Positions 1 through 64,000 of a stretch of DNA of 64,000 bases are shown piece by piece. The stretch spans positions 273,295-337,294 of the forward strand of contig NW_005434627.1 of assembly GCF_000315625.1 (NCBI RefSeq). The letters run 5' to 3'. The position numbers and the translations under genes were made by a program. The notes below the pieces were generated by a model. That model did not search any database. It worked only from the letters and a program-made list of their open reading frames with translations, and had not been told where the DNA came from. Position 1 is the first letter of the stretch. The number at the start of each line of letters is the position of its first letter. The DNA comes from Guillardia theta CCMP2712 (lineage: Eukaryota; Protista; Cryptophyta).

Positions 1-143
1 GTTACCTTACCTTCCTTCCCTCCTCCTCCCTCCCTCCCCTCCCCTCCCCTCCCCGCCCCTCCCTTCCCCTTCCCCTCACCTCCCCCCCCCCCCTCCCCCG
101 CCCCCTTCCCTTCTTAAACTTCATCCTCATATGGTTTCGGCAG

Positions 144-1548
144 GGGCTCGCACGTGGTTTGAACGAGGACATCCAGATCGTTCGAAAGGTACTTCCGTTG
201 CGCCGGCGTTGCATCACCGTTGACGAGCGTTTCAGTTCCTTGACGCCGGTCTGGAGTTTGCTGTTTGCAGCTCATGCTCGAAGGTAACGAGCTCTCCCCG
301 ATCGTTCTGTCTCTTATCTGCGTCAAGAACTTCGGGCTCTATGGCGAACGTGTCGGCAGCTTTTTGTTGCTTGTGAGACTCCGGAGATTGCATCGTGTGT
401 AGACAGCAGATGCAAGCTGAAGATCAGACACAACTACTCGGTCCTCTACTCTCTACTCCTCCTTTTCTCCCTCCTTCTGCCTCCTTTTCCTTCTCTTCTT
501 CTCCGAGCTCCCACCCCCTACCCGCCAGCCTGTTGTCATCTCTAGGACTCGTCTCTCCTCCTCCTCCTCAATCTCCTTCAATGTGCAAAATCACCTCCTC
601 CTCCCCACCCCCCCTTCTCCATCCTTCGCTCCTCCCTCCTCCTCCTCCTCATCTCATTCCTCCATGCCTTCCAGGTCCCGCCATTGTTCGGAGCAAAGAT
701 CGTCAGCACCATCCTCTCAGGTACCCGATCCTGCCCCTCCTCCCCCTCCTGATCTCGCACAAGATCCCGAGCTGCGCAAGAAATGGGAGCAGGAGCTGGC
801 CGAGACGCGCACAACCCTCAACAGGTTCAAGGGGACTCGGGACGCGGAGGGGGCAGGGAGTTGGGAAGGAGAGAGGAGGTGGTGGGGGAGAGGAAGAAGA
901 GGAGGGGAAGAAGGATAAGAACGCGGGCGTGGAGGCAGTGCAGGATGGGACGGGGCTGAGAGAATGAGGTTCTGACGAGGATACGGCAGGGCTCATGCTG
1001 CGTTCGCTCAGGCGCTATCTAAGGGAGGTCTAGATTCAAAGTTCAGGTGCATCTCCTTTCGAGACTCTCGCCCTCCCTCCCCCCACCGGCGTTTCCTTTC
1101 CTCGTACCCTTGCTCCTTACCCCTGCCCCTCCTCTCTTCCTGCTCTCCCTTTTCCCCTCTACGTCACCGTTGGTATCTGTTACTCCCCTCCTTCCTCCTT
1201 CTCTCCCACCTTCGCCTCCCCTCCCTCTCTCCTCACATTTCTCCAGTGCTCCGAGATTCGGTCTCTTCACCCAACTCTACCTCAACGAGCAGCAGGTGCG
1301 TCCAGCCTCTCCACGACGGTGCTAACGCGGCGCAGGTGCTTTCACTGGAGAAGGATCACGCGTGCTATGTGGCTCCCGGAGGACGAGTCAACGTCTCGTC
1401 CCTAGACGAGCAGGTGAGGGAGGAAGGCAGACTGAAGATAGAGCTTCTCCTCCATCTCTTTCCTGCTGTTGGTGCTGACGGGAACGGTATCTTGCAGGCC
1501 GCGGCAAGTGTAGCAAACGCTGTGGTTCAAGTGTTGAAGAGCACCTGA
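144..1548 (+). CDS. Aspartate/aromatic amino acid aminotransferase (class I, AspC/TyrB type), 3' exons only; 5' part lies upstream of the window
   Basis: Spliced exons read GLARGLNEDIQIVRK / FLDAGLEFAVCSSCSK / NFGLYGERVG (PLP-lysine motif SxSKNFGLYGERVG), PPLFGAKIVSTILS / DPELRKKWEQELAE, GLFTQLYLNEQQ / VLSLEKDHACYVAPGGRVNVSSL / ...VQVLKST*; stop at 1546-1548. Confidence 0.9.
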
Positions 1549-1745
1549 TAGGAGGGGAGGAGATTTCTGATGATTTTTTTTGTGTGTGTTTTTGTTTGAG
1601 AAGCCCAGGATGTCGATAGCGACATGTTTGTGAATAAACTTCGTCTTGCTCCTTCTCTCTTCACGCCTTGCCCTGTCACTTCAAACTAAATTTATGATAT
1701 AAGAACAGGACGATCAGCAATCTCCGCCTCTTCGTCTCTCGCATT

Positions 1746-2651
1746 TCAATATCGGATGCTCTCATACTCCTCCTTCTCACGCAGGAAGCGATCTCGGTCC
1801 TCCTTCGCCTTTTCCTCCCACTTCTCCTTCTCAGAAGGATCCTACACAACCATCACAACCAGGGGCACACATGCGTCACCGTACCAGGTCCTTCCATTTT
1901 TGGCCCAGCTCCCTAAGGATGTCTTTCATTGGCATTTCGGGATTCGCCTGTTCGGAGCGCGTCACCTCCTCCTCCTCCTCTCCCTTCCACTTCGCCTCAG
2001 GCTGGTCTCTACCTCCCCTCTGTCCCCTTCCTGACTCTCTCCCTCCTCCCTGTCCTCTTCCTGTCTCTCTTCCTCATGCTCTCTCACCTTGCGAAGATCC
2101 TCCCTCACACTATGGCACCACAGCATGTATGCGTTCTGACGAGTCGTTAAAGCCAACAAGAGTCAGTAATCGACTTTACCTGTCCCTTCTTCGGCGCGTT
2201 CACATCCTTCACTCGCCTCCTCTTGCCCGTGTACTCAGGCTCGTCGTAGACTCTCCTGTTGCTGCATTGGCGTCATGGCCGGGCCCTTAGCTTCCCCCTC
2301 ATGACTCACTAGTACACGTCGCCGCATTCAGCCTCGTACAGAGCTTTCTTGCCCTTGTACTCTTCGAAACGCTTTGCTGCTTCCTCCTGCCCGCACTGAG
2401 TTAGCAACAGGGGAGAGGAGGAGGTCGCACAAACCTCGAAGGGCTTCTTCTCTTCCTCCGTCAACGCCTTCCACTTCCCCGCGATGACTTTGTTGATCTC
2501 CGTGAAGGCAATTTCTGCCGATACCGTGAGATGCCTGTGCCCTCCTCTTGGCATTCACATCACCAGGGTTGTCCCTCTTCACTTCATCGCGCTTCGCTTC
2601 ACAGAACAGCAGCCATGCCGACATAGGTCGCTTTGGGCGACCACCAGACAT
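1746..2651 (-). CDS. Two-HMG-box protein (HMGB/NHP6-like), multi-exon
   Basis: Box 1: RPKRPMSAWLLFCEAKRDEVKRDNP/EIAFTEINKVIAGKWKALTEEEKKPFE. Box 2: KDVNAPKKGQ/NAYMLWCHSVREDLRK/ANPEMPMKDILRELGQKWKDL/DPSEKEKWEEKAKEDRDRFLREKEEYESIRY*. Confidence 0.9.
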
Positions 2652-4409
2652 CCTCTCAAGACTTCTGCGAGCCCCAGGCCAAGAGGTAAGTTTCGAAGGT
2701 GATAGTGAGAGGTGAGAAGAGAAAGTCGAGTGGTTAGATTGATTATCATACCATCTTGAAACAAAGAATGATGTACCTCTTACACCCTACACATTATCTC
2801 TCTACTACATTCCTGTACTTCTAATTCGCTCGCTTCATTCATGTACTTCTAGTTTGCTCAAATCACTTCCCCATCATCTGGCCATGCTATCACATATTTC
2901 ATTCTGTCCTCCGTCCTCCGTAAAGAATCCCTCCAGTAATTCAACTTCTTGAACCATCCTTCAATATTCAAACAACACGTATCACACCTAACATGTTTCC
3001 TTCCTACTGCCTGCTCGATTTGCACTGACCATAAAAGCCCGCAACTTCTGCATCGTCTGGTAGGCCTCACACCGCACAGCATTGCATCTACTGTCTGCTC
3101 TCATATCCATTTTGCTTCCTCGATCCATCTTGATCCAATGTTCTTCGTAGCCAGTCATAGGTTTTCGCCTCAATCACCAATAAACACTGCTCTCCATATC
3201 CATCCCCTGCTCCTTCAATCCAGCATCTTTCAACATATCCATCGCAACCACCATCATCGTCTCATCCCACTGCCCTATCATCCTCTGCATCTCACGGTTG
3301 CGATCGTTGTCGCCACCGTCTCCAACTCCACCATCGCTGTCGCCTGCTATACCCTGCATATTGGCCGCTGTATTTCCCGCCCACTCGGAACTCAATTTCC
3401 CCACAAGCGTAGAAACGCTGGGGTACGATTGAACTATATTAACTAAACTTAATTATACTAAATTTAGTTTATTACCAAATTTGTACATCAACTTAGCTGC
3501 ATTGTGGTATGAAGGTGGGCGAAATTTGAAATTATTTTTGGAGAAAAGACCCTTGGTGGGAGAAGTCTCAATACATTCATTGGGTGGCGGGGGTGCGATT
3601 CCATGGCAACAATATATTTTCCCCGGGGGGTATCTATTCCTGTAAATTGGTAGATTATCATTAATTTGTGTGAAAAATTGGACAATTTTCTCATATAATT
3701 TTAAAAATTTGAAAAATCTCTCGAAAATATAGCAGTTGTGTGAAAATTTTAACATCCCTGTCCTGGCCCCTAAAAGTCGAAAGGTTGAGGAGGGGTGGGT
3801 ACACACAATATATAGACAGGGGTACTTCAAAATGAGTTGGGGTGGAACGCGGAGTTTCACATACCCCAGGGTGGGTGGTTGATGCGGGGGGGTGGTGGTA
3901 TAGTTGCCAAGGTAGTCCTTGGTCCAGACATTAGCGTTATGTTGTGAAGGTTGTAGAATTCAGAGGTGGTGGGGTAGGGTGTCAAAGCTGAACTGTAAGG
4001 GTAGGTGGGTGTATGATGGGTCAGGTGCTATTTTATAATCAGACAGCGGTGAAAACTTATAAAATTAGCTTGTCATTTGAAATTTTCTGATTATTTTGAA
4101 AATATTTTTTTGACCCTTTACAAGCTTTTGTTTTTCCTAAACCCTCTAAACCCTCTAAACCCCCTCCTTTGTTTGCTCCGGTTTGCCCTTCTTTTTCAGT
4201 CAATAAAGGATAATTTGTTTTTGGGAATGCGCAAGCAGAACAGTGGGATGGAAGAGAGGAGGAGAGGGGGAAGGGGGAGAGGGAAGAGAAGACAAGGGAG
4301 GGAGGGAGTGGTAGGAGGGAGCGTTGCTAGTAGGGTCAGGAGGAGGACGTGGAGGAAGCAGGAGGAGGAGGAATGAGGAGATCAGGGAACGGTGAACATC
4401 TTACAGCGC

Positions 4410-4988
4410 ATGGCGGTAGGAACAGGTGGATGAATCAGGGTCAGGGAAAGAGGAACTGTGAATAAGTCTAGATGCAGCCGCCCACTCACCTCTGTTGTAC
4501 AGGTTCAGGAGTCACTCGTGCGAGCTGGTGATCTTGTTATCATTATGGGTGTGCGAAAGTCTCTTCAGGTACCAATCCTCTCATTTGCTCCTTTGCCAGC
4601 CGCTGAAACACTCCCGCAGCCTTGGGAGATCGTCTTCCTCGTCGTGTTCTGGGGATCATTTACATGGTAACTCCTCTGCTTACCCTCGAAGCACCTGCGA
4701 ATGATGTGCGATCGCGTGCTATGGTGAATCGTGGACATTTGCAGGTACATGAGCCAGTGGGACGGGGAGCTAGTCAACAAGACGTTCTTCTGGCAGTTCG
4801 TCTCGCTCTTCTTCTGGTGTTACAATCACTTAGGTACGCCCCTTGTTGAGTTCGGGGCTCACGTCTGCGGTGACTTGCGCCTGCTGCCGGCAGCTTCCTT
4901 CTTCGGGCTGCTGATGGCTATTGGAGGGCTGTACACAGCAGGGGGGCAGCTGATGGGGGGGATGGGGAGCTCGAAGAAGAGGAGATAG
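4410..4988 (+). CDS. Small hypothetical membrane protein, multi-exon; start uncertain
   Basis: GT-AG-bounded hydrophobic exons PWEIVFLVVFWGSFTW / YMSQWDGELVNKTFFWQFVSLFFWCYNHL / ASFFGLLMAIGGLYTAGG...SSKKRR*. Confidence 0.4.
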
Positions 4989-5264
4989 CACTTGTGCATT
5001 CAATATCAGCATCTTGTCCGATCCCTTTCTTCCCTTCCATGTCAACGCGCGCTCCTCCCCTCCCCAACTTTTCTCAGGCGTCCAATCATCGGGAAACAGG
5101 AGAACGGGGATCCCAAGAAGGGGATGAAGGACAAATGGAATGCTGAAATCGTGCCTGAGTTGGTTTTCTCCTCCTTCAGGCAGTTGTTGCAAAACCTGCC
5201 AAGGTTCTGTTGCTCTTGAACCAGTTCAAAGATGGATGATAATATGCTCTTGACCCGGCCTGAC

Positions 5265-7517
5265 CTATCGGAATCCAAGCAGGCGCTGTTTCTTCTCGGC
5301 AGGCATGATAGCTGGATGACAGGTGTGAGTCATCAGGGGATGGAGAGGGGTAGATGCCAAGGATCATCGAAGGGACAGGATGAGGTGCTGGGAGTGGTGC
5401 TGGGAGTGGGAGTAGTTACCTGATGCAGGCTGTTCTCTCAAGAGCTCCACGAAGCTATTCCACTCATCTTGACATTAAGAAAACATTCGGAAGGAGACAC
5501 GAGACACGAAAAACGTCAGTCATGACATCGGCAGAGGACAAGAGAATTACTGAGGTCCAAGGCCCCGTCTTGGTTCCTGTCCGCTTGTTGGAAGAGAGAT
5601 AGCAGTCTGCATGATGTCAGAGTCGGTCGGTCGCATCCAAACTCGTCACAATGTCTCATCGGGGCGGTAGCCCAGCTGCTGGATGGCTGCGCGTATCTGA
5701 AAGGAAGGAGAGGAGGAGAGTGAGCGGGTGGTGTACAGTGCTGCTTCAGCATTGTTGAGTGTCCTGTCACCTCTGGAAGCTGCAGGATCCCATCACGAGA
5801 AGTGTCAGCGAGGTAGAAGATCAATCTGCTGTTCTGCTGGATCCTCTCTCGCGTGCTGGACTGCGTCCGCTGTCAGACCTGGCGGGCACTGGCAACCAGC
5901 CAGCACACCGCATCCGCCGGCCCGATGGGAAGGAACTTGGCTGAGGACGATCTCGCTTGAGCATACTGCCATCGGTTTGAGTGGAGGAGGAAGCAACTTT
6001 CGACTTGTCAGACCTTCAGCTGGCTGGTGCTTGCCAGGTGCGCGTCGATGAGCGTGTAGGCATCGTAGATGGCGTGCACCCCCGCCGGAACCTGTCAAGG
6101 AGCGTCCAGTCAGACGAACTTGTTCTTCTCACTATCACAGAAGGAAGTCCGGAAGGTCTGACCAGGAAGTTGTATCCTGACAGGATGTAGAGCACGCCGA
6201 ACCAGAGTCCCGTCAGGATCTGAACAGGTTGGAGCATCTCACCATCTCACACCGGCTGCCTCGAAGACGATACGTACCTGTAACGGGACAACAACCGAGT
6301 TGTCTTTCCAGCTCCCGCCGATGGACCAGTGGGCCAGCCCAAACACCAATGAGGATGCCAGCAATCCCAGCAGAACGTTCGGATCTCCAGCCTGTCGGAC
6401 ACAGGTACAAGCTCAACCACAAACGTTTCATCGCCAAGATTGCATACAAGACATGTGCAAACTGAGTACGCAGGACATATTCTACATAGAACATGTTCTA
6501 TCTTCTACCTAGACGATCATGTTCTGCAGGCATGTTCTATACACACGTAGGACAAGACATGCTCTCCACACCTCTCCCAGCCTCTTGGCCAGAATCGGCA
6601 GACCCAGGGCGCGGAAGGACAGTTCTTCGCATAACCCGGTAATTGCACCAAGTACCGACGAGACCCCTGGAGCAAGTTTAGAGGAGCGAACGCTATGTGA
6701 CACGAGTCAACCGAAGGCAAACGGGATGTTCTCCTTGGATCCGAACAACTTGAGCGCAAGTATGTTGGTAGAGAAGTTGATGTCGATGAAAGCCTTCGAC
6801 TCCGACGTAGAGATTTTGTTTCCCAGGAACAAGATCGGGAACGAACCGAGCACGATCAGGATCAGAGGGAGGATGCCGACTCCTGCGTTTCCTAGGGCTG
6901 TGATCGTATCCTCGTACTGAAGTGTCTGGATGGTAAACAGTGATGTCACCCCTAGCAGAGCCTGATTCCTGTCGCATGTTGCAATGAATCCCAACCCTCC
7001 ACCTCCCCCCTCCCCACAAACAAACACCTCAAGAGGCTCCAAGCGAGGAAAAGATTGCCCGACTCCATAACTTCGGCAGAGAAGTACGCTGCCCCCTTCT
7101 CGCTGTCCTCTGGCTGTTATGAGAAGAAGGTGAATGTGACCTTCATAGAGCCTCTCCTCCACAAACCTTCACGTTGCAACGCGCTCCTCCGACCAGCGAG
7201 CGACCACGGCGGATGCGTTTGAAACACGATGGCACCGGAGAGGAACGGGAGCAGCGATTGTTTGCTCTGATCCCTGGAAGATGCTTGCAAGGGGAATGGG
7301 AGAAAGCCGCAGGAGCGAGCAAGAATGCGAGATCCGCGATGTGGAACATTGGTGAGGAGGATGGGGACGAAGGGGATAGGAGAGAGAGAGAAGAGGCCTG
7401 GGAGGACCAGGAGCGTTGGAGGAGGGAGGAAGACAGAGCGGGAGATATGATCGTGCGGGGCGAGGATGAGGGTTTGGCTGGCGAGGCAGCTGCCCAGGAC
7501 GCAGCGGCCAGCACCAT
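5265..7517 (-). CDS. CPBP/Abi (type II CAAX protease-like) intramembrane metalloprotease with two C-terminal EF-hands; probable N-terminal targeting peptide
   Basis: Exons give GLCEELSFRALG (EExxxR), SSLVFGLAHW (FxxxH), VPAGVHAIYD (HxxxD), several TM segments, and EF loops DTSRDGILQLPE and DRNQDGALDLNE. Probable last exon AIMPAEKKQRLLGFR*. The N-terminus is Ser/Arg-rich. Confidence 0.82.
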
Positions 7518-8505
7518 GGCGTGTGGGTACAAAATGAGGGAGGTGCAAGGGGTGGTATAATCGGGCTAAATGACGAGTTTAGGGGGTAGGGTACAAATCT
7601 GTATGGGGTGGGTACTGAAGCTGGTATTCAAGGGGTAGGTACTGATTTTGACTGAAAAGTTCTTTGCTAGTCAAACGGCTCAGGATGTATGGCAACCAAC
7701 CGGAGAGAAAGGAGGGAGAGAGGGAGAGAGAGAGGATGGGAGGGAGAGAGGGGAAGGGAGGGGAGGGGAGGGAGTGAGCGAGTGAGCGAGTGAGCGAGTG
7801 AGGGAGAAGAGTGAGCGAGCAAGCGAGCGAGGCAGGGAGGGAGGGGGAGGGAGGGAGGGAGGGAGGGAGGGAGAGGAGGGAGGGAGAGGGGAGGGAGGGA
7901 GGGAGGGAGGGGAGGGAGAGGAGGGAGGGAGAGAGGGGAGGGAGGGGAGGGAGGGAGGGAAGGAAGGGAAGGGAAGGGAGCGGGGTAACGAGGGAAGGAG
8001 AGAAGGAGGGAGGGAAGAAGGGAGCCTGGTTCAGAAAGACAGGCAGGAAGAGAGGCAGGCAGGAAGGAAGCCCGGGCGGCAGGGAGACACCGCAGGAGCA
8101 GCAGGAATGGCAGGCACTAAAGCCGAGCGAGGAAGGCATGGAATTCAGGGAGCGAGGGAGGTCAAGGTGACAGGAGAAAGTGGAACGGGATAGATGTAGA
8201 AAGGAGGACAGTGACTGGAGGGGTAGGAGAGTGCAGACTTGCATTGTCTAGCTGCATGAAATGAGAAAATCTGGCGATATCGATCCTTGATCAGATCTGT
8301 TTTCTGCTTGAGTCGTTTGCATTCGTTAACATCATCGTGACAGATCGTTTTCTGTTGTTTGCGATCGCTGAAGGATTCCGACTAATCACGTTGCGTACGC
8401 AAATTCCTGCAGAGCTATAGTTTGATTCCCCTGCGTTCAACTTATATGACTCGACTCTGCGCTGGTTGAAGCAGAGACTAAGGGGCTATCAATTTGTTTG
8501 TTGCC

Positions 8506-10434
8506 ATGAACATCTACAAGACAAGTCAGTGATTGATCCAGCCTCCTTTCCAACTATCCCTCGTAACTTGCAGTTTCTTCAGAGCGTGACAGCGATCCGC
8601 TGAGGAGGAGGCCCAAAAGTGCTTCTCTACACGCCTCCGGAGGCGAGCACAAGGTGAGGAAGAAGGCGCTCGATGCTGACGGCGGAGGCTGATGGTGACG
8701 TGAGAAGAGCCTGCGGCCGATCTCTGCCGGCGCGAGGATCTGGAGCGGAGGATGGGTGTTTTCCCGGCATCGGTAGCCTGACTGGAGGTTGTTGGGGGAG
8801 TAGTTTGACGTCAGAGGACGTAGATGCTTGTTCGGGGATATGCAGGTGAAGACTCCACGGGAGGTGGACGAGGGTGGGGAGTGAAGAATTTGACGTGCGG
8901 CCGTTGAGATTGTCGCAGCTGCGCTGAAGGCCAGGGAGAAGCCGCGGGCACCTGGGATCCCGGCGGACAAGTGGGAGAGAGGAGGAGGAGGAGGAGGAGG
9001 GGATGGGAAGACTGATCAGCATGCTTCAGAAAGTCTGTGCGACCAAGACCTTGGCTGAGGCCGCAGACTGTATGAGATGAAGGAAGACGCGGGGAGAGAT
9101 ACTGATGAAGTGCAGGCGCCTTTGGGAGGGAAATCGTTGGAGGGTGATCAGGTGAATGAGGAGAGAGGCAGGAGGGATAGGACAGCAGGACAGAGGAGAG
9201 GTCGGCATGGGAGAGGCAAGGCAAGTCAAGGCAAGAAGAGGGAAGGGAAGGGGAGGGAGAAGAGGGGAGAGGGAGAGAGGGGGGAGGGGGAGGGAAAGGG
9301 AGGGATGGGGAAGGGGGGAGAGGGGAGGGGAGGGGGAAGAGGGGAGGGGAGGGGAGGGAAAGGGGATTGAAAGGAAGGGGGAGGGAGAAGAGGATTCTTG
9401 ACAGGATGCTCAGCCAAGAAGGGCCGCGAGTGCAACGAAACGAGTCAGTTACGCCTTCAGCGACCCGGACAAGAGCTCGCAAGAGCAGAAAACCTTGACG
9501 GTAGAAGTTGAAGACGCGACAGACCTCTCCCTCTCCCTCAACGGCAAGACTACAAGGGAGGACCTTGACATCGCTCCAGGTGCAGCGGAGGGAAGACGCT
9601 ATGATTCCTGACGACGCCTGCTGCACCTGCTTCAGATGTAGTGGAGACTGTGGAGACAACAAAGTCGAATGTCATATCCTTCGACGACCTTGAGACCAAG
9701 AGCAAGCAGCCATCGTTGCTCATGAAGAAAAGTTTCACGCTCAACGACCTCGTTCGCAAGACGAGGAATGTAATGTCCGCCAGGAAGCTGATCTCCGACA
9801 AGCCTCAGTCTACATGTCAGTCTGCTGTGCTTCCGTGTTGTCTTGTCCATTAAGACTGCTCCTGCCCTTATAGCCCCGCGAGATCATTACGGTGAAGAAG
9901 CTCCGCACGCGTGGTACTGTAAGATATGCGGGTAAGGAGGTGGGGAACAACAAGAGAAAAAGAGGAGCGGAGCGAAGTGGAGGAGAGCGAAGAGGAGAGG
10001 AGAGGAGAGGAGAGGAGAGGAGAGGAGGGGAGAGGAGAGGAGAGGAGAGGAGAGGAGAGGAGAGGAGAGGAGAGGAGAGGAGAGGAGAGAAGAGCGAGCA
10101 AATCTGTTCGGTGTACATGATAGTTAAATGGCTCTCGTGTTTTGACCAGAATCATGCCGGACTTCTGATTGTATTGCTCGCAGTCAAAACGGCTCCAAGG
10201 TGAAATGGTGGTGCCGGGAATGCCGGGCGCATCTCCATACGAGCTGTTTTGCTTCTTGGCATGAGATCTTGGAGGAGAGGAAAGAAGCGGAGGAGAGGTG
10301 AGGAGAAGAAGAGAAATTGATGACAAGACCGAGATGAGCATGTTTGATGGAGAGGACGACGAAGACGAGGAGGGAGGGGGGAGGGAGAGTGATAGGGAAA
10401 TCAGACAAGAGATGAAAATGAGGCAAGAGAAAAG

Positions 10435-10477
<43 letters not shown>

Positions 10478-12874
10478 GAGGATGAAATCAAGTTTTAACA
10501 TATCGGCAGCGTGTGGGAGGCGAGTATTCCTCATCGTCATAGTCAGACATCTTATGACAATATCTTCGTCGGTAACAATCAGCAAACTTCCTATCGCCTC
10601 CTCCCTGATATCAACCCCGACACAGGCGGGCAGTTGAGCTACGGGAAGACGCCACGAGCGATCCGACGATATGGTGAGACATGTTGCTATGATGCCATGA
10701 GCGCGCGTGAAAGAAGCTGAGCTCTCTGCGAACAGAGCAAATGGAGCTGAACAAGTCACCGTGGAAGCTTCCAGTGGATGAGAGCTCGCTACTCGGTAAG
10801 GAGCTGTGAAGAGTTAGCAAGGAGCTGACTGTAGGGAAACCATGCAAGATACGCCGAATGTGAACAAGGAGACTGTTTCGCTGGTGAACGCGCACATGAG
10901 AGTTATGGTGACTTGTGCTGATTGCTCTCTTGTTTGACAAGCTGATGTGTTTTTAAGCAGCACAACAATGTGGTGTCGACCAAGACCATGAAAGGGAAGT
11001 TTCTTGAAGAAGGAGATCTCGACGGAGCTCCGCAGGTGAGATCTGAGGGAAGTGAAGTGTTAGTACACGTCATTGCCATGACGTTTGAATCATGTTACAT
11101 ATAGATAAATTGTTGATATGCAACGATGGTGTTGACGTTGATTGACATGCACCGGCAGGAGAAAGACGAGGAGAAGAAGGATGATATGTGAGATACTCAT
11201 ATTCGTTTTCCTCCTCCTCCTCCACTATCACCACCACCCTACAATATCCTCCTCCTCCCTCTCCCTCCCCTCCTTCTCCCTCCTCCTCCCTCTCCTCCTC
11301 CTCCCTCTCCTCCTCCTCCTATGACAAGAATGAGCAGAGTGGAGCTGGAATCGTCTCAATCAGAGTGGGACAACATAGTCAGGACGCCGTCAGTCGCGAC
11401 AGACATTCTGGGCGACACAACTGACCTCAAGGACTTCTCGAGAAGGTTTGCGGTGGGATGATGAAAGCGGCATTGTCCATGATTTTCCTTGCAGCTCAGT
11501 GACTGTCATTGCGCGTGTGACAACTGTCATGAAGAGATTGAGGGGTGAGCGAATCTCAACTCGCTGTGATGTGATGAAGCTTTCAGTCAAGTTCTTGTGG
11601 TGTCTTGTTTGTTGTTTGACATGACTCTACCCCTTCGTCTCCAACCTTGTCATCTCCTCCCTATCAAACTCTTCCCATCGCCTTCATGTTGTTTTATACA
11701 TCCAGTTCCTTTTCTCGTCTTCAAGGCCTCTACTAACACCAACTCCTGCTCCTGCTGCACTTCCCTTCTCTTCCTGCTGCTGCTGCTGCTCCTCCTCCTC
11801 CTNNNNNNNNNNNNNNNNNNNNNNNNNNNNNNNNNNNNNNNNNNNNNNNNNNNNNNNNNNNNNNNNNNNNNNNNNNNNNNNNNNNNNNNNNNNNNNNNNN
11901 NNNNNNNNNNNNNNNNNNNNNNNNNNNNNNNNNNNNNNNNNNNNNNNNNNNNNNNNNNNNNNNNNNNNNNNNNNNNNNNNNNNNNNNNNNNNNNNNNNNN
12001 NNNNNNNNNNNNNNNNNNNNNNNNNNNNNNNNNNNNNNNNNNNNNNNNNNNNNNNNNNNNNNNNNNNNNNNNNNNNNNNNNNNNNNNNNNNNNNNNNNNN
12101 NNNNNNNNNNNNNNNNNNNNNNNNNNNNNNNNNNNNNNNNNNNNNNNNNNNNNNNNNNNNNNNNNNNNNNNNNNNNNNNNNNNNNNNNNNNNNNNNNNNN
12201 NNNNNNNNNNNNNNNNNNNNNNNNNNNNNNNNNNNNNNNNNNNNNNNNNNNNNNNNNNNNNNNNNNNNNNNNNNNNNNNNNNNNNNNNNNNNNNNNNNNN
12301 NNNNNNNNNNNNNNNNNNNNNNNNNNNNNNNNNNNNNNNNNNNNNNNNNNNNNNNNNNNNNNNNNNNNNNNNNNNNNNNNNNNNNNNNNNNNNNNNNNNN
12401 NNNNNNNNNNNNNNNNNNNNNNNNNNNNNNNNNNNNNNNNNNNNNNNNNNNNNNNNNNNNNNNNNNNNNNNNNNNNNNNNNNNNNNNNNNNNNNNNNNNN
12501 NNNNNNNNNNNNNNNNNNNNNNNNNNNNNNNNNNNNNNNNNNNNNNNNNNNNNNNNNNNNNNNNNNNNNNNNNNNNNNNNNNNNNNNNNNNNNNNNNNNN
12601 NNNNNNNNNNNNNNNNNNNNNNNNNNNNNNNNNNNNNNNNNNNNNNNNNNNNNNNNNNNNNNNNNNNNNNNNNNNNNNNNNNNGGAGCGAGGGAGCGAGG
12701 GAGGGACAGAGGAAGAGGAGAGGGATCGAGGGAGCGAGGGAGCGAGGGAGGGACAGAGGAAGAGGAGAGGGAGGGATAGAAGGATGGAAAGGGCGAAGAA
12801 GAGGAATAGGCAAAGATGAAGCGAGAAAGGGAGGAGACAGAGCTCAGAAGATAAAAATTGGGCGGGAGGAGGGG

Positions 12875-12952
<78 letters not shown>

Positions 12953-13007
12953 CACGCAGGACCAGAACCAGGACCAGGACCAGGACCAGGACCAGAACCA
13001 GGAGCAG

Positions 13008-13067
<60 letters not shown>

Positions 13068-16000
13068 GAGCTGAATGGCTTGTAAACAGGTCAATCACGA
13101 TTACTTCTGTAGGATCATCAGACTACAGGTCGGTGAAGTTGACTAGAGGAGGAGGGACTGACTAGAACTTACAGGATGTTCCGTCGAGAGAAGACTTCTT
13201 CCGTGAACTTGTTAGGCTCCTTACTCCTCCTCCTCCTCCTCCTCCTCCTCCTCCTCCTCCTCCTCCTCCTCCCCTCTCTAAGTCCTCCTCAATCTCTCCC
13301 TTCCTTACTCTCTGTCCTTCATCCCTTTCTTCGACTCTGCTCTATCTCCCTCTCCCTCCTCTCTTCTCCTGTTGTGCTGAGAAACAACCTCAAAGGACCC
13401 TCTGCTCCGTCTCCGCACAATGATGTCAAAGAAAAGGAGTAAGTTGAGTCAACCATTCTCACCTCCTCCTTCCTGCTTCATCCTCTCCTCCCTCCTCCTC
13501 ATCCCCCTTTCTCTCCTCCTTCTCCCTTTTCCTTCCTCTTCCTCCTTCCTCCTCCTCCATAAACCTCTTCTTCGTCTCCTCACAATTCCCGCAAGTGCTC
13601 GAGGACGACGACGACAGGGGTCCGGTGAGTCTGCTCAGTCTTGAAATGAGACAACTCACAATCTTTCAGGACAAACGCAGGAACAGCCTCCTCATAGATC
13701 AAGGTGACATGTCAATCAAGTTGTCGACTGCTGACTGTTTTGTTCCTCAACAGAAACTCGTTCGTATCAGGTTTGTGCACTTTGCCTTTTTGTGTTCCTG
13801 ACGTGTTGAGAAGAGAATGTACGTTGCCTGCGTCAACGCGTGCATCGATCAGAATCCTCCTCCTACCCTCGTCATGGTTCTGGAGGCTCAGGTACCATTG
13901 TCACGATCGAGAGAGACTGGGACATGCGAAGAGAAATCCTGAGACAACAAATGTCACAACAATCAATCTTTCCATCTGTGAACATTATTGTCACGAGAAG
14001 CATTCTTGACAAGAAACGCGCAATTTCCTGTTTGAACAACTCCATCACCACAGAATTTGTTTCACTTCCAACAAGATCATCACAACCATTATTCTTTCTA
14101 TCGTTGAAGACCTTGCTTGTCAGGACACCAACTTGCATCAGATCAGCTCCAAGATCATGCCAGAAGCTGTCATGTCAACGGTGACACTTGTGCTTGCATG
14201 ATCTGTATGCTCAACAACGTTTCTTCTCCTTGTCTTTCATCTCTCGCCTGCTCCTCTGTCAGGTCATTCATCAAGTCTTGCAAGCTCTTTTCTACGTGCA
14301 CAAACTTGGCATCATTCACGGGTATCAAAGTCGTCTCTCTGCCATTGACTCTTGCACTTTCTCCTCCTCCTCGTACTCTCCTCCTCTTTCCCTCTCCCAT
14401 CCCCGCCTCCTCTTTCTCTTCTGTCCTCCCCTTTTCCTCCTCCTCTTTCTCTCTCCTCATCCGTCTCTTCGTGATTCTCCTCCTTCTCCCTCTCCTCCTT
14501 CTCCTCCTCCCATCTTTCCTTTTGAGTTTGTCATCACAAACTTGTACAGTGGAATCGACGCAACTGCAGTCTACATTGCATTCAATGGAAAAGTTCGACT
14601 CGGCAACTTCTACAACTCAAGTTATGCCGATCAACCAAAGTGAGCACGATGAAGATGAAGATGACAGTGGAGATTATGATGATGATGATGATGATGATAC
14701 TCGACTTTGATCACAAACATTTTGACATTTTGCAAAGGTGTCGGGGCAAACTTGAGTTGATGGCACCAGAGAGAATGTTGGGAATTGAGAACACTTTGAA
14801 AAGTGATATCTGGTAAACCTCCTCCTCCTCCTCTTCCTCTCTCCTCCTCCTCGTCTCTCCTCATCTCTTCTCCTCCTCCTCCTCCTCCTCCTTCACTCTT
14901 GTTCGTCTATACTACCACGCGATGCTCTCACCCCATCATCTCTTTCCTCGTCCTTGTTTGACTCGCCCCATCCCGTCGCCCTTTCATTCTTTCCTTGCCT
15001 GACAGGAGCCTGGGCGTTATGATGTTCAAAATTCTTACCGGACAACATGAGCCTTTCGGGAAGTGCACAAACAAACTTCAGTATAAGGTTTGACTCCTTC
15101 CCATCATGATTCTTATTTTCTTCCTCTTCATGCTCCTCTTCACCATTATATTCACCATTGCTTGCACCACTCTTATCATCATCATCCTCATCCTCATCCT
15201 CATCATCTCCATCTCCATCATCATCATCATCATCATCTCCATCTCCATCATCATCATCATCATCATCTCCATCTCCATCATCATCATCATCATCATCTCC
15301 ATAATCATCATAATCATCATCATCATCATCATTCTTCACAGGAGAACGTTCTCTCTCGAGACGCCCTCCGGCTGCCATGGAACGGGCCCTTCACCCCTGC
15401 TCTGCAGAACTTCGTGGAGAAAGTGAAAACAAATTTTCTCCTTGTACTTCCCTGACGTGTCATCACTACCAGAGCACGTCGAGGAACGTCGGTAAACGTC
15501 CAACTGTTGCTGAGCTGCTCGACATGCCCTTCGTGGGAAAGGCGCTGGGAGGCGTGAATGGTAAGGGAGGAGGAGAAGAGAAGGGGGAGAAGTGGGGCAG
15601 GGCAGATGAGTTGAGTGGGAGGGGAGAAGAGAAGGACAGCAGAGGACGGGGAGATGTATTGGAGAAAGAAGGGAAGGGCAGGTGGAGAGGAGGGAGATAT
15701 CAAGTTCGGAACTGCCTTGTCTGTTCTTTGGGGAGAGGGGGGGAGATTGCAGGTTGACGAGTAAGAGCACGACAAACAAACAGAGCATTCATTCTTAACT
15801 TGATCAGCCCTGTTAACAACTCCAACTGATTTCCTCTCCCCGTCCTCGCCTTCCCCTAAGACGTTTGGTAGGCAAGCGAACTTGGCCGACAGCCAAGACC
15901 TCTCAATCCGTAAGCCCTTCTTCCTCTCTCCCTCATCCTCCCCATGTCTTGGCCACTCTCCCGTCCCCACATCTCATTTTCTCCCTTCCCCTCCCCTCCT

Positions 16001-16227
16001 GCTCCTCCTCAAGGCCTCTTCGTGCTCATCCTTTCATCACTCTTCTTCCTCATCTTCCCCCTCCTCCTCCTACTCCCTTCTCTTGCTCCCCTCTCACCTC
16101 CTCCTATCAGGTCCTTGCCAGTTGGGTGCAAAACGTGCTGACCGGGGGAGTAGCAAACAACGAGAGCGAGGAGACGGTGGGCAAGCAGATCATGGAGGTA
16201 CTGGAGGAAGATCAGATGAGCCCGTGA
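8506..16227 (+). CDS. Large multi-exon protein with C-terminal MAP2K/STE-like kinase fold, probably a pseudokinase; joining across the 11803-12683 gap is inferred
   Basis: Kinase exons: YVACVNACIDQNPPPTLVMVLEAQ, IMPEAVMST/VIHQVLQALFYVHKLGIIHG/GIDATAVYIAFNGKVRLGNFY, LMAPERMLGIENTLKSDIW/SLGVMMFKILTG, FTPALQNFVEK, KRPTVAELLDMPF. The upstream chain of GT/GC-AG exons from 8506 has no recognisable domain. Confidence 0.7.
11803..12683. other. Assembly gap (881 N)
   Basis: Run of N flanked by (CCT)n and GA-rich microsatellite. Confidence 1.
12874..13066 (+). repeat. Compound microsatellite (GGAGCA)n-(GGACCA)n-(GCA)n, intronic
   Basis: Visible perfect hexa- and trinucleotide runs ending shortly before an AG acceptor at about 13089. 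Confidence 0.9.
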
Positions 16228-16259
16228 AGGAGGAGAGATGAATGTTACGACTAGAATAA

Positions 16260-16390
16260 ACAAGAACAAGAAAGTTTTGAATGACTAACAAGAACAAGAA
16301 AGTTTTGAATGACTGACAAGAACAAGAAAGTTTTGAATGACTAGCAAGAACAAGAAAGATTTCAATCAACAACAAGACCAAGAAAGTTTG
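16260..16390 (+). repeat. 28-bp minisatellite, about 4.5 copies (ACAAGAACAAGAAAGTTTTGAATGACTA)
   Basis: Direct head-to-tail copies just downstream of the kinase-like stop; the last copies are degenerate. Confidence 0.9.
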
Positions 16391-17122
16391 CGAGTATAGC
16401 AGCAGCCCGAAATACACTATGAAACAGTGATTGTGGGATAGAACCCCTCATCATCATCATCTCCATCATCATTATCATCTCAATCTCCATCTTCATCATC
16501 ATCTCCATCTCCATCATCTCCATCTTCATCATCTCAAACATCATCATCATCATCATCATCCTCTCCATCATCGTCATCGTCGTCGTCGTCGTTGTCGTCA
16601 CGATTAAAAAACCACATCAACAACCACAACGACCACCACAACAGAGTTCATTCACGAGTATCTTACCTGATCGGCTGCTTCATCTCCACGATTTCAGAAT
16701 CAGCCAAAGGATAGCACTCATCCACAGCGCAGTGAGAGCTAAACAAGTAATCATTTCAACCCCCTTTCTCCTCCTCCTCCTCCTCCTCCTCCTCCTCCTC
16801 CTCCTCCTCCTCCTCCTCCTTTCCCTTCCTGCTAATGCTTCCTGATTTTCCTCCACACCAATCACTAGACCGTAACGAGCAGCATTCTATCCTCTCATTT
16901 ACCCCGTCTCCTCTCCTCCTCCTCCTCTTACTTCCTCTTCTCACTTACTCCCTCCTCTCCCTCTCCCTCTGCTTCTCTCCAACTCCTACCTGGAGCGCCA
17001 CAGATCAGGAAAGGAAGCCAGAGGGCGGAGGGTCCAGCCTTGGGTTTCTCAGCAAGTGGAGACCTGCGAAGAAGTTGAGAGGTAGAAAAGAAGAGACATG
17101 GGCAGCCATATCCAGAAGGACG

Positions 17123-17177
<55 letters not shown>

Positions 17178-17270
17178 TTAGCAGGAGCAGGAGCAGAAAG
17201 ACCTTGGCTTCTCCTCTTTCGTTTCCTTGGCTTCTCCTCTTTCGTTTCTTTCTCCTTCCTTGAGCGCATG
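16362..17270 (-). CDS. Possible small hypothetical multi-exon gene
   Basis: Non-repetitive GT-AG-bounded segments between microsatellites (MRSRKEKETKEEKPRK..., NAARYGLVIGVEENQEALA, ECYPLADSEIVEMKQPI); no family recognised. Confidence 0.3.
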
Positions 17271-17954
17271 TTCAATCCGCAGCCTAACGAAGAAACATCA
17301 GCAGCATGTTTTCCATCCTGAGATCTCAATCGTCCAAGTTGACACCAGTTTTTCACTATGAAACGACTCTCTTCGACTTCTGTTCACCTCCTCTTCAGCT
17401 GGTCATGGCCCTTGCAAGTAGTCTCCCCTCCCTCCTTCCTCCCCTTCTTCCCTCCCTCCCTCCCTCCCTCCCTCCCTCCCTCCCTCTCCACATGTCTCCT
17501 CCCTGTCCCTGCATTCTTCTGCATTCTTCGGAAGATCTGTTAGGGTACAATGCACCCCTTCAAACAAAATTGTACCCCTCAAATTGACCCAAAAATTACC
17601 CCGTGCATTCTGTATCTGGACTACCCCCACCCCCTCGATAAGACCTGCAGGCCGCAAATGCTGGCCCCGCAGTCATCACGAGATGGAAGGCGAAGAGAGG
17701 AGGAGAGGCAGGAGAGGCAGGGCAGACACAAGAGGACAGAGGAGGGGAGGAGAGGGAGGAGAGGGAGAGGACGAGGACACTGGAGGAGCTGGAAGCCGAA
17801 AGGAAAGGAAAGAGCTCCCAGAGAATTCTGGATCCAGGGGGGGGGGAAGCGAGTGAGAGCGGTAGAATATGCAGCGCATGACGCACTGAAAGGTTCACCA
17901 TGGGAGACCAAGAACGATCGTGTTCGATGTGCAAGCTGACAGCAGCCATGTAGG

Positions 17955-20927
17955 ATGAAGTCGATACGGTCCCTGCATCACCGGCATTCGGCCTCGTTTC
18001 TGCTGCAGGTAAGAGCTCACACGCAGAACTGGCAGTATGAGCGAGTAAGTTTGATGCAGGCCATCTTGCCGCTCTCTGTGGCTTCAAATGCCGACGGCTC
18101 GGCGTTTGTGCTCTCTCGGCCATGCCATCACAAACAAAGTGAGGATTTGAACCCTCACTTTCTCCTGCTTTCTCAATCCTCCTCCTCCTCCTCCACTCCT
18201 CCACTCCTCCACTACTCCCCTCCTCCCTCCCTCCTCTCCACCCTTCATCCTTTCACCCTGTTTCCATCTCCCCCTCTCTTCCCTTCCTCCTCTTTCTCTT
18301 CCTCCCCTCCTCCTCTCCTGCTCAAGAAGCTCATGTGTCATGTCCGCACTGCAGACCGCCTATCTTTCATCTTGCCTCATTCCCATCACCGCATGTGAGT
18401 TCCTCTCCTCTTCCGCTATGTTGCGACCGGCTGACCAGCATTGCAGAGCCTCGGTGAAGTCAGCCTCGGCGATGATGGCGCATGACTTTGCTGTAGACGA
18501 CACCATGGACCACAGATGTGTTTGGGAGGAGATGTACATCTCAGTTGCGGCAGAGGCAGCAGCGGGGCTGGTGTCACTTCATGTCGACGACGAATCCGAT
18601 GCCCGACATTGTCTGTCTTCGTCGGCCGATCCCGAGCAGAAGTTGACGGGGGTGTTGACAGATTGAGCTCAAGAGGAAGTTTCAAGGACTTGCAGACAAG
18701 TACAAGGTGAGAAAGTGTCGTGGGTGGAGGAGTGCTGCTTTCTTTGATCTAGCTCCCGTCTCGCTCCTGCTCTTCCTGTCTCTCTTGCTCTTCCTCCTTC
18801 TCTTCCTCTTCTTCTTCCTCTTCCTGTTCCCGCTCCACTTCCTTCCGCTTCCTCTTCCATTCCTTCTCTCCTCCTCCTCTTCCTCCTCCTCCTTCTCCAC
18901 ATCCTTTTCCATCTCTTGTTTCTCTTCCTCCACCTCTTCACTTGTAGGGAGACATACATGTCTTCTGAGCTTTTGTGATACCAACAGGGGTTCTGCAGCT
19001 CCATAGATACCGACAAGCTTTCCTCAATTGTTTGATTTTGCCTCTGCTATGATCATCGGGATTGACGTGTGGACACAAAAGGTGCGGGAGCTTGAGGCGG
19101 CCTCAATGCAGGACGACTTCTGGAACGATGCAGCAAACGCACAGAAGTCTCTTCAGGCGAGGACAGGAGGGTCAGGAGCCCACGGCCAGGTGGTGACAGA
19201 CGTGCAGGAATTGAGCGATGCCAAGGCGAAACTGTCGATGAACGAAAAGGTGTCAAGAGTCGGGGGAGCTGGTGCGGAGGAGCAGGAGGAGGAGACTGAG
19301 GGGTGCTGGGTAGATCACAAGCATTTGGAACGACGTAGAGGCATTGTTCGAACTCGCCGGGGAAGGTGGGCATGCCCGTCCTGCGAAAGTCTCCCTAGCC
19401 CTCCGCTCCCTCCCTCCTTCCCATGGGTTCGTTATGTTCCGATGCTGATGGAGATGTCAGATCTCGACGGTGAACTCGTGAAAGAAGCAGAAACCAACAT
19501 CGCTGGGGTGAGGCTAAACCTTCCTGTCTTCTCCCTCTCCCTCCTCCTCCTCCTCCCTGCTCAATCACGACCACAAGCACAAGTATCTCCTACTGCTCTT
19601 CTCCTCTGCCCTCCACAACCATCACCTCTTACTCCTCCTCCTCCTCTCCTCACTTTGACCCAGCTCGAGGAAGACCTGGAGCGCTGGGAGCTTTCTCAGC
19701 TCCTGTCGGGGCCTTTCGATCATCGAGGCTGCTTGCTGTCGATCCAGGCGGGGGCAGGAGGAACCGACGCGATGGACTGGGCGGAGATGCTGTTGAGGAT
19801 GTACACGAAATGGGCAGAGAAGAAAGGGTACAAGAATCAGCTGGTCGATCACATGCCAGGAGAAGAAGCAGGTGAAGCTCTCTATCTCACAGCTCTTGGA
19901 GTTGACTTCCGTTACCCCGTTGAGTTTTTCTGATGTGGATGTGGATGTAGATGTGGATGTAGATGTAGATGTGGATGTAGATGTGGATGTTTGACGGTTC
20001 TCCCTCGATGTTGCTGGTTGTGTCTAGGAAGTCTTTTGAAGTTGACGACCATGTTGATGCACAAGATTATTTTTCTTTCTCTTGTTCCTCCTCCTCCTCC
20101 TCCTCCTCCTCCTCCTCGTCCTCCTCGTCCTCCTCCTCCTCCTCCTCCTCCTCCTCGTCATCATCGTCATCATCGTCATCATCGTCATCATCATCATTCT
20201 AGTCTTGTTGTTCTTTCTGTTCTCCTTTCTTCTCACCTCATCGTTGCACCTGATGACTTGTCGCTCTGCCAGGCATCAAGTCAGCGACTAAGTCAGCGAC
20301 TATTGAGATCGACGCCCCGTATGCTTACGGATACCTTCGAGGAGAGAAAGGAGCACACAGGTTTCCCCTGTCCCGTGTGGTCTTATCCTTCCCCTCCCTC
20401 CCTCTCCCTCCCCTCCCACCCCTCCCTCCCTTCCCCTCCCCTCCCCTCCCCTCCCTCCCCTCCTTCCTTCCTTCCTCCCTCCCTTCCCCTCCCCTCCTTT
20501 CCCTTCCCTTCCCTCCCTCCCCTCCCTTCCCTTCCCTTCCCTTCCCTCCCTCCCCTCCCTTCCCTTCCCTTCCCTTCCCTACCGCCCCCTCGCCTTCCCC
20601 TGTTTGTTTTCCTGTTGTGCTCACCAGTTGCTCAGACTCGTTCGCATCAGTCCATTCAATGCTCAAGCTAAGAGGCAGACGTCGTTTGCGGTGAGGCACA
20701 TCAGACGAGTGGAGAAGAGAACGGACAAGATGACATGACCTGAGAAGAGAAGAGAAGAGAAGAGATGAGATGAGATGAGATGAGATGAGATGAGATCTGG
20801 TGGTTTCATCCATCCAGCCTCGTGCTGACCGTTCGTGTCTGGCAGGGCATTGACGTTATGCCGCTCTTGGATGAGGACGTGACGATGGAAATCGATCCCA
20901 AAGACTTGGAGATAACGACGATGAGAG
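17955..20927 (+). CDS. prfB: Peptide chain release factor 2, plastid-targeted; C-terminal (GGQ) exons lost in the gap at 20995-21094
   Basis: Exons DDFWNDAANAQKSLQ/ELSDAKAKL, LLSGPFDHRGCLLSIQAGAGGTDAMDWAEMLLRMYTKW, GEEA/GIKSAT..YAYGYLRGEKGAH/RLVRISPFNAQAKRQTSFA (SPF = RF2 specificity motif), EIDPKDLEITTMR. The N-terminus has a signal-like segment followed by SAF and an Arg/Ser-rich transit-like region. Confidence 0.92.
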
Positions 20928-20994
20928 TGAGACTTCAGAATCCTCCCTCACTCCCTCACTCTCTCCTCCTCCTCCTCCTCCTCCTCCTCCTCCT

Positions 20995-21094
20995 NNNNNN
21001 NNNNNNNNNNNNNNNNNNNNNNNNNNNNNNNNNNNNNNNNNNNNNNNNNNNNNNNNNNNNNNNNNNNNNNNNNNNNNNNNNNNNNNNNNNNNNN
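20995..21094. other. Assembly gap (100 N placeholder); similar gaps at 24101-24200, 35363-35605, 58789-58888 and 60456-60555
   Basis: N runs, nearly all abutting microsatellites. Confidence 1.
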
Positions 21095-21971
21095 CGAGGG
21101 TGGGAGAGAGGGAGAGAGGGAGGGAGGGAGGGAGGGAGGGAGGGAGGGAGGGAGGGAGGGAGGGAGCGAGCGAGCGAGCGAGGGAGGGAGCGGCAGCGTT
21201 AGGTATCATGGAGCAGCAAGTCAGGTTGTACCTCCAGTGCTTGTGCGTGTGCTTCATCATTGGTGCCACATTGAAAGCCTCGTCGGCGACGGCCATCATA
21301 GTTGGATGCACGTTTCCGTCGCTCATGCCGCGGCGGGCGCATGTTTGAAACCATCCTCTCATTGACGCAGAGCCCTTGGGTCCTCCGAATGCTAGAGTGC
21401 TGTGCTGGTTGTGCGGTGGGAGAGTGGTAGAAAGGCGGAGGGAGAGAAGGACGAGGAGGATGGGCTGGAAGGTTTGGCAGAGGGAGGAAGGCATTCACGC
21501 TAGTGAGGGGTAGCAGAAGTTGGGAGGGACGGCATGGTGATGAAAATGAACTGAGGTAGGAGGCAGTCAGAAAAGGCAACCAATTGAGGGAAAGCAAAAG
21601 AGAAAGAGGGCGATCAACGTAGACCATGGGAGCATGAGTAGGAAACACAAGCAGGGGGAGGAGGTGCAGCAGGGAGCAGGGAGCAGGGAGCAGGGAGCAG
21701 GGAGCAGGGAGCAGGGAGCAGGGAGCAGGAGCAGGGGCAGGGGCACGATCAGGATCAGGAGCAGGAGCAGAGGAGCAGGAATCTATCGGGGGCCGGGGAA
21801 AGTCATTTATCTAAATGCTTTATTTCAACACTACCTTGCTAATCTAGTAAAGCAGAAATTGCATTCAGCTAATTGAATTCTCCTGCTTTTAAAAACATTT
21901 TTATCTCGGGTTGACTGAAAAAAACCGTACGGTCGGTCGGGGTAAAAGGCCCAAGCTCAAGTGCACGCGCG

Positions 21972-22957
21972 ATGGGCGGACGAGGATCGAAGGAAGCGGA
22001 GGGAGCGGGAGGGGCGGGAGGAGGAGAGCAGGCGGGAGTAGGAACAGCATCAGGATCAGGTATGGGAGGATGCCCCGTTCGAGGAGTGGGGAGTGAAGCA
22101 GGAGGAGGAGGAGGAGGAGGAGACGGGTGCCCGGTTCGATACAAGAACAACAAGGTGTACAACGTTTATGGGGAAGCTATCGACCCTACGAACATGATGC
22201 CAGCTAAGGCACAGCAGCTGCCTTCTCCCGGACAAGCTGCTCCCCTTTCGCAGCACAGAGTTCAGTCCGGGATAGCCAAGGGAGGGACAGACTCGACATG
22301 GGTCTACCCGTCGGAGCAGATGTTCTACAACGCGCTGGTGAGGAAGGGGAAGGGAGAGGATGTGGGGATGGACGACGTAGAGATGATGGTGGCGATACAC
22401 AACAACATGAACGAGAAGACATGGAGGCAGCTCCTCGTCTGGGAGCGCATGCACTGCAAGCAATGCGACGATCCCCGCCTCCTCCGCTTCACCGGTCGGC
22501 CGGACGAGCTGTCGCTGCGAGCTCGGGTCTGGAAGATGATGGGGTTCGCTCCTCCCTTCGACCGCCATGACTGGGTCGTCGACCGATGCGGGCGGGAGGT
22601 GAGGTACATCATTGACTACTACCACAACGAAAAACTCCCGGTGGACAGCAAGATGCCGCAGCAGTTCAACTTCAACTCTCAGACGCAGATCGAGCTCGAC
22701 GTCCGCCCCGCCCTTGACAGCTTCACTGCCTTCGGTGACCGCCTGCGCTTCGGCTTGATGAAGATGCTGGGAGGGGAGCCACGGCAACCACAGGACTGGC
22801 CGCGGGCGGAGCAGACGAGGGGAGGGAATGAGGATGGGATTAAGGGAAAGCAGAAGGAGTGGAACAAGGAGCAGAAACAATTCATCGAGAAGATGGAGGA
22901 GATCTCGAAGTCGTGCGCGTCGAGGATACAAGACTACAATGTGATGATGATGATGGA

Positions 22958-23027
<70 letters not shown>

Positions 23028-23338
23028 ATGGAGATGATGATGATGATGGCTGTTGGAAGTGAAACACAAACGGGCGAAATGACTGAGATGTTTTTTTCTT
23101 CTGCATCTCAATCCGAAACTCATCAACCATCTCAACGAGCTTGCAAGAAGCTCATCTCTGACGCAGTCACATTTCAGGTCGTCAAGGACGCCAGGAGTAG
23201 CTTCGAAGTCGGCGACGCAGCTTCTGTCTTGGTGAGAAAAGTCCATACAAAACAGCTAGAACGTGATTAGAATGACAGGACGGGGATATCGACGGTTTTC
23301 TCGCCAGCTACCTCAGGCATTCTGCGAAATCAGAATGA
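21972..23338 (+). CDS. HCCS: Holocytochrome c synthase (cytochrome c/c1 heme lyase); core exon 21972-22940, short 3' exons uncertain
   Basis: Two CPV heme-regulatory motifs; WVYPSEQMFYNALVRKG, IHNNMNEKTW, LLRFTGRPDELS, PFDRHDWVVDRCGREVRYIIDYY, LDVRPALDS; N-terminal MGGRGS. Confidence 0.95.
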
Positions 23339-23459
23339 GGGCGCGGGGGAGATTTCACGTTTGTGGTCCTTTTATTCATTTCCTCTCTCTTCTTTCACAA
23401 CCAAACTTCGTCGTCATCCAACTTTCATTCATAATGTAGTGTGTGTTACAAACGATTTC

Positions 23460-24245
23460 AAAACTCGCTACATCTCCTCCCCCCATGCCCTCCCCGCCGC
23501 CCTCCTCCCCGCCGCCCCTCCTCCCTGCCCCCCGCACGCCTCCCCGTCACATAGAAGAGATCTTCGTAGCTATCCCTCCCTGCACGAAGAAGTTGCTCCT
23601 CCCGCACACTTGACACGTCCCCTGACGCCTGGCCCGCCACGTCATCAACCCATCGCACCTCCCGCAAACTCTCTCACCTCCCCGAGCACGATCTGAGGAA
23701 GTTGGAGACTTCGCTGTACCCATAGGCTGCTCGGTAACCCGTCAGAGCAGCCGCAGACAACCTGCCAGCACCTTTGGCCCAGTCGAGCGCCGTCAGCTTC
23801 CCCTCAGTTGTCTGCGAGCAGAGGGTGTGAGAGGAGGGAGTTGAACGTGACGCTGAGCTATGCAGGAGAACACATTCACCGCGCAGATGTCCGCTCCAGC
23901 CTCATGCAAGATCTCTACAACCTCAAGATGCCCATACCTGCAGAGGGAAGGAACATGTCAATGTGAAGCAGGCACATGTTTGCCTTTGTCGACATTCCCA
24001 TCAAACAACACCCAGCCACAAAGGTTCAGTCTACGTCACCATCGTATCCATCTCCATCTCCATCATCATCTCCATCTCCATCTCCATCTCCATCTCCATT
24101 NNNNNNNNNNNNNNNNNNNNNNNNNNNNNNNNNNNNNNNNNNNNNNNNNNNNNNNNNNNNNNNNNNNNNNNNNNNNNNNNNNNNNNNNNNNNNNNNNNNN
24201 TTTACTCCTCATCCCCATCATCATCATCATCATCATCATCATCAG

Positions 24246-24301
<56 letters not shown>

Positions 24302-26370
24302 TCCATCTCCATCTCCATCACTAGTATCATTAGAATCTTACGCTGCCGCAAGGTGTAGCGGGGTCCAGAAATGAGTAGTGCAGGCATCAATCTCCGCCTG
24401 ATTCTGCAAAGAACTCGGACAGTCTGTTTGCAAAATGAAATAAAAACGATTAGAACGAGATTGAAAAGACAAGATATAGAGGCAGCGTCGTTGTCGTCGT
24501 CATCCCCATCATCATCATCATTATCATCATCATCCCCATCATCATCATCAGCATCTCCATCATCATCTCCATCTCCATCTCCATCTCCATCTCCATCTCC
24601 ATCTCCATCTCCATCTCCATCTCCATCATCAAGAATAACCTCTGCATGTCCGAGCATGCAGGCTTCATGCAGCGCAGTCCAGCCATTCTCATCTTCCGCG
24701 TTCACTTTTGCCCCCAGCTGCCCTCCAACAGTCAGAAGCTCTAGAGACTGCCCGCAAACTTCTTGTACGCTGATGAGCAGCTGAACGACTTCTGCATGCC
24801 CAGCGTATGCTGCCCACTTGAGAGCCGTCCGAGCCGCGTTCTGCTGCAGGTGAGGGAGAGCAAGCGCAGAGATCTGCCATGAGGAGGAGGAGGAGCGAGA
24901 GAAGAGAGGAAGGAAGAAAACGGGGGGCAAGAGAAGAAACAAAGGGGAGGAGCTCAGGAGAAGAGGAAGGGATTCAATCTCGAAGGGAGGGGAGTAGAAA
25001 GAGGAGAAGGAGAAGGAGGAGAAGCAAACCTTGCGTAAAGGACCCTCGTCCTCTTGGCTCAGTTCGCTCTTGTGCTCCTGCTGCTCCAGGAAGGAGACAC
25101 GGTCAGCTACATCTGGCAGAGCGAGCAGCAGCATCCTTCTCCACCTTCTTGTCATGGTAGAAGGACAAGCCGTAGCTGCAAACAAAATTGAGAAGAGCAA
25201 AACCTTCACATCCCCTTACATCTCCTTGAAGTGGATCGCAGGATCGTGCTCCCCGTCCACACTCTCCGCCTCCAGCTCTGCCCCAGCTGACACCTGCAAA
25301 GGTCAAGGAAGTCACTCCCTCCTTCTCGTTCCTCCTCCCTCAATGCGCCCCTCGCAGCCATCTCTACCTCCTCCTCTCCGATACTCATCCCCCCTCCGTT
25401 CCACCGGCACCACCAACACACACTTCTGATCCTCCACTTCCTGATGCCCAGCCTCCATCCCTCACGTCCTCCCCCTCCTAATCCTCTTCCTCCTCTCAGT
25501 CACCAGTGCTCGGCAAAGCTCCTTATCGCCTTCCTTGGCCTGCAGGTTTGAGGTCAGATGCAGTCAAGAGGAATCGCCTCGTTCTACCGCATCCCACAGG
25601 ACAGAAGTGTAGAACGCCTGTATGAAGCTATGACTTGCAGCAGGAGGGGCAAAGGCCGAAGACAGGAAGAAGACGAGGAGGGGCAGGGGTAGAAGCAGGA
25701 GCAGCAGGAGAAGGGGCAGGAGCAGGAGCAGCAGGAGAAGGGGCAGGGGCAGGGGCAGGGGCAGGAGGGGCAGGGGCAGGGGCAGGGGCAGGGGCAGGAG
25801 CAGGAGCAGGGGCAGGAGCAGGGGCAGGAGCAGGAGCAGGAGCAGGGGCAGGAGCAGGAGCAGGTCCCACAATTCTCCGTTGATGGAAGGAGCAGCTGAG
25901 GAGGGAGAAGAGCCAGCCCAGGACGCCTTCCAACCACGTCAACCGTCTCCTTCCTCGCCCAGCACATGGTGCCCACCGGTTAATCCTGCGTTGAGAAACC
26001 TCTTCCTTACCCGCAGCATGTCCGAGAGCTTCTCCTCCGAGATCGGAACGACGGCAGGCTGAACGACGGCAGGCTGCAGCCTGACTTGAAGCGTTAGGGG
26101 ACATCCATGGCCGCAGCTGTTGGTCACCTTGACACAGAGTCGTCGCCTCCCCTGAGGGAGAGTACGTGATGATTGCGACCATGAGGAGGGTGAGAAGGGA
26201 AGAGAGAAGGCTGCAGATTTGGGTCAGGGGGCTGGGGATCGCCGACTACGGCTGACCACAGCGTAGCAGGAGGAGAAGAAAAGGACGGCTAAGGGAAAGA
26301 CCCGTCGAGTCTGTTGGTCATTGCAACGTGTCAGGGAAGTTTCACGCGCCCAGCTGTCCTCTTCACCATA
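23460..26370 (-). CDS. Ankyrin-repeat protein with N-terminal hydrophobic segment, multi-exon; ends approximate
   Basis: RTALKWAAYAGHAEVVQLLI, GAKVNAEDENGWTALHEACMLGHAEV, FWTPLHLAAA/YGHLEVVEILHEAGADI, GKLTALDWAK; N-terminal LLSSLLTLLMVAIITY. Confidence 0.82.
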
Positions 26371-27343
26371 TCGGAGGAGGCAGAGGTTCAGTCAATGGTT
26401 CTTCATGACATGGCCATCCCCTGTTGCGTGCTGAGGGGCAGGAAGACATCAGTGATGGAAAGCAGGAGGGTATGGAGGGAAAGCGGGGGGCATCAAACAG
26501 CAACAGTGAGGAGACAGAAGAAGTTGGAGCACTTGCGATGGTGTCTGGTGGACAGAAAGCGGATCTATGCAGAACCCCATCAGAGAGCAGCAGGATGGGG
26601 TGAGGGGGGCAGGAGCAGAGGAGGAGGAGGAGGGAGGAGGGAGGAGGGGGCACGGAGGAGGGGGGCGGGCACTAGTGGGGAGCTGGGGACGGGGGAGCGA
26701 CAGGGGCCGATAACGGGCATGCGGAGTAGGGTTTGGAGAAGCGTCCATCCTGAGGAAGGGGGTGGGGGATAGGGAAGTGCAAAGGGAGGTACATGGGCCT
26801 TTTTAATTAGAGTCAAACTTATAAAATACTCAAGGTTAAGGTACTATGTATCGGAAACCTGGCACTGTGGAGGCCGGAGGATCTCGCGAGAAAGAGTGCG
26901 CCTTAAAATCGCAGGACGGGGGAGGAGGAGGGGAGGTCAGGGGAAGGAGATGTTAGGATGGAAGCGACGGGACAGGACGGTATGGCTGAAGGGAAGGAGG
27001 GGATGTAGCGACTAGAAGTGAAAGGGTTGACATACACTGTGTAAACATAGAATGAAACTACCGAAGTTTTTCTCGATCGAAAAGGCCACAAGAGGTATCT
27101 TCGCCTCCCCAGAGTCTTTTTGTGGGACGATGCTAACACTGAACGAGTGTGAGTCAGACGTAGAGAGAAACAATATTTATTAGTAACGCCGAGGGCAAGA
27201 GCAAGGAGAGAAAGTAGGATATCATCTACAACAGAGTTCGATTCGAGTAGCGTCACAACGCGTGCCCTTGACGCATGTCAGTCGCTCTGCGAGCCATCAA
27301 GCTTCATGTCCGAATCATCGATATCTCGCCCCTGCGTCTCTCA

Positions 27344-28900
27344 TCAGCACCCACAAACAGCCACATCATCCTCGCTCACCGCTAGCAGAGCCGCTCGCTT
27401 CGCCTCCAGTGCCTCCAGCTCCATGGCAACCTCAGGCAGCACGCATGGCTGTCCTCTGAGCTTTGCAAGACGGCGCTGGATCGGTTTCAAGCGCTGGAAC
27501 GGCCACTGTCTGATCCCCATTTTACGGCAGACCTGCATCAGGGATCAGGACGAGTCTCACTCGCCGACTAGCTCTCACCTTCTTGATCGCCGTAGCACAG
27601 ATACCCAGCTTGCGAGCGGCCTCGTTAAGAGGCATGTTGAAGTGCTGCCGGAGAAGATCTGTGCTGAGCTTGACGGGAACGATGCTCGCATCTTGATCAT
27701 TCTGCGGACGACCTCCCAGAGTCTGCTTGCTGCCCTGCCCCCAGCTCCTTCGACGGGGCCTGGGCTTCACCTCCAGGCAGTCTTCGAACTTGAGTCCCGC
27801 ACTGTCCACCAATTCCTTTCCTCCGCTCTTGTCCTTCCCGTTCCCCTTCTGCTCCACGTACTTGACAACAGAGCTGTGGAACGTCACACGGGGCACTGAT
27901 TGCCCAGGAGGGTCGTTGGGCTTCCTCTTCACTCCCCCGTACCCGTGCAGCCCAGCAACAACTGCAGCGGCCGTTGGCTGCCGCATCGGGTCTGTGAACG
28001 GGTCAGCAAGGATCGGGACGGCAAGGACGGGAGAGCTCTTACATGCATTCATCGGCAGGTGATAGTTCCGCTTCTCATCTGCCTTGAAAGGCTCCTGCAT
28101 CGGCCCAGATCTCACTTGGTAGTGATGCTGCAGTGGACCGTTGCCCTCCCGCCACTCGGAGACTGCGGAAGAGATAGCAAGTCAGCACGAGCACGAGCTA
28201 AGGAGAGCAATGCACCAGATATCACGAGGTCTGGAAACATCCTGCTCCTGCGCTCCTGCACTCCAGGTTCCCGATGGTGAGCATTAGGAGCATCTTGGCC
28301 CTTGCCCTTGGCAGGCTGCTGGGCGTCCTGCTGTGGCTTCGAGGCTGCGGACGCTGCGGACTGCACTCCGTCCTTTCCAGAGGTAGATGCTACTAGTGAT
28401 GTGAGATGGCGTGTTAGAGATACGAGTTGTCCTCGCACCTTTGCATGTCGAGGCGGAGGATGGAGCTGAAGGCTCGTCCTTGTCTCCCCCGCTCTGGTCG
28501 AGGAACGAGCTCTCCACGGATTCGATCCACTTCAACGCCTCGTCACTCAGGGTCTCCTGAGCTCCAGGTCAGAGGACAGCAAGAGAGTCACGCAACCACA
28601 CAGGAGGATCAGCACTGATCACAAGCACGCTCACGGACATAGCAATCTCTGTCTCCCTACCTTGGTGTCAACTTTGGCCTCCACAGTCTCGGGGTCTGTC
28701 TCCTCGGACATGTAGTCTCGCCCGGCAGAGTCATCACTAGCATCTCCATGGTTGTCCCAGTATTCCTCTATTGACAAGACCCACTTCTCGCTGTCCAGAG
28801 GAAGCACAGTATCCAAATAAGAATCATCCAACTCTTTCACCCCGTCAAACCAAACTTTCCCTTTGGAAGAGTTTGTCTGTTTTTCACATATCTCAATCAT
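27344..28900 (-). CDS. RWP-RK domain transcription factor (RKD/MID-like), multi-exon
   Basis: LSTDLLRQHFNMPLNEAARKLGICATAIKK/VCRKMGIRQWPFQRLK near the C-terminus; acidic N-terminal exon. Confidence 0.92.
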
Positions 28901-29199
28901 GTTGCTGGTATGTTTTCAGGTAGAAACTCAACTCGATTTCAGCCTCAGCGAGTCGATTCAATCACTCCCTTATGCTGCCTCGACCAGACGTTGCTGTCTA
29001 CTCGGTCAATTTTTTCTCCAGACTGAGGCGTAGAGCCAAGGAGCAAGATCGCGGTGGGAGTGTGCAGAGAGACGACTGAAGGGAGGAGGAGGGAGGAGGA
29101 GACCGAAGAGAAGACTGAGGAGAAGACAGGAGAACAAACAAGAGGGTCAGGGCAGATGAGCTTGGAAGGCTGGAGATGAATCTGGGGAGGACGTTCTCC

Positions 29200-32050
29200 C
29201 CGATGATGCGGGGAAGTAGTTGTAGGGGTGGGTTGTGCTATAGTTTGACTTGGGGTAGAGAGGTCACTTTGGTGGGGTGTAGACCTTTCCTTGGCTCGCC
29301 ACGGGGTGGGGTGGGGGTGGTGTAATACAAGCGGTGACTCCGGAGGTGTGGGGTGAAGAATTTTAAACGCTCCAGGGGCTAGGGGTAGGGTAAAATTGAA
29401 TTAAAATTCTTGTAGGGTAGGGTGGTACAGGTAGCGGTGGTGGGTGGTGACATACCAAGACAATGCGCCAAGTCGATGATTCCCAACCGTTTCATGGAAC
29501 CTGTCTTCTCAAACAAGATGGAAATTTTGATAATAGCTCACATAGCAAAAGCAGCTCCATGTATGGGTAGTGTGCGGGAAGGACAGCAAATGCCCCAATA
29601 GACAATGGCGAAAAAGAATTGGTACTCGCTCAAGGTGGTGGGTGGGGGTAGAATTGGACAATTCAGGGTAGGGTAGCATAAATAACTTGTCCTGGGGTAG
29701 AATGGTCTCGAAAGCTACAGGGGTAGGTAGTAAGACGGTGAGGCGGGTTGGTTTCTTTAAGCATGGAAAAATGGGGTGGGGTGAATGTTGAGGACGGGTG
29801 GTGGAAATTGTATCTGGAGCTGTTCGGAGACCAGGGGGGTGGTTGTTCTAGAGGTGGTAGGCAATCCCGTTGAGAGTTGATCCCGATAGGGGTGGGGAGG
29901 TGAGCAAAAGGGGGTGGGGAGGGGGAAAGGGCCTCTAGGAGCCGACCCTTGGAGGAGACTTAACCCTCTAATAAGAAATTGAAAGAGAGATGCACGTGGA
30001 GAAGCGAGAGGTGACAAGGGGACTAGAAAATCCTGCCGCTGGGGTGGGGTGGGTCAGGTCACAGACGTGTTCCAAGGTTGATTCTCATATTCTTCTAAGG
30101 GGGGGTGGGGCGGTTGGGGGTGGGTGGTAGGGTACAAGGATAGTGTCGGTGTGCCAAAACATTCTAGTTCAGTTGAAGTCAGGTTACAAGGGGGGTGGGG
30201 GAGTAGATGGATCCTTCTATGGGGGAGGGGTCTGTAGCCGGTAGGGTAGTCACAACCCCTGTCTGTGTATTGTCGTACCCTACCCCACTGACTTGTCCAT
30301 GGCCCAGACATAGTTTGACCACCTACCCTGGGAGAACCACAAACTCGAAGCCTTGATTTTTCACGAAGCCCCCACCCCCATTCTGTTTCCCCCACCTGTG
30401 CAGGACCCGTTCATACATGATATTTGTACCCATCGATAGTGTGAGACTTGACCCACATGATCACCCCCACCCCCTGGTATCCCAGTGTCCCTAAAGAGAA
30501 CATTTGACCACTTCTCACCCCACCCCCTTGTTTTGACATTGATTTGTCCGTCACATTGCCTGGACCCCTGGAGCGATACCACCGGGAGGAGCGACCGCCC
30601 ACCCCCTTGTTGAAATACCCCCACCCCTAACAAATTGATTTACAGGCAGGGGGAGCTGGCATGCAACCACACATAAGCACTGGGTAGTATCACCCTACCT
30701 GTAAGTATACAAAGGATTCTTTATTCAACGACGGGTAATGAACAAGTACAGCACGTGAAAATGGGGGAAGGGGGTGGTTGGGGGAATAAAGTTGAGGAGG
30801 GGTGGGTGGGGGAATATGAAGGGTACCGGGGGAATACAAAGAATGGGTGGGTCATCTTGAATTGGGGAAGGGGGTGGATCGTTGTTGAATTTGTTGATGG
30901 GTGGGTTGAAGGTTTGGAAGGGGTAGGGGTAGAAACCGTATAGCGAAGATTCTCGGAAAGTGGCTTGGGGGTAGTCCAGGTTCATGACCAAACAAGCGAG
31001 ATGAGGTGGCAAAATAGAGGTAGGAGGTGGTGTAAGCAAAAGGTCTCATCTACGTGGTACAGCATCGCAAGTTCTATCGTGTAAATGCCTCAGCAGTGGG
31101 GGTACTAAATGCCAGGGTAGGGTGAACGGACCGTGAAGGGTAGGGGTCAGGCATCCCCGAAGGGTAGGTCCTTACGACTGTGGGCGTAGGAGCAGAAGAT
31201 GGAGATACCCTCACTCAAGCACGTAGTACCCGTCCATTCCTTTGTCTGAAATGGGTAAATCTGAGGGTGGGTATATCAGCCGAGTCCCCTAGCTAGTCAT
31301 TGCTATTGACCTCACTCAAGTACCAACGACGAGGGGTGAAAAAGAGCTCATGAAGGGGGTAGGGGTCTACGTCTTTAGGCTACCTCTGGTCGTAGATGAG
31401 AGGTGGTCCGGGTTGTTGGCTCGACAGGGGTAGGTAGAATCAATCGAGGGGGTAGGCTGTGGGGGTAGAGGTGAAAGCACTGCGACAGTCGGCAAATTGA
31501 ATAGAAAGGAAATTAATTTTGGTCGAGGGTGAGGGAGAGAAGAATTGGGGTGTGATTGACAGCATGAAGGGAGGAGGTAGGGGGTCCATGCTATGCAGGG
31601 TCTGCAGGGGTACTGATCTTCATGGGGGTGAGGCATCGAAGTCAAGATGAGAAAGTGCACAGGGTGAAGCTATGGAGATTTTTATTTGGGAGTTTAATAT
31701 CAAACCACAGAAAGGTACCTACGAAGATGGAGAGCGAACGGACGTAACGCATGATGAGGGGGTGGGTAGGGGGAACTAATTTTTTTGAAGGTGTCAAATG
31801 AAGTTTGAACTTTGACGTTGTGAAAGTTTGAAACGAAGAAGTCTCGCGCATGTCTCAGAGGAAAATTTGATCGTATTTGAAAAGACTCTTCTTCGTGGAT
31901 TCACAGGGCATCACCGATCCCTACTGGATGTCCAAGGGACGCTGTATCGTGACTCTTCATCCATTATATTGTCGTGGGTACGTGGGGTGGGTAATAGTGA
32001 TATCTCGGAGCGGGGTGGTCTGGGGGGTCTGCGGACATAATATTATTCGG
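29200..32050. promoter_or_regulatory. Long intergenic region rich in GGGTA/GGGGTG (TACCC/CACCCC) motifs between divergent genes
   Basis: Dense G-run motifs, no credible ORF; the same composition recurs upstream of other genes. Confidence 0.45.
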
Positions 32051-32647
32051 GGTCGTGATCATTCCCCTCTCACGATCTGCTGACAATTTCAGTCAACTTT
32101 GGCCGCGGCCGGCACGGCCGGGCCGAGATGGCGCCGGGCGGGCGCCGGGCGGCCCGATGACAAGACTTCGGGGCCGAGCTTCATATCAACGGAAACAACG
32201 GTCAGCCCGAGAATAGAACAGGCGCCACCATGGTGAGTGCGGGGAAAGCACAGGGAGGGGTGTGAAGGAGAGGAAAGTTAGAGATGGTCGGAAACGCGAC
32301 GGGTGGATCGAACAGACATAGAACGTGTGCCGCAGAGTTGTCGTGTGATGCAGATCGAGGAATGGTGAAAGCCCTTGCTGGTTGATGCGGGTCATCGTGC
32401 ATGGTGGGGAGTCTTGAATGCGAGAGGGCTGCCTTGTGGTTTTGAAGCATTTTTCTTTGTAAAAATGCACATCATGCCCATGTTTCAATGTGTTGTTGTC
32501 GTTGTCTCGGACATGTCCGTGTTATGTTACATGCGAGAATTATTTCGAAGTGTGTGACCTGGCACCTTCTCTTCTTCCGCCAAGCTCCATGTTTGCATCA
32601 TGCCGAATCTGAAGTTTGTCGACAGTGGGAAGATTTGAAGTCAGTCA

Positions 32648-33040
32648 TGGAGAAGAAGACTGCGAAAGCAGTAGCCAAGGCTCCAGTCGCTCATCTCATC
32701 CCCGGTGCAAAGCCCGTTACACAGGCAGAGTTCAAGGTACAAGAGGAAGGGATCCTGGGAAGGAGGAGGAGGAGGGGAGGAGGAGGAGGGGAAGATTTGT
32801 TTCTTCAACGCCTCGGTTGTTGCTGACAGTTTGATGAAAAAGATGTTTCAAGAAGCCCTGAAGGAGAGTCCCAAGGGCAGCTGGTAGCGTTGAGATAATA
32901 ACTGAGAGCATTGGCTGAATTTGTGTGCCAGGGCACCCAGACACCATGCTCGCGTGAACGGAGGCGCTTCTGGTCTGCAACTGTTTGCCTTACTGATTGC
33001 TACTCTGACACATGGTGCAGTCTTCGCAAAGATGGAATAA
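32648..33040 (+). CDS. Small hypothetical protein, multi-exon
   Basis: MEKKTAKAVAKAPVAHLIPGAKPVTQAEFK|gt..ag|FDEKDVSRSPEGESQGQL|gt; in-phase GT-AG junctions. Confidence 0.4.
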
Positions 33041-33590
33041 TCTAACCTGAGAATAAAACAGAGTTCCTTCAGCCTTTGTCGTACACGTCCCGGCGCTGTG
33101 ACACGCGGGGTTGTGGGAGATAAGTTGCAGGGCAGGTGATGAGTTGTAGTCGAGGAAGGTCTTTCTTCAGGCATGAGAGTGTTGTATCCTCTGATATCTG
33201 TCCCCTACCTTCCTCCCCTCCGCTTTCCTGTACTTCTCTCCTCTCTTTACCTTTTCTATCCTGTCCGGTCCCGTCCGGTCCTCCCTCTCAATACATTCCT
33301 TCCCTTTCCTCCCCTACTCTCTCTGTCCCGCTTCTCTGAACTTGACTAATTTCACTCCTTGAAACCTCTACTCGCTCCTGTTCACTACTCTCGTCCGCAC
33401 TTCCCTTTGCTTATTCTTGTGTTTATTCTCTGAAAATCACCATCTTGTTGCTAATGTGATAGTATGGTCAAACTTGCAGCCTTTGACTGTCAAGCTGTTA
33501 AAGGTGAATACCTGTTGTAGGACAAGTTTCCATGTACAAGTGTCCAAGTGCTATCTCCTCACCTCCCCTCCCCTCCTCTCCTCTCTCACA

Positions 33591-36500
33591 TCACGAATAG
33601 AGAATGATATGAGAACGGACGTCTCTTCCTCCCGTTCTCCCCGCCGGCTCCTCCTTCTGTGCAAGGAAAGTTTCCCACACGAGTTTCAACCCGAGCTCGA
33701 AGTTGACCACCCACCTGCCTCAATGTCACTAAAATCTCCCGCTCCTCCCCTCCCTCCTCCCTCCTCCCTCCTCCCTCCTCCCTCCTCCTTCCCAGCCGCT
33801 CGCTACCTCCCCTCCCTCCTCCCTCCATCCCCCTCCATCCCCGCCGCTTACTACCTCTGCGTGTCGAAGAGAGGAGTCTCTAGTCTCTGCGAACGAACTT
33901 TGGACTTGAGCTCCTCCAACTTCTCCCTCCTCCTCCCTAGCACGATTGCCTGCTGCACGTACTCCTCCAGCGTCGGTACCGACATGTGCGGGACGTCATG
34001 GAAGAGCGAAGAGCTGCTGGCTGCGCAAGAGCTCAGCGGGAGCAAGGGAGCAAGGGGGGAAGAGCACCGGCGACGCGAGAAGCATGACGGATGCCAGGAG
34101 TTGTGAGGACAGGCACGCCCTGGAGGAGGAGGACAGTGAGAGAAGAGAGAAGAAAGTCATCGGAGAGGAGCTTGAGACATGAGGAGCAGGAGCAAGAGGT
34201 AGTGAAGAGAAGGAGGAAGAAGGGAGGAGAAGGGAAGAGAAGAGAGAAGGGAGGAAGAAGGGAGGAAGAAGGGAGGAAGAAGAGGATGGGGAAAGAAGAA
34301 GGGGAAGGGGGAGGAAGGGAGAGAAAGGAGGAGGGAGAGGGGAACAGTCACCGCCCAGAGCGAGTCAGTCGTGGTCGTGTGCCCGTTGAAGAGGAGCGTG
34401 TCGAGATGCAGATCTGCTGCCCCCATCCTCAACAAGTTGTTACGCGCGTCCGTCAGCGGGGAGGTGATGAGACGTTCATTGGCAAGGCCTGTGCGCCCAT
34501 GAGACGAGGAGAGGTAAAGTAAGGAGATCAGGGGGGGAGAGGGCGACAAGACGGGAGCAGGCAGGAGGCAGGAGGTAGGAGAGGAGAGGGAGAAGGGAAG
34601 ATGCAGCTGCCAGCAGGCAGGAGGGAAGAACGACCTCTCTTGGCCCACTGTGCTCGTAGTCGTCGTTCTCCCTCAGGAGGATACTGCGATCTTGTGATGA
34701 AGAAGTTTTGCAGCTCGAGCGGCCTACCTGCAGCAACCACAAGACGCTGCCATCCACGTTGGCGATGATGTCCTGCCATGCTCGGAAGAGCGCCGGCTCA
34801 ATCTGAGGGTGGGCCAAAGAGGAGGATGGGAAAGGGTAGTGGAGGTCAGGAGGAGAGGATCATGGCACCACAAGAGGCAACAGGATATAAGGAGGAGAGG
34901 AGGAGAGGATATAAGGAGGAGAGGAGGCGAGGATATAAGGAGGAGAGGAGGAGAGGATATAAAGAGGAGAGGAGGAGAGGAGAGGAGAGGAAAACTCCAT
35001 GTCAGGCACACGCAGCACAATAATCGAGCGACCTTCTGGTAGCTGTTGAAGTTCACGTACACCACCGAGCTGTTCAGGAGCGGGTGGGAGGCCTGGACTT
35101 GAGACCTTGGGAGGGGCCCGCTGTCAATTATGGCGTGGTGAGCTTGTTTGTGGTCATTTAGCTGATAGCTGTGCGGCATGTAGAGCATCTTTTCTTTGTA
35201 CAGACACTGATCGCCATGTCCCTGCGTGCACGCGATCTCTGGTGGGGTTCCCTTCCTGTCTGAGATGTACGAGTCGATGGCATCCCCCTCCCATCGTGCC
35301 GAAGTAGCTGACCCCCGGCAAGATCTGCAGGAAGAGACGATGAGACCTCGTAGAAGCGACCGNNNNNNNNNNNNNNNNNNNNNNNNNNNNNNNNNNNNNN
35401 NNNNNNNNNNNNNNNNNNNNNNNNNNNNNNNNNNNNNNNNNNNNNNNNNNNNNNNNNNNNNNNNNNNNNNNNNNNNNNNNNNNNNNNNNNNNNNNNNNNN
35501 NNNNNNNNNNNNNNNNNNNNNNNNNNNNNNNNNNNNNNNNNNNNNNNNNNNNNNNNNNNNNNNNNNNNNNNNNNNNNNNNNNNNNNNNNNNNNNNNNNNN
35601 NNNNNGAGAGAGAGGAGGAAGGAAGGAGGGGGGGGGGAAGGTGAAGGTTGTCAGGCAGTCAGTCAGTGCGGGATACAAGGGAGGGAAGGGAGGGAGGGAG
35701 GAGCGGGGAGAGTCAGAAAAGCGCTCGCGTGCTGACGGGACGATGAGGTAGCAGGGGACTGACCTCAACAAAGTGTTCGCACTCCTCCGATATCTTTTTG
35801 CGGTACATCGAGCCATCGTTGGGAGAGGTCGCGTAACAGTAGATCTCAAACCTGGAGGAAGCTGATCTCAACAGGGAGGGGGAGGGCAGGGCCACTGGAG
35901 GGAACTAGTTCACCTCGACTTGTCGTGAAATAGGAAGAGATTCTGAATCAGGTAGGAGAGAGGATGCTGCTTGAAATCGGACGAGACGTATCCAACCTTG
36001 ACCCGCCTTCGCCTTCATGTCACTCAGGGTAGGAAAGAACAAACAACAACCTTGAGGGATTCCACTCCCTCTGCTCGCTGATGTCGAATTTTCCTCCTTC
36101 CCCTGTCTCCTTGTGATCTTCGACCTCCTCTCCAACCTGCTTCACTCACCCAACAACGTCTCAAGCATGTGGACAGATCGCTGTTGTGAGCAAGAACAAG
36201 AGCAAGTCAGCACCAGCCGCGTCCCCTCATGTTCATGTCAAGACCCTGGCTGCCTGCTTGGAGAAATGCGCGGCAATATCTCGGCAGAGCTCGACTAGTC
36301 CGTGCAAGCATCAGTGAAAGTCTGCGGACTCCTCGACCTCTCACCGCTGATGGGATAAGTTTCAGCTTGAAAAGGTTGCAGGCTGAGCTTCGGGCTGGTT
36401 GCCATCTGACGACAAGGTGAGAGAGGAGCTGACGCAAGTGATGGGAGCGAGAGGAACCTGCCTCCTCAACATCTTCGACAGCTCTCTCAAGTTCAGGTCC

Positions 36501-39500
36501 CAATGACTGCAGTCAAACCCACGTCACAGATTGCAGAGGCCTTCGCGTCCTGCTGCTCCTGCTACTCACCTCCAATCCGCTACTCGTCGTTTGAGGTTGA
36601 AATACTCCATGAAGAGCCTGATGGAGGGTCTCAACAGGGCAACCACCTCCTGTCACCCTGCGAACACCTCGGGTCCTCGTCATCCAGACGCCGAGCCGCT
36701 CGGACAACACCTTCGTACAAGAGTCAGGTTGACAAGGGACGGGGCAGATGTTCACGAACGTAGAGCATTGTCGAACTCGTCTTCCTCCACCAACAGACCA
36801 GCCTGTTTGGACGAAGAGCATGCGGGGTAAACATGCAGAGAGACCGAAAGATTGTTGTTACAAGATTCAAAGTCGCGTCGACAAACGTGGGTGCAAGGAT
36901 AAGGGCAGTCTCGTAAGCCTTGCCAAGGATGTCATGTGGTGAGATGTTCAAGAGACGAGAGGAGGGAAGGGAAGAAAAGAAACCAAGGCAAGGCAGGACA
37001 AGAACTACCGACCTTCTTGGCCTCTGAAGTTGTCCCTCCTGTTCCTTTTGACGGGCGTAAAAGAGTTCCAAGGATGTTGTAACCTAAAATGAGATTAAGA
37101 GGCTCGGGAGGAAGTAAAGAAAGAAACTGAGACAAGAGCAAATGTAATCAACATCAGAAGGTCAAACAATGTCGTTGTTTCCACCATCTGCACAAATATC
37201 CATGTCTTCACGAACGAGCAGCAAATAACAAAATCGCACAATCACACATCTGAATCGATCAATCATCCTTACCATGCGCATAGTTCCCGTCAAGCTGGAC
37301 TCCTCTGCGGGCAACTTCTATCGCTTCTTTGTCTCGGCCTACAGAAGCAAAACTCAGAAACCATCTCAAGAAACACAAATCGGCACAATTGAACAGCTGA
37401 ACTTGCTAGACACAAATGGTGATCGTTATCATCATATCCAAATTCATACGTCCACAAATGTGCTTGTACAACTTCACATCTCCTGCACATCCATGGTCTA
37501 CCTATCTCATGCAAGGCCGACGCTAAATTCCCAAAGGCCTGAGGAAGCGGATGCTTGGCGACAGCCTTGTAGTAAGACTCTGCAGACTGTCACTCAAAGT
37601 CCTGGCAAGTCACGACAAGAACCGATCGCCTCGTTCACCAGCCCCAGCGCTTTCAGCGAGACCCCCAAGTTGCTGTCGGGGGAAGGAGGGAGGAGAGTCA
37701 GAAGAAGTTGTAACATGTGAAGTCAAGGTGTGCAATGTACATGTAAGCGCCGGAAGATTCGGAGATTTCGGCTGATTTCCTGAGGTAGATGACCTTTGTG
37801 AAGGTTTCAGTGAGGCCGCTCCAAACACGGGAGTTCACTCCACACAGCATTTTCGTGTTGCTTCATCTGCTGGTAAACAGTCCCGATGTTGAAGTACGTA
37901 TCAGCCGCAAGGGGGTCAAGTTGCACCGTCTGCAATCAAGGGTCAGGTCTTGTCAGATGCTTTCATCTCACTTTGAAGAAATTCTCGAGAGCTTTGTCGT
38001 AGATTCTGTTTGTCTCGTAAACATTCCCGATCCCATGATACCTGCACGCACACTCAGAGGTCCTCCTGGCCACAGGACCTCGACAAACTCACGAATGAGA
38101 GAAGTTCGGATTGTGCTCGAGGGATTTTGCGTAAGAAGCAAGAGACTGAGCGGGACATGTAAGGACGGGAGTCGCGAGCTCAGATTGTCTTGCAACCTTA
38201 TCCCACTGCCGCAGGAAGAAGTAGACAAGCCCGAGGTTGAAGTGGATGGCGTAGTTGTCGCCCCCCTCCTACTCACAGTGATCAGAGCGTTCTTCCTCCC
38301 TTGCACCTCCTCTGAAGATTTCAGCTGAATGATCGACAGATCTTTCAAAGATGGAAAACAGATCTTTCAAAGATGGAAAACTTCCCCTATCTCCATCTTC
38401 CTTTCTTACCTTTCCCAGAGCCTCCAGAAAGAACTTCTCTGCCTCCACATACTTCCCCGCGTTGAGCTAATTCGTCACGTCATCTTGTATTGCATGCAGA
38501 GAAGGTGCGATAAAACATCTTACATGGTCCAAACCCATCTCCTGCAAAGTGCATCTCAACTACAGGAATGAAACATCATCTCATCATCACTTGTAGTTGC
38601 ATGTACGTCTTTCCTGATGACTTGTTGGCCTTCACCTGCTCATAAACAACTCACCTGTGTTGGTTCACACAACTCACAACTTTCTCGAGACGGTTTCGAA
38701 CTTGTTGAGCTTTCTGAAAGTTGAAAAATTGTGAGAACCAACAATTGATCATAGTTCAATGCGCCTGACATCCTGCTCCCCCTTCTCGCGGTACAAAGAT
38801 GCCAAGTTCTCATACACAGCATGCAACTACAAGCTCGTCAGACAGTCCTGAGTACTCTGACGGGATTCCATCTCCTCACGTTGGGATTTGCTTGCAAGGA
38901 CATCTCGTAAAACTTTCCTATCATGTCAGAAAATGACAAACTCTCAAGCAGCATGCTTGCACCTTGATGGCCTCATCATACATCCCCAACTGCACAACCA
39001 TCACAGCAAGGTCCTTGAAGCATCATCCAATGACCTGATGCAATGTCGCTCCAAAGTTGGCCTGTAGATAGTCCAACTTCCAGTCACCCCGGCTCCTCTT
39101 CCCTCCTCCCCCCACCGCCTCCCCCTCCCCTTCCCCCTCCTCCTCCCACTCCTACTCATACTCCCCATTCTCCTCCTCCTTCTCCTCCTCCTCCTTCACT
39201 CACTTTCGCTTCAGCAGCGTTCGGGTGCAGCTGTATGGCCGTCTGCCAAGCATCAACAGCTTGCTGATGCAAACCTTGCAGCGAGAACGTGAGAAAAATG
39301 AGCTACATGCCGCGCCCTCGCGCGTTCACACCAAGTTTCATGAGCATCGGTGGGATCCTGGCGAGTTGATGGAGGTCAGGAACGATGTCGATCGACTACA
39401 AACACCCCAGTCACATCCTTGATCCATCTCAGATCCATGACAGCACGCCTGCTGACCTGCTGCACATCAAACATCTGCTGCCATGCCTCCACCGCATCTT

Positions 39501-40077
39501 GCATGTTGCCGTTCTCTTCGCTAGCCTGGACATGTCCGTCAATCTTGAACAGCGCTCCTGGTACGTTGAAGTTCCTGAGCTGCATTTTTCAACCACCCGA
39601 TGACCTTGCATGCTCATCAGACATTGATACGAAGATCACGAGCTGCTCAGGCATACCTCCTCGCTCCTCTCTGCTGAATCTGCTGCTCTCCAGAAGCATC
39701 TGCCAACGGACCGTGAGAAGGAGATGGCAGACCAGGAATGCTGTCACGTAGCTGCCTGCTCCTTGTTCCCCGCCTGGTAAGCAAATCAACGACACCCCAT
39801 CCTCTTCTCAGTGAAGGCAGAGCGCATGGACCTTCATAAGCTCAATCCCCTTGTTTCCTGCCAGGGCGTTTCAGGATAAGAGGCAGAATGTTGCACCGTT
39901 AATGGCAAGCACCGGTTTCGACGCTGCTCGAGGTAGAAGGCACGGGGCAGTCAGGAGGCTGACATGGCAAACGTCATCATATCGCGTTGAAGGCTGAGGA
40001 CGAGGCACCTCTGCACCAACCCAACTCAAGAGCAGCAGGAGGAGCCATGGTCTCATCCATGCGGCCATGTATCTCAT
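33591..40077 (-). CDS. TPR-repeat glycosyltransferase family 41 (OGT/SEC/SPY-like) with N-terminal signal peptide, many exons
   Basis: GT41 motifs VGYVSSDFKQHP, FEIYCYA..DGSMYRKKI..CEHFVE, YMPHSYQLNDH, NFNSYQK/IEPALFRAW..SVLWLLQ, ADLHLDTLLFNGHTTTTDSLWA, PLFDTQR/WVVNFELGL; TPR-like helices (AVDAWQTAIQLHPNAAEA); N-terminus MRYMAAWMRPWLLLLLLSWVGA. Confidence 0.88.
34882..34985 (+). repeat. 24-bp intronic minisatellite (GGATATAAGGAGGAGAGGAGGAGA), about 4 copies
   Basis: Direct tandem copies. Confidence 0.85.
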
Positions 40078-40898
40078 GGCTCCAGCAGTTCTCGCTCCTG
40101 GACCAGCCCTCCAGTGCTCATCTCGCATCTTGGAGCGCTGAAACATCACTCGCTTCCTCCCCTCTCGCTCTCCTCCCCTCTCCCTCCTGTCGTCGGGATC
40201 CTGCTTGATGCCGGTTGCAGCCGTTACTTTGCTAGTGCAAGTCACACCGTCACGGTGGTCACCGTCGGCCCACTGGCTTCCGGCCGGGCCCGTTCACCGG
40301 GACCGGTGGCAAGATCTTGCGCGATAATCCCGGAACGGCGTGACTGAGTCCGAAATCTTCTGTTGGGCGGGGCCGGAGAGCGCAGGGAGGCCGACGGGGC
40401 TGCCGCTGCTGTTGCCAGTAGGGATGAGTTATCGTGAAGTCACGGTCCAGAACAAAATCCTTTACTCAAACGGTTAACTTAAAAATCAGTACTACGGAAC
40501 CAGCCCAGTCCAGGTTTGGGTGGAGAGGCCCGGGAGCCAGAGGTCGCCCACCGTGTCACATGATGTGTCGTAGTGTACTGACTTTACTCAAAGTTAAGTT
40601 AAAGTTCAGTACCAGGACTCGACTCGCGAGCCATGGGCGGTGCGAGGGTTGAAAATCTTCATGGTGACTTAACTCAGTCTTAGTGAACCCTCCCAACCAC
40701 CCCCCACCCCTGCTTCCTTCACCCCCACCATGCAATGTAAGGATATGTACCCCCGGGCCCCTCTTACACATCCTAGCGTCAGATCGTTGCACCCCTACCC
40801 CTACATCCGCTACGGCTGCTCAGATAGTCGCAACTACCCCACATCCCTGTACCCCCTCGCCGTGGCTGCCTGCTTGTGAAGGAAGAGGAGAAGAAACG

Positions 40899-43800
40899 AT
40901 GGCAGTGACGGGAGAGGAGAAGAAAAGATGTTAGCAGAGAAATCAAACTGATTGACAAGTTTTGAACCATCAGATTTGATACCTGTCACTAGCAGCTCCT
41001 CACAGTCGGGTTTCTTACACTCAGTCTCCTGTTTTGAGTGGTACAACTGATGTCAACTATTGATTGTTGTCATTGCATAGGTATGGCGTCTGTTTTCATC
41101 GGAGTAAAGCACGGGAAAGGCAAGAACAGACAGAAAGATGTTCGCCAAGACATGCTCCTCGCGCTTCCAGATGATCAAGACCATGTGCTCGACATCAACT
41201 TACAGCGCAAGGCGATGAGGTGCGCTCTTCTCTTGTCATGTGCAAGTGCGCCGTGAGAGGTGTTGGTGGCAGCAACCTGGGCGCTACCTGGCAGGGAAGA
41301 CGGATGGTGGTGACGGAGGACAACATTTGTTTCGGGAAGCTGACGGGAAGCGACATGCTGGACTACATTCCTCTCCTGGAGGTTGACTCTATCAGTCGTA
41401 AGAATAGCTTGCACCCCGAAACCGTTAAGTCCACACTGCTCCCTTGCTCGACATCCCTGAGAACAAAAAGTATCAAGGCTCGGACAGGATTTTTTCGCAT
41501 CGCGTCGTCAGATACTGTAGTAGAAGACGATGAAGAGAGTCTAAATGTCTTCGCCATCTTGACAGCAGAGAACGGTCACAACTCAGGCCGATCAACAGTC
41601 TTGGCGATAGAAGACCAGGCGGAGTACGAGCGAGTCATCAGCATCCTAGAAACTTGTGTCAGGAAGCGGAAGCAGAGAGAGATGGATCATATTGACAACA
41701 CCTTCATCAAAAAGTGCCAGCACAGAGCAAGAGACTTCTATGACGGGATGGTATGCCAGTCCATCGTTGGAGTTTTGATCGTTGCTTCATATGTCAATGC
41801 GCTGGTGAACGCTCAAGTGATGCCGGAGCCAGGCTCTTCCTCTACTCATTTCTTCTATGCCATGGAGTGGGTTTTCAACATCAGCTTCACCATCGTAAGG
41901 TAGAGCCAGCATGAGCATCGATAGTTGATAGTTACCGTAGGACCTGATTTTCAACGTTTTCGGTCATTTTTCCTTGCAATTCTTCTATGACGGATGGAAC
42001 TTGGGAGGTACGAGAAGCAGGTGCTGGTCCACCTACCTCCTCACCGACTGCTGTTGGCAGACATAGTTGTCGTTGTCGTCTCTCTCATCTCTCAGTTCGT
42101 AGACGGGATGATCGGCGTTAGCGTCCTGCGACTTGCCAGAGTCTTCAAGATGATTCGACTCTTCAGGTCTGACATTGTCGCCTGCACGAGATCTTCCAAG
42201 GGACTGACCGGTCGATAGGAAACTGACATCGCTGAGGATCATGATAAACGCGCTTGTAGCATCAGGTGTGCAGGTTGATAGGCATGAGGCCTGGGACTGA
42301 GTGCGAGTCTCGTCAGCCATCCCCGTCATCAACGCGCTCTGCATCTTGTCGCTTGTCACTTCGATCTACGCTATCATAGCGACGAACCTCTTCCATGAGG
42401 TGCAGCCGGAGTTCTTCGGGGGCTTCATGAGATCCATGTTCACGGTGAGGAGAGGAGGGTGTAGCGTGTTGCTGAGCTCGCTGTAGATGTATCAGATCTC
42501 GACTGGAGACGCGTGGGGATCTGTCATCGCAAGATCCATCCTCAACTATGAGACTCATTCCGACCTCTACAACTTTGGGGTGAGGCTGAGCGGGGTCGGT
42601 GGAGAGGTATTGACGACGAGGATGCAGGTTGGGTTTTTCTTTATCTCGTACATGCTGCTTGTGGGGATGGTGGGACCATCGGTCTAACTCATGTGACTTA
42701 ATTGAGCTCGCGACAGGTCCTGATGAACATCGTGGTTGCGGTGCTACTTGATGAGTTCATCACCATGGTAGAGCAAGAGAAGAATGACAGGAAAATCAAC
42801 GAGAAGTTGGAATTGGTAAACGATTCTTCTCTTGCATCTCCTTGCTGACGTCTGAGCAGGCCAAGCATGGTCAGCAGAATCTCACCGAACTTCCGCTGGA
42901 TCCTCTGCTCGCAAGTCTGGTGGAGTTTGCTACCATCCCCGAGCTGTCAAACAGGATCTACGCTCTGTACCAGGTGAGGCATCGCAAGCTTGTCAGGCTT
43001 GAGGACTGAGAGACTGGGTCAGCGACTGGACCTGGATGAGAACGGCTCGCTGTCGCTTGACGAGATTAACTTGGGGCTCAAGAAGCTGAAGCTCCCTCGC
43101 CCCATCCACCTCACACACGAGGATTTCGACATGCTCACCATGGACAGAACCCTCCTGGACGAGGACGGAGAGCTCACGCCCCAGGCCTTCGAGCAGATGA
43201 TGCTCGCAGAGCTCGACGGCTACGTCAGGAGGAAGGTCTGCTTGCTCGCACCGTCCTGTTCTGGGGTAGCCGCTTGACATTGGCGCAGATGATCGCATCG
43301 ATCGACGCGATGGAGGACGAGAACACAAAGGAGCTGCTGATGGGGATCAAGATGAACCTCTCGACTCTCGATCGCTTCCAGCAGTCCATGGACAACAAGC
43401 TCAAGAACCGACGGCTGCAAGGTCGCAAGCAGATCCTGACTCGCCTCTTCCGTTCCTCCCTCTACATCTCCTTCCGCGAGTGGAAGACTGTCGCCTTCGA
43501 GCTCCACGAGCCCGGCAGAGTGAAGGAGATGCAACAAGAGGAGGTGGAGGAGAGCAGCCGGCAAGCGCCTCCTGCGAGACGAATGTCGCTGTCTCAAGCA
43601 ATGCAGACCCGCCTCGACATGCTGGAGATGAGGGTCCAGACCCAGCACAAGAGCATCTCCAACCGTCTCAACGAGCTGGTGAGCATGAACAAGCGCCTGG
43701 ATCAGTCGCTCAGCAAGCTCGTGCTTCACCTCCTCCACCACGATAGAGCCGGCCACGCCTCCATGAACCCGCAGAAACGCGCAAGCCTTGTGCAGACAAG

Positions 43801-44194
43801 CGACCTGTGTATCCTCCCACACGCGGGGAAGAAGGACCACGCTCACGGGGAGCGCAGCTTGCAGGAGGAGGTGAAAGGGGTGAGAGACTCGGTCAACCTC
43901 CTCAACCTCCGCGAGAAGTTCGCGACCATGCCTCGAGCTCTGCACAGCTACGAGGAAGACAAGGAAGAGCTCATGGTCAAGATCAGCTCCTATAGGTCCA
44001 GGTACTCGCACAACGAGGACCCCGTCATCTCAGCTTACGCCGACATGACTGGAGGAAGCGTAAGGAGGACGAGAAACAGTCAGGAGGGCGAAGGGGGGAA
44101 AGAGGCGCAGGAGAAGAGCGCGAGCGAGGCGAGCGAGGAAGACACGAACAGTGATAACACTGGCAAAAGAGAGAAGAATAACAAATCGGGATGA
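40899..44194 (+). CDS. Single-repeat 6-TM voltage-gated-type cation channel (Ion_trans) with N-terminal PH-like domain, EF-hand and coiled-coil tail; start at 40899 or 41083
   Basis: S1 QSIVGVLIVASYVNALV; S4 LRLARVFKMIRLFR (basic every third residue); pore FFGGFMRSMFT/MYQISTGDAWG; S6 FFFISYMLLVGM/VLMNIVVAVLLDEF; EF loop DLDENGSLSLDE; PH-like WQGRRMVVTEDNICF..LDYIPLLEV. Confidence 0.9.
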
Positions 44195-45516
44195 TGATTA
44201 GCAGCGATACCAGAGAGGTAGCTATCTACATGCGGCTTGTCGGTCATTGCCGACGCTTTTTGTGTCTTGAATGGAGAGATTGTTCGCTTGTCAGTTGCGA
44301 TGGGAGAATAGAGTTGTTGCGTTTAATAAAGTCTTTTGTTATATCCGCCTGAGTGCAATGAATCTTGCATGCTTGTCAGCTGCAAGAAGCATAAGTCTCG
44401 GCAGAATTGGTCTGCTGGAGTTGTGTTGTTGTGAGTGTTCACAATGTTTCTATTTTGCAGTCAAGTGAAGAATGCTTCAACAAATTTCACAAGCGTGCTT
44501 GTTGGAGATGCGTTGGCACAACTCAGGCACCCCTACTAGAACTCTTGATGAGTACAATCGAAATCCTCGTGGCCGAGTACTCAAGGACTCATTCCTTTGC
44601 CCTAACCAACTAGTCGGCACCTCTCCTCGCTTTTCTATTTGCTGGCTGTCGTGTAACACCTTCCACGGGTGCACCTGATGACTTGTTTTTGTCTTGTACG
44701 TTATTCTGATACCCTCTAACGATACAAACAAAGATAGATTTCCATCTTGAAGCACCATGGTTCGTGAGTGAAAGGTTCTGTTGGATCAGAGGAGCATCAG
44801 GTTGTTCAAGTACACTCGTAGTAGATAAACGCTTGGGGGGTCCCTGGTGTCGTTCAACTATGGAATGATATCTGTATCGCCGAGACAAACAATTCTGATG
44901 GTGAAGTTGCTTGGTTTCGGATTGAGCGACGGAGGTATACATCCGAGTATGGTGAAAACAATATCCGCATCCCTCCTCTTCTGTCTCACGTTCCCGCACG
45001 CCGACGCTGTTCGCAACCTCCCAATGAAGGTACAGTGGTACAGCATGTTGTTTGTTCCTTGGTCTTGAGGTGCCTCAAACTGGCCTTTGATCATCACTTC
45101 ACCGATGTGTCCTGATAGCATCTTGGTGACTCAGAAAGCCAACTTCTGGTGCTTCAACAGTGTCATCCGATCGTTGAGTGCTCTCTACAGGCCTTTACTC
45201 AAAGTTGAGTAGTGAGAAGCTATCTTGCGAGAAAGAAGTTTAACTTAACTTTGTCCTCGTACTGATTTTTAACTCAACTTCACGTTGAGTAAAGGTGGAT
45301 TTCGCGAGCCCCGCCGGGCCCGGTGGGCCCACTATCACCCGGCGCCGCGGCCACCACCGTGAGTTCCGACTCGGAGCCTTACAAAGACTGAAGTTATTAT
45401 TATATGAATAGACAAGTTCTTGCTGTCCTGATTTGAAACTTAAGACATGCACTGAGGCGGGCGCGGAATGATCAAACTCACTATCTTGAGTCGAATTCCC
45501 AGCACTACTGTGGCCG

Positions 45517-47721
45517 ATGGAGATGCACGAGACTGGCTTAGCAGAGGCGACGAGACGGAGGAAGCTCATGGCAACCAGCAGCCATGCAGATCGACTACAT
45601 AAGGTTTCACTGATGCCAAGAACACTTGCCTTGCTCGTCATACTCGCCCAGCTCGTCGTTTCAGCCAGTGCTGAGAGCAAAGTGACATGTGGAGACTGCA
45701 CGTATGTCGTTCTCAACAACGGCACCTTGACGAGACTCGCTCCGTGCGGGTCAGGTTGCTGGTCGTTGTACTTGAGCTTCAAGCAGATTGCTGAGATCTC
45801 AGACCCCCGGGTCTTCCAAGGCCTGACTGAGCTGCGCATGCTGTCCATGTACGGAAACACTCTCAGCAGTCTACCAGCAGGGCTCTTCGACGGGCTTACA
45901 AGCTTGACCAACCTCGGTATCTCTGGCAACCAGCTCCAGACCCTGCCCGCCGGGCTCTTCAACAACCTCACCAGCCTGACGTCTCTCGATCTCTCCTACA
46001 ACAGTCTGCAGTCTCTTCCCGCCGGACTCTTCGATCCCCTCGTGCACCTGCAGTCTCTTTCCTTGCAGCACAACAAGATCGCAAGCCTCCCGGCAGGACT
46101 CTTCGACTCTCTCTCCCGCCTGCAGACGCTTGTGCTCTACGACCTGCAGATGTCGCAAGTACCCAGTGGTCTCTTCAACAGCCTCCCGAGCCTGCAGCAG
46201 CTCTACGTCTCGACCTTGGACTCCGTGCAATGCGGCGGGTGTACCTTCACGGTCAGCAGCGGCGGGGAGCTGACGCGGCAAGGCAACTGCAGCACGGACT
46301 GCGTCTGGTATCTGCCCTTGTCATCGCGGGGGATCAAGTCGCTGACGGGGAAGGCGTTTGAGGGGATGACGGGGCTATGGCGGCTTGACCTGTCGCAGAA
46401 TGATCTGACGGAGATACCGGGAGGAGCTTTCGACGGTCTGACGCAGATGTACGACCTGTCTATCAGCAGCAACAAGCTGTCTACTCTGCCGTCAGGGATC
46501 TTCGACCAGCTTGCAAGCCTGACCTACCTTGATCTGGAATCGAACATACTCGGGAACCTCGAGGCAGGGGTTTTTAAAAACCTCACCAACCTTCAGGTTT
46601 TGATGCTGCAGAGCAACAATCTGTCATACTTACCCCCAAGCGTCTTCGATCCCCTTTCCCGCCTACAGACGCTTGTGCTCTACGACCTGCAGATGTCGCA
46701 AGTACCCAGTGGTCTCTTCAACAGCCTCCCGAGCCTGCAGCAGCTCTACGTCTCGACCTTGGACTCCGTGCAATGCGGCGGGTGTACCTTCACGGTCAGC
46801 AGCGGCGGGGAGCTGACGCGGCAAGGCAACTGCAGCACGGACTGCGTCTGGTATCTGCCCTTGTCATCGCGGGGGATCAAGTCGCTGACGGGGAAGGCGT
46901 TTGAGGGGATGACGGGGCTATGGCAGCTTGACCTGTCGCAGAATGATCTGACGGAGATACCGGGAGGAGCTTTCGACGGTCTGACGCAGATGTACGACCT
47001 GTCTATCAGCAGCAACAAGCTGTCTACTCTACCAGATCATATCTTCGCAAACCTCTCCAGCCTCTACAATGCTGATCTCTCTGCCAACGCACTTGCCTCC
47101 CTCCCCGCCCGGCTCTTCGACGGCTTGACGCAGCTCAGCTACGTCGACCTCGATGGCAACGCCTTGACGAGCTTCCCCGCTGACAGCCTCGTCGACCTCC
47201 CAGCTCTCCGCCAACTCAGCCTCGCTGACAACCGCATCGCCTGCATCCCTCCTACTGCCTTCGCCGCCCTGCCTGCCAGCTTTGCTTTCAACATTACGGA
47301 CAACCCAGTGAAGTGTGACCGGGGGTGGCCGGCGGGGGTGCAGACGAGTCCCAGTCTGCCGGCCTGTGCTGGGCTGTCGGGGGACGGCTTCCTGGCCAAC
47401 TGCAGCTGTGGGGTCGGGTACTACAGCCAGACGAAGGGAGACTGCGTGAGGTGCAGGGCGGGGACGTACAAGGAGACGGCGGGGGAAGGGAACTGCTCGG
47501 CGTGCGGGGAGGGGCTGTGGTCAGAGGCGGGGGCATCGGCATGTAGGACGGTATCAGCTGGCAGCGCAGGAGGGATAGGAGTAGGCGGTGGCCTCTCTTC
47601 TGTTTCTCATAGCAATGGTACAGGGCAGCTTTCGGACGCTTCTCAATCGCGAGTCGTTTCAGGTTGCTCAGTGATGTTCACGATATGTTGCTGTGCTGTG
47701 TGTTTGCTTATGGCATTTTGA
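45517..47721 (+). CDS. Intronless extracellular leucine-rich-repeat protein (signal peptide, three Cys-capped LRR blocks, Cys-rich repeat, probable GPI signal)
   Basis: 734-aa ORF; 24-aa typical LRRs (LPAGLFDGLTSLTNLGISGNQL); CxxC caps CGDCTY/CGGCTF; NPVKC C-cap; CxxGYY..CxxCxAGTY repeat; Ser/Gly stalk then hydrophobic C-terminus. Confidence 0.93.
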   Translation: MEMHETGLAEATRRRKLMATSSHADRLHKVSLMPRTLALLVILAQLVVSASAESKVTCGDCTYVVLNNGTLTRLAPCGSGCWSLYLSFKQIAEISDPRVFQGLTELRMLSMYGNTLSSLPAGLFDGLTSLTNLGISGNQLQTLPAGLFNNLTSLTSLDLSYNSLQSLPAGLFDPLVHLQSLSLQHNKIASLPAGLFDSLSRLQTLVLYDLQMSQVPSGLFNSLPSLQQLYVSTLDSVQCGGCTFTVSSGGELTRQGNCSTDCVWYLPLSSRGIKSLTGKAFEGMTGLWRLDLSQNDLTEIPGGAFDGLTQMYDLSISSNKLSTLPSGIFDQLASLTYLDLESNILGNLEAGVFKNLTNLQVLMLQSNNLSYLPPSVFDPLSRLQTLVLYDLQMSQVPSGLFNSLPSLQQLYVSTLDSVQCGGCTFTVSSGGELTRQGNCSTDCVWYLPLSSRGIKSLTGKAFEGMTGLWQLDLSQNDLTEIPGGAFDGLTQMYDLSISSNKLSTLPDHIFANLSSLYNADLSANALASLPARLFDGLTQLSYVDLDGNALTSFPADSLVDLPALRQLSLADNRIACIPPTAFAALPASFAFNITDNPVKCDRGWPAGVQTSPSLPACAGLSGDGFLANCSCGVGYYSQTKGDCVRCRAGTYKETAGEGNCSACGEGLWSEAGASACRTVSAGSAGGIGVGGGLSSVSHSNGTGQLSDASQSRVVSGCSVMFTICCCAVCLLMAF
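46114..47030 (+). repeat. Near-exact 374-bp direct duplication inside the LRR gene (46114-46487 and 46657-47030)
   Basis: Offset 543 bp; only two mismatches seen (46122/46665 silent, 46382/46925 R>Q). Confidence 0.95.
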
Positions 47722-48439
47722 GACTTGAAGACCACATTCTCGGCATCACCTACAACGTTTAAACTAATCATGTTCTCATTCTTAAGGGCATCTCTCTCGA
47801 CATTGATAGGACGGAAAGATACTTGTTTCATGTGCTTCCTCAGCCCTTTGAGCTTGTCTGCTTCGTATCAGCTACAAATGCTTCTACTTGCATCAGATAA
47901 GATTGGGAGAGAGGTGGCGGAATGTCAATGAGATCGAAAGATACGATGGGATTGATGTTTCCCAGCTGCCCGTCGTCTACTTCCAACCAGACCAGAGAGG
48001 CGAGCAAAGAAGGAGGGATACATGAGCCATGAGCATGAGACCAGACATGCCTACACTTCTCGTTGCTGTCGGTTGTTTCTCTTCGTTCTTGTTTTTGTTT
48101 GCTTGTTATTCTGTTGTTGGAATGAAACTGCAGGGTAGAGTGAGAATAATGCTGAATGAAATCGCTACTGGTATTCAACGTACAACTTTATTTACACATT
48201 ATCTACTTACATGGTCTTTGTTTCGTATTTACATCTCTCCCTTTCCGACGTCGCCTCTTGTCACCAGTTGGTGCCAAAGAAATCTTCATTCACAAACTTG
48301 TTGTTGACTGCAAGCAAAACTTGTTAACAGTAACCTCGTCATCTTCGTACATCACGAACAATCACGACCCGCCTCAAACAACATCGCTCATCAGGCATGT
48401 AGTCCAACTACAACACCTGTATTCATCCCTGATGCCAAG

Positions 48440-50095
48440 ATGGCCGTTCTAGCTGAGCTTTCCCATAGACCATTCCGAAGAGAAGAGATCGAGCACGAAA
48501 CAAATGTCTGCGTAACATGATCACATCAAGTCAAGGTTCGCTCTATATATCACCCCTCTTCCTCTTCCTTCACTCAAGGTAGAAAGTAAGTAGTCGCCGT
48601 AAGAAACCTTTCGGCCCGTCACCAACAACGATCGAGCTAACGATGCTATTACCTGACACTCCTCGAGGTAGACTGCTCCTCCTGCCTTGTTCCCAAAAGA
48701 GAGAAAGATTTGACAATGCTGCAACGAACACTGTTCTGCAGCAACGTCAAGGATCAATCACGTTTAGATGGTTGAAATCCGAGCAGTGTTAGCAAATATG
48801 ATGATGTTAGCAATCACGACGGCAATGCATATCAGAGAAGCACATGACGGATTAGATGAGAAAAGGAGAGAAGAAGAAACGATAAGGAGGACGAGGGGGG
48901 TCATGAGCAGATAGGAAAGACAAATCAATGCATCATGACGATTTTTTCTCACCGAGCACAGCAACTGCATTCCCGCCGACATGAACACCAAATTGAGCTC
49001 TGTCTTGCCAAGATGACGAGAATCTTCATCCCCATCTCACTCTCTGAAGCAACAACCTCACACTCACCTTGACTCCACCGGCTCCTTGCATTTCCCCCCG
49101 AAAGAGCAGTTCTTCGCCATCACGTTCGCCTGGATGGCAGGTGAGAGAAAGACTCGACTCTCCACATCTTAAGTTTGACATCATGACACAAGACATTCAC
49201 TTTCTCTCTTGCCCTCTCACTCCCATCCCAACCCTCACTGTCCGCCTGCATGGCACAACCTGATTTTCGCATTGCAGGGCGCTGGCATGTCCTCCCATGG
49301 TGCATGAGACGTCGCAACCATCGAGCCTCCACCTGTCGTGTCCTTCAGTCCCTCGTGGCGCTTCTAGTCCGGCATGTTGAAACCTGCCCGATAGGATGGA
49401 CAGCCCCGACCCCCAAGAACTCCTGATGGCAACGTTTGAGATGTGCCCCAAGGGTCCCTGAGCTGCTCGTCTCTGCCTCCCTCCTCTCAGTATCAATCCG
49501 AAGTGAAACACGACCGATTGCTCTCCCTACAAGAACGTCACGTACATTAACTTCACCTCACTATTCCCCGACCGCAATGTTCACCCCCTCTGGAACGACC
49601 ACCGACTGCGTCTTGTTTCGTGCTGTCAGCGGCATCAGGACACGAGGGACAATACGCATCAAGAACAACATCGCGTGAAGTGATCTCCTCCTCGCACACG
49701 AATTGTTTGCCCGCAGAAAGCGACTTCAAGCGCGTCTTCGAGGTAATGGTGCTCCTCCGGGACCAACACGTCCGTCTCGATCACCTTCTGCTCACCGTGT
49801 GACAAGACATGCCCTACGATACCAGCTGTCACCTGCATGATCGTCGGGAAGAGGTCCTCGAGCTCATGAAGAGAGGAGGATGCGCCTAGTCGGGGGTGAC
49901 CTGCCTCACTCTCAGCCCATTCAAGCAGCCGTGACGGGACGAAACTGCAAGGGCTGGTGGGCAAGCTGCTCTCAAGCACCGGCAAGCCCCATCCTTCCTC
50001 CTCCTTCCTCACATCTTTCTACCTGCCATGGCCAGAGCCATCGCGCTTGTTCGCCAGCTCTCGGAGCATCGCCGCCATTCCGGCCGCTCCCGCAT
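48440..50095 (-). CDS. Hypothetical right-handed beta-helix (pectin-lyase-like) protein, multi-exon; ends approximate
   Basis: Exons VLVPEEHHYLEDALEVAFCGQTIRVRGGDH, GHISNVAIRSSWGSGLSILSG/RWRLDGCDVSC, ANVMAKNCSFGG, AQFGVHVGGNAVAVL/EQCSLQHC resemble parallel beta-helix coils. Confidence 0.5.
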
Positions 50096-50634
50096 CACGG
50101 CATTTGAGACAACAACAACACGGGTAGGGGTGTACACAAGTAGGGGTCCTTTGGCCTGTCATCCTCTATCAAAACTAGGGTGGAGGGTTATGTTTACAGG
50201 GGTAGGCTTTAATTGGTGAATCCCCTCAAATGCATGTAGCGACATGCGAGAGGAAGGGAAAGCGGAGGAGGGGGAGGAGGGCAGAGGAAAGAGCAGCAGG
50301 GGAGGGGAAGACAGGCAGAAGTTGACAGCACACGGAAAGACAGCAGGAGATGCTGAAGTGACTTGCAAGAGAAACATCTCTAGTGAGCTTGCAACTGCGT
50401 ATAGATGAAAGTTGGTTCCTGCCAGATACGACAGCAGCTAGTGAGAGGAAAGCGAAGCATACAAATGCGAGCTTGATCATTATCGTCTGACTGACATGAA
50501 GTACAGTTTGAACAACAACCACAACTGTCAACCAAGATCGCAATGTGTCATCGCGAAAATCAGACTAACGAGGGTCAGTGCTAGTAACCCAAAGTCGACT
50601 TGGCTGATCTGTTGGGTGCGCAGACGATCCATGC

Positions 50635-51528
50635 ATGGCCAACCCGAGGCCGCAGCCTCCTGCATCTTCAAGTGACTTCAAGTCTCTCCAATCCAAGAGC
50701 GAGGCAACAGAGCTCCTTCAAAGACTCACGTCCATCTTCCCGGAGTCGCAAGTTGTCGTTGAGACAAACATTCTCGCTGTGTTGACCCCTTGCAACGTGC
50801 AGGACTCTCAGTTTCACTGGGCTCATCCCGACGAGATATCAGTCGCACATCACAAGACTCTGGTGCATGAAGAGCACTTGACGAAAGTCTTGCAGGTGTC
50901 TGTTGTTGGATTGCCCGGAAAGGCCCTTACTGACGAAAGACTGGCAGGAGAAACATGGAGGGTTGGAAGTGAGAGTAGAGAAGAGCGTTTTTCTTGAGAG
51001 GTGACGCATTTATGTTCTATCACCTCGTGAAGGTACTTCAGAAACGTCTACGCACGCAAGATCTTTCTTGTTTCCCCCGACGGAACAACCGTAGCCCATG
51101 CCATCCTCCTGGCGTTCCTCGATCGGCTTCCTGCTGCTGTGGGTGAAGGGGTGCGGGAAGAGAAGGTGCCCTTCGGGAGGCTGCTGATGCAGGTGAGAGC
51201 AGACGTGCGTGCGATGCTCCAGCTGAGAAGTTGAGCAGCACGTCTCTGAGCGTTGTGTCCACCTCATGTCTTGCTGGCACGTGGAGCTGGGAAGGGACCT
51301 GGAACCCCACCTGTGCAGTCAGGTGAGGAAGAGATGGAGAGATGAAGGGGATGGATCCGATGAGAATGTTGCAATGTCAGGCTCATCGTCGCACAAGCGG
51401 TCGAGTCGTCACCATCGAGTGTGCGGGGAAGGTTGTGAAGTTGATGCTTGTTGCATTGCTATTGTTTGAGCTTTCTGCTTGTCGAACAGGTGGCTGCTGA
51501 AGTGCTCGAGATCTTACGTGTAGAATGA
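50635..51528 (+). CDS. Chorismate-lyase (UbiC/DUF98)-fold protein of bacterial type, multi-exon
   Basis: Spliced: HKTLVHEEHLTKVLQ/EKHGGLE..YARKIFLVSPDGTTVAHAILLAFLDRLPAAVGEGVREEKVPFGRLLMQ/HVSERCVH..TSGRVVTIECAGK/VAAEVLEILRVE*; matches the UbiC-like pattern (S/H)(L/M)T..L..R.I.L..P(L/F)G.L.....R...E. Confidence 0.7.
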
Positions 51529-51570
51529 AACACTCGTTGGACCTCTCCCTTGTTCATTCATGTCGTGTTT

Positions 51571-52611
51571 TTATCCTTCTCTCATTCGCTCCTCGACAAC
51601 GCGCAGCTGTTCTTGCAGTGTCTTCTCCTTCTCTTTCAACATGGCGAGTTCTTCCAGCTCTCGTCTAGCTGACTGCATCATTCTTGATCAATCTACCTCA
51701 CAGACTGCCGTTAGCGCAACCTGAGGTCTTGTCGTTTTGTTTGCGTCAACATCCCCCCGAGAAAAATTGCCCTCAGTCAAGCTCGACTGCCCTGAACCGC
51801 CAGGTAGCGAGTCAAAGTCTACAAGAGCTCGGGAGGTTGACATACCTTTCCAAAGGCGGAGTGATTCAACTCTGTTTGCTATGTCAATCTGACAAGAGCA
51901 AAGCTTCCGTCGAAACTCATCCGCTGCCTCCGCGAGTCGCTTTTCGGCAATCCGCTCCTTCAACAAATATTCTACAGCCTGACAATTTCCAAGTTCAGCA
52001 AAGCACTTGTAGCCATCTTGAAATTCATCATTGCAATCGTAGCATAACGGACACATTTGTGTGAAAGGTTAATCAATGGATCGCATACCAATGAATGTTG
52101 CAGGCCTTGGGACCCTTTCAAGCGTTCCACGTGAGCTGTCTTTCGCTCGATGGCGGTTCTGAGTCTTAGAGCCTCTTCTCTTGACTGTTTGAGCTGCCCG
52201 AGTATTCTCATATCTGGCTGCACCTGAAGCTTCACGTATTCCTCTTGTTTCTCCAGCAGACTCAATCGAGACCGCATATCCTCGAGACTCCCCTCGCTCT
52301 CTAGCAGCTTGCTCTGTCTCCATGGATCTCCCGTAGATGTTGATGTCTCAGCTCCCTCAGTTATCAGATCCTCAGTCCCTCCTCGATCTAGACGCGATCT
52401 TTGCTGAGAAATCGAAGCAAGGTTCCTGCCATAGAATAAGCTGGGACCAAGCTTTCAACTCCAACCTGGAAGCAGCGTGAAGAAGTTTCTCTTCTGCTTC
52501 TACCAACCTTGCAACTTCACTGCTGTCCCATAGCCCACTCGGCGATCCCCAATGCACTAAGGCAGCTCCACCCTGTTCCTTCTCGCCTTCTTCGCTTCCC
52601 TCCGCCGCCAT
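51571..52611 (-). CDS. Hypothetical coiled-coil protein, multi-exon
   Basis: Exons EVARLVEAEEKLLHAASR, MRSRLSLLEKQEEY..REEALRLRTAIERK, KERIAEKRLAEAADEFRRKL, RRELEELAMLKEKEKTLQEQLRVVEERMREG*. Confidence 0.6.
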
Positions 52612-54185
52612 TACCCACTGGCTCAGCAGCGACCGCAGGTGTGGCGGACCAGAGATTGCCCGAGTCACTGACGGCACTGAGCAGTCACACGTCCCGGGCC
52701 CCGGCAGCAGGTGGCAGCGACGGTTTAGAGCTGTGACCTGCCAGTTTTAAATTTTGAGGGATGATATGAGGTCACGACTCCAAATTTTAAGGTCATGGAT
52801 CGCCTCATCGAAGAGTCGTATTGAATCGAAAACATTTCTTTTCGCTCGGGCCCCTCTAGACCCTCCAGAATGACACACCCCACATATGACAGAGGAAAGT
52901 ACCGGTACCTATGAGTGCTCCCCATGTGGCGATGACCTCCAATCCCATCACGTCTATCACCCCCACCAATCAGCAACCCCTCCCATGACACCCAAATATC
53001 AAGACCACCCCTACTTTGTACTCAAATCACCCACCTCATCCTAGTCAAGGAAGAACCCCTTGCACTCTACCACCCAACTCGAGAGTCGTCACCCCCATTC
53101 ACATTTTCAACCGCCTAGTTCCACTACCGATGGCTAACCCCACCCCTTCGCTGTGAACCCACACCAACCCCACCCATGTCTTTTCCTTCATTTTGCTGAT
53201 ATATGACCGGGTTATTTTGGGGTACCCCGCCGTGTGGGTATGTACCACCCTCGTCCAATAGAGGCATCGACTTTCATCTCTCCCAGCCACCACCCCACCT
53301 TTGTAGAGATAACCCCATAACCCCCTTCTCATCTCATCCTGAGCAGGATCAATTCCAACCTCCTTGCCCTCTATCTCTATCAATTCTCAAGTGATGTATT
53401 AGTACAAATGGGTGTTCTCCTCCTCCCCTATCATCAAGTCATGATGCCACATACCCCCACCCCCTTTAAGCTCAAGTCTTCCACCCACCCAGACGTCATC
53501 TTTGCAAATCTGAGTTTGCACTCCATGGTCTGTGACTGCGATTTTGAAGGGGTAGGGTGATCCATGATGAGGGTATCCCAGAAGGTACGGGTAGGTCGAT
53601 GCAAAGGGGGTGGGTGATATTTTTGAAGTTCCTTCCCCACCCGTACATAGTATCAATGAAATCTTGTTTCAATGTGGGGTACTCAGTTGAAATCCAGGGG
53701 TAGTAAGTCAATATTTGCTAGGAATGTAGGGGTAAAATTTCAATTCGACAGAACATCAATAGGGTGGGTCATCAGGAAAGGGGTGGGGGTGTCGGTAGGT
53801 CGGGGGGCGGAATATAAGCAGGAAGACGCCTAGAGGTGACATCGTACGCTCTCCTGCTCCTGCTCCGTTCCTCTGCAGCCGTATACCTCGTTCCTCGCCA
53901 CTATCATCTCCCTCTCCTCGTATCCATCTGCTCATTTCTATCCTGCCGAATCTCCTTCCCTCCGCCTTCGAGCTTCGTTCCATCGCTCAAATTTCTTCGT
54001 AGTTCAATCCATCCCTTGGCTGGGTCCCTTACTTCCGATTCCGTGGAACTCTGTTTGTCCGATCGAACTGATTGATCTCCTCACAATCATCCTACTTCGT
54101 ACAGCTTCTCATCATCTGATTACTTTGAAAAACATCTTACCTGAACCCATCTGATACAAGTACATTGCTACTGAACGAAAGGAGC

Positions 54186-55359
54186 ATGTCTTCGATCGAA
54201 TTCCAATTCCCAAAGGCCCAGAGAAGGCTGGAAGAAGCTCAGGAGCAGCTTGAGGCTCAGAAAGAAGCCTTGCGCCGAGCTCAGCAGATTGTGCATGACA
54301 GAGAGCTCGAGCTTATGCAAGCAGCCGTCAAGGATGGCGTTGTTGCGACTACTGCAACAGCTGCAACTGTAGCTTTGAACCCCGCGACTGCAGCCAAGGT
54401 GCTTTTGACCTGCGTCACCTGGGAATCTCTCTCGACTGATCTCTTCTCAGGTTGGTGCAGCTTCTATGGGAGTAGCAAAGACGACGACGATCGCAGCTCT
54501 TGGTTGGAAGCAGCACCTTCTCGCTGGAGGAATCGCTCGTGGGGTAGCTGTCAGCACCCTATTTCCTGTGGATTCGATCAAAACGAAACTTCAGGTGACG
54601 CCGTGACGCTGTCCTTGATCATCCTGTGGTGACGCCATAGGTGTGTGCAGGTCGGCCAGAAGATTTCTTGGAGGCTCGACAACATTGGGGTAGAGCATTT
54701 CTCAGGATTCAGAGCTGCAATCCTCGGACAGGTAGACAGCAGCACGGGGTTGTCAACGCAGCTGACAGTGTACCTCAGATTCCCTACGGCATGCTCGTGT
54801 TTGGGACGTATGAAACCATGAAGGCCAAGGTGTTTGCCAGATACCCCGACGCTCCCAAGCTTCCTGTTTTCATCGCCAGCGCGGTGGTGGGAGACTCAGC
54901 GGGAGCGATCTGGTTGACACCTTCGGAGATCGTGAAGCAGCGAATGCAGTCTGGTCAGGCTAAGGACACTCTCTCCGTCATCCGCTCAATCTACGGCAAG
55001 TCAGGCATCAAAGGCTTCTATACTGGTTTCAGCGGCATGCTCGCTCGCGATCTCCCCTTCCGAGCACTCCAGCTGCCCTTGTACGAAGTAGCTAGAGAAG
55101 CATACAGCGCAAAGTACTGCGCGCCCAAGGGAAAAGTAATTGCTCCCCATGAAGCCATGCTGGTTGGAGCGTCGGTCGGCATGCTCGCAGCAGGCGTCAC
55201 GACTCCCTTGGATGTGGTGAAGAGCAGGATGATGGTCGGGGCCTCATCAGGGCAGAGTGTCATGCAAGTCGTCAGGAACATTCTTCAGGAAGGAGGAGTA
55301 CGCGGACTCTTCTCAGGAGCCCCACAGCGGGTGAGATGATGTGCATGCACAGTGAGCCC

Positions 55360-55390
<31 letters not shown>

Positions 55391-55653
55391 GAGGTGGAGA
55401 TGATGACGATGTAGATGAGAGTGTGTATGGAGATGGTATGATGATGAAGAAGAAGATAGGGAGAGATGATAATATGGAGAGAATGATGATATGGACATTG
55501 TTGTGTTCGCACAACTCTCTTCAAGCTCTTGTACTGATGGTACATTGACAGGTTGGCTATCTTGGGCTTTCAAACGCCATCTTCTTCATCATGTATGAGT
55601 TTGTCAGAGGCTTGATGGCTGGCGAGACGCCAATGCCTATGACCAGCGCATAG
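54186..55653 (+). CDS. Mitochondrial carrier family (SLC25) protein, S-adenosylmethionine-carrier-like, with N-terminal coiled-coil extension
   Basis: Three Px(D/E)xxK motifs: LFPVDSIKTKLQ, LTPSEIVKQRMQ, TTPLDVVKSRMM; RDLPFRALQLPLYE; R/VGYLGLSNAIFFIMYE. Confidence 0.92.
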
Positions 55654-55761
55654 TCCTCATTGCTCCCTCCTCTCTTGTATTTTTTGCCATTAATGAATCT
55701 CCGCCCGTTATCTCCATTCTTTGTCTCCTCCTCCTCCTCCTCCTCCTCTTCATCCTCCTCC

Positions 55762-57461
55762 TCATTCTTTTCCTGCAATCCTCTTGATAAATGCCCGAAC
55801 AGCTTCGACCGGGCTGTCATGACGTGAGAAAGTGTTTCCTCCCCTCCCCTCCCCTCCCCTCCCTCCCGCTTCTCTCCCCTCCTCACCTGTCTTTGGTGTC
55901 CTGCACCACTCCCTCTTGCAGTTGGTTCAGCTTCTGAAGCGACTCCCTCTTGCCGCCCTGGATGGGTCGATGCGCTCCCTTGACCATGCGAGCTCCCCTG
56001 AAGCAGCTGTGACGACCTCGAGGGAAGAGAGGAGGTGGAGGGAGGGGAAAGCCTGGGAGGACAGAGGGAGAGGAAGGGAGGACACTCGAGGAGGAGGAGG
56101 AGGGAGGAGGGATGGCCAGCAGAGGAGGAGCAACCTTCGCTCTTGATCGTGGGAAAAAGCTCCTTCCTGCAGCCGCATCTGCTCGTACTTGGCTTTCGTA
56201 TCCTACAGACCCGCATGAGACGCAGACGACGAGATCAACGTTTGAAGGCAAGGAGACGAAGCAGCAGAGCAGCACAGGAAGTGGTAAGGAGAGCGAAGGC
56301 GAAGAAGTAAACCAGGAGAGCAGGGGAGGGGAGGGCAAGGGAGAGAAGGAGGGAGGAGAAGAGGAGGAAATACCTGTAGGAGAAGCTCCAAGATTTTGAT
56401 TCTTTGAGTGTTCTTGACGAGTCTCTTCTCAAAGATCTGGAGAAGACAAGTTGGAAACAACTCCTGCTCCCCCCACTTCTTCTCTCCCCTACTCCTCGCC
56501 GTGTCCTCTCACGCTCTCGCCCCTTCGCTTCACCTGGATTTCAAGCTCTCTGGCTTCCAAAAGTTTCGCGTCCTGTTTCAAAATGAGCAGCAGTCAGCGG
56601 AGAGGACCGAAGAGGGTTTGTGGGGGGGGGAGGGGGCAGGAGGAGAGGCTGAGGTAGGACTTTCATGTTGGAAGAACTTCACCTCCTTTGCTTTCTTCTT
56701 CAACTTGGCGTTCAGCTCTTCCGCCTTGACCACCGTCATTTGGGCCTCCTCAAGGCTGCCGCACCCCCTCCCCCCCTCCCCCACCCCGCCCGCTCCTTCA
56801 CTTCCATGCTCAGTCGCTCGCTCCTGCTCCTCACTCCCTCCCTCCCTCCTGCTCTTTCCTCGCCCCTCACCCGCATCCCCGCTCCCTCGCTCCTGCTTCG
56901 CTCCCTCCTCCTCCTCCCCAATCCTGTCCTTCCTCCTTCTCACCTCCATCATTCGGTTCTTGACGAAATCATCCACATTCTCGATCTTCTCCTCCAGCAA
57001 GCTTCGATACTTCGGACCATCCCTGTCAGCGACCAGCGACCGCATCTCAACACCTTACCTTGCCCTCAGTGTTGGTCATCTCCTCTCTCGCTGATCGCAG
57101 CTCCTCCTCCAACTCTGTTGATCCCCGTCACTTCTCCTCCCCGTCTTATGTCTACTCGACTTGTCCACCTTTGTAGCGATGACCGTAGGAGCCCGACATG
57201 CTCATCAGCCCGCTCTCTCTCTCTCCGTCAGGCTGCACCTGCCACTACGATTCACTCTCGTTCTCCTCCTCTTCCTCCTCCTCCTCCTCTCGTTCTCCTC
57301 TCCCATCTCCTGCTCCTCTCGTTCTCCTCTTCCTCCTCCTCCTCCTCAACCCCGTCCAGCGAGGATTACCTGCAGTTTCTCCGAGAATTTCTCCGAGAAT
57401 GAGGAGATACAATCTTGCAAGCTGATCACAATCGTCAGGCTCAACATCTTTACCACCACCG

Positions 57462-57532
<71 letters not shown>

Positions 57533-59594
57533 TCCATCATCATCGTCATCATCATCATCATAATCCATGAGATTCAAACCTCTTGACAGAGTCTTCCGGG
57601 TCTGATTCCGTTCCCTTTACCTGTACCTCTTGCTCTCAGAAACTCCCTCCTCCTCCTCCTCCTCCTCCTCCTTATCCTCCTCCTCCTCCTCCTCCTCCCC
57701 AATGGCTTCACCCCCCTTGGCCGCCAGCTCTTGCCCCCCTCCGGAGCTGCTCCTTGAAGACCCAGATAGAGCCCTGCGAGCAGAGTTGGGGATGGAGAGG
57801 AAAGGGAGGGGATGGAAGGGAGGGAGTAGGAGAGAGGGAAAGGAGGGGGGGAGGGGGAGGGGGAGGGGGGACGAGCTTGTGACCTCGTTGAGGCCTGGAA
57901 CGGCACAAGATCTTTCTGCGATATCCTTCAAGCTCAGAGTTGCCTGCAACACAAGAAGGTGAGAGGAGGGAGAGGAGGGGGTGAGGGAGAGAGAGCTCGG
58001 GAAAAGGGAAGGAGACGGTATGGTGAAATAGGATAGGATACCAGAGGAAAAGAGGAGAGGGGAGGAGAGGAGAGGAGAGGCGAGGCGAGGCGAGGCGAGG
58101 CGAGGAGAGGCGAGGCGAGGAGAGGAGAGGAGAGGGGATGGGCTAGGGGGAAGGGAAGGAGAGAGGGGAAGGAGGGGAAGGAGAGGGGGTTGGGGAGGGG
58201 GAGGAGATGGGGGGTGGGGAACCTTGTCGAGCTCCTGGTCCTTCTGCGCAATTATGAAATCTTTCTTATCGACCTCGTTGCGCAATTCATCGAGCTCATC
58301 CTGCTCTCCCAGTCAGACCTCACCTCCTCCCTCCTCTCCCACACCCACCCCTTCTCCCTCCTTCCCCACAGTTTCCTCTGCCCCACCCCTTCACCTGGAA
58401 CTCTGTCTCTCGCTCCTGCAGCCGTTCCTCCAACAACTTCACGCGGTTCTCCGCCTGTAGATCGTTGTCAACTCTGCTAACTCCTGCTCCCGCTCCTGCT
58501 CCCGCTCCTGCTCCCGCTCCTGCTCCCGCTCCTGCTCCCGCTCACCTCTTTCCTCAGGATGCGCTCTCTGTCCAGCTCCTCCTTCACGTCCACGAATTTC
58601 TGCGCCGAGACTCCTCCGGTGCCTTCATGCTCTCCTCCTCCCGCTGACTTGAGCGCCTCGATCTCAAAGTCCTTGGAAGCAATGACGCTCTGCCAACAGA
58701 TCTCAACACTCCCCTCCTCCTCCCCTCCCCTCCCCTCCCCTCCCCTCCCCTCCCCTCCCCTCCCCTCCTCTCCTCTCACTCTCGTTCGNNNNNNNNNNNN
58801 NNNNNNNNNNNNNNNNNNNNNNNNNNNNNNNNNNNNNNNNNNNNNNNNNNNNNNNNNNNNNNNNNNNNNNNNNNNNNNNNNNNNNNNNAGGAGAGGGAGG
58901 GAGGGAGGAGAGGGAGGGAGGAGAGGGAGGGAGGGAGGAGAGGGAGGGAGGGAGGGAGGGAGGGAGGAAAGGAAGGAGGGAGGGAGGGAGGGAAGGAGGG
59001 ATTCATAGCTGTCGTTAACCTCTGCTCTTTGTTGATGTGAGCTCTGTTCTTGATCCTCTTGGCGCTCTTGCCGAACCTCATGGTGGATATTGTCTGCAGG
59101 AAAGTGAGAGGAGAGGCAGAGAAGGCGAGGGTGGGGGGGGGAGGGGGCAGGCGGTGGCGGTGGAGGGCCGCAGAGGAGAAATACTTCAGACTCGTTGATC
59201 TTGGCAGGAGAGCAGTTGATGATGAGGGCGGTACGGCAGTTCCCTCCCAACGCCTCCTGCTCATCGTGTTACTTTCTTGCTCGAGGTTGTAAGAAGGAGC
59301 AGAGAGAGCGCAAGACAAGGAGAACAGGAGAAGGTCAGGAGGAAGAAGAGAAGGAGGTATGAGGGTGAGGGAGCAGGGCAGGGACTAAGACGAGTCGCTA
59401 ACTTGAAGCAGACGGGTGAGCTTCGAGTCTCGATATGGGATGTGAGTAGCCTGTCACTGTTTTCAGTTGCAATCTCCCTCCCCTTTCCCTTCCCCTTCCC
59501 CTCCCTCCCTCCCTCCTCTTCTCCTCTGTTTCTGTTCCTTGTCTCTTTCTCCGGGACGCACTCCTGCTTCTCTCCTCCTCCTCCTCCTCCTCCC

Positions 59595-59627
<33 letters not shown>

Positions 59628-62025
59628 CCTCCCCCTGCTCCTTAGCTCACCTTCCCCTCTGAGAGAGCGAAGATCACGTTGCTGAGAGCTGACAGCGACT
59701 TGTTGATATGCTGCAGGCATGCTTCACTGCCTCCTCCGCCCTCTCCATCTCCCCCCCCCCCCCATCTCCTCTCTCCTCCTCGTGGTCGCTACCTGAGCCT
59801 CCTTGAGAGTTGCTCCCTCTGCTCCCGTCTTCTTCACTGTCTCGGAGCCCGCAAGATCGACCTATCAAGAAGAATGAGGGAGAGGAGGGAAGAAAGAAGG
59901 ATGTGATGTGATGTGATATGATGTGATGTGATGTGATGTGATGTGATGTGATGTGAGGAGACAAGAGAGACAAGAGAGACAAGAGAGGAAAGAGAGACAA
60001 GAGAGGAAAGAGAGGAAAAGAGAGACAAGAGAGGGGTCGGAGAGGAACAAGAGCGATGAAGAGTGAAGACAACCATGAACAGCTTGGACTTCTTGCGAGA
60101 GCCTAGAAAAGAGATCAGAGGCGAGCAGATGTGAAACAGAAAAGAATGCCAAGAACATCGGCGGGAAGAAAAGAAAATGGCAGGAAGAGGAGGATGAGGA
60201 GTAGGAGGACGAGAGGGGAGGAGGAGGACGACGACGACGAAGACGACGAGTGAGGAGGAGGAGTGAGGAGGAGGAGGAGGAGGAGGAGGAGGAGGACGAG
60301 TGAGGAGGAGGATACCATCGAGAGTGTTGGTCTGCTCGAGAGTAACAATGAAAATCGAATGAGAACGCGATGAAGCCTGCAGATTCTCGTGAGCTGCTGC
60401 TTCCCCGCCTCCTCCTGCTTCTCTCTCCTCTCCGCAACTTGGTTCTTCCGACCCTNNNNNNNNNNNNNNNNNNNNNNNNNNNNNNNNNNNNNNNNNNNNN
60501 NNNNNNNNNNNNNNNNNNNNNNNNNNNNNNNNNNNNNNNNNNNNNNNNNNNNNNNGGAGAAAGAAGGGACGGAACAGGAGGTAGTAAGGTGGAGGAAGGG
60601 GAGGATGAGGAGCGGAGGGGGATGGGGGAGAAGAATGAGGAGCGGAGGGGGGTGGGGGAGAAGAATGAGGAGCGGAGGGGAGTGGGGGAGACCTCAAGCT
60701 CGGTGGTGATGTAATGAGACGTGGCTCCCTCGACGTAAATCCCTCCAGTCTTGTCTTCACGGATCTTCAAAGGGAAACTTAAGGGGCGACCTCCTGTGCT
60801 CCTCATCTCTTGCTGCTGCTGCTGCTGCTGATCCTTCCTGCTACCTCGCTCCGCTCCATTCTCCTACTTCCTACTTTCGATTTACCTTCAAGTTATCCTT
60901 CTCTGGAGAAAGAAGATCTCGAATCTGAGAGTCACAGGTCAGGATAAAACTCTTACGGCCGTTGTATCTACCTTCTCGTTATAGATCTCCAAGAATTGAA
61001 CTTGAATCATGAACTGCGTGTTGTTTAGCACGTTGAACGAGAGGAGATAGCGAGTTTTCATAGCATCCTCCCCGTCTATGTTTCTAAATCCAAATCCAAA
61101 TCCAAATCCAAATCCAAATCCAAATCCATGTCCATCATCATCATCATCATCATCTCCTGGTGTTCTCACCTGCATGTGTTCGCCACTTCTCTCCATATAA
61201 TCGAACACAGCGCAGATCATTCTGGCATCATGTCATCACAACGTTTTCACCTCCTCTCTTCACCTCGGGAGCAAACCACGCTTCTCCATATCCTCGATTT
61301 CTCCTTCCATCGTGTAGGTCTGTCAATCCAGAATTTAGTTGCATCTCCTCTTCCCCTTCCCCGTTCCGCCGCCCTCCCCCCCCCCCCTCCCTCCCTCACC
61401 CGCCCACCACCACCTCCTCCTCCTCCTTACCTTTCCTGATCCGGTTTGCCCGTATGTAAGGATGGTACCATTGTACCCCTCAAGGTAATCATCGACAACC
61501 TGGTTCACTCCCTCAGTCTTGTTGCAACTCCCCTCTGCCAACGTACTGGTTTTGCCGCCAGGTTGTAAACATCATCTTGTGTTCCGTTCATGTCCAGGAC
61601 TTCGAGTCCAGCGTCATAACACAACAAGAAGGATCAGCAGACTCTCTTCACCAGAATCGTAGTCGAAATGCATTCTTTCATTGCCACACTGAGTTGACAA
61701 GCAGAAAGTAGTTATTAATCGAAAGAGTCATTGAGGTGTTCTTACGATGTCTACTCCCTTGTTGTCAGAGTTGACTTGTACACAAACATCACTTCGCTCT
61801 CTGTGAAGATTGAGGTCAGAAGATGTCATGAAACGACATCTCGCTTCATGTGAAGAAGAAATCGAAACATGGACGGTGGTCACAATCTAACCTGATCTCC
61901 TTGGGGCTGAGCGGACGAATGCGGCAAAGAACAGAGATTCCTCTCTCCACCTCGTCACTGTCCAGATGTCATTCCAACAGCCCCATGCTGCTCATGTCAG
62001 TCAACAAGACTTGCCTGCCCGTCAT
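55762..62025 (-). CDS. Kinesin heavy chain (kinesin-1-like), many exons
   Basis: VLCRIRPLS, EGYNGTILTYGQTGSGK/TYTM (P-loop), FLEIYNEK/IRDLL, SSRSHSIF, DLAGSE, INKSLSAL, HIPYRDSKLTRLLQ/EALGGNCRT; coiled-coil stalk; tail HRPIQGG resembles the kinesin-1 IAKPIRGG motif. Confidence 0.95.
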
Positions 62026-62769
62026 GCTCTTCCTGTCTCGTGGACCCTGCTACTCATCGAGATTACAATAGCGCACACCTACTCCCGCAAGCTTTTTACC
62101 TGTGGGTCAGTAGAACCAGCCATCCCAGGACTGTTAAGCTGCAAACTGTTGTCAGCAGTGAGCTCTCAGGGATCAGTCACAACATTCGAACAAATTCAAC
62201 CAAGATATCTGCTTCCTCGGGAACTTCTCGTCAACTTATTCCAGCGGAACCGCATATCAGCTTTACATGACGCATGACATACCCCCTGCTCTCTCAGCCT
62301 CACTGTGCCTGTGTCTGTCTCTATGTAGCGCAGCTTGATCCTGATCCTGAGAATCTCAACGAGCCAACAACCTCGATCTATGTTCCTGTTTCTAACAGGT
62401 TTCCGTGCTGCAATTTCATGTCTGTCTCACTGCCTCTCTCTTCCGGTTGTGTATCTGTCAATCTCTCCGTCGGTGTCTCCATCTTTCTCTTCTCCTCACT
62501 GTCCATCTCTTCAAGTCTCATGACCTTCGTCCTTCTCTCTCCGCCTTCTCGTGCTCCTTCTCTCCATCCTGCCTGCCATGTCATTCAAAGCGAGTGCTGT
62601 TGGGTGAAGAAAAATATAACAACTAAATTTCTTATTTACCACCCATGGATCATTTATTTAGAGTATATATGCTCTATTTAATGATTATATTCTCTATTTG
62701 AGTGTTATTTCTCTTGTTCGAATAAGAATTAACATTATTTTATTCGATTTTAACGGTCATTTGGTATAA

Positions 62770-64000
62770 CTTAACCCGGTGTGGACTCCCGGTTCATCGG
62801 AGGCTCCGATGAAGCGGCCGGGCCCAGCGGCTGACAGGGTCGCCGGGCAGAGCCTCACTGAGTCACGCTCAGGCTACAGTGACTGAACACTGTGACAGGC
62901 TTACTCCTGGCAGTCACGCGGCCGCAGCGGCCTCGCCGCCGGTTGCCGCATGCCAGTCACGGGCCGGTTCACTGACTTGAACCGTACGCTGGGTACGCCG
63001 TCGTTCACACGGTAACTGGCACGGTTGCCACTCCGGCGAAGATCGTGACACACACCGCACTGTCACCGCCAGTGACGGACAGACGCCCCGGGTTCCGAAT
63101 CAAGTTCCGAAGTTCGCCGGGCCCCGGGCACGACGCGGCCGCCGGCCGTATCACGGAGCCTGAGTGTGTCAAGCCCGGCTTCAAGGCTTGCTGACGGTCT
63201 GAGTCCGACTGGCAGTAAGCGGCCGCAGGGCGGCCGCCGGTGCCAGTGTGTGACCGTCACTGGCCCGGGTGATTCAGTGACGGTCGGACGCGGCGGAAAG
63301 ACTGAGCCCGACCTCGGAACTTGGTGACTTGAATTGAACTTTGCCCGGCGGAGAACAGTGCCAGTGAAAATTTGCCAAGTTTGCCGCATTGATGGATCGT
63401 ACCGAGCTTGATCAGCGGCGGCCCGCCAGCCGCCGCCGGGGCCGGGCCGTGCCCCGGCCGCTAAGTCAGTGAGTCAGAAACCGTTGAAAAACTCTCGGCT
63501 GAGGGCCTGTACCGTACGGTAAACCAAGACGACTAACTAGTAACTGGCGTGTCAAGTTTGAAGGCGGCCCATGTAGCCTAGCCTACTAGCACTGCTGCCA
63601 TGATGATGTGGGACGAAGCAGGGGGCCTTCCAGGCTAGCCGTATTGCTAAGGTCCTCTCAGTGTCTGGATGGCAGGCTTCAAGGGCCCTGGGTTTCACAT
63701 CCTAGCATACAGTCTTCAACCCGGGCCTCTCATGTGCTCCTCAATCATTCTGGTTTTGTGTCCGATCACATCAAACTCGCACGGTCTTGACGGCGCCGAG
63801 CAAAAACTGTCTTGTAACAAACTTGTACGGTTCAATCATTCGGATAGCCTCCGCCGCAACACTGGCTCACGGTGACTGCATGTCCTACGGTACGGTACGG
63901 TAGTCACCGTACTACGGTACAGCCTGAGTCACTTGAAGTTCAAACCGTTGAACCGTTTTGCCGCAGGCCCGCCGCGTGCCGTAGTGCGAGACCCGGACTC
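62770..64000. other. GC-rich non-coding block rich in CCGG, CAGT/ACTG and TGAC/GTCA words, upstream of the kinesin gene
   Basis: No credible ORF; same word usage at 32095-32175, 40240-40680, 45300-45490 and 52660-52790. Confidence 0.45.

Follow-up and report, generated by a model that had tools for sequence, protein, structure and literature searches.

To our knowledge, few intramembrane proteases are as poorly understood as the CPBP proteases, and outside Rce1 we know of almost no substrates or regulators. The plastid members SCO4 and AMR4 are important in plastid biogenesis and mechanistically opaque, and SpdC (LyrA) of S. aureus, an Abi/CPBP protein, is a non-proteolytic partner that controls the glucosaminidase SagB. 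The bacterial sorting-signal proteases myxosortase MrtC and MrtJ, likewise of the CPBP type, trim C-terminal signals that are anchored in the membrane. MmRce1 (4CAD) comprises eight helices, its two ends are luminal, and its cavity opens to the cytosol (PMC5874806). SCO4 of Arabidopsis and AMR4 of Plasmodium, CPBP proteins of primary or complex plastids, keep the catalytic motifs, and their substrates are unknown (PMC7542359). An intramembrane protease carrying EF-hands on a soluble extension is given by the EF-hand rhomboids (Drosophila rhomboid-4, mammalian RHBDL1/3); in case of rhomboid-4, calcium directly stimulates cleavage via substrate gating, according to later papers that cite Baker & Urban 2015. 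EF-hand modules are also fused to a transporter or a protease for calcium control in the SCaMC/APC mitochondrial carriers and the calpains.

A gene in a window of 64,000 nucleotides from Guillardia theta, the whole stretch of DNA analysed here, joins a CPBP-type membrane domain to a pair of EF-hands. The preliminary description of this DNA had suggested that this would be an unusual link from calcium to proteolysis. Since EF-hand rhomboids exist, a link between calcium and intramembrane proteolysis is not unprecedented in general; for the CPBP/glutamic class it appears to be undescribed, and a literature search for the combined CPBP and EF-hand architecture found no paper describing it. As the best explanation of the whole we propose an expressed CPBP-EF-hand fusion that acts as a calcium-gated intramembrane protease in the complex plastid, with a rough probability of 0.55.

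With Rce1, the window protein shares the three catalytic motifs and, judged from its relatives, the Pfam Rce1-like assignment and a predicted helical fold. In contrast to Rce1, it is without counterparts of the first and eighth membrane helices, has a predicted soluble helix and an EF-hand pair after the last catalytic helix, and ends motif 3 with Asp instead of Asn. Its putative presequence points to the plastid, whereas Rce1 is located in the ER, and nothing hints at prenylated CAAX substrates. SpdC (6U0O), which the modelled membrane domain matches best, is bacterial, non-proteolytic, and without EF-hands, whereas the window protein keeps all catalytic residues. Neither SCO4 nor AMR4 has been reported with the EF-hands found here. 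The EF-hand rhomboids differ by an unrelated fold and by the serine instead of the glutamate class, their EF-hands are N-terminal, and they act in the secretory pathway. In case of the SCaMC/APC carriers and calpains, the catalytic or transport domains are different and four or five EF-hands are present, compared to one lobe of two EF-hands here. MrtC and MrtJ, to which a weak NCBIfam similarity was observed, are prokaryotic and without EF-hands.

Gene Structure and Transcript

The gene is situated on the minus strand, and the interval given in the preliminary description corresponds exactly to the ATG-to-TAG span of its reading frame (Table 1). A first hand-built model comprised 12 exons, all joined at GT-AG junctions, and kept the frame open. 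RNA-derived spliced contigs match 10 of its 11 introns exactly. In place of the eleventh (6014 to 5869), these contigs reveal two introns of 48 nt that flank an additional exon of 57 nt (5965-5909); the acceptor at 5869 is ruled out and the one at 5860 is used. The reading frame is preserved by this addition and open across all 13 exons.

The RNA contigs are assemblies of short reads. Single contigs of 1686 nt (X5) and 1594 nt (X9), obtained in two studies, are collinear with the 13 exons and skip 12 GT-AG introns, and a third run (X4) contains the same splice junctions together with unspliced pieces across introns 9, 11, and 12. The 1686-nt contig is fully explained by 13 nt of UTR, 1383 nt of CDS, and 290 nt of UTR. 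Junctions 6014/5965 and 5909/5860, which lead from the protease exons to the EF exons, were covered at depths of 18-268 in three runs, each from a different study. As single spliced contigs span every junction, protease and EF-hand exons are located on one mRNA; the separate transcripts that would have spoken against the fusion proposed in the preliminary description were not what the RNA revealed. The gene belongs to the nuclear genome of the cryptophyte Guillardia theta and is expressed, with the fusion on one mRNA. An in-frame stop is located 16 codons 5' of the ATG at 7517.

The 3' UTR extends into the 3' end of a convergent gene on the plus strand, and loose poly(A) ends of this neighbour were found at 5021/5024. 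The only raw-read RNA run (X19), of which approximately 6% was read, gave about one read on the gene's own strand and is uninformative for this gene; the poly(A) ends of the plus-strand neighbour show that the first mate has RNA sense in this library.

Table 1. Features of the CPBP-EF-hand gene, numbered by position in the window.
Feature	Position	Strand	Description	Basis
Whole gene	5265-7517	minus	ATG at 7517 to TAG at 5267-5265; 13 GT-AG exons, 1383 nt CDS, 460 aa	
5' UTR	7518-7530	minus		longest RNA contig (X5) begins at 7530
Exon 1	7167-7517	minus	aa 1-117: leader and presequence-like stretch	gene model, RNA contigs
Exon 2	7028-7113	minus	conserved N-terminal box YFSAEV (7086-7069) and start of predicted first membrane helix	junctions 7113/7167 and 6967/7027 in three runs; box aligns with relatives
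Exon 3	6712-6968	minus	predicted membrane helices before motif 1 and family-specific box S..S...D.N.ST	model, RNA contigs; query of protein search
Exon 4	6572-6666	minus	CPBP motif 1, EELSFR (6628-6611)	RNA junctions; exon alone Pfam Rce1-like E 0.015
Exon 5	6278-6391	minus	CPBP motif 2, FGLAH (6343-6329)	RNA junctions; exon alone Pfam Rce1-like E 0.054
Exon 6	6163-6219	minus	predicted membrane helix between motifs 2 and 3	model, RNA contigs
Exon 7	6014-6091	minus	CPBP motif 3, HAIYD (6076-6062), and start of predicted soluble helix extending the last membrane helix	model, RNA contigs, structure models of relatives
Exon 8	5909-5965	minus	linker, 57 nt, 19 aa	junctions 5965/6014 and 5860/5909 in X5, X9, and X4; aligns with P0002
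Exon 9	5771-5860	minus	EF-hand 1 entering helix and loop (loop 5806-5771)	RNA contigs
Exon 10	5650-5696	minus	EF-hand 1 exiting helix	model, RNA contigs
Exon 11	5551-5606	minus	EF-hand 2 entering helix and loop residues 1-10	model, RNA contigs
Exon 12	5420-5467	minus	EF-hand 2 last loop residues (N-E) and exiting helix	model, RNA contigs
Exon 13	5265-5311	minus	conserved tail KKQRLLGFR (5294-5268) and stop TAG (5267-5265)	model, RNA contigs
3' UTR	4975-5264	minus	about 290 nt	X5 contig end 4975, X9 contig end 4997

Protease Domain

All three CPBP motifs named in the preliminary description are present in the spliced frame. EELSFR at aa 245 follows the pattern EExxxR and is invariant in the family, FGLAH at aa 280 follows FxxxH, and HAIYD at aa 326 follows HxxxN/D, with the Asp variant throughout the family. 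EExxFR, FxxxH, and HxxxD were found in the window gene and in all 12 relatives listed. The catalytic residues (two Glu, Arg, two His, and Asp) are invariant in the family, while the overall identity drops to 30-40%.

Searched against Pfam PF02517, single exons of the window gene reached 16.0 and 14.2 bits, below the gathering cut-off of 22.4 for these short queries, and the EF exons searched singly had no Pfam match; both outcomes are explained by the shortness of the exon pieces. With the same Rce1-like cut-off of 22.4 bits, P0002 scored 48.5 bits and other relatives 44-61 bits. NCBIfam indicated sub-cut-off similarity to Mrt-type CPBPs (E 3.6e-06 to 1.9e-03) and to an EF-hand effector family; due to scores far below the family cut-offs, the protein is not a member of the Mrt type. 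When prokaryotic genomes were scanned with the family profile, none of 81 pattern sites was confirmed. From its motifs, the Pfam scores, and the fold of relatives, we assign the membrane part to the CPBP/Rce1-like domains, with every catalytic motif in place, and proteolytic activity is predicted for it. Hydropathy of the 460-aa product displays no hydrophobic segment downstream of motif 3, and the eight membrane helices with both ends luminal that characterize Rce1 proper were not found.

EF-Hand Lobe and C-Terminal Tail

The two canonical 12-residue EF loops reported previously are indeed located in the same spliced frame as the CPBP motifs. Loop 1, DTSRDGILQLPE, starts at aa 384 and loop 2, DRNQDGALDLNE, at aa 420 (5581-5463, interrupted by intron 11). 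Both display D1, S/N3, D5, G6, a hydrophobic residue at position 8, and E12, with a spacing of 36 residues. Relatives P0006, P0007, and P0009 exceed the Pfam EF-hand_7 cut-off, P0002 stays just below the Pfam EF-hand cut-offs (24.8 versus 25 and 20.4 versus 30), and the family profile matches calmodulins at E 1e-19 to 1e-22. In most relatives, EF loop 1 occurs with Thr at position 3 and without Gly at position 6, and in P0002, the nearest ortholog, position 6 of loop 2 is Asp. In every clade, both loops retain the metal-ligand positions 1, 3, 5, and 12, and few exceptions to the canonical pattern occur in loop 2. Sequence and models identify the C-terminal part as a calmodulin-like EF-hand pair, for which calcium binding is predicted.

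The C-terminal tail is identical in P0002 (14 of 14 residues) and similar in P0007, P0009, P0028, and P0032; it ends with LLGFR in the window gene and with LLGVR or ILW/FLW in relatives. In CDPKs, the calmodulin-like domain removes an autoinhibitory segment. By analogy one might speculate, with little expectation of being right, that the conserved tail rests as a tethered pseudo-substrate in the catalytic cavity and would be extracted by the calcium-loaded EF lobe. In that case the enzyme would be the first glutamic intramembrane protease with intrasteric gating by calcium, and stromal calcium transients, e.g., at light-dark shifts, would lead to the release of a membrane-tethered plastid factor in complex-plastid algae.

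Structure Models and Topology

Fold tests were carried out on AlphaFold models of the relatives P0002 (81% identical) and P0006, which stand in for the window protein (pLDDT 81.8 and 84.2; pTM 0.76 and 0.80). With an exhaustive aligner, the best matches of the membrane domain among 48,161 chains are the two solved CPBP structures, SpdC 6u0o (Z 13.3/13.7) and MmRce1 4cad (Z 9.7/10.4); with the P0002 model they rank first and fourth, and with the P0006 model first and second. The match to 6u0o aligns 161-183 residues. The match to 4cad comprises 160-165 residues and extends over Rce1 34-238, presumably helices 2-7 of Rce1; its end places the motif-3 His on Rce1 His227. A bacterial Rce1-like cluster of the Atlas matches at TM 0.69. 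Foldseek against the PDB retrieved the EF lobe only (best E 0.028) and missed the membrane fold. The EF part of the models superimposes on lobes of calmodulin, centrin, and troponin C with Z 8-10 and rmsd 1.5-2.5 A, calcium-bound sensor lobes being the best matches, and EH domains and the SCaMC regulatory domain (4n5x; 4zcu, Z 8.4) are found among the fold matches as well.

At the position of Rce1 helix TM8, the models of the relatives contain a soluble helix and the EF lobe. By homology, with the EF lobe in place of TM8, the sensor would come to lie on the membrane face to which the catalytic cavity opens. From the ranges of the fold alignment and the reviewed topology of Rce1 (PMC5874806) we infer that the mature protein has its two ends, and with them the EF lobe, on this membrane face. 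Docked as separate chains, EF lobe and membrane domain obtained a score of 0.36 (best of three controls 0.01). Of the solved complexes, 51 of 78 reached that mark, as did 2 of 108 mismatched pairs; at 0.60 or under, however, it was reached by only 5 of those 78, compared to all 4 of the mismatches that passed. Between the runs, 58% or more of the contacts are shared, the pLDDT of the partner is 68 or higher, and docking weakly supports a contact between EF lobe and membrane domain.

Conservation of the Fusion

A search with exon 3 among 1.84 billion proteins identified only nine relatives, and every complete one consists of an Rce1-like domain and an EF-hand pair. Relatives include Geminigera cryophila, and the spliced product aligns end to end with the UniRef entry P0002 at 81% identity. 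The order of the motifs, a linker box Q-x-x-Y-A/S situated 14 residues past motif 3, and the 36-residue spacing of the EF loops recur in 11 relatives, and the set of motifs is not a product of chance. Full-length relatives from other species share the layout, including an intronless gene of an uncultured eukaryote.

Conservation of the EF pair compared to the protease core amounts to 79 versus 85%, 44 versus 48-54%, and 30-35 versus 35-40%. By this measure, and with both domains in every complete relative, the fusion is under selection, with the EF pair kept about as well as the protease core, and its conservation in other algae suggests calcium-controlled protein cutting. The ESM Atlas gave no usable match in a feature search and no large cluster with both domains in a shape search.

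With exon 3, P0006, and P0009 as queries, no paralogs were found in the G. theta genome, the remaining matches being generic EF-hand genes; according to these searches the gene is single-copy. Separate stand-alone CPBP genes occur in G. theta as well, e.g., a 444-aa ORF in L001.

Presequence and Probable Location

Exon 1 encodes a Ser/Pro-rich leader (aa 1-56), followed by Met57 (7349-7347), with which a signal-peptide-like stretch (7349-7305) begins, and by Phe72 (7304-7302). Past the predicted cut, a transit-peptide-like stretch of 46 residues (7304-7167) is basic and hydroxylated, with 11 Lys and Arg and no Asp or Glu. A Phe right after the signal-peptide cut reportedly marks stromal import in cryptophytes and diatoms (Kilian & Kroth 2005; Gould et al. 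2006). Read by eye, a cleavage-site pattern small-x-small with Phe directly behind it is present in the window gene from Met57 and in P0008, P0024, P0009, P0029, P0046, and P0003, and some family members carry the textbook form ASAFAP.

The plastid-type N-terminus suggested in the preliminary description is thus retained in so far as signal peptide, Phe, and basic Ser/Pro-rich stretch are recognizable and recur in relatives, but it starts at Met57 and not at the first ATG. No other ATG occurs in any frame between Met1 and Met57. As the first ATG is located 56 codons upstream and is covered by the longest RNA contig, the targeting signal may lie within the protein chain if translation does not begin at Met57. 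The protein is probably located inside the complex plastid.

Alternative Explanations

The same enzyme might possess an EF lobe that is not a calcium switch but a permanently folded module for docking, dimerisation, or substrate recognition, with or without structural calcium, proteolysis being constitutive or otherwise controlled. Many EF-hand pairs, e.g., EH domains, are protein-binding modules, and the appearance of EH domains among the fold matches would fit such a role, as would the departure of loop 1 from the canonical pattern in most relatives, the scores of P0002 just under the Pfam cut-offs, and a family-conserved Arg at loop-1 position 4, which suggests a non-metal function. Due to the ligand positions kept in both loops of all clades, the nearly always canonical loop 2, and the calcium-bound sensor lobes as best fold matches, we regard this as unlikely, yet worth keeping in mind. 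Much the same applies to a calcium-regulated CPBP protease that resides outside the stroma-facing plastid membranes, i.e., in the ER or outermost plastid membrane, the periplastidal compartment, or another endomembrane. A start at the first ATG would put 56 residues before the signal-peptide-like stretch, Rce1 itself is an ER enzyme, and the presequences were judged by eye only; on the other hand, at least six family members have Phe after the predicted cut, some of them in the ASAFAP form, the region that follows is basic, hydroxylated, and free of acidic residues, and SCO4 and AMR4 are known plastid CPBPs (PMC7542359). Such a location is therefore possible, with rather low odds.

A non-catalytic membrane domain, serving as scaffold or regulator like SpdC and plant BCM1 in a partnership made calcium-sensitive by the EF lobe, is very unlikely. 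It would be in agreement with SpdC as top structural match and with the fact that in vitro activity has been shown for no plastid CPBP, AMR4 having given none (PMC7542359), but all catalytic residues are invariant in spite of 30-40% overall identity, and the catalytic Glu of AMR4 is needed in vivo (PMC7542359). Finally, the unspliced pieces of X4 at introns 9, 11, and 12 and the assembly of contigs from short reads might raise the suspicion of an annotation or assembly artefact, with protease and EF exons in separate genes or transcripts. The probability of this is practically negligible, since the linking junctions were recovered in three runs from three studies, the frame is open through 13 exons, and independent full-length proteins of other species have the same layout, one of them encoded by an intronless gene.

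Proposed Mechanism and Significance

In the preferred reading, calcium gating of a CPBP protease inside the complex plastid, the membrane core would be a glutamate-dependent intramembrane protease of the Rce1/Abi type. Its last catalytic helix, with HAIYD, would run on as a soluble helix of approximately 20 residues into a single calmodulin-like lobe and the short conserved tail. Calcium bound to the EF loops would open the hydrophobic cleft of the lobe, and the opened lobe may grip a nearby segment, be it the substrate, the linker helix, or the enzyme's own tail. Substrate entry to the catalytic cavity would be controlled by this gripping, in analogy to the EF-hands of rhomboid-4. Signal peptide, Phe, and basic stretch would direct import into the complex plastid, where the sensor would read stromal calcium and trigger cleavage of a membrane-bound plastid protein.

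A calcium sensor at the putative mouth of the active site would represent a built-in regulatory handle for CPBP proteases. If calcium gating holds true, it would be the second independent recruitment of EF-hands to gate an intramembrane protease, after the EF-hand rhomboids. For cryptophytes and other complex-plastid algae, the fusion suggests that plastid calcium signals could feed directly into membrane proteolysis.

Gene structure and evidence for a single mRNA

Six-frame reading and a hand-built model place the coding region of the CPBP-EF gene on the minus strand, with an open frame between exactly those bounds that the preliminary description had assigned to it. The hand-built model of 12 exons, with GT-AG at all junctions and an open frame, was superseded, since RNA-derived contigs alter one of its introns. 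Ten introns were matched exactly by these contigs, and the interval of the remaining one is occupied by two 48-nt introns flanking an additional 57-nt exon. The corrected model comprises 13 exons (1383 nt, 460 aa) and introns of 43-180 nt. Its product contains, in one spliced frame as previously proposed, the CPBP motifs EELSFR, FGLAH and HAIYD (motifs 1, 2 and 3) at aa 245, 280 and 326 and two EF loops starting at aa 384 and aa 420. Queries with exon 3 and two distant relatives revealed no second locus in the genome; the gene is single-copy.

Coordinates of the CPBP-EF gene, its transcripts, its surroundings and related loci (window positions unless another contig is named)
Feature	Position	Strand	Remark
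Coding region	7517-5265	minus	ATG at 7517, TAG at 5267-5265
Placement of RNA-derived contigs	4900-7650
Altered intron interval	6014-5860		acceptor at 5869 replaced by 5860
Additional exon	5965-5909	minus	57 nt
X5 contig	7530-4975	minus	1686 nt
X4 piece keeping intron 12	5285-5449
X4 piece keeping intron 11	5438-5580
X4 piece keeping intron 9	5669-5800
102-aa ORF with both EF loops	5516-5824
X19 reads over gene body	5268-7015	plus	few
Convergent neighbour gene	4600-5024	plus	end ~4988, poly(A) sites at 5021 and 5024
GGAG-type microsatellite	7711-8024		314 nt, 76 copies, 75% matches
Stand-alone CPBP ORF, L001 (G000:C40:523792-527040)	1477-2811	minus	444 aa, intronless
CPBP-EF gene of an uncultured eukaryote (ENA contigs L008/L009, 62 and 107 kb)	3001-4068		intronless

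The alternative that the protease and EF-hand exons belong to separate transcripts was checked, and one mRNA was found instead: the X5 contig and a 1594-nt contig of run X9, which stem from separate studies, are both collinear with the entire gene model. In the former, 13 nt of leader precede the coding region (1383 nt) and a trailer of 290 nt follows it, as the lengths of its other pieces equal those of the remaining exons exactly. The same 12 junctions occur in a third run, X4, of a different study and with a different organism label, and the junctions from the last protease exon via the linker exon to the first EF-hand exon were found in all three runs. Every stretch skipped by the contigs begins with CT and ends with AC when read on the plus strand, which corresponds to GT..AG on the minus strand. 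Although the assignment of the runs to RNA was a guess, contigs lacking 12 introns can have no source but spliced RNA.

X4 additionally contains intron-keeping pieces beside the spliced form, which reflect either unspliced RNA or carry-over of DNA. The combined length of introns 9 and 10 is 117 nt, and a transcript keeping both regains the EF-hand frame at exon 11 without meeting a stop codon; thus a 102-aa ORF displays both EF loops when raw ORFs are listed. In the raw-read RNA run X19 the gene is too thinly sampled to be informative; the few reads over its body have the sense of the neighbour's mRNA in that library and may represent read-through or antisense RNA rather than protease mRNA.

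The convergent neighbour is expressed far above the protease gene in X19 (depth ~69). Due to its poly(A) sites and the reach of the protease 3' UTR to 4975, the two transcripts overlap by ~50 nt. Approximately 200 nt upstream of the 5' end of the protease gene, a purine-rich microsatellite is situated.

Relatives and conservation

Exon 3 alone (85 aa, upstream of motif 1), searched against 1.84 billion representatives, yielded 9 matches, i.e., the exon's own ORF and relatives. The closest relatives are cryptophyte proteins. P0002 (UniRef A0A7S0HFR6) is 81% identical to the model over aa 153-460, the new 57-nt exon included, and P0002, P0006 (Geminigera cryophila, MMETSP1102), P0007 and P0009 each combine an Rce1-like domain (44-61 bits) with an EF-hand pair located C-terminal to it. 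Shorter or broken matches are fragments or intron-containing genomic calls, such as P0024, in which the start of EF-hand 1 is still visible after the protease domain. Profile search added seven further full-length two-domain members. The member from a GC-rich uncultured eukaryote is adjoined on the 107-kb contig by an MGDG synthase gene. Where named in the sources, members are called just "CAAX protease family".

The three catalytic motifs are kept in all 12 relatives listed and, except for the broken call P0024, so is a linker box 14 residues past motif 3. EF loop 1 is kept in 11 of the 11 relatives with a readable EF-hand region, and EF loop 2, 36 residues further on, in 10 of the 10 whose C-terminal half is intact; metal-ligand positions 1, 3, 5 and 12 are kept in every EF loop present. 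At every distance compared, the EF pair is about as conserved as the protease core, which argues that both evolve as one unit. P0002 matches the model at every one of the last 14 positions, and other clades show a similar hydrophobic C-terminal ending. The fusion reported in the preliminary description is confirmed and its interpretation is supported in part: gene, fusion, expression and family are established, while calcium control and a plastid location are predicted.

Fold and proposed topology

On single exons Pfam gave just 16.0 and 14.2 bits, the pieces being too short for it, and the family profile matches calmodulins at E 1e-19 to 1e-22. AlphaFold models built with family alignments (P0002, pLDDT 81.8, pTM 0.76; P0006, pLDDT 84.2, pTM 0.80) both show a motif-3 helix extending unbroken for ~35 residues into a soluble linker, followed by four EF helices. 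In an exhaustive structure comparison, the top membrane-domain matches of both models were the two solved CPBP structures, SpdC (Z 13.3 and 13.7) and MmRce1 (Z 9.7 and 10.4; model residues 25-233 versus Rce1 34-238, which we take to be helices 2-7). Z values of this size are on their own modest for helical bundles, but as the fold matches coincide with the motifs and Pfam, the CPBP assignment is safe and the gene product is a member of this superfamily. For the C-terminal domain, the matches are lobes of calmodulin, centrin and troponin C in the calcium-bound state, with an rmsd of 1.5-2.5 A.

According to a review (PMC5874806), MmRce1 spans the membrane with eight helices, has its two termini in the lumen and opens its catalytic cavity towards the cytosol. 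Hydropathy reveals no hydrophobic segment past motif 3 of the gene product. Due to this and the correspondence of the models to Rce1 helices 2-7, the EF lobe and the N-terminus of the mature protein would both lie on the membrane face where the cavity opens, a position from which the sensor could control substrate entry. Weak support came from docking in which the EF part and the membrane part were supplied as two individual chains; the score was 0.36 (best of three controls, 0.01), with at least 58% of contacts agreeing between runs and a partner pLDDT of at least 68. In the benchmark, 51 of 78 solved complexes and 2 of 108 mismatched pairs attained that mark; just 5 of these 78 did so at 0.60 or under, as did all 4 mismatches that passed.

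Predicted targeting and start codon

From Met57, a 15-residue signal-peptide-like stretch ending in small residues precedes Phe72; a 46-residue stretch (11 Lys+Arg, 11 Ser/Thr/Pro, zero acidic residues) and then the conserved mature N-terminal box come after it. The same pattern opens six relatives, of which two have the classical ASAFAP form. A signal peptide followed by Phe is a mark of import through every membrane of complex red-type plastids, and a plastid location is predicted from the sequence. This reading is complicated by an in-frame ATG in good context 56 codons upstream, which the longest RNA-derived contig contains and which is separated from Met57 by zero other ATG; either Met1 or Met57 may be the start.

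Placement among known proteases

Helix count and presequence differ from those of Rce1, and the protein is therefore not an Rce1 ortholog; nor is it known to belong to the plastid clade of SCO4 and AMR4. Further stand-alone CPBP genes occur elsewhere in the G. theta genome; the L001 ORF, its strongest Rce1-like match (69 bits), ends directly after motif 3 without EF-hands and is a candidate SCO4/AMR4-type plastid paralog. A functional precedent for EF-hand control of an intramembrane protease is given by rhomboid-4, whose EF-hands are reported to confer calcium-dependent cleavage via substrate gating (Baker & Urban 2015, cited in PMC12615303 and PMC13597478). Calcium control is predicted for the CPBP-EF protease as well.

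No paper in the literature searched mentions EF-hands in a protease of the CPBP or CAAX type, no large Atlas cluster contains both domains, and the proteins are listed in databases under generic names. The architecture is therefore rated as an EF-hand-tipped variant of known CPBP proteases, which forms a small, conserved algal family.

What the first reader, a model, noticed from the sequence alone, without database searches (positions are those of the whole stretch)
50635..51528. Intron-containing nuclear gene for a bacterial-type chorismate-lyase (UbiC)-fold protein
Seen: the ORF track misses most of this protein, but joining GT-AG exons gives about 190 aa with LVHEEHLTKVL..YARKIFL..EEKVPFGRLLM..GRVVTIECAGK-VAAEVLEIL. 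Knowledge: this is the motif layout of the chorismate lyase-like superfamily (UbiC, DUF98, red-plastid Ycf21). UbiC makes 4-hydroxybenzoate directly from chorismate, whereas well-studied eukaryotes derive it from Tyr/Phe. Inference: from memory the sequence resembles an uncharacterised Planctomycetes/Verrucomicrobia-type family more than Ycf21. It may be a domesticated horizontal transfer giving the alga a direct route to 4-HB for ubiquinone. No targeting peptide is apparent.
Basis: partly seen in the sequence, partly recalled or inferred. Interest (0 to 1): 0.8.

Follow-up and report, generated by a model that had tools for sequence, protein, structure and literature searches.

The report
Bacterial-type chorismate-lyase-fold gene in Guillardia
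A small, expressed, intron-rich nuclear gene of the cryptophyte alga Guillardia theta encodes a protein with the chorismate-lyase (UbiC/DUF98) fold, of a kind otherwise found almost only in bacteria; it may let the alga make the ubiquinone ring precursor 4-hydroxybenzoate directly from chorismate, but no activity has been measured.

Summary
Window 50543-51528 (+) is a real, spliced, expressed nuclear gene of Guillardia theta CCMP2712 (GenBank GUITHDRAFT_163897, "hypothetical protein").

- **Gene structure.** They also confirm one upstream intron. They add a further in-frame 51-nt intron (50752-50802) that the GenBank model retains. The product is 209 aa.
- **Fold.** Pfam, NCBIfam and PDB sequence searches of the single protein find nothing. 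A 114-sequence profile hits the DUF98 structure 2nwi (E 5e-5). The AlphaFold model matches 2nwi (Z 15.7) and E. coli UbiC (Z 11.9).
- **Binding site.** The four 4-hydroxybenzoate-binding positions of UbiC align with conserved motif positions, two of them invariant residues.
- **Relatives.** The closest are Baffinella (another cryptophyte), some uncultured relatives of which at least one has introns, and then a large bacterial family. That family is mostly Planctomycetota, with Verrucomicrobiota, Acidobacteriota and Pseudomonadota also represented. None of the relatives scanned reaches Pfam's chorismate-lyase or DUF98 model. No cyanobacterial or plastid Ycf21 sequence was compared directly.
- **Origin.** Bacterial gene transfer is well supported, but the donor is unresolved.
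- **Function.** No targeting peptide is visible. Chorismate-lyase activity and a role in ubiquinone synthesis are inferences.

I rate it a new member of a known kind, of moderate interest.

The parts
50543..50573 (+). First coding exon (start ATG 50543; transcript contigs reach back to about 50492)
   Evidence: P0001 N-terminus MCHRENQTNE; transcript contigs extend 68-81 nt upstream of the first joint; translation check
50574..50623 (+). Intron, 50 nt, GT..AG, phase 1
   Evidence: Joint in transcript contigs of X1, X2 and X4; boundaries checked
50624..50751 (+). Coding exon.
   Evidence: the helix aligns with the L..L..LF motif of the bacterial homologues
50752..50802 (+). In-frame 51-nt intron that the GenBank model retains (17 aa, VVVETNILAVLTPCNVQ)
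   Evidence: Skipped in transcript contigs of three studies; absent from the homologues; pLDDT below 50 in the model
50803..50895 (+). Coding exon with the LVHEEHLTKVLQ motif (T97 invariant; aligns with UbiC DSMTKRF)
50896..50947 (+). Intron, 52 nt, GT..AG
   Evidence: joint
50948..51000 (+). Coding exon (EKHGGLEVRVEKSVFLE-)
51001..51041 (+). Intron, 41 nt, GT..AG, phase 2
   Evidence: joint
51042..51192 (+). Coding exon with YARKIFL (invariant R124, aligns with UbiC R76) and VPFGRLLMQ (P162 and G164 invariant; F163 aligns with UbiC L114)
51193..51238 (+). Intron, 46 nt, GT..AG
   Evidence: Joint in contigs and in raw RNA reads
51239..51322 (+). Coding exon (HVSERCVHLMSCWHVELGRDLEPHLCSQ)
51323..51380 (+). 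Intron, 58 nt, GT..AG
   Evidence: Joint in X2 contig and raw RNA reads
51381..51431 (+). Coding exon (AHRRTSGRVVTIECAGK; R205 invariant)
51432..51489 (+). Intron, 58 nt, GT..AG
   Evidence: Joint in X2 contig and raw RNA reads
51490..51528 (+). Last coding exon (VAAEVLEILRVE, stop TGA; invariant E221 aligns with UbiC E155). RNA depth falls to zero by about 51600

Best explanation
This is a genuine, expressed nuclear gene of Guillardia theta with 8 coding exons and 7 tiny GT-AG introns. It encodes a 209-aa soluble protein, probably cytosolic. Residues about 71-226 of the GenBank numbering adopt the chorismate-lyase-like fold shared by UbiC, DUF98/Rv2949c-like proteins and UTRA domains.

The protein belongs to a divergent subfamily that Pfam does not cover. 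That subfamily is widespread in Planctomycetota and also occurs in Verrucomicrobiota, Acidobacteriota and some Pseudomonadota. Among named eukaryotes it is seen only in cryptophytes. An uncultured relative in the same clade carries spliceosomal-type introns, so it is eukaryotic too.

The most likely history is an old transfer of a bacterial gene into a eukaryote, followed by intron gain in the Guillardia lineage.

The most likely function is chorismate pyruvate-lyase. An Arg (R124) and backbone amides would hold the substrate carboxylate and a Glu (E221) would sit at the other end of the ring, as in E. coli UbiC. Pyruvate would be eliminated to give 4-hydroxybenzoate, which COQ2 could then prenylate for ubiquinone.

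Shown here: gene structure, expression, fold, family membership, conserved ligand-site positions. Inferred: the catalytic reaction, the cytosolic location, and use of the product for ubiquinone.
For: Gene and expression: splice joints in transcript contigs of three studies and in raw RNA reads; identity with GUITHDRAFT_163897 on a 593-kb scaffold; clean 630-nt CDS.

Fold: AF2 mean pLDDT 84, domain above 90. Foldseek gives 2nwi E 1.6e-7 and UbiC about 1e-4. VIA gives Z 15.7 (2nwi) and 11.9 (UbiC).

Sequence homology: the profile of 114 relatives hits 2nwi at E 5e-5. hhalign against E. coli UbiC gives probability 86-88% and E 4e-7 to 5e-6.

Ligand site: E. coli UbiC binds 4-HB through Arg76, Glu155 and the amides of Met34 and Leu114 (PMC7879144). 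These align with invariant R124, invariant E221, L96 (M in over 90% of relatives) and F163 inside the invariant P-x-G motif.

Family and origin: 239 relatives. Named ones are Baffinella (cryptophyte), Pirellulaceae, Planctomycetota, Gemmataceae and a Pseudomonadota MAG, and IMG names several 'chorismate-pyruvate lyase'. At least 557 loci were found in genomes, and the best 80 are all Planctomycetota. ESM Atlas neighbours are PVC and Acidobacteriota clusters at TM 0.92.

Tree: G. theta + Baffinella 98/80; eukaryote-type clade 99/98; bacterial sister group 95/96. The environmental relative L087 has GT..AG introns.

Metabolic context of the wider fold group: Atlas clusters fuse the DUF98 domain to beta-RFAP synthase or to DAHP synthase. 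In Planctomycetota the gene directly follows a polyprenyl synthetase gene in 54 of 64 informative loci.
Against: No activity has been measured for any member of this subfamily.

P0001 and 113 of 114 relatives miss the Pfam Chor_lyase and Rv2949c-like models even at E<=1.

UTRA ligand-binding domains score nearly as well structurally as UbiC (Z about 11), so the fold alone does not prove catalysis.

The residue mapping rests on profile alignment, with a one-residue indel before the last strand, not on a superposition I could inspect.

From general knowledge, not tested here, Planctomycetes use menaquinone rather than ubiquinone. Their operon with a squalene-hopene-cyclase-like gene hints at a role other than ubiquinone supply.

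The donor lineage is unresolved, and no outgroup root was possible.

Confidence: 0.55

Rival explanations
1. The protein has the UbiC fold and a carboxylate-binding pocket, but it is not a chorismate pyruvate-lyase. It either acts on a related substrate (isochorismate, aminodeoxychorismate, another benzoate or cyclohexadiene carboxylate) or only binds a small molecule, as UTRA domains do.
For: No Pfam Chor_lyase or Rv2949c-like match. UTRA domains score Z about 11, the same as UbiC. In Planctomycetota the gene is embedded in an SHC-like / DUF116-polyprenyl synthetase / FAD-oxidoreductase cluster, with no UbiA-type prenyltransferase among the neighbours scanned.
Against: All four UbiC product-binding positions align with conserved motifs, including the invariant Arg and Glu. 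There is no DNA-binding domain. The best structural and profile match is the enzyme-type DUF98 protein, well above UTRA (Z 15.7 against 11). IMG's pipeline names several members chorismate-pyruvate lyase.
Confidence: 0.3
2. The gene is an endosymbiotic transfer of the cyanobacterial or red-plastid chorismate lyase (PlqC/Sll1797, Ycf21-type), not a transfer from another bacterium.
For: Guillardia carries a red-algal-derived plastid. Cyanobacteria do have a UbiC homologue, Sll1797/PlqC (PMC12998194). No cyanobacterial or Ycf21 sequence could be put into my tree.
Against: All named relatives among the best hits are cryptophyte, Planctomycetota or Pseudomonadota. The nearest Atlas clusters are PVC and Acidobacteriota. 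None of 114 relatives matches the Pfam models for chorismate lyase or DUF98 at a significant level. There is no signal or transit peptide.
Confidence: 0.05
3. The locus is bacterial contamination or a dead remnant of a transfer.
For: The closest large family is bacterial.
Against: The gene has seven spliceosomal introns, all spliced in RNA from several studies. Its convergent downstream neighbour is also spliced, and the scaffold is 593 kb. The reading frame is intact with all family-invariant residues kept. An orthologue exists in the Baffinella genome.
Confidence: 0.01

Closest known systems
DUF98 / Rv2949c-like proteins (Pfam PF01947; structure 2nwi from Archaeoglobus fulgidus; Rv2949c is the mycobacterial chorismate pyruvate-lyase)
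   Same: Best structural match (Z 15.7, rmsd 2.0 A, 22% identity). It is the only clearly significant PDB profile hit (E 5e-5). Same size, single domain, same motif order.
   Different: The Guillardia protein and its relatives do not reach the Pfam model: 1 of 114 at E 0.044. They carry an extra conserved N-terminal helix (L..L..LF) and have a different taxonomic range.
E. coli UbiC, chorismate pyruvate-lyase (Pfam PF04345; PDB 1fw9, 1g1b, 1g81, 1jd3)
   Same: Same fold (Z 11.6-11.9 over about 142 residues). hhalign probability 86-88%. Arg76, Glu155, Met34 and Leu114 align with conserved family positions R124, E221, L96 and F163.
   Different: Only 15-17% identity and no Pfam match. This is a eukaryotic nuclear gene with introns, so it has no ubiA neighbour. 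UbiC's longer loop between the first two strands is absent.
Cyanobacterial PlqC (Sll1797) and red-plastid Ycf21
   Same: PlqC is a UbiC homologue that supplies 4-HB for a prenylquinone in a photosynthetic lineage (PMC12998194).
   Different: None appears among the named close relatives, and the family here is PVC/Pseudomonadota-type. No direct comparison was possible because I had no reference sequence.
UTRA effector-binding domains of GntR/HutC regulators (DasR, YvoA, PhnF)
   Same: Same fold (Z 9-11).
   Different: Identity is 7-12%. The Guillardia protein has no winged-helix DNA-binding domain. The UbiC-type Arg and Glu positions are conserved here instead.

Membership tests
Chorismate-lyase-like fold superfamily (UbiC / DUF98 / UTRA) | The alpha+beta fold with a long antiparallel sheet wrapped round a buried ligand pocket | tested here: met
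   AF2 domain pLDDT above 90. Foldseek: 2nwi E 1.6e-7, UbiC about 1e-4. VIA Z 15.7, 11.9 and about 11.
Chorismate-lyase-like fold superfamily (UbiC / DUF98 / UTRA) | Detectable sequence homology to a member with a solved structure | tested here: met
   Profile A1 against PDB: 2nwi E 5.3e-5. hhalign of A1 against E. coli UbiC: probability 86-88%, E 5e-6 to 4e-7. The single sequence alone finds nothing.
UbiC chorismate pyruvate-lyase (PF04345, EC 4.1.3.40) | Match to the Pfam Chor_lyase model at its gathering score | tested here: not met
   No Pfam family at E<=10 for P0001, and none of 114 relatives at E<=1. In the nearest Atlas clusters, 15-19% of members carry PF04345.
UbiC chorismate pyruvate-lyase (PF04345, EC 4.1.3.40) | Product/substrate-binding residues Arg76 and Glu155, and backbone amides of Met34 and Leu114 (PMC7879144) | tested here: met
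   They align with R124 (invariant), E221 (invariant), L96 (M in at least 90% of relatives) and F163 within the invariant P162-x-G164 motif. This is by profile alignment, not by inspected superposition.
UbiC chorismate pyruvate-lyase (PF04345, EC 4.1.3.40) | Conversion of chorismate to 4-hydroxybenzoate plus pyruvate | not testable with these tools
   Needs an enzyme assay or complementation of E. coli delta-ubiC.
DUF98 / Rv2949c-like (PF01947) | Match to the Pfam model at its gathering score | tested here: not met
   P0001 has no hit. One of 114 relatives hits at E 0.044. In the nearest Atlas clusters, 11-16% of members carry it.
PVC-type 'chorismate lyase family protein' group (no Pfam family of its own) | Reciprocal sequence similarity and the shared motifs H-x-x-H-[ML]-T, Y-x-R, P-[LF]-G-R, G-R and E-[LV]-L-E-I | tested here: met
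   23 hits at E<=1e-10 and 239 at E<=1e-3. T97, R124, P162, G164, R205 and E221 are invariant across 114 sequences. Atlas TM 0.92.
GntR/HutC regulators with a UTRA domain | N-terminal winged-helix GntR DNA-binding domain | tested here: not met
   No Pfam GntR or UTRA hit. The N-terminal 70 residues are disordered apart from one helix.
Plastid-derived (cyanobacterial PlqC / Ycf21) chorismate lyase | Closest relatives cyanobacterial or plastid-encoded; plastid-targeting presequence | tested here: inconclusive
   Named close relatives are cryptophyte, Planctomycetota or Pseudomonadota. The N-terminus has no hydrophobic signal peptide (maximum 9-residue Kyte-Doolittle mean 1.0) and net charge -2. 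PlqC and Ycf21 sequences themselves were not available for the tree.

The most novel reading that the evidence does not exclude
The Pfam-invisible PVC-type family may not be a plain UbiC equivalent. It may make, or bind, a different aromatic head group linked to polyprenyl or hopanoid-type lipid metabolism. Planctomycetota keep it directly behind a DUF116-polyprenyl synthetase fusion and an SHC-like gene. Cryptophytes and some uncultured eukaryotes would then have imported this unknown chemistry rather than a simple 4-HB route.
Probability: 0.15. Interest if true: 0.75.

Novelty: new member of a known kind. Interest (0 to 1): 0.5.

Why it matters
Reviews state that mitochondria and eukaryotes lack UbiC homologues and take the ubiquinone ring from tyrosine, phenylalanine or pABA (PMC5714133 generally; PMC8231959 for yeast). 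My full-text searches found no paper linking chorismate lyase to Guillardia.

A nuclear, expressed UbiC-fold gene in cryptophytes would be a counter-example. It would give a short, directly testable route from chorismate to 4-HB in a eukaryote. It also adds a clear bacterial gene transfer to the cryptophyte record.

The work exposes a large bacterial subfamily that Pfam does not cover, with conserved operon partners in Planctomycetota. It also corrects the public gene model, which retains an intron. The practical test is simple: complement E. coli delta-ubiC and run an in-vitro assay.

Tried and rejected
- **Pfam on single exons:** no hits.
- **Single-protein searches with the full GenBank protein:** Pfam, NCBIfam and PDB sequence searches gave no hits, even at E<=10. 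Only the profile and the structure reveal the fold.
- **The search for related loci with the 114- and 15-sequence alignments:** It worked with five Pirellulales-type sequences, which biases those 80 loci toward Planctomycetota.
- **Word-indexed homologue searches:** found few further eukaryotes with P0001 or with the eukaryote-type alignment, and only Guillardia and Baffinella carry names.
- **Naming the source of the environmental eukaryote-type contig L081:** Pfam on six neighbouring ORFs gave nothing. GC is 51-68%, and the origin stays unknown.
- **Taxonomy of the nearest bacterial sister sequences:** only indirect, through shared synteny with a Pseudomonadota MAG.
- **Rooting the tree:** rejected. 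E. coli UbiC was the only outgroup sequence available and is too divergent at 15-17% identity. The tree is midpoint-drawn only.
- **Contamination and pseudogene readings:** rejected on the RNA evidence.
- **Folding or searching the corrected 209-aa protein:** not done, because it has no reference id and I did not type it. The fold was done on P0001, which contains the 17 intron-encoded residues outside the domain.

Full report
**What is in the sequence**

The window is nuclear DNA of the cryptophyte alga Guillardia theta CCMP2712. Exon 1 of the candidate is 100% identical to GenBank protein GUITHDRAFT_163897 (P0001), a 226-aa "hypothetical protein" on a 593-kb scaffold.

Joining GT-AG exons from ATG 50635 to TGA 51528 gives a clean 212-aa frame. 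The GenBank model is the same but adds one upstream exon starting at ATG 50543.

**RNA evidence**

I laid transcript contigs from three independent studies, plus raw RNA-seq reads, on window 49900-52300 (2,401 letters, within the operators' limit).

- The annotated upstream intron 50574-50623 is confirmed.
- One more intron appears, 50752-50802. It is 51 nt, in frame and GT..AG. Neither my first model nor the GenBank model removes it.

Three further observations agree that this extra stretch is an intron:

- Its 17 encoded residues (VVVETNILAVLTPCNVQ) are an insertion relative to the homologues that keep the conserved N-terminal helix.
- They have pLDDT below 50 in the structure model.
- Removing them leaves a 630-nt CDS of 209 codons.

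So the gene has 8 coding exons and 7 introns of 41-58 nt. RNA depth ends near 51600. The downstream neighbour is a convergent, spliced gene on the minus strand. Contamination and pseudogene readings are excluded.

**What the protein is**

Single-sequence searches are blank:

- Pfam and NCBIfam find nothing at E<=10.
- The PDB sequence search finds nothing.
- Single exons find nothing in Pfam.

An exhaustive phmmer search of 1.84 billion cluster representatives finds 239 relatives at E<=1e-3. A 114-sequence alignment (A1) has six invariant residues: T97, R124, P162, G164, R205 and E221 in P0001 numbering. Only one of the 114 touches a chorismate-lyase-type Pfam model (PF01947, E 0.044), so Pfam effectively does not cover this family.

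The profile and the structure do reveal the fold:

- The A1 profile hits the DUF98 crystal structure 2nwi at E 5.3e-5.
- hhalign of A1 against E. coli UbiC gives 86-88% probability, with E between 4e-7 and 5e-6.
- AlphaFold2 with A1 gives mean pLDDT 84, and above 90 over residues 71-226.
- Foldseek ranks 2nwi first (E 1.6e-7), then four E. coli chorismate lyase entries (about 1e-4), then UTRA domains of GntR/HutC regulators.
- VIA-align gives Z 15.7 for 2nwi (rmsd 2.0 A over 142 residues), Z 11.6-11.9 for UbiC, and Z about 9-11 for UTRA domains.
- The ESM Atlas's own model agrees, with TM 0.92 to bacterial "chorismate lyase family" clusters.

The chorismate-lyase fold claim is therefore confirmed.

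**Ligand site**

E. coli UbiC binds 4-hydroxybenzoate through Arg76, Glu155 and the backbone amides of Met34 and Leu114 (PMC7879144). In the global hhalign alignment these positions map as follows.

| UbiC position | P0001 position | Motif | Conservation in the family |
|---|---|---|---|
| Arg76 | R124 | YARKIFL | invariant |
| Glu155 | E221 | EVLEIL | invariant |
| Met34 (amide) | L96 | H-[ML]-T | Met in over 90% of relatives; followed by invariant T97 |
| Leu114 (amide) | F163 | P-x-G-R | lies between invariant P162 and G164 |

This is the main argument that the family is a UbiC-like enzyme and not merely a UTRA-like binding domain. It rests on alignment. I could not inspect a superposition.

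**Relatives and origin**

The closest relative is from Baffinella frigidus CCMP2293, another cryptophyte. It is present both in a transcriptome and in the genome. In the genome it is a single uninterrupted 750-nt ORF, so none of the Guillardia introns is shared with it.

Further members of the same clade come from unnamed environmental contigs. One of them (L087) is interrupted by GT..AG introns at positions different from Guillardia's, so it is eukaryotic too.

The rest of the family is bacterial:

- Named members are Pirellulaceae, Planctomycetota, Gemmataceae and one Pseudomonadota MAG. IMG labels several "chorismate-pyruvate lyase".
- A genome scan found at least 557 loci, and the best 80 are all Planctomycetota. 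The query alignment was Pirellulales-biased.
- The Atlas neighbours add Verrucomicrobiota and Acidobacteriota.

A careful maximum-likelihood tree (74 rows, LG+C20; the bootstrap had not fully settled) gives these supports:

- Guillardia + Baffinella: 98/80.
- The eukaryote-type clade: 99/98.
- A sister group of four uncultured bacterial proteins: 95/96.

Two of those four lie on large bacterial contigs. Their neighbourhood (a MOSC-domain gene, an M20/M28 peptidase gene, a TesB-like thioesterase gene) matches that of a Pseudomonadota MAG. Planctomycetota sequences surround this group without resolution. The tree is unrooted.

Bacterial origin by horizontal transfer is the reasonable reading: the bacterial range is broad and the eukaryotic range narrow. 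The donor phylum is open.

I could not place cyanobacterial PlqC or plastid Ycf21 sequences in the tree. Their exclusion rests on two indirect points. No named close relative is cyanobacterial. None of the 114 relatives matches a Pfam chorismate-lyase model.

**Function**

The N-terminus has no hydrophobic stretch and a net charge of -2 over its first 50 residues. That argues against a signal peptide and a typical mitochondrial presequence. A cytosolic location is inferred.

The wider fold group is tied to chorismate and 4-HB metabolism. Some Atlas clusters fuse the DUF98 domain to beta-RFAP synthase or to DAHP synthase.

In Planctomycetota the gene sits in a conserved arrangement:

- It directly follows a DUF116-polyprenyl synthetase fusion gene in 54 of the 64 loci with enough upstream DNA.
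- An SHC-like gene lies further upstream in 48 loci.
- A FAD oxidoreductase gene follows it in 22 loci.
- No UbiA-type prenyltransferase was among the neighbours scanned.

A polyprenyl synthase next to a ring-precursor enzyme fits prenylquinone synthesis. The SHC-like partner leaves room for another role. So does the general knowledge, not tested here, that Planctomycetes use menaquinone.

My estimates:

| Claim | Estimated probability |
|---|---|
| Chorismate-lyase fold | about 0.97 |
| Bacterial, non-plastid origin | about 0.85 |
| Chorismate pyruvate-lyase activity | about 0.55 |
| The 4-HB is used for ubiquinone | about 0.35-0.4 |

**Comparison with what is known, and novelty**

Reviews state that eukaryotes and mitochondria lack UbiC homologues and obtain the ring from aromatic amino acids or pABA (PMC5714133, PMC8231959). 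A search for "chorismate lyase" together with Guillardia found no paper, and broader searches on UbiC in algae and protists turned up none that I read describing a eukaryotic UbiC.

The fold and the likely chemistry are known, so this is a new member of a known kind. It belongs to a subfamily Pfam does not cover and sits in an unusual host. Interest is moderate. The gene would be a clear exception to the textbook eukaryotic route and is easy to test, but its function is unproven, and bacterial gene transfers into algae are common.

**Limits**

The fold was computed on the GenBank protein, which still contains the 17 intron-encoded residues. They lie outside the domain.

Noticed in passing
window 50752-50802: The public gene model GUITHDRAFT_163897 retains a 51-nt in-frame intron, adding 17 spurious residues. 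Transcripts from three studies splice it out.
   Followed up: yes
L074 2178-6555; L034 2119-6546; L016 1674-6570 (and 54 of 64 informative Planctomycetota loci): In Planctomycetota the UbiC-like gene lies directly behind a DUF116 + polyprenyl synthetase fusion gene. A squalene-hopene-cyclase-like gene lies upstream in 48 loci, and a FAD oxidoreductase gene follows in 22. This is a conserved, uncharacterised operon linking an aromatic-ring enzyme fold to isoprenoid metabolism.
   Followed up: partly
L086 3001-3750 (Baffinella frigidus genome): The cryptophyte orthologue is a single 750-nt ORF without introns, whereas the Guillardia gene has seven. The introns were either gained in the Guillardia line or lost in Baffinella.
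   Followed up: partly
L087 517-1400: An environmental homologue, called as a truncated 152-aa ORF, continues after GT..AG introns placed differently from Guillardia's (first one right after PFGR). An unidentified intron-bearing eukaryote also carries the gene.
   Followed up: partly
window 50496-50573 and onward in the spliced mRNA: If transcription starts at or before about 50492, as one transcript contig suggests, the first AUG (50496) opens a 94-codon ORF in another frame that overlaps the main start codons. This is a possible upstream overlapping ORF.
   Followed up: no
window 51541-52300 (minus strand): A convergent neighbouring gene has three CT..AC (minus-strand GT..AG) introns of 48, 54 and 110 nt. 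Its transcript contigs start within tens of bases of the UbiC-like gene's 3' end, so the two genes lie tail to tail with almost no spacer.
   Followed up: no
L082, L083, L084 around 6001-6600: The bacterial proteins nearest the eukaryote clade share a conserved neighbourhood: a MOSC-domain gene convergent with them, DUF3081, an SDR, an M20/M28 peptidase and a TesB-like thioesterase. The genomes are large, and one is labelled Pseudomonadota.
   Followed up: partly
P0002 (786-bp ENA contig): An environmental genomic fragment is about 92% identical to the Guillardia exon and reads on into the same intron. A close Guillardia relative is present in a public metagenome.
   Followed up: no
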